From the NCBI RefSeq assembly GCF_000008565.1, contig NC_001263.1:2063533-2095532 (forward strand): 32,000 nucleotides of DNA. The letters run 5' to 3'. The notes below the pieces were generated by a model. It did not search any database, was not told the DNA's origin, and was given only the letters and a program-made list of their open reading frames with translations. A program made the position numbers and the translations under genes. This stretch comes from Deinococcus radiodurans R1 = ATCC 13939 = DSM 20539 (GTDB lineage: Bacteria; Deinococcota; Deinococci; Deinococcales; Deinococcaceae). This document shows, in pieces, positions 1 through 32,000 of this stretch; positions within the stretch are counted from its first letter, which is position 1, and the number at the start of each line of letters is the position of its first letter.

Positions 1-13
1 CGCATTTCTTCGT

Positions 14-88
<75 letters not shown>

Positions 89-90
89 GT

Positions 91-168
<78 letters not shown>

Positions 169-171
169 CGG

Positions 172-258
<87 letters not shown>

Positions 259-303
259 AGTTGTCACTGCTCTCACTCGCCCGACTTGTCCGAAGACAAG
301 ACT

Positions 304-382
<79 letters not shown>

Positions 383-465
383 TTCGCTGCACGGAGGGGG
401 TTTCAAGGAAAACCCGGCCTCTGGGCGCGGAAATTCGCGTTTGTCGCGCTCACTTCCGGCTGTGA

Positions 466-494
466 ATAGTAGCACCGGTCTCCAAAGCTGTCAA
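466..494 (-). promoter_or_regulatory. Sigma-70-type promoter of the four-tRNA operon
   Basis: The minus strand reads TTGACA (489-494), a 17-nt spacer, then TACTAT (466-471). It sits about 85 nt upstream of the first tRNA (Thr-TGT). Confidence 0.6.
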
Positions 495-704
495 TCACTT
501 CTGCGCGTCGGCTGGTGGCGCCTGTTCGCTAAGCCCCTTCTCTGACTTGGCGCGCCCCCGTCTATGCGCCATTTCGCGCATTCACCGCTCGGCCATCAGG
601 CGTATGCTGGCTTGCTTCCACGTCAGGGCAATGCCTCCGCACCTCACTTCCCTGCCGTGTGCTTTTTTCGCCGCCTTTCCCTTCTTTCCTTTTCTTTTCC
701 TTGC

Positions 705-2593
705 GTGAGGTTTTCCTTGGACAGTTTCAGAACCCTGTGGCCGTACCTGAAAATGCACCAGCGGCAGTACCTGATCGGCATCGTGGCCGTGATGATTTCC
801 AACGCCGTGGTGCTGCTGCCGGCCTATTTCATCCGCCTGACCATCGACGGGCTGACCCGCACGCTCGACAACAACCCGGCGACCCCCGGCATCACGGTGA
901 CGCAGGCCGGGTACTACGCGCTCGCCATGGTGGCGTCTTCGCTGGTGTCGGGCTCGTTCATGCTCCTGATGCGGCGCATGATCGTGGTCGCGTCGCGGCA
1001 AACCGAGTACGAAATCCGGCGTGACCTGTTCGCGCACTTGCAGACGCTCGACAAGAACTACTACGACCGCGCCCGCACCGGGGATTTGATGAACCGCCTG
1101 ACTGGCGACCTCAGCGCCGTGCGCGAAATGCTGGGGTTCGGGGCGTGGCAGATCGTGAACATCATTTCGGGCTTCGTGACGTCCTTCGCGGTGATGTTCG
1201 GCCTGAGCTGGCAGCTCACCCTCATCGTGGTCGCGGTGATTCCGATCATCGTGGGCCTGCTGGCGTACATGGCGCGGCTGATCAACGCCCGGCACAAGGC
1301 GGCGCAGGAGCAGAACAGCCTGATCGCTGCCAAAGCGCAGGAGAACTTCAGCGGCGCGCGGGTGGTCAAGGGCTACGCCATCGAGGACCGCGAGATCGAG
1401 GAGTACCGTGCCATGAACCTCGAACTGCTGCGGCGCAACATTGCGCTGATCAAGGTGGACGGGCCGCTGCGGTCGTTCAGCAACCTGCTGCTAGGCATCG
1501 CCTTCGGGTTGATTCTGCTGGTGGCGGGGCGGCTGATTTTGCGGCCCGATGCGACCTTTACGGTGGGGATGCTGACGCAGTTTCTGCTGTACATCGAGCG
1601 CCTCGCTTGGCCGATGCTGATGGTCGGCTGGATCACCGGGGTCACGCAGCGCGGCCTCGCTTCGTGGAACCGCTTACAGGAACTGTTCGACGCCCGCCCG
1701 CTGGTGCGCGACGAACCGGGCCGCACCGAGCCGCAGCTGTGGCCGACCCAGGGCGACCTGAGCTTCGAGAACGTGTCGCTGCGCTACGGGCATACGCAGG
1801 TGCTCGACCACATCAACCTGCACATTCCGGCGGGCACCTTCCTGGGGATTACCGGGCCGACCGGCAGCGGCAAGACGGTGCTGGGCCAACTGATCACGCG
1901 CAGCATGGACCCGACCGAGGGGGTCATCCGCATCGACGGGCACGACCTGCGGACCGTACCGCTCGAGCACCTGCGCAGCGCGATTGCCGTGGTGCCGCAG
2001 GAACCTTTCCTCTTCAGCGACACCATCGCCAACAACATCGGCTTTGGGCTGAACAACGACGAACTGCCGCCCGTGCCGACGCGGGTGAGCGTGGTGGGTC
2101 TGCCGCTGCCGCCGAACATTCCGCAGCACCCCGACCCCGAGCGGGTGCGCGAGGCGGCGCGGCTGGCGGGTCTCGCCGACGACGTGGAGAGTTTTCCGGA
2201 AGGCTACGATACCGTGCTGGGCGAGCGCGGCGTGACGCTCTCGGGCGGGCAGCGCCAGCGCACTGCGATTGCCCGCGCCATCGTGCGCGAGCCGATGATT
2301 CTGATTCTGGACGACAGCCTCTCTGCAGTGGACACCGAAACCGAGCGCCGGATTATTCAGGGCTTGCGGCAGGTCGCGCAGGGCCGCACCGTGATCTTGA
2401 TCGCCCACCGCATCAGCACCCTGCGGCACGCCGATCAGATCGTGGTGCTGGAAGAGGGGCGCATCACCGAACAGGGCACCCATGACGAACTGCTCGCGCT
2501 CGGCGGTCACTACGCCGAACTCGACCACCTGCAACGGCTGGCGAGCGACCTCGACGAACATGGGCAGCAGCCCGCGGCGCAGGAGGTGTCCGC

Positions 2594-2597
<4 letters not shown>
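705..2597 (+). CDS. ABC transporter permease/ATP-binding protein (exporter half-transporter, subunit with degenerate Walker B)
   Basis: The ORF track gives 564..2597. An N-terminal transmembrane domain is followed by an NBD with Walker [10 protein letters not shown]-loop VPQEP, signature LSGGQRQR, Walker B ILILDD and H-loop IAHR. Homolog-like N-terminus FRTLWPYLK suggests a GTG 705 or TTG 717 start rather than ATG 564. The start is uncertain. Confidence 0.85.
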
Positions 2598-4453
<1,856 letters not shown>

Positions 4454-4483
4454 ACCGCGTTGTCTGACAGAGTGGGGCGCCCC

Positions 4484-4521
4484 CGAGTCATCCGGGCGCC
4501 CCGCTTTTTTTGCTCGCTCCG
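4484..4521 (+). terminator. Rho-independent terminator after the ABC pair
   Basis: Perfect 9-bp stem GGGGCGCCC / GGGCGCCCC, followed by GCTTTTTTT. Confidence 0.7.
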
Positions 4522-4600
4522 GCCCCCCGCTCTGTATCCTGAAAGAGTTTCTTTGCCCGGCCCTGACCCTTTCATCACAGCGACTAGGAATACTGACACC

Positions 4601-5284
4601 ATGCCCGAACAATCCGCCTCTGTTTCACCGGCTTTGTCTCAGCCCCCTGCCCAGGCCCAGGTGACGGGGCGCTTTTTGCGGATGCTCAGCATCATTCTGG
4701 AATTGCTCGCCGCCGTGCGCGAAGCCGACGAGCGGGCCGAGTTCGGGGGCCTCACGGCGCGGGCGCGGGTGCTGGAAGCCGAAACCAATGCACTGGAACG
4801 CGAAATTGAGGACGCCTGCCTGGTGGCTTTCGCGGCGGGCCTGAGCGAGCGCGAACTCGCCTTTTACCTGATGGTGTTTCGCAGCCTCGCCAATCTGGAG
4901 CGGGTGGGCGACTACGCCTTCAGCGTGGCCCGCGACCTGGAAACCTACGCGCCGCGCGCCCGCAGCTCGACACTGCAAGACCTGCTGCCCCTCATCCGGC
5001 TGCTGAGCGAGATGGTCGAGCGCCTCGCCTACGCCTTTGCCGAGCGCGACCTGACGGCGGCCCGCGACGTGATGCGCCTCGATTTCGAGCAAGTGGACGC
5101 GCTCTACGAGCAGATGCAGCGCGCCTCGCTGACCCGGCTGATCGAGCGCCCCGAGGACAACGAGGTGGCGCTGACCGCCGGGCGCATGGCCCGCAACCTG
5201 GAGCGCCTGGGCGACCACCTCGTCAACGTGGCCGAGCGTCTGGAAACCCTGATGCTGCACGACCAGCGGGCTGGGCTGCTTTAG
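4601..5284 (+). CDS. PhoU-family protein
   Basis: Two PhoU-type repeats with the motifs LANLERVGDYAFSVARDL and ARNLERLGDHLVNVAERL. ATG 4601 was chosen because the upstream part of the ORF overlaps the terminator. Confidence 0.7.
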   Translation: MPEQSASVSPALSQPPAQAQVTGRFLRMLSIILELLAAVREADERAEFGGLTARARVLEAETNALEREIEDACLVAFAAGLSERELAFYLMVFRSLANLERVGDYAFSVARDLETYAPRARSSTLQDLLPLIRLLSEMVERLAYAFAERDLTAARDVMRLDFEQVDALYEQMQRASLTRLIERPEDNEVALTAGRMARNLERLGDHLVNVAERLETLMLHDQRAGLL

Positions 5285-5447
5285 AGCATTTGACAGAAAG
5301 ATGGCACAGCTTTTTGGCGAGCGGACTGGTACAGCTCGCAGAGAGCGAGTGCAAAACATGGAGCAGAACGAACTTGCAAAGCCGCGAAGCGAGAATGGAG
5401 CGGCCAGCGTGCTGCTGTCGACGCACGCGTCATTCGAAGAACTGCTC

Positions 5448-5453
5448 TAGACT
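5448..5453 (+). promoter_or_regulatory. -10 box (TAGACT) 7 nt upstream of the pepF ATG; leaderless-type promoter
   Basis: TAGACT-GCCCGCC-ATG, with no Shine-Dalgarno sequence. Confidence 0.4.
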
Positions 5454-5460
5454 GCCCGCC

Positions 5461-7246
5461 ATGTCACAACCGACCGAAATGCCGCGCTGGCGCACCGACG
5501 ACCTGTACGCCGGGCTGGACGACGCCCGCTTCGACGCCGACCTGAGCAGCCTGGGAGAGCAGGTCCGCGACCTGGGGGAACTGTTCGACCAGAACGGCAT
5601 TCGCCAGGGTGGGGCGCCCCTCTCGGCGGAGGTGCTCGCGCAGGCCATTGACGCCATGAACAGCACCTTCCGGCAACTCGGCGAGCTGCGGGCGTACATC
5701 AACGCCTTTACGTCCACCGACAGCCGCAACGCCGCCGCGCAGCAGCGCATGGGCGAGCTGACCACGCTGGCGCTGCCGCTCTCGCCCTGCGTCGCGCCTG
5801 ACCGCGTGGCTGGGCAGCGCCGAGGAAGGGCAACTTCACGACGTGCTGGGCAGCTCCGAGCTGGTGCGCGACCACGAGTATTTCGTGCGCCGCGCCGCCG
5901 AGTACGCCCGGCACCAGATGACGCCGCCCGAAGAAGACCTCGCCGCGCAGTTGCGGCCCAGCGGCGCGGGCGGCTGGGGCAAGCTGCACGGCAACTTCAC
6001 CAGCCAGTTGCGCGGCGAGTACCGGGGCGAACTTCTGCCCGTCACGGCGCTGCGGGCATTGGCGACCGAGCCGGACGAAGCGGTGCGCCGCGACGCTTTT
6101 GAGGCCGAGCTGAAGGTCTGGCGGGAGAGCGACACCGTGACGGCGGCGTGCATGAACGGCGTGAAGGGCGAAGAAGGCACCCTGGCCCGGCGCCGGGGCT
6201 TTGCCGAGCCGCTCGACGTGAGCCTGCTCAACAACGGCATTGACCGCGCCACACTGGACGCCATGCAAGGCGCGGTGGTGCGCTCGCTGCCCGATTTCCG
6301 CCGCTACTTCGCGGCCAAAGCGCGGGCACTGGGCAAACAGAAGCTCGACTGGTGGGACCTGTTCGCGCCGGTCGGAGAAACCTCTACAGAATGGACCTAC
6401 GAAGCCGGCAGCGAGTTCGTGGAGCGGCAGTTCCGGGGCTACTCGGACAAACTCGGTGACTTTGCCGCCCGCGCCTTTGCCGGGGACTGGGTGGACGCCG
6501 GCCCGCGCGACGGCAAGCGCGGCGGGGCCTTTTGCATGGGCTGGCAGGGCGACGCGAGCCGCATTCTGATGAACCACAGCCCCAGCCTCGACAGCGTGTC
6601 CACCCTGGCCCACGAACTCGGGCATGGCTACCACAACTTCGTCAAGGCCGGGCGCACCCCGCTGCAAAAAGAAACGCCGATGACGCTGGCCGAAACCGCC
6701 TCGATTTTCTGCGAAACGATCATCCAGAATGCGGCGCTGCAAACCGCGCAGGGCGCCGAGAAGCTCTACGTGCTCGAAACGCAGCTCCTGGGGCACGCGC
6801 AGGTCGTGGTGGACATCCACAGCCGCTTCCTGTTCGAGCGCGCGGTCTTCGAAAAGCGGGCCGAGCGCGACCTGACCCCCCACGAACTATGCGAGCTGAT
6901 GACGCAGGCCCAGCGCGAGAGCTACGGCGACGCGCTCGCCACGCTGCACCCCTACATGTGGGCCGTCAAGCCGCACTACTACGGCTCGACTTTTTACAAC
7001 TACCCCTACACCTTCGGGCTGCTGTTCGGCCTCGGTCTGTACGCCCAGTACGAGCAGGCCCGCGCCGAGGGCAACGCCGCCGACTTCCAGCGCCGCTACG
7101 ACGAGCTGCTCTCCTCCACTGGGCTCGCCGACGCCCGCACGCTCGCGGCCCGCTTCGGCATCGACCTGCACGCGCCCGATTTCTGGGAAGGCAGCCTGAA
7201 CGTGATCCGCCGCCAGATTGATGAATACGAGCGCGCGGTGAGCTGA
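5461..7246 (+). pseudogene. pepF: Oligoendopeptidase F (M3B metallopeptidase) interrupted by a frameshift near 5785-5790
   Basis: The N-terminal part from ATG 5461 (MSQPTEMPRWRTDDLY...) is in frame 1. The remainder, including the zinc motif HELGHGYH, is in frame 2 (ORF 5843..7246). The frame-2 translation already reads SRLTAWLGSAEEGQL from about 5791. Removing one base of CCC 5785-5787 gives a single ORF of about 594 aa. Confidence 0.8.
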
Positions 7247-7291
7247 GCTATGCCATCGGGGCCAGTCTGACGTGATGACCGGCCCCGACGC

Positions 7292-7320
7292 TTGCGCCTT
7301 TTGAAAGTGCGTGCTACTAT
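7292..7320 (+). promoter_or_regulatory. Promoter of tRNA-Asn
   Basis: TTGCGC (7292-7297), a 17-nt spacer, then TACTAT (7315-7320). It sits about 45 nt upstream of the tRNA. Confidence 0.5.
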
Positions 7321-7362
7321 CCCTCTCGCGCCGGAAACGGCCCGCCACGCGCAAAGCGCGCA

Positions 7363-7442
<80 letters not shown>

Positions 7443-7445
7443 CGC

Positions 7446-7474
7446 AACCCCCCGCCCCCGTGGTGGGGGTTTTG
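7446..7474 (+). terminator. Rho-independent terminator after tRNA-Asn
   Basis: Stem AACCCCC / GGGGGTT (or the inner CCCCC/GGGGG), followed by a T-run. Confidence 0.6.
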
Positions 7475-7519
7475 CTTTGCCTTTGATGTCAATGGAACGA
7501 ACAGGAGCGACAATCGGTC

Positions 7520-7963
7520 ATGGCTCTCACCCTGGCGCTGTTGACGCTCCTCGCCTTTGACCCGCTGCCCCTGGAACAGACGCCGTGGACGCTTCGCAGC
7601 CTGACGTTGCCGGGCCAGGAGACGTTCACTCTGGGGCCGCGCTTGCCCCGGCCCACGCTGCGACTCGGGCCGACGCGGTTCACGGGACACACCGGCTGCA
7701 ACGCCATTTCCGGGCAAGCCACTTGGGATGGAGGCCGCCTGACGTTACGAGTTCAGCACCAAACATCCCTCCCCTGCCCCGACCATCTGCTGAGTCTGGA
7801 AGCCGACTTTTTGCGGCTGCTCCAGGGCCCACTGCGGCCCGAACTCCAGGGACGCACGCTCACGCTGTCGGGGGAAGAGCGCGGGCGACTGGTGTTCGGC
7901 GCCCCCGGTTTCTCAAGTTCCGGCCCGGATGTCCTTACACCGGAGGCAGGGCGCGGCGATTAG
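7520..7963 (+). CDS. META domain-containing protein (HslJ-like)
   Basis: META-type pattern: WTLRSL ... F.GHTGCNAISG ... LPC ... EADFLRLL ... TLTL. Short hydrophobic N-terminus. AGGAG lies upstream. Confidence 0.7.
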   Translation: MALTLALLTLLAFDPLPLEQTPWTLRSLTLPGQETFTLGPRLPRPTLRLGPTRFTGHTGCNAISGQATWDGGRLTLRVQHQTSLPCPDHLLSLEADFLRLLQGPLRPELQGRTLTLSGEERGRLVFGAPGFSSSGPDVLTPEAGRGD

Positions 7964-7966
7964 ACT
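7961..7966 (+). promoter_or_regulatory. -10 box (TAGACT) 6 nt upstream of ATG 7973
   Basis: TAGACT-TCGGCC-ATG. The box overlaps the TAG stop of the META gene. Confidence 0.35.
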
Positions 7967-7972
7967 TCGGCC

Positions 7973-8545
<573 letters not shown>

Positions 8546-8565
8546 GCTGACTGCTTTTCCCCTGG

Positions 8566-8593
8566 CCCATCCCCTGTGGATGGGTTTTTATTT
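8566..8593 (+). terminator. Rho-independent terminator
   Basis: Stem CCCATCC / GGATGGG with loop CCTGT, followed by TTTTTATTT. Confidence 0.6.
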
Positions 8594-8637
8594 GGCGAAC
8601 CCAGGCGGCTCCGAATGATTGGTGAACTGACGCCAAG

Positions 8638-8666
8638 TTGCCAAATCCACAACGAGTCAATAGGCT
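8638..8666 (+). promoter_or_regulatory. Promoter of the lipoprotein gene (leaderless type)
   Basis: TTGCCA, a 17-nt spacer, then TAGGCT, and 5 nt before ATG 8672. Confidence 0.5.
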
Positions 8667-8671
8667 GAAGC

Positions 8672-9658
8672 ATGAACAAAGGCACTTTTTCTCTGCTCGC
8701 TGCGGGCCTGCTGCTGGTGGCCTGCGATACAGCGCCGCGCACGCCGGTCAGCTTCAATCCCGAGGTTGTGCTGACGAGTGACCCGGTGGGCGACGACCCA
8801 GGGCAACTCGACCTGCGGGCCACCGTGACCGCCCGTGACCCGGTGGAGCGCGTGGTGTTTTACCGCGACGGCAAACTGCTCGGCGAGGACCGTGAAGCGC
8901 CCTACACCTGGAGAGACCACATTGAAGACGGCGTCACGTACACCTATCAGGCAGTGGCCTATGACAAGGCCGAGCGCCGGGGCGCCAGCAATTTCTACGA
9001 CGTGACCTTGCGCCCCTCCCTCGAAAGCGTGGCAGGCAAGCTGAGCGAGCTGCCCGCGCTGACCTCGCCCACCGAGGCGCGGCCCTGGACGGGGGGCGCC
9101 GGCAAGCTGGAGCTGTTCGCCGGAGACCAGACCGTGCTCAGCACGCCGCTGGCCGCTGACGGGAGCTTCACCTTCGACCTGAAGCAGCCCCCCCAGACCG
9201 GCTGGCAGGCCGCGACCCCACAAAACCTGCTCGCTCCGCTGGGCCTCGCCGGTTGTCAAGGCAATGCCAGCAGCAGTGACCCGGCGGTGCGGATGGTGCC
9301 GACTCAGACGCGGGTGAGCGCGGGCAAGAGCGGCCCGGTCGCGCCCTTCAAGGTCTTGCCGCCTACCCAGGCCGGAAACGTGCAGCTCAACTATTTCTCG
9401 CTGGGTTTCCTCGTCTACGCCGAGCGCAAGGTCAACCTGACAGGCCAGCTCACCTGCGGGACGGGCGCAGGCAGCACGCAGGTCAGTTTGCAGTTGCCGC
9501 TGCAACAGGGCTGGAACAAGGTGACGCAGCAGGTCACGCAGCCTTCCGGCGCGGCGCAGCCACGCAGCTCAGCCTCGCCACCAATTTTCCGGTGCCTGAG
9601 CAGTGGACGCTGCTGCCCCAGCGGCCCTGAGCGTAGCCCCGACCGCCCCGGCCCTTGA
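8672..9658 (+). CDS. Putative lipoprotein with an Ig-like domain (3' end possibly frameshifted; alternative stop at 9628-9630)
   Basis: Signal peptide with lipobox LLLVAC. High GC3. The last roughly 30 residues (PRSSASPPIFRCLSSGRCCPSGPERSPDRPGP) look like an out-of-frame translation. Confidence 0.65.
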   Translation: MNKGTFSLLAAGLLLVACDTAPRTPVSFNPEVVLTSDPVGDDPGQLDLRATVTARDPVERVVFYRDGKLLGEDREAPYTWRDHIEDGVTYTYQAVAYDKAERRGASNFYDVTLRPSLESVAGKLSELPALTSPTEARPWTGGAGKLELFAGDQTVLSTPLAADGSFTFDLKQPPQTGWQAATPQNLLAPLGLAGCQGNASSSDPAVRMVPTQTRVSAGKSGPVAPFKVLPPTQAGNVQLNYFSLGFLVYAERKVNLTGQLTCGTGAGSTQVSLQLPLQQGWNKVTQQVTQPSGAAQPRSSASPPIFRCLSSGRCCPSGPERSPDRPGP

Positions 9659-9684
9659 CCCTCTCCCCCGCCGCGCCGCACAAT
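9655..9684 (+). promoter_or_regulatory. Candidate promoter of the glyQS T-box leader
   Basis: TTGACC (9655-9660), an 18-nt spacer, then CACAAT (9679-9684). Confidence 0.4.
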
Positions 9685-9690
9685 AGCCCG

Positions 9691-9905
9691 GAGGCGTTGA
9701 ACCGCAGGAGTACCGCGAAGAGCCCCCAACGAGCGAGCCTGAGACGGTGAGAGTCAGGCAGGGTGAGGCGCGACGGGAAAGGCAGCGGGGAGCCACAACC
9801 GGTCTGAAAGGTGCTGGCGAGGGCCAGAACTGGGGTGGAACCGCGCATGTCCCGTGCGTCCCCGGATGAGCTGCCACAACACGGCGACTCGTCCGGGACG
9901 TTTTC
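9691..9905 (+). promoter_or_regulatory. T-box riboswitch leader (glycine specifier GGC) with terminator
   Basis: Stem I elements: AGGAGTA; AG bulge AGCGA; distal hairpin GCCTGA-GACGGTGAGAG-TCAGGC. Specifier context GAAA-GGC-A at 9777-9784. T-box sequence AACTGGGGTGGAACCGCG at 9828-9845. Long terminator hairpin 9857-9900 followed by TTTT. It lies directly upstream of glycyl-tRNA synthetase. Confidence 0.85.
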
Positions 9906-9999
9906 ATGAGCTCAGATTGTCTCCCCGTCCAACTGTCTCACCGCTGCAAGCCGTTTGACCGTTCGACCCTTTGACTGTTTGACGCTCCGAAGGAGCCAT

Positions 10000-11519
<1,520 letters not shown>

Positions 11520-11520
<1 letters not shown>

Positions 11521-11810
11521 TGGCCGAGCCTCTGACCATCTTCCTGATCGTGGACAATGCACCGGACGCGGAGGACGACTGTTACGCGCTGAGCGGCACG
11601 GTCATCCAGGAGGATGGTCAGGAGGTCTGGCGCGGCAATGAGGGCCGCTGGATTCCACTGGACGACGACTGGCGTGGGCGGCGGCGGGAGGTGAAACCGG
11701 AAGTGGCCCATCTCCTCGGCCCCGCCGCTCACTTTCTGCCCGTGGTGGTGCGCCTGCTGCCGGACGGCGACCTCGACGGCGTGCCGCTGGGGTGGAAGCT
11801 TCCACCGTGA
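11520..11810 (+). CDS. Hypothetical small acidic protein
   Basis: The ATG overlaps the glyQS stop (TGATG). High GC3. No recognisable family. Confidence 0.45.
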
Positions 11811-11831
11811 TCCCCGAAACCTATCCTGACT

Positions 11832-11856
11832 CCTGCCCCCGTGCAGGGGTTTTTTG
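11832..11856 (+). terminator. Rho-independent terminator
   Basis: Stem CCTGC / GCAGG (alternatively CCCC/GGGG), followed by TTTTTT. Confidence 0.5.
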
Positions 11857-11885
11857 CTCTCCTGGCCCTCTGCCACAATCTCCCC

Positions 11886-12323
11886 ATGACCCAACGAACC
11901 GAGGAGCAGTATTTCGACCAACTGATGCAGCTCGAATTTGCTGTGCTGGGCTTTTTCGACGACCACCCGGACCTGACCGACGCGGTGGTGGACAGCGCCT
12001 ACGAGGAACTCGCCAAACGCTACCGCGCCGAGGCGACGGCCCATGAGTACAAGCCGGGCAAGCTGGACGGCCTGCGGCTGGAGCTGCACGACACCCTGCT
12101 GCCGCTCGCCGAGATGCTGGTGGGGCGGCCCGACAACGTGATGCCGTATGCGCCGGTCAGCGCCCAGGCCATGCAGGACGTGTTCAAGCGGCTGCGCGCC
12201 AGCATCAAGCGCTGGGGCAAGGTGGGCGGGCGGCAGGCGTATCTGAACTTCATAGGCGGGCAACTCGGCGGCCTGGAGCTCGACGGGCTGGAACTTGATG
12301 GACTGGAACTGGACGAGGACTGA
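11886..12323 (+). CDS. Hypothetical protein with a C-terminal (GLELD)x3 repeat
   Basis: ATG 11886 is preceded by CACAAT (11874-11879) plus 6 nt. High GC3. The upstream part of ORF 11841 overlaps the terminator. Confidence 0.55.
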   Translation: MTQRTEEQYFDQLMQLEFAVLGFFDDHPDLTDAVVDSAYEELAKRYRAEATAHEYKPGKLDGLRLELHDTLLPLAEMLVGRPDNVMPYAPVSAQAMQDVFKRLRASIKRWGKVGGRQAYLNFIGGQLGGLELDGLELDGLELDED

Positions 12324-12328
12324 GCCTG

Positions 12329-13339
12329 TTAGCGGCTCAACAGCCGCCAGTGGCTGAGCGTCCCGCCCCGCGTAATGGCCCACAGTTCGCCCGCCGCGCT
12401 TACCCCCACATCGGCGTAGTCGCCGCCGACTGTTTCCAGCCGCCGCAGCCGTCCGCCTGAGGTTTCTATCAGTTGGAGGCCCCGAGAAGTGGCGGCCACC
12501 ACCCGGGTTCCGCCCGGAAGCTGGACCACGGCGCCCAAACGTTCCCCGCACGGCAGCGACGCCAGCGCCCGGCCCGTCGCCGCGTCCCAGAGCCGCACTT
12601 GCCCGTCCGCCGAGGCGCTGAGCAGACGCGCAGGCGAGAGAAACAGCAGGTCGACGAGGCGGGCGCGGTGGGGCGCCTGGCCCGGCTCGTCAGCCAGCAC
12701 ACGCAGGGGCCGCCCAGTCACGCTGCTGCGGAGGATGACCCCGCCGCCGACGGAACCGCTCGCCACCCACCGTCCGTCCGGGCTGAAGGCGAGGGCCGAG
12801 GTCCAGTTGGGTTGCATGCCGTCCCCGGCGGTGGGCCGCGTAACCGGCCAAAAGCTTCGCAGAGGGCTGACCCCCACGCGGACCAGCCGCGTCTGCCCTA
12901 CGGCGTTCACGCCTGCCAGCACGTAGCTTTGACCGCCCGGCGCGAAGGCCAGGGCGCTGACGCCCGCGCCGTCGCTGCCCTCGCGGTTGTCCGCCAATTT
13001 GCCCGTCCAGGCGTCGTAGTGCAGCGTGCCGCTGTGGGCCGACCAGAGGGTGCGGCTGTCGGGGCTGAACAGCAGCGTTTTACCGTCTCCATTGGCGGCG
13101 GGCACCCGGTAGAGCCGCCGCATCTTCGCGGTGTCCCGCACCTCGATGCGGGTGTCGTAGGGCGCGTAGGCGGGCGTGCGCGGCGCCGGGCGGGTCAGCG
13201 CCAGCAAGCGTCCGTCGGGACTGACGGCAATGGGCGCGTGACCCAGCCCTTGCCAGGTTTGGAGCAGGGTGAAAAAGCTGCCGGACGCTCCAGCGGAGCC
13301 GCTGAGCAGCGCCAGCATCAGTACGAGACGACGTGTCAT
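12329..13339 (-). CDS. Secreted WD40 / beta-propeller repeat protein
   Basis: N-terminal signal peptide [18 protein letters not shown]. Repeated SPDGR-type and DGQVRLWD motifs. Confidence 0.75.
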
Positions 13340-13417
13340 GCCGCAGCTTAAAGGCCGGGCGGGGGCGGGCGCGTCCGCCTTTCGGTGGATGTTCCTTTCC
13401 CCGGAGCAACCTCAGGC

Positions 13418-13423
13418 TAGACT
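13418..13423 (+). promoter_or_regulatory. -10 box (TAGACT) 7 nt upstream of the pnp ATG
   Basis: TAGACT-GCCCCCC-ATG, with no Shine-Dalgarno sequence. Confidence 0.4.
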
Positions 13424-13430
13424 GCCCCCC

Positions 13431-15770
<2,340 letters not shown>

Positions 15771-15796
15771 GCGAAAGCAGGAGATTTATCTTTAGA

Positions 15797-15828
15797 GGAA
15801 GGGGCCGTCGAGGTGCCCTTCCTTTTTT
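15797..15828 (+). terminator. Terminator after pnp
   Basis: Hairpin GAAGGG...CCCTTC, followed by CTTTTTT. Confidence 0.5.
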
Positions 15829-16115
15829 ATGCTCTGTGTACAGCTTTGGGGTGGGTTGCCCGTCCAGACAGAACACCTACCCGGCCAAGCAGCAGCGGCG
15901 CAAGGCCGTAATAAACTGGGACGCCAGCGAAAAAGGTGAGGGAGACAAACATACCTATCCCCACCAGCGCACCCAGAACCGCTAGCAGCCGCAGCCCTGG
16001 CAGATGCCGTCCCCAGGCCCAGCCTCCCAAGACGGTAAACAAGCTGGCAGCGACGGTCAGCGCCCAGTGCCATGAGGTCACGACGGTGGGCGGACTGGCG
16101 ACAGGCATGGACATG
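15827..16115 (-). CDS. Possible small membrane protein (two predicted TM helices)
   Basis: This is the 3' portion of the 508-aa ORF 15827..17353 that does not overlap pilD. It starts MSMPVASPP... and has two hydrophobic segments. GC3 is moderate and there is no family match. Confidence 0.35.
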
Positions 16116-16306
16116 GGTTTATTCTTCCCTGCTGCTCCTGACCCCACTCTGAACAAGAGTTTGCTCCTGCAAGCTGTTTTTTGAGCCAGAGAAGCTACGG
16201 GTGTGAACGGCGCAGAGCACATACGGATGCTTTTCCCAGACGCGCGGACGAGAGTCCAAATCCGTGTGACAGGTCCCTGTGACGCCCCGGCCCGTAGGCT
16301 GGGCGG

Positions 16307-17473
16307 GTGAACGTCGACACCCTCATCGTCCTCTTCGCCGGGCTGCTGGGCCTGCTGGTGGGGTCTTTTTCCAATGTGCTGATCTGGCGCCTGCCGAGAG
16401 GCGAAAACATCGCTTTTCCGCCGAGCCACTGCCCCAAGTGCGACCATCCGCTCAAGCCCACCGACCTCGTGCCGGTCTTTTCCTGGCTGGCGCTGGGAGG
16501 CCGCTGCCGCTACTGCCGCGCACCCATTAACCCGCGCTATCCGGTGGTGGAACTGCTCACGGGCGTCGCCTACGCCGTCATTGCCGCGACGTTTCCGCTG
16601 AGCACCTACGAGGCGGGCACGCTGGGACTGATGGTGCTGTTCACGATTTTGCTCGTCGGCAGCGCGATTGACCTCGACACCATGACTCTCCCTGACGAGC
16701 TGACGCTGCCCGGCACCCTGCTCGGCGTGCTGTTCGGGCTCGCGGGCGCGGGGCTCTACGCGCAGGAGGGTCAGTTGGGCCTGCCCAACGTCGCGCAGGC
16801 GGTGGAAGGCGCGCTGATGGGCGCGGGCGTCATCGTCTTGATCAGCGTGTACGGCTCGTGGGTGCTGCGGCGCTTCCGCGAACGGCAGTGGCCTGAAGCG
16901 CCCATCGGTTACCAGCAAATCAGCCTGGGGCTGCTGGCAGGCGCGTGGCTGGGGCCGTGGTGGGGCCTGGGCGTCGCGCTGCTCTCGGCGGCGGTCAACG
17001 TGGCGGCGAAAAAGGCCGTGCGGATTCCTGAACTGCTCACGCTGGGCGGCTTTCTGGTCAGCCTCGCCCTGAGCAGCGCGGGCACAGGGCCGGGCCTGCT
17101 CGACATGCTGCGCGGCGGCCTGATGGCGGCGGGCGCCGTCTCGCTCGTCTGCGGCGTGTACTGGTGGATCTACTGGCGGCGCAACAAGCAGGCTGAAGAC
17201 GACGGCACCGACGACGAGCAGAGTGACCCGGTGGCGATGGGCTTCGGGGACGTGAAGCTCGCCGCTGTGATTGGCGCCTTTCTGGGCTGGGAGCGGCTGC
17301 TGCTTGCCGTGGTGGTGGCAATTTTTGCGGGCGCCGTGCTGGGGCTGGTGCAACTCGCGCTCAAGCAGGAAAACCGGGTCAAGTTCGGCCCTTACCTCGC
17401 CCTGGGGGCCGTCGTCGCGCTGCTGTGGGGCGGGCCGCTGCTGGACTGGTACCGGGGGCTGCTAGGGATGTAA
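16307..17473 (+). CDS. pilD: Prepilin peptidase (A24 family, PilD-like), unusually long
   Basis: N-terminal zinc-binding CPKC...CRYC. Aspartate motifs AIDLDTMTLPD and GFGDVKL. The GTG start is preceded by TAGGCT (16295-16300) plus 6 nt. Confidence 0.85.
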   Translation: MNVDTLIVLFAGLLGLLVGSFSNVLIWRLPRGENIAFPPSHCPKCDHPLKPTDLVPVFSWLALGGRCRYCRAPINPRYPVVELLTGVAYAVIAATFPLSTYEAGTLGLMVLFTILLVGSAIDLDTMTLPDELTLPGTLLGVLFGLAGAGLYAQEGQLGLPNVAQAVEGALMGAGVIVLISVYGSWVLRRFRERQWPEAPIGYQQISLGLLAGAWLGPWWGLGVALLSAAVNVAAKKAVRIPELLTLGGFLVSLALSSAGTGPGLLDMLRGGLMAAGAVSLVCGVYWWIYWRRNKQAEDDGTDDEQSDPVAMGFGDVKLAAVIGAFLGWERLLLAVVVAIFAGAVLGLVQLALKQENRVKFGPYLALGAVVALLWGGPLLDWYRGLLGM

Positions 17474-17486
17474 CGGCGATAAAGAC

Positions 17487-17538
17487 CAAAAAGGAAGGGC
17501 CTTTCCGCCAGTTTCACCGGAAAGGCCCTTCCTTTTTT
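17487..17538. terminator. Bidirectional rho-independent terminator
   Basis: Perfect 15-bp stem GGAAGGGCCTTTCCG / CGGAAAGGCCCTTCC, flanked by an A-run and a T-run. It lies between convergent pilD and the DUF212 gene. Confidence 0.75.
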
Positions 17539-17552
17539 CGTCTCTTCTCAAG

Positions 17553-17673
17553 GCATTTAATGAAAAGATGCTTTGTGGTCTTGACCCTCTCCACTGGTGG
17601 GAGAGGGCCTGCCAAAGGCAGGGGTGAGGGGGCGTCCAGGCTAAATCTAACGAAACCTCATCCCATTAAATGC
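17553..17673. repeat. 121-bp AT-rich-ended element with 10-bp terminal inverted repeats (candidate MITE / small noncoding repeat)
   Basis: GCATTTAATG at 17553-17562 and CATTAAATGC at 17664-17673. Internal hairpins CCCTCTCC/GGAGAGGG (17585-17607) and CCTGCC/GGCAGG (17608-17622). Confidence 0.35.
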
Positions 17674-17674
17674 T

Positions 17675-18133
17675 CTACAGCACCCGGAACGCCAGCCACC
17701 CCGCGAAAATTCCGATCAGCGTGCCCACGAACACTTCTGAATAGGTGTGGCCCATCAGCACCCGCAGCGGCTTGGGCGCGAAGCCCTCGCGGACGACCGC
17801 GCGCAGTTCCTCGATCAGCTCGTTGAGGAGCCGGGCCTGCACCCCCGAGGAGTGGCGCACCCCGCTCGCGTCGTACATCACGATCAGGGCGAAGGTGGCG
17901 GCGATGGCGAACAGCGGCGTGTCCCAGCCCTCGGTAAGGCCGATGCCGGTGCTCAGGGCGCTGACCATCGCCGAGTGGCTGCTCGGCATCCCGCCGGTTT
18001 CCATAAAGGCGCCGGGGTGCCAGCGCCGCTCCAGCAGCAAAATCAGCAGCACCTTGAGCACCTGCGCCCCCAGGGAAGCGAACACTGCCGCCCACAGCCA
18101 GCGGTTGCTCAGCAGCTCAGTCAGGGTCGTCAC
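17675..18133 (-). CDS. Divergent PAP2 family protein (DUF212)
   Basis: Characteristic motif GGMPSSHSA and multiple TM segments. GGAGC lies 8 nt upstream of the ATG. Confidence 0.8.
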   Translation of the reverse strand: MTTLTELLSNRWLWAAVFASLGAQVLKVLLILLLERRWHPGAFMETGGMPSSHSAMVSALSTGIGLTEGWDTPLFAIAATFALIVMYDASGVRHSSGVQARLLNELIEELRAVVREGFAPKPLRVLMGHTYSEVFVGTLIGIFAGWLAFRVL

Positions 18134-18156
18134 AGCAGCTCCGGCAAAACGTCGGC

Positions 18157-18731
<575 letters not shown>

Positions 18732-18735
<4 letters not shown>

Positions 18736-19139
18736 CTCGCGCCCTGGCCTTTTGCGGTGGCCGAGGGTTTGACGCTGCTCTGCGCCCTGGCACCGGGCTG
18801 CTCCTTGGGCACGCACACGCCCTGCACCGAGATGTTGACGGTCTTGACCTTGAGTCCTGTCATCAGTTCGATGTTCTCACAGATCGAGCGCTGCGCCTGC
18901 TGCGAGACCTTGACGAGGTGCTGGCCGTACTCGATGTTCAGGCCCACGTCCACCGTCACTTCCTGGCCTTCGCGGGTCACGCGCAGGGCGCGCGGGCGCC
19001 GGGCGCCGGGCTGGTTGCGAATGACCTCGCCCACCTTGAGGGGAGCGGGCGCGATCTCGACGCCTTCGATGTGGTCGAGCGTGGTCGATGCGATATCGAG
19101 CAGCACGCTTTTGCTGATGTCTACTTCGGGGGTGGTCAT
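18732..19139 (-). CDS. Asp23/Gls24 family envelope stress response protein
   Basis: Typical Asp23 N-terminus: [20 protein letters not shown] ... [20 protein letters not shown] lies upstream. It sits directly upstream of nusB, as in many bacteria. Confidence 0.85.
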
Positions 19140-19209
19140 GCTCGTGTGCCTCCGGGCGCGGGAGAGTGGTGAGCCGCGCCGCTTGTCAGACTAGGGTAGC
19201 AGCCGGCGG

Positions 19210-21387
<2,178 letters not shown>

Positions 21388-21521
21388 TCAGGGGCACATC
21401 AGGCTTCTTGCCCTGCGCTCACTGCGGTTCTTTATACTTGACGGTGGTTTGAGCAGACAACTCGCGCAGACCTGAGGCCAACGCCCGTTTGACCCGTTTT
21501 TCTGTTTCCCCAGGAGACCCC

Positions 21522-22628
21522 ATGAAAAAATTTGTAACCCTGGCCCTCACCCTGAGCACCCTCGGCGCTTCCGTCGCTTCGGCACAGGCCGTGCGCGTGG
21601 GGATGGCCTACGACGCCGGCGGCAAGGCCGACAAGAGCTTTAACCAGAGCGCCTACGAAGGCAGCCAGCTTGCCGCCAAGAAGCTCGGCATTCAGGTCAA
21701 GGACTTTGAGCCCAGCGACCCCAGCCAGATCATCCAGGGCGTGCGCTCCTTTGCCAAGGAAGGCTTTGACCTGACCATCGGCGTGGGCTTTTCCAACAAC
21801 GCCAGCATCACCCAGGTCGCCAAGGAAAACCCCGACCTGTACTTCGGTCTGGTGGACGACGTGAGCACCGCCAAGAACGTCGCCAGCCTGGTGTTCAACG
21901 AAGAGCAGGGCAGCTACCTCGTGGGCTACCTCGCCGCCATGAACTCCTCGACGGGCGTGGTGGGCTTTATCGGCGGCATGAACATTCCGCTGATCCACAA
22001 GTTCGAAGCCGGCTACCGCGCGGGCGTGAAGGCCGCCAACCCCAAGGCCACCATCATCTCGCAGTACGTGGGCAACACCCCCGAAGCCTGGAACAACCCC
22101 GGCAAGGCCAAGGAAATCGCCGCCAACATGCGTGGGCGCGGCGCCGACATCATCTTCGCGGCGGCGGGCGGCTCCGGCAACGGCCTGATCGATTACATCA
22201 AACAGACCCCCTGCCTCAACGCCTCTCAGCTTCCCAAGGGCGTGACCTTCAAGTCCGACAACTTCAAGAACGTCAAGAAGAGCGCCGCCTATGCCAAGGC
22301 CTGCACGGGCAACACCCGCCCAATGTTCTTTATTGGCGTGGACAGCAACCAGAACTACCTCGGCGACTTCGACAAGAACCCCGCGACCCTCAACCACGGC
22401 CTGACCAGCATGGTCAAGCGGGTGGACAACGCGGTGTACGCCCTGATCAACGAAGTCAAGAACGACAAGTTCAAGGCCGGCGAGCGCCGCTTCGGCCTCA
22501 AGGACGGCGGCGTCGCCTACGCGGTGGACCAGTACAACAAGGCCCTGCTGCCCGCTGCCCAGATCGCCAAGGTCGAAGCTGTCAAGCAGCAGATCATCAA
22601 GGGCCAGATCAAGGTGCCGACCAAGTAA
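21522..22628 (+). CDS. BMP family ABC transporter substrate-binding protein (PnrA/Med-like)
   Basis: Signal peptide MKKFVTLALTLSTLGASVASAQA. AGGAG at 21512-21516. BMP-type motif DKSFNQSAYEG. Confidence 0.85.
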   Translation: MKKFVTLALTLSTLGASVASAQAVRVGMAYDAGGKADKSFNQSAYEGSQLAAKKLGIQVKDFEPSDPSQIIQGVRSFAKEGFDLTIGVGFSNNASITQVAKENPDLYFGLVDDVSTAKNVASLVFNEEQGSYLVGYLAAMNSSTGVVGFIGGMNIPLIHKFEAGYRAGVKAANPKATIISQYVGNTPEAWNNPGKAKEIAANMRGRGADIIFAAAGGSGNGLIDYIKQTPCLNASQLPKGVTFKSDNFKNVKKSAAYAKACTGNTRPMFFIGVDSNQNYLGDFDKNPATLNHGLTSMVKRVDNAVYALINEVKNDKFKAGERRFGLKDGGVAYAVDQYNKALLPAAQIAKVEAVKQQIIKGQIKVPTK

Positions 22629-22645
22629 GCTCAACCTCTTAAGAG

Positions 22646-22670
22646 CCGCTCCTTCGGGGGCGGTTTTTTT
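22646..22670 (+). terminator. Rho-independent terminator after the BMP gene
   Basis: Stem CCGCTCC / GGGGCGG with a TTCG tetraloop, followed by TTTTTTT. Confidence 0.7.
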
Positions 22671-22686
22671 GGTGCCGTGAACACAG

Positions 22687-22719
22687 AAAAGGCCCAGCAT
22701 CCTCAAAGGACACCGGGCC
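22687..22719 (-). terminator. Rho-independent terminator after glmM
   Basis: Minus-strand hairpin GGCCCGGTGTCCT-TTG-AGGATGCTGGGCC (about 13 bp including wobble pairs), followed by TTTT. Confidence 0.6.
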
Positions 22720-22735
22720 AGTCAGCGAGCAAAGC

Positions 22736-24070
<1,335 letters not shown>

Positions 24071-24142
24071 ATCCTCGCCATGATACGTCGGTGAGTGCCG
24101 TGTGTACGAGGCTCAAGATGGGGATGACTGACTACGAGGCCG

Positions 24143-25225
24143 TCAGGCGAGGCCGAGAAACGCCCGGTACCGCCCCAACTCTTTCTCCACCCCCGATGCC
24201 AAAGTCTTCGTTTGCCGAACGCCGGGCAGGAAGTGTAGGTCGGCCTTCAGCTCACCGCCCTCTCCCTTCAGATTGGCCCACCCCACCGCCTTTTCCCCGC
24301 TGAAGACCGGCAGCGCGTAGTACCCGAACTGCCGTTTCGCGGCGGGCGTATACGCCTCCAGCTTGTACGCCCAGCCGTGCAGGTGTTCAAAGCGGCGACG
24401 GTCCCACACCAGCGGGTCGAAGGGACCGACGATGCGGACGCCTCTGGGCGCGGGCACATCTTCAAGATTCCACTCGGCGGGCCACACGTAGCGCACGCCG
24501 TCCACCACCGCGCCCGCCAGTTCTTCACGGGCCGCCCGCTTGAACGCCGCGCGCAGTTCGCCGTGCAGGTGCGGAAAGCCGAAGCGCGAGAGGGTGACGA
24601 GGTAGCCCAAACTCGCCTCGGGCAGCGGGCCGTACAGCGCAGCGAGCAGGTGCACCGCACCGCGCAGCCGCTCCGCATCAGGAAGGGGGTCGCGGCGCAA
24701 CTCGGCCAGATGGGGAGCCGGGCCGTAAAGCCGCACGCCGGACACCCGGCGGGTCACGCGGGCCTCGCCCCGGTAGTGCAGCGCGTCCAGGGCGCGAGTG
24801 GTGGCGCTGCTCTGGCCGCCCCAGGCGTTGCCGACGCGGCCCCGGCCAATCAAGGTGTCGGCCTCGCGGGGGTGGAGTTCTGCGCGCTCACGCAGCAGCC
24901 CCCGCACCTCGTCCAGAAGTTCCGGGTGCTCGCGCTCGATGCGGGTCACGCCGACCTCGCGCGGGTGCAGCAGCTTTTGCGTCTCACGCGGGAAAAAGCC
25001 GTAGTTGGGGAGCATGTCCTCTTCGGCGTCGAGCGCGGGGTAAAGGCGTTCGAGGTCGCCCGCGCGGTAGCCCCGCACCCGCCCCATCAGCGTCAAATCC
25101 TGCGCCCTGGCCGGGGCGCGGATGGGGTCGGCTTGCAGGAACCCGAGGGCGCTGAGCGCCGTTTGCACGTCCGGCTGCGGGGTGAGGGTACGGAAGGCGG
25201 CGGCGCGCAGGGTGGCGAGGTTCAT
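24143..25225 (-). CDS. YcaQ/AlkZ-like winged-helix (HTH_42) protein, putative crosslink-repair DNA glycosylase
   Basis: N-terminal LGFLQADPIRAP carries a Q-hydrophobic-D motif (Q31-A32-D33, nt 25127-25135). About 360 aa. The ATG overlaps the upstream stop (ATGA). Confidence 0.7.
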   Translation of the reverse strand: MNLATLRAAAFRTLTPQPDVQTALSALGFLQADPIRAPARAQDLTLMGRVRGYRAGDLERLYPALDAEEDMLPNYGFFPRETQKLLHPREVGVTRIEREHPELLDEVRGLLRERAELHPREADTLIGRGRVGNAWGGQSSATTRALDALHYRGEARVTRRVSGVRLYGPAPHLAELRRDPLPDAERLRGAVHLLAALYGPLPEASLGYLVTLSRFGFPHLHGELRAAFKRAAREELAGAVVDGVRYVWPAEWNLEDVPAPRGVRIVGPFDPLVWDRRRFEHLHGWAYKLEAYTPAAKRQFGYYALPVFSGEKAVGWANLKGEGGELKADLHFLPGVRQTKTLASGVEKELGRYRAFLGLA

Positions 25226-25800
25226 GGATGAGGGTTGCTGGACGACAGGGCGAGAGCTTCGGCGTGCCCCATGATGGCCCGCGCCGCTTCCTCCGGGGAA
25301 AGCCGCGAAGTGTCCAGCGTCAACATGCCTTCCGGCACAGGCAAGACGCCTTTGCTGTCCAGCACGGCCTGCAACGTGTCGGGGTCGGTCAACTTCAGGC
25401 GGGCACGGCGCTCCGGCAGCGGCATCCGGCGCCGCAGTTCTTCGGTGGGGCAGGTCAGGAAGACCGGGACGAAAGTGGCCCCCCGCTGCTCAGCCAGCGC
25501 CGCGAACTTGCCTATCATCTCGGCCTCACCGGGCAGGTCTGCCAGGTAGTTGGTGAAAATATGGCTGACCCCCGCCGGAGCCGCCGCCACCGCCTCCAGC
25601 AGCAGCGCCCGCAGGCGGCGGGTAAAAGACCAGACCTCGGCGGGCGGGTCGCCCTGGCCCGTGAAGCCGAACGCTGCGAACATCGGGTCATTGATGATGT
25701 GGTTGTCGAGCAGCGCCGCGCCGGTCAGCCGCGTGAGTTCCAGCCCCACGGTGCGTTTGCCGCTGCCGGGCGGCCCGATGAGATAGAAGAGACGGCTCAC
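25222..25800 (-). CDS. P-loop NTPase / kinase-like protein (AAA_33 or shikimate-kinase-like fold)
   Basis: Walker A GPPGSGKRT at residues 9-17. The GTG start overlaps the upstream stop (GTGA at 25797-25800). Confidence 0.65.
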   Translation of the reverse strand: MSRLFYLIGPPGSGKRTVGLELTRLTGAALLDNHIINDPMFAAFGFTGQGDPPAEVWSFTRRLRALLLEAVAAAPAGVSHIFTNYLADLPGEAEMIGKFAALAEQRGATFVPVFLTCPTEELRRRMPLPERRARLKLTDPDTLQAVLDSKGVLPVPEGMLTLDTSRLSPEEAARAIMGHAEALALSSSNPHP

Positions 25801-26369
25801 GGCGCGGCCAGCTCCATGCTCGGCTGCGCGGGCGACACCCAGCCGTTGCCCCGAATCAGAAAGCGCCAGGGCAGGTTGCGCCCTTCGCGGATGCCTACGC
25901 GGGCGGTGACGGTGACTTCATCGTCGGCCAGCGGAGTCTCCGGCGCGAGCAGGTGCAGTTCGGGGCTGTTCACCGGGCGGTGGCTGATCTGCATGGGGTC
26001 AAGGCCGAGCGCGTAGACCAGTTTCGCCGGGCCGCTCGTCAGGTCGCGCTGGCGGGTCACAGGGCGGTAATCGAGCATTTTGCCCGCCCCTTCCAGCGGC
26101 TCAAGCGCCCGGATCAGCACGCTGGCGCTCACCCCTTCCTGACGGCAGGCGACCTGCAACAGCGGGTGCCCGTGCGCGAACCAGAACAGCCAGTGACCGG
26201 GCGCAATCGCCATTTCCGCGCTGCGGGCGGCGTGAAAGCGCCCGGCGGTGCAGGCCGGGTCACGCGGGCAGTCGTAGGCTTCCACTTCCACCACTCGCCC
26301 GCTCAGGCGGTGGCCGTCCGGGGTTACGCGGACCAGCGTGCCTCCGAGCAGCTCGCGGGCAAGGCGCAC
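25797..26369 (-). CDS. mpg: DNA-3-methyladenine (methylpurine) glycosylase, AAG/MPG family; true start probably upstream of GTG 26369
   Basis: Matches: LARELLGG..LVR; catalytic-region VEVEAY; VLIRALEPLEG; SGPAKL; PWRF. The homologous N-terminal segment LNPAHFDANPV continues upstream of the GTG, up to the in-frame TGA at 26421-26423. Confidence 0.8.
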   Translation of the reverse strand: MRLARELLGGTLVRVTPDGHRLSGRVVEVEAYDCPRDPACTAGRFHAARSAEMAIAPGHWLFWFAHGHPLLQVACRQEGVSASVLIRALEPLEGAGKMLDYRPVTRQRDLTSGPAKLVYALGLDPMQISHRPVNSPELHLLAPETPLADDEVTVTARVGIREGRNLPWRFLIRGNGWVSPAQPSMELAAP

Positions 26370-26420
26370 CGGGTTGGCGTCGAAGTGGGCGGGATTTAGG
26401 GGTGGAAGCGGCGGCAGGAC

Positions 26421-26831
26421 TCAGCCCTCAGTGCTGGCGCCGGGGCGGGTGGTCCACTCGGGGGCGGGCTCAATCACGTCGGCGGGCGCTTTGCCGCGCT
26501 CCAGGCCGCTGTTTTGCTCGGTCTGCACCGGGCGCAGCGCCATGCCTTCCGCGCACTCGATCTGGCAGGAGAGCCGCGCCTCACCGAGCAGGCCCTTGTC
26601 CTGCAACTTGTCGTGTTCGGCCAGCGTCATGGCGTCGGGTTCGCCTTCCGTGAAGACCACCCGGCAGGTCGTGCATTTGGCGACGCCGCCGCAGCGGTGC
26701 AGGATGTCCACCCCGCCGCGCTCCAGTGCCGTGACCAGCCGCTCGCCCGAGTGGGCCTGAATCTCGCCGTAGCCCTCCACGGCAATGGTGACGGGCTGGC
26801 CTTGCTGCTGGGCAATCAGGGGTTCGGTCAT
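26421..26831 (-). CDS. 2Fe-2S ferredoxin-type protein
   Basis: Cys pattern C-x5-C-x2-C...C (RCGGVAKCTTCRV ... LSCQIEC) on a ferredoxin-size core. Confidence 0.75.
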   Translation of the reverse strand: MTEPLIAQQQGQPVTIAVEGYGEIQAHSGERLVTALERGGVDILHRCGGVAKCTTCRVVFTEGEPDAMTLAEHDKLQDKGLLGEARLSCQIECAEGMALRPVQTEQNSGLERGKAPADVIEPAPEWTTRPGASTEG

Positions 26832-26837
26832 GCGGTC

Positions 26838-26852
26838 AGGATACGGGATACT
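26838..26852. promoter_or_regulatory. Back-to-back -10 boxes for the divergent leaderless ferredoxin operon and the MBL gene
   Basis: Minus-strand TATCCT (26838-26843) lies 6 nt before ATG 26831. Plus-strand GATACT (26847-26852) lies 6 nt before ATG 26859. The intergenic region is only 27 bp. Confidence 0.45.
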
Positions 26853-26858
26853 CCGGGC

Positions 26859-27845
26859 ATGACCTCATCGTCCGCCGCTCCCCTCGTTCCGCTGCTGGGC
26901 AGCCTGCACGCGCTGCAAGTGCCGATTCCTTACCCCATGAAGACGGTCACGGTCCTGATCGACGCTCCGGCGCGCGGGCCACTGACCCTGATCGACTGCG
27001 CGCTCGACACCCCGGAGGCGCGCGCCGCCATCGAGGACGGGCTCGCGCAACTCGGGCGGCACTGGTCCGACATCGACCGCCTCATCGTGACGCACCACCA
27101 CCCCGACCATTACGGCCTCGCGGGCGTCATCGAGGAACGCAGCGGCGCGCGCGTGCAGATGCTCGACGTGGAAATCGGGCGCGGCGAGCGCTACTGGCAC
27201 ATGCTGAGCGAGTGGCTGCCGGGGCACCGCAAGCACATGCGCGACCACGGGCTGCCCGAGGCATCGGTGGAGGGCATCCGCGCCGAGAACCCGCGCGTGC
27301 ACCCCGCCAGCCGGGTGGAACCGCTGCGCGAGGGACAAAGCGTGTCGCTCGCCGGGCACGAGTGGGAAGTGCTGTGGCTCCCCGGTCACGCCGACGGGCA
27401 CCTCGGCCTGTGGAACGAGGAAGAAAGCCTGCTGATTGCCGGCGACGCCATCTTGCCGCGCATCAGTCCCAACATCGGCCTGTACGCCTACACCCGGCCC
27501 GACCCCCTCGGCGACTACCTGCAAACGCTGGGCAAGCTGGAAGCCCTGAACCCGCGCCGGGCCGTCGTCGGGCACCACGGGCCGGTCATGGAGGGCGTGC
27601 AGGCCCGCGCCCGTGAGCTGCGCGGGCACCACCACGAGCGGCTGGACTTTATCGGCGCCGAGGCTCGCCGTGAGGGCCGCAGCGCCTACGACCTGTCGCT
27701 GGCGATGTTTCCGCGCGACCTCGACGAAGGCGGGCGCCGCTTTGCTCTGGCCGAGACGCTCGCGCACCTCGAACACCTGCGGCTGCTCGGGCAACTCGCC
27801 CGCACCTGGGACGAGGGGGCGCAGGTGTGGCGGTATCACGCTTGA
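26859..27845 (+). CDS. MBL-fold metallo-hydrolase with a C-terminal winged-helix-like domain
   Basis: Motif VTHHHPDHYG plus downstream His/Asp ligands (LPGHADGH, GHHG). ATG 26859 was chosen because the upstream part of ORF 26514 is antisense to the ferredoxin gene. Confidence 0.85.
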   Translation: MTSSSAAPLVPLLGSLHALQVPIPYPMKTVTVLIDAPARGPLTLIDCALDTPEARAAIEDGLAQLGRHWSDIDRLIVTHHHPDHYGLAGVIEERSGARVQMLDVEIGRGERYWHMLSEWLPGHRKHMRDHGLPEASVEGIRAENPRVHPASRVEPLREGQSVSLAGHEWEVLWLPGHADGHLGLWNEEESLLIAGDAILPRISPNIGLYAYTRPDPLGDYLQTLGKLEALNPRRAVVGHHGPVMEGVQARARELRGHHHERLDFIGAEARREGRSAYDLSLAMFPRDLDEGGRRFALAETLAHLEHLRLLGQLARTWDEGAQVWRYHA

Positions 27846-27920
27846 GGTTCCCCAAAAGAACTGCCCCACTCTGCCCCATGAAATGGAGCCACTCTTCCCG
27901 AGCCCGGCGAGCAGGCCGTC

Positions 27921-27926
27921 TATACT
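27921..27926 (+). promoter_or_regulatory. -10 box (TATACT) 7 nt upstream of ATG 27934
   Basis: TATACT-CGCCCGC-ATG, with no Shine-Dalgarno sequence. Confidence 0.45.
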
Positions 27927-27933
27927 CGCCCGC

Positions 27934-28392
27934 ATGACGGCATCCCAGACCGAGCTGCGGCGCATCATGGCCGCGCTGCAAGAACGTGGCCTGACCGTCG
28001 AGGCGGTGGAAGACGGCGCGCTGGTGCAAGACGGCGACGCCCGCGTGGCGCTGTTTGCCGAGGCCGACCACCGCGGCGGCGTGCTGGTGCGGCTGCACCT
28101 CGACCTTGACCTGTACGTCGAGGAAGACTCGCTGCCCGACATCCTGATGGGCATGAATCTGCTCAACCAGGGCCTGGACTACGGCGCCCTGATTCTCGAC
28201 CCCCTCGACCCCGAGGATGCCGACGAAGAAGCGCCCATCGCTTTCGCCGTACTGGGGCGCAGCGTGCTGTGGCTGCCCGACCTCGGCCCCGAGGAGCTCG
28301 GGCGGCTGCGCGAGCACCTGCGCCGCTTCGAGCAGGAAGTCACCGAAACGGTGGAGCGCACCCTGCACGGCGGCAGCGGCATCAGCGCCTGA
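27934..28392 (+). CDS. Hypothetical acidic protein (possibly YbjN-like; weak)
   Basis: 152-aa ORF with high GC3. Start chosen at MTASQTELRR, behind the -10 box. The family call is tentative. Confidence 0.55.
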   Translation: MTASQTELRRIMAALQERGLTVEAVEDGALVQDGDARVALFAEADHRGGVLVRLHLDLDLYVEEDSLPDILMGMNLLNQGLDYGALILDPLDPEDADEEAPIAFAVLGRSVLWLPDLGPEELGRLREHLRRFEQEVTETVERTLHGGSGISA

Positions 28393-28411
28393 GCAGGAGA
28401 GAAACAGCAAG

Positions 28412-28446
28412 GGGCCACTTCCCGGCGAAGGAAGTGGCCCTCTTTT
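28412..28446. terminator. Bidirectional rho-independent terminator
   Basis: 11-bp stem GGGCCACTTCC / GGAAGTGGCCC with a 7-nt loop, followed by TCTTTT. It lies between convergent genes. Confidence 0.75.
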
Positions 28447-28468
28447 CAGTTTGGGTCGTCAGTGCGGG

Positions 28469-29182
28469 TCAGCGGCCAATAAAGTCGCGCACCTGGGTGT
28501 AGACGGTGGCGTCACCGTACAGGCTCGAGTGGGTCAGGCAGGAGGTCTTAGTATTGGTGGCTCCGCTGAGCGGCACGCTGCTGTTGGGGTTGATGACCGC
28601 GTCGCAGGGCGACCACCAGGTGGCGTAGCGGACCGCGCCGGGCGTTTCGTCGCCGCTGTTGAGCGCTTTGATGAACGACGAGCCCTGGCGCATCTCAATG
28701 CAGGAGGCGGTGGAGCAGGCCAGCGCAAAATCGGTGCCGTGGTTGGGGCCGCCGAGCGACACCCAGGCGTCCACTTTGGCGGTGCCGCCGAGGTTCTTGA
28801 GGTAGTAGCGGCTGGAGAGCGCGCCCATCGAGTGCGACACGATGTCCACTTGCGCCGCGCCGGTCTGCGCCAGGATCGCGTCCACCTTCTGCCGCAGCAG
28901 GTCGGCAGTCACGGCGTTGGACTTGAAGCTGTCATACGACCAGCTGAACAGCTGCGCGTCGGTCCAGCCGTCCTGCTTGAAGCGGTTCATCATCGGGCTC
29001 CAGATGGAGCCATCCGAGTTGAAACCGTGCACGAACAGTACCGGATGCCGCACCGGCGCGGCAAGGGCCTGGGCCGACAGCTCGGACGGAGCCTGGGTCA
29101 GGGTGCCACAGCCCGCCAGCAGCGCCGCCGAGAGCGGCAACAGGACGAAACGTTTGGAAAAAGCCAGGAAAGGGACAGTCAT
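28469..29182 (-). CDS. Lipoprotein triacylglycerol lipase / esterase (Lipase_2, Bacillus LipA-like alpha/beta hydrolase)
   Basis: Lipobox LLAGC. PVLFVHGF, nucleophile elbow SHSMGA, LGGPNHGT. Confidence 0.8.
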   Translation of the reverse strand: MTVPFLAFSKRFVLLPLSAALLAGCGTLTQAPSELSAQALAAPVRHPVLFVHGFNSDGSIWSPMMNRFKQDGWTDAQLFSWSYDSFKSNAVTADLLRQKVDAILAQTGAAQVDIVSHSMGALSSRYYLKNLGGTAKVDAWVSLGGPNHGTDFALACSTASCIEMRQGSSFIKALNSGDETPGAVRYATWWSPCDAVINPNSSVPLSGATNTKTSCLTHSSLYGDATVYTQVRDFIGR

Positions 29183-29291
29183 ATGCTCAGTCCAATCTAA
29201 AGCCTCTGCCAGAAAACTTACCCAATGCTCATGGTAAAGGCGGGCCTGGGTGGGTCAGCCGGCACCCTTACACGCTCGCTGTACTTTGCCG

Positions 29292-29297
29292 TACTAT
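29292..29297 (+). promoter_or_regulatory. -10 box (TACTAT) 6 nt upstream of the padR ATG
   Basis: TACTAT-GTAGTC-ATG. Confidence 0.45.
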
Positions 29298-29303
29298 GTA
29301 GTC

Positions 29304-29654
29304 ATGCAAGGTAAAGACCTGGACGGCAACCTGCTGCGCGGCACCCTGGACTTTCTGCTGCTGGCGAGCCTGGAAGACGGCCCGCTGTACGGCCTACGCA
29401 TCATTCAGGACGTGCAGGACCGGACCGACGGGCATTTCCGCTTCAAGGAAGGGACGCTGTATCCGGCATTGCACCGCCTGGAAAAGCGCGGCTGGATCGT
29501 GGGGGAGCAGCGTCCGAGCGACGCGGGCGGCCCACCGCGCAAATACTATGAGCTGACCGAGGGCGGCAAAACCGAACTCGCCCGGCAGCGCGAGCAGCAG
29601 CGTGCCCATGCCCGCGCCCTTGCCCCCTACCTGCAACTTTGGAGACTGGCATGA
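29304..29654 (+). CDS. PadR family transcriptional regulator
   Basis: Winged-helix PadR signature: LLLASLEDGPLYGLRIIQDV ... EGTLYPALHRLEKRGWI ... RKYYELTEGG. Confidence 0.85.
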   Translation: MQGKDLDGNLLRGTLDFLLLASLEDGPLYGLRIIQDVQDRTDGHFRFKEGTLYPALHRLEKRGWIVGEQRPSDAGGPPRKYYELTEGGKTELARQREQQRAHARALAPYLQLWRLA

Positions 29655-30796
29655 CCCCCGAAGACCGCTTTGTGAAAGCCGCCACCCGGGGCCTGAGCCG
29701 GGGCAAACGGGCCGAAGCCCAGGCCGAGCTACGCTCTCACCTGCACGAGCGCACCCAGCAACTGATTCTGGCGGGTAAGCCGCTGCCGTCAGCGCAGGCA
29801 CAGGCCATGCAGGAACTTGGCGCACCGGCCCAGATTGCACGGGGCTTACGGCGCACCGAGCATGTCCACCCGCTGCTGAGCGCGGCGGTGCTGTTGGCCC
29901 TGGCGGGGGTGCTCCTCTGGCCGGTGCCGGAACTGCGTTGGCAGCAGCTCATGTCCCAGGTCTATAACGGTGTGGGAACAAGTAGCGGCAGCGGGGCAGA
30001 ACTCATGGAACTGGGTTCCTTGCCCCTCCCCGAAGCGCGGCGGCGACTTGGCACCCTTGACATAGAGCTTGTCCACCAGAAAGGAAGCTACCTGCTGCGG
30101 CGTGCCGGCCTTCCAGACGCTCCGCTCGGGGACACACGGACCTTTCAGTGCCTGCCGCCCCTCTTGCCCGGGGGGACGCGGCCCACCCTCACTGACCTCT
30201 TGAATTCCGAGCTGCCCACTTACGTCGATATGCCCGGTCTGCTCAGCTGTATGGCACAGGCTCACTGGCCGCTCACCGTCTCGCCCAGCGGAGTGGCGCT
30301 CGGCGAGCAGACACTCCCGCTCTCCTGGGGAACGGATTACAGCCTGTCTGCAGCACTGTCGCAGGTGTACTTTCCAGCGCTCAGCACCGCCCTCAGGCAG
30401 CTTCCTGCACCTATGTGGCAAGCCGCTGGGATCGGTGGACCACTTATCACCCCACTCGCCAGCGATGACCTCCACTCTGCGCCCCCGCTTCAGCTGAATC
30501 TGCCCGGCGGGACGCCCATTTTGGCGCTCGTCAAAAAGCAGAGTCGGTCATACGGCGCCCCAGAACGCACAACTTACCCAGCATTTGCGGCGGCCCTGCG
30601 CTGGACGGACGCCCAGGGACAGCTCCAACTTCCGCGGCCCCTTCACGGCCCAGAGCTACGGCTCTACAGTTCACGTGCAGCATGGCTCCAGGCTCCACTC
30701 ACGGAGAACGCCACCCTACTGCTGCCCGTGTCAACTCAGGCAACTCAGGAAATTAGTCTCACGCCGCTGGCTGTCAGCGGGCCGGTGCCTGAATAA
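29651..30796 (+). CDS. Membrane-anchored protein with a PadR-associated N-terminal helical (permease-prefix-like) domain
   Basis: The ATG overlaps the padR stop (ATGA). The N-terminal helical segment (AEAQAELRSHLHERTQQLILAGKPLPSAQAQAMQELGAPAQIARGL) is followed by one TM helix and a roughly 270-aa domain with no recognisable family. Confidence 0.65.
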   Translation: MTPEDRFVKAATRGLSRGKRAEAQAELRSHLHERTQQLILAGKPLPSAQAQAMQELGAPAQIARGLRRTEHVHPLLSAAVLLALAGVLLWPVPELRWQQLMSQVYNGVGTSSGSGAELMELGSLPLPEARRRLGTLDIELVHQKGSYLLRRAGLPDAPLGDTRTFQCLPPLLPGGTRPTLTDLLNSELPTYVDMPGLLSCMAQAHWPLTVSPSGVALGEQTLPLSWGTDYSLSAALSQVYFPALSTALRQLPAPMWQAAGIGGPLITPLASDDLHSAPPLQLNLPGGTPILALVKKQSRSYGAPERTTYPAFAAALRWTDAQGQLQLPRPLHGPELRLYSSRAAWLQAPLTENATLLLPVSTQATQEISLTPLAVSGPVPE

Positions 30797-30833
30797 ACTT
30801 AAGCGACCCCAGCAGGCAAGCGCAAAAGAGAAG

Positions 30834-30865
30834 GCCGCCCCACGACAGGGCGGCACTCACGTTTT
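30834..30865. terminator. Bidirectional terminator between convergent genes
   Basis: Stem GCCGCCC / GGGCGGC with a 7-nt loop. An A-rich run lies upstream and GTTTTG downstream. Confidence 0.55.
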
Positions 30866-30888
30866 GTCTCTCTTTGGGATTTGGGGTC

Positions 30889-32000
<1,112 letters not shown>

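Follow-up and report, generated by a model that had tools for sequence, protein, structure and literature searches.

A compact gene cluster of Deinococcus radiodurans, probably built around an AAG/MPG-type and a YcaQ-like DNA glycosylase, with a ferredoxin and a kinase-fold protein as probable passengers

On chromosome 1 of Deinococcus radiodurans, four minus-strand genes, DR_2075 to DR_2072 by position, form a compact cluster. The genes are very probably co-transcribed and translationally coupled. We consider it probable that the cluster took shape when the surroundings of two DNA glycosylase genes, an older pair, were recently rearranged in this lineage, and that its ferredoxin and kinase genes are passengers. 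Our analysis covered a window of 32,000 nucleotides, the whole stretch of DNA under study, for which a preliminary description had been made from the letters alone. The four open reading frames that it named were all found: 26831-26421 (136 aa), 26369-25797 (190 aa), 25800-25222 (192 aa) and 25225-24143 (360 aa). The tight coupling that it claimed was likewise read in the sequence, with 4-nt overlaps at the MPG/kinase-gene junction (GTGA, 25800-25797) and at the kinase/AlkZ-like junction (ATGA, 25225-25222). Because 4-nt overlaps are the commonest junction type in bacterial operons, these are not unusual in themselves. Every quoted motif (VEVEAY, ALEPLEG, PWRF, GPPGSGKRT, LQADP and C-x5-C-x2-C...C) is present, and the four family assignments proved right, with Pfam matches to AlkZ-like, Pur_DNA_glyco and Fer2 and a marginal one to AAA_33. 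The same arrangement occurs in several D. radiodurans assemblies.

The last of the four genes, DR_2072 (24143..25225, minus strand), encodes a 360-aa YcaQ-like DNA glycosylase of the AlkZ-like/HTH_42 type. The protein matched PF06224 at 1.6e-48 (166.5 bits against a cut-off of 25.9), its residues 25-356 spanning profile positions 2-329 of 329, and PDB entry 9zd6 matched it at 3e-16. A Q-hydrophobic-D motif marks YcaQ-like enzymes, whereas Q-hydrophobic-Q or H-hydrophobic-Q marks the AlkZ-like branch (PMC7367128, PMC9040887). DR_2072 carries Q31-A32-D33, with Q31 and D33 invariant in 28 orthologs, and its LQADPI aligns with LQIDTI of Escherichia coli YcaQ (Q45-I-D47), which bears out the YcaQ-like class first proposed. 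Like E. coli YcaQ and the YQL branch, DR_2072 combines a full-length PF06224 domain and the Q-hydrophobic-D motif with a location outside any biosynthetic gene cluster (PMC7367128, PMC9040887); in the local neighbourhood, about 6 kb to either side, we found neither PKS or NRPS families nor any other Pfam family typical of biosynthesis. Both genes also lie among housekeeping genes that include a cell-envelope gene, msbA/lpxK in E. coli and glmM here. In contrast, the two proteins are only 27% identical (E 8e-22), DR_2072 is 50 residues shorter, and the neighbouring genes are not homologous. A closer parallel to the E. coli order ycaI(MBL)-msbA-lpxK(P-loop kinase)-ycaQ was rejected: LpxK has no similarity to the P-loop protein DR_2073, and the resemblance is therefore treated as coincidence.

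In the mycobacterial lhr-nei2 operon (PMC9841417), which has a link to crosslink resistance, a protein with an AlkZ-like fold is likewise encoded together with another DNA glycosylase. There, however, a helicase carries the AlkZ-like module as its C-terminal domain and the glycosylase belongs to the Nei family (PMC9841417), whereas D. radiodurans pairs a stand-alone YcaQ-like enzyme with an MPG. Reviews and recent screens of base excision repair in D. radiodurans list no YcaQ-type glycosylase and carry the MPG, DR_2074, as the untested 'AlkA1' (PMC5128194; 10.64898/2026.06.04.729788; PMC12934235), whose activity has never been measured (PMC5128194). In the searchable Deinococcus literature DR2072 still goes under the name 'hypothetical protein', and our search for DR_2071, DR_2073, DR_2075 and DR_2076 found nothing relevant. 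With DR_2072 recognised as YcaQ-like, a model organism of extreme DNA-damage tolerance gains a candidate enzyme for the unhooking of interstrand crosslinks.

The second glycosylase, DR_2074 (25797..26417, minus strand), belongs to the AAG/MPG family. Like human AAG and bacterial MPGs (PF02245/TIGR00567), it gave a whole-domain match, scoring 1.6e-45 and 155.2 bits (cut-off 27) with Pur_DNA_glyco and 120.6 bits (cut-off 116.35) with TIGR00567; human AAG chains matched it at 6e-22. Its VEVEAY and LIRALEP align with VETEAY and LLRALEP of the human enzyme, so that the catalytic Glu (human E125), Y127 and R182 are conserved. Unlike the NCBIfam MPG equivalogs, DR_2074 falls below the cut-offs of all five PRK00802 models (for example 122 against 182). 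Structures of human AAG have defined Y162 as the intercalating tyrosine and Y159, H136 and N169 as pocket residues. None of these is kept in the Deinococcus MPG clade, in which Y159 is replaced by W, Y162 by H with a one-residue deletion, H136 by T and N169 by Q, whereas the MPG of Flexivirga retains Y..Y..N at the pocket and wedge positions. The substrates of DR_2074 are thus not readable from human AAG.

The start of DR_2074 probably needs revision. The preliminary description had set 51 nt of in-frame sequence between the first two reading frames. These nucleotides do exist, from the ferredoxin stop (TGA, 26423-26421) to GTG 26369, but they are probably the N-terminal coding part of the MPG gene and not a spacer. 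Once translated, they read ..LNPAHFDANP, which can be aligned with human AAG and with the N-termini that orthologous MPGs conserve; the alignment with the human chains begins inside them. Neither ATG, GTG nor TTG occurs in the stretch, and other annotations begin DR_2074 at CTG 26417, 3 nt past the ferredoxin stop and 7 nt past a Shine-Dalgarno-like GAGGG (26425..26429, minus strand) inside the 3' end of the ferredoxin gene, which would serve as the ribosome-binding signal. The protein is 206 aa long from this CTG and 190 aa from GTG 26369. In the relative L140, GAGGGCTGAGTCCTG is identical and is followed by an 81-nt in-frame stretch without a stop. DR_2074 has reportedly failed to be expressed, and a likely mis-set start could be the reason, the true one being non-canonical and immediately behind the stop of the ferredoxin gene.

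We compared gene order in 12 Deinococcus lineages, picked by identity of the AlkZ-like protein and not by species tree. An MPG gene adjoins the AlkZ-like gene in seven of them, with junctions that overlap or are close. D. radiodurans has the order Fer2-MPG-Kin-AlkZL; its closest sampled relative, L140 (AlkZ-like protein 89% identical), has Fer2-MPG-AlkZL without a kinase gene; and Deinococcus sp. VB142 has Fer2-MPG-X-Kin-AlkZL, where X encodes a secreted protein and the kinase gene overlaps the AlkZ-like gene. D. reticulitermitis shows Fer2-MPG-MPG-AlkZL, all overlapping, Leaf326 MPG-MPG-AlkZL, and D. geothermalis and D. terrestris MPG-AlkZL. The AlkZ-like genes of D. metalli, D. deserti, D. 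grandis, D. maricopensis and L058 have no MPG gene beside them. Among the sampled lineages the full four-gene set is therefore confined to D. radiodurans, and outside the genus none of 79 AlkZ-like loci (66 with an upstream flank of 600 nt or more) has an MPG, kinase, Fer2 or GlmM gene nearby. Thus, the expectation that the adjacency would extend beyond one strain holds for the glycosylase pair but not for the four genes together, and no multi-gene module conserved across distant taxa was found. With only the glycosylase pair common to some relatives, the arrangement is specific to its lineage, and a conserved repair machine of four parts is not what it represents. Neighbourhood analyses beyond Streptomyces have been asked for in the YcaQ field (PMC9040887, PMC11228520); our comparison gives one clade-level answer, namely pairing with MPG, the kinase and ferredoxin not being conserved partners.

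Might even the pairing be fortuitous? The four genes would then be unrelated, the glycosylase pair would be inherited synteny, and the compaction would stem from intergenic deletion in a streamlined region. Indeed, D. deserti keeps its MPG ortholog in another gene context, the MPG and AlkZ-like loci as retrieved showing no overlap, and the MPG ortholog of D. metalli does not adjoin its AlkZ-like gene. Among the neighbours of the AlkZ-like gene, conservation is highest for glmM and for a convergent APH-family gene that is unrelated. YcaQ-like genes of Streptomyces have invariant yet functionally unconnected neighbours (PMC9040887), and E. coli ycaQ is carried in the msbA-lpxK operon (PMC7367128), which we count on the same side. 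We nonetheless regard this explanation as unlikely, given that both glycosylase families act on alkylated purines and that six of the seven lineages keep a tight MPG/AlkZ-like junction, between a 4-nt overlap and a gap of 76 nt, although everything around it has turned over and MPG has been duplicated in tandem. That tight junctions persist in the seven lineages could reflect selection for co-expression rather than simple inheritance.

A wider proposal had been that all four products act as a dedicated alkylation/crosslink module. The glycosylases would produce abasic sites, with the P-loop protein either working on DNA ends or regulating the enzymes and with a redox signal coming from the ferredoxin. 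The protein families, the tight junctions throughout the D. radiodurans cluster and the glycosylase pair itself stand, and VB142 has the same genes in the same order; moreover, polynucleotide kinase domains are housed in Pfam AAA_33, the family that DR_2073 marginally matches. The distribution of the two other partners speaks against the proposal. Fer2 orthologs lie upstream of MPG in only 4 of the 12 lineages and the kinase gene takes its position in only 2, being absent from the L140 cluster, and in VB142 the unrelated secreted-protein gene splits MPG from the kinase gene; the lack of any partner outside the genus counts the same way. Together with the properties of the ferredoxin and the kinase-fold protein given below, this makes the four-component module highly improbable.

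The ferredoxin-type protein DR_2075 (26421..26831, minus strand; 136 aa) is of the plant/adrenodoxin 2Fe-2S type (PF00111), as judged from its Fer2 match (1.6e-9, 38 bits against a cut-off of 21) and four cluster-binding cysteines, Cys47-x5-Cys53-x2-Cys56-x32-Cys89; there is a further Cys93. It scores far below the cut-off of every NCBIfam ferredoxin equivalog. To our knowledge, neither the MPG nor the AlkZ-like family uses an Fe-S cluster, and neither sequence nor context evidence links the ferredoxin to the glycosylases. The gene probably arrived along with the lipase/MBL block. We also considered a Fer2-MPG fusion made by readthrough of the TGA; the two frames are shared in D. radiodurans and L140 but differ in VB142 and D. 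reticulitermitis, so that such a fusion is not a conserved feature.

DR_2073 (25222..25800, minus strand; 192 aa) represents an uncharacterised family of P-loop proteins with the NMP-kinase fold. Its AAA_33 match (2e-6) is marginal, with 28.6 bits against a cut-off of 27, and AAA_18 stayed below its cut-off. The AlphaFold model (pLDDT 93) found its best Foldseek matches among sugar, APS, shikimate and gluconate kinases and the putative kinase 2rhm, with probability 1.0, TM-scores up to 0.68/0.72 and 13-23% identity. There was no polynucleotide kinase among the top 50 matches. The tRNA kinase PSTK appeared at ranks 34-37 with a TM-score like the others, the fold being unable to discriminate substrates, and PDB sequence hits were Walker-A-only matches to shikimate and adenylate kinases. 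DR_2073 thus shares the fold and the Walker A motif (GPPGSGKRT) with the gluconokinase-like 4eun/3t61, shikimate kinases, APS kinase 7yq1 and 2rhm, but the substrate-binding motifs of these small-molecule kinases cannot be assigned in it. Instead, D32-N33-H34 and R131/K136 are invariant features peculiar to its family, which comprises 452 clusters at E<=1e-30. With a pI of 6.1 the protein is slightly acidic, and no consistent basic charge runs through the family. With these properties, and with family members elsewhere having no repair genes as neighbours, the polynucleotide-kinase-like role once proposed for DR_2073 finds no specific support.

Fourteen other Deinococcus species carry the kinase gene in unrelated contexts. 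A Pfam scan of 73 genes flanking 41 kinase-family loci identified MoxR/VWA, S33 hydrolase, OsmC, acylphosphatase, DUF2164 and DinB_2 neighbours and no glycosylases, and a general link of the family to DNA repair was rejected on this ground. Domain fusions, limited to tandem duplication, a flavodoxin-like FMN reductase and a CxxCxxCC domain, were too sparse to interpret. The exception is Flexivirga, where three genomes have the order argH-Kin-MPG-tyrS with a 14-nt overlap between the kinase-family and MPG genes. The MPGs of D. radiodurans and Flexivirga are 33-35% identical and each sits in the context of its own lineage, implying independent adjacency events. Kinase/MPG adjacency would therefore have arisen twice, in opposite orders and in overlapping frames, as might be expected if the P-loop protein were a specific accessory of MPG, for instance a regulator or a kinase of a product or cofactor, and if its place beside MPG were under selection whatever the AlkZ-like gene does. 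With about 20 independent contexts, we put the chance of a second such adjacency roughly on the order of 0.01, a post hoc estimate. Against this stand about 38 other kinase-family loci without an MPG or other repair gene nearby, the VB142 kinase gene, separated from MPG and overlapping the AlkZ-like gene instead, and L140, which does without the kinase. We consider an accessory role rather unlikely. A combined version, in which the MPG clade with the remodelled pocket and the YcaQ-like unhooker form a co-evolved unit and the P-loop family is an MPG accessory recruited independently in D. radiodurans and Flexivirga, seems to us quite unlikely.

We thus favour recent rearrangement around an older glycosylase pair. 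The divergent AAG/MPG-type and the YcaQ-like AlkZ-family enzyme would have been inherited together within one Deinococcus subclade, the ferredoxin gene would have entered with the neighbouring lipase/MBL block, and insertion of the kinase-fold gene between the glycosylase genes would be an event of the radiodurans/VB142 lineage alone. Transcription may start from a leaderless-type promoter at the ferredoxin ATG, MPG translation may begin at CTG 26417 just past the ferredoxin stop, and termination-reinitiation may operate at GTGA and ATGA. By homology, both glycosylases would be monofunctional on alkylpurines, their substrates being predicted: the MPG would act through the conserved Glu of VEVEAY, and the YcaQ-like enzyme, through its Q-A-D motif, is predicted to excise N7-alkylguanine and to unhook N7-linked interstrand crosslinks. 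General base excision repair would then take over at the abasic sites that both would produce.

Two observations speak against this reading, namely the exact 4-nt overlaps on both sides of the recent kinase insertion and the kinase/MPG overlap in Flexivirga; they hint at more than a passenger's role for the kinase.

The four genes are very probably co-transcribed, judging from their shared strand, the 4-nt overlaps and the absence of an internal terminator-like site. A weak 5-bp stem was all that we found within the cluster, and the first terminator-like site comes after glmM. The only terminator-like hairpin on the minus strand downstream of the ferredoxin gene lies there (22691..22719; 13-bp stem, 8 GC pairs, T-rich tail), terminator-like sites overall being no more frequent than expected from shuffled sequence. 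A scan for the sigma-70 two-hexamer consensus over 22500-28500 revealed no promoter-like site; a -10-like hexamer, TATCCT (26838..26843, minus strand), ends 6 nt before the ferredoxin ATG and is a candidate leaderless-type promoter. The co-directional run extends beyond 24143, with the phosphoglucosamine mutase gene glmM (22736..24070, minus strand; Pfam PGM_PMM I-IV) starting 72 nt downstream of the AlkZ-like gene, as it follows this gene in 10 of the 12 lineages. A conserved promoter-like element precedes glmM (24080..24106, minus strand; TACACACGGCACTCA ... TATCAT), and in eight Deinococcus species TAT(G/C)AT is invariant and TACACACG.CACTCA largely kept, which implies a separate promoter for glmM. 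An anti-phage defence system was considered and rejected, as PADLOC hit none of the six proteins submitted. On the other side of the cluster, a divergent gene for an MBL-fold hydrolase (26859..27845, plus strand; Lactamase_B 4.7e-28 plus B_lactamase-like_C) is syntenic with the ferredoxin gene in VB142, L140 and D. reticulitermitis. Its ATG lies 27 nt from the ferredoxin ATG, and a GATACT box (26847-26852, plus strand) ends 6 nt upstream of it.

The preliminary description of this cluster was a real observation with correct annotations; its reading as a dedicated four-part repair module for alkylation and crosslink damage is not supported. The part that stands is a pairing, restricted to one clade, of an AAG/MPG-family glycosylase (MPG) with a YcaQ-like enzyme, joined by two lineage-specific additions. 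The searchable literature yielded no description of this pairing and none of a Deinococcus YcaQ-like enzyme.

Four open reading frames do lie on the minus strand as described, encoding a 2Fe-2S ferredoxin-type protein (Fer2, DR_2075; 26831-26421, 136 aa), MPG (DR_2074; 26369-25797, 190 aa when read from a canonical start), a P-loop kinase-fold protein (DR_2073; 25800-25222, 192 aa) and an AlkZ-like glycosylase (DR_2072; 25225-24143, 360 aa). Published work refers to DR2074 as the 3-methyladenine glycosylase 'AlkA1'; the DR_ numbers of the other cluster genes were assigned by position, glmM being DR_2071. The junctions GTGA (25800-25797) and ATGA (25225-25222) are present in the sequence, as are all the motifs originally quoted. 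Profile searches agreed with the four family assignments: the AlkZ-like protein matched PF06224 over its full length (1.6e-48), MPG matched Pur_DNA_glyco (1.6e-45), the ferredoxin matched the Fer2 model (1.6e-9), and the P-loop protein matched AAA_33 marginally (28.6 bits, cut-off 27). In NCBIfam, MPG scored slightly over the TIGR00567 subfamily cut-off and under all equivalog cut-offs. The same gene order, with an identical P-loop protein, recurs on several NCBI records. Fer2 of the D. radiodurans assembly CP094462 (locus L003, 4971-5405) has 144 aa and a different C-terminus, probably reflecting a frameshift or an assembly difference.

The gap described between Fer2 and MPG does comprise 51 in-frame nucleotides after the Fer2 stop, but this 'spacer' preceding GTG 26369 is probably MPG coding sequence. 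Its translation, LPPLPPLNPAHFDANP, aligns with the N-termini conserved in orthologous MPGs (PAHF/PAFF..DPV), most of which are 200-225 aa long, and with human AAG. The close relative L140 retains GAGGGCTGAGTCCTG and an in-frame, stop-free stretch of 81 nt; its difference from the 51 nt of D. radiodurans is an in-frame indel, as expected of coding sequence. No ATG, GTG or TTG occurs between the Fer2 stop and GTG 26369 (window 26369-26423, minus strand), and other annotations start MPG at CTG 26417, 3 nt past the Fer2 TGA and 7 nt past GAGGG. Judged from the sequence, this CTG, with GAGGG ahead of it, is the likely start. A mis-set start may account for the reported failure of recombinant expression of DR_2074 ('drAlkA1'; PMC5128194).

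In MPG the catalytic Glu-Ala-Tyr is conserved, as is the Arg of LIRALEP. The whole Deinococcus clade (window 25797-26417 and loci L051, L054, L055, L138, L140 and L141) retains the catalytic Glu but has other residues in place of the intercalating Tyr and at three positions of the pocket. In human AAG the intercalating wedge is Y162, and the pocket residues include Y159, H136 and N169; the clade has W for Y159, T for H136, Q for N169 and, with a deletion, H for Y162. Where a typical MPG/AAG reads xGxxYvYxxYGmHxCxN, the clade reads PGHWLFW(F/T)AHG-HPLLQV.

Classification of the AlkZ-like protein by its Q-hydrophobic-D motif proved sound. Q31-A32-D33, invariant in 28 orthologs, aligns with Q45-I-D47 of YcaQ, whose activity is abolished by mutating the Q45/D47 motif residues (PMC7367128), and this places DR_2072 by all sequence criteria among the YcaQ-like members. 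DR2072 has been listed as a 'hypothetical protein' down 3.8-fold after 16 h of DdrO depletion; its neighbours are absent from the 50 genes of that list (PMC12934235, Table 4). In E. coli K-12 (L143, 964000-971000), ycaI (MBL superfamily), msbA and lpxK (a P-loop kinase) precede ycaQ, a superficial parallel to the order of MBL, P-loop and ycaQ-like genes here, the partners not being homologous.

AlkZ-like orthologs were sampled in 12 Deinococcus lineages (percentages are identities of the AlkZ-like protein to that of the window; Kin, P-loop gene; AlkZL, AlkZ-like gene). D. radiodurans has Fer2-MPG-Kin-AlkZL-glmM, L140 (89%) Fer2-MPG-AlkZL, VB142 (85%) Fer2-MPG-secreted protein-Kin-AlkZL, D. reticulitermitis (79%) Fer2-MPG-MPG-AlkZL with every gene overlapping, D. 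terrestris (78%) and D. geothermalis (75%) MPG-AlkZL, and Leaf326 (76%) MPG-MPG-AlkZL; D. metalli, L058, D. deserti, D. grandis and D. maricopensis (60-74%) have AlkZL without MPG. Conservation of the adjacency thus held within the genus for the MPG/AlkZL pair (7 of 12 lineages; Fer2 in 4, the kinase in 2) but not beyond it: none of MPG, kinase, Fer2 or glmM was found at 79 metagenomic AlkZ-like loci outside Deinococcus (42-49% identity), 66 of them with an upstream flank of 600 nt or more. Bradley et al. report MPG absent from the invariant Streptomyces YQL neighbourhood (PMC9040887). The steadiest AlkZ-like neighbours are glmM and an unrelated convergent APH-family gene, the latter in 10 of the 11 lineages besides D. 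radiodurans (L058 is the one not examined for it). MPG orthologs also exist in D. metalli and D. deserti, in the latter in another context, after an ABC transporter. The product of the extra VB142-lineage gene, located between MPG and the P-loop gene (L051 5469-5957; L052 1551-2156), is 201 aa long, carries a signal peptide and matches no Pfam family.

The P-loop family forms 452 clusters at E<=1e-30, and most of its members are stand-alone proteins about 190 aa long. Another 14 Deinococcus species carry the gene in unrelated surroundings, frequently in tandem pairs, and genes flanking family members at 41 loci showed no enrichment for DNA repair. The AlphaFold model of this mildly acidic protein is confident (pLDDT 93); its best fold matches are gluconate/sugar, APS and shikimate kinases and the putative kinase 2rhm, with no polynucleotide kinase among the top 50. 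That the kinase is more than a passenger beside MPG is unlikely in our estimation; the one observation pointing that way comes from three Flexivirga genomes (L021-L023, about 6001-7135) ordered argH-Kin-MPG-tyrS, where the P-loop reading frame shares 14 nt with MPG and also overlaps the argH stop. This juxtaposition is independent of the Deinococcus one and has the two genes in the reverse order. In several Deinococcus species the tandem genes are diverged paralogs, typically beside S33 hydrolase or OsmC genes (L009, L011, L013, L018 and L020, about 6001-7130 in each). Rare fusions in the representative library (P0406, P0419 and P0392) join the P-loop domain to a flavodoxin-like FMN reductase, a CxxCxxCC metal-binding domain or a second copy of itself.

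The ATGs of Fer2 and the divergent MBL gene are 27 nt apart, and between them (window 26838-26852) lie back-to-back -10-like boxes, a minus-strand TATCCT and a plus-strand GATACT, with 6 nt from the end of either box to the ATG of its own gene. Such a layout is expected of leaderless mRNAs. Given the position of TATCCT, transcription would probably begin at the Fer2 ATG; the mirror box would serve the MBL gene. Ribosomes would move through the successive genes by reinitiating at the TGA-CTG, GTGA and ATGA junctions, and both glycosylases would make abasic sites to be dealt with by general base excision repair.

The co-directional run does not stop at the AlkZ-like gene: glmM begins 72 nt past its stop, and the sole terminator-like hairpin sits after glmM. 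Upstream of glmM lies a promoter-like element (window 24080-24106, TACACACGGCACTCA ... TATCAT) whose invariant TAT(G/C)AT and TACACACG.CACTCA are conserved across eight Deinococcus species; glmM therefore need not depend on the upstream genes. Elsewhere in Deinococcus, the lineages checked for these genes have the convergent APH-family kinase gene and a small gene between AlkZ-like and glmM. The D. radiodurans gap (window 24071-24142) contains neither, and comparison with L051, L054, L056 and L138-L142 indicates that both were lost. polA (DNA polymerase I) comes after glmM in D. geothermalis, D. deserti and D. metalli (L054, L056, L139), and ligA (NAD-dependent DNA ligase; window 19210-21312) is two genes away from glmM in D. 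radiodurans, so that base excision repair functions are loosely concentrated in this neighbourhood.
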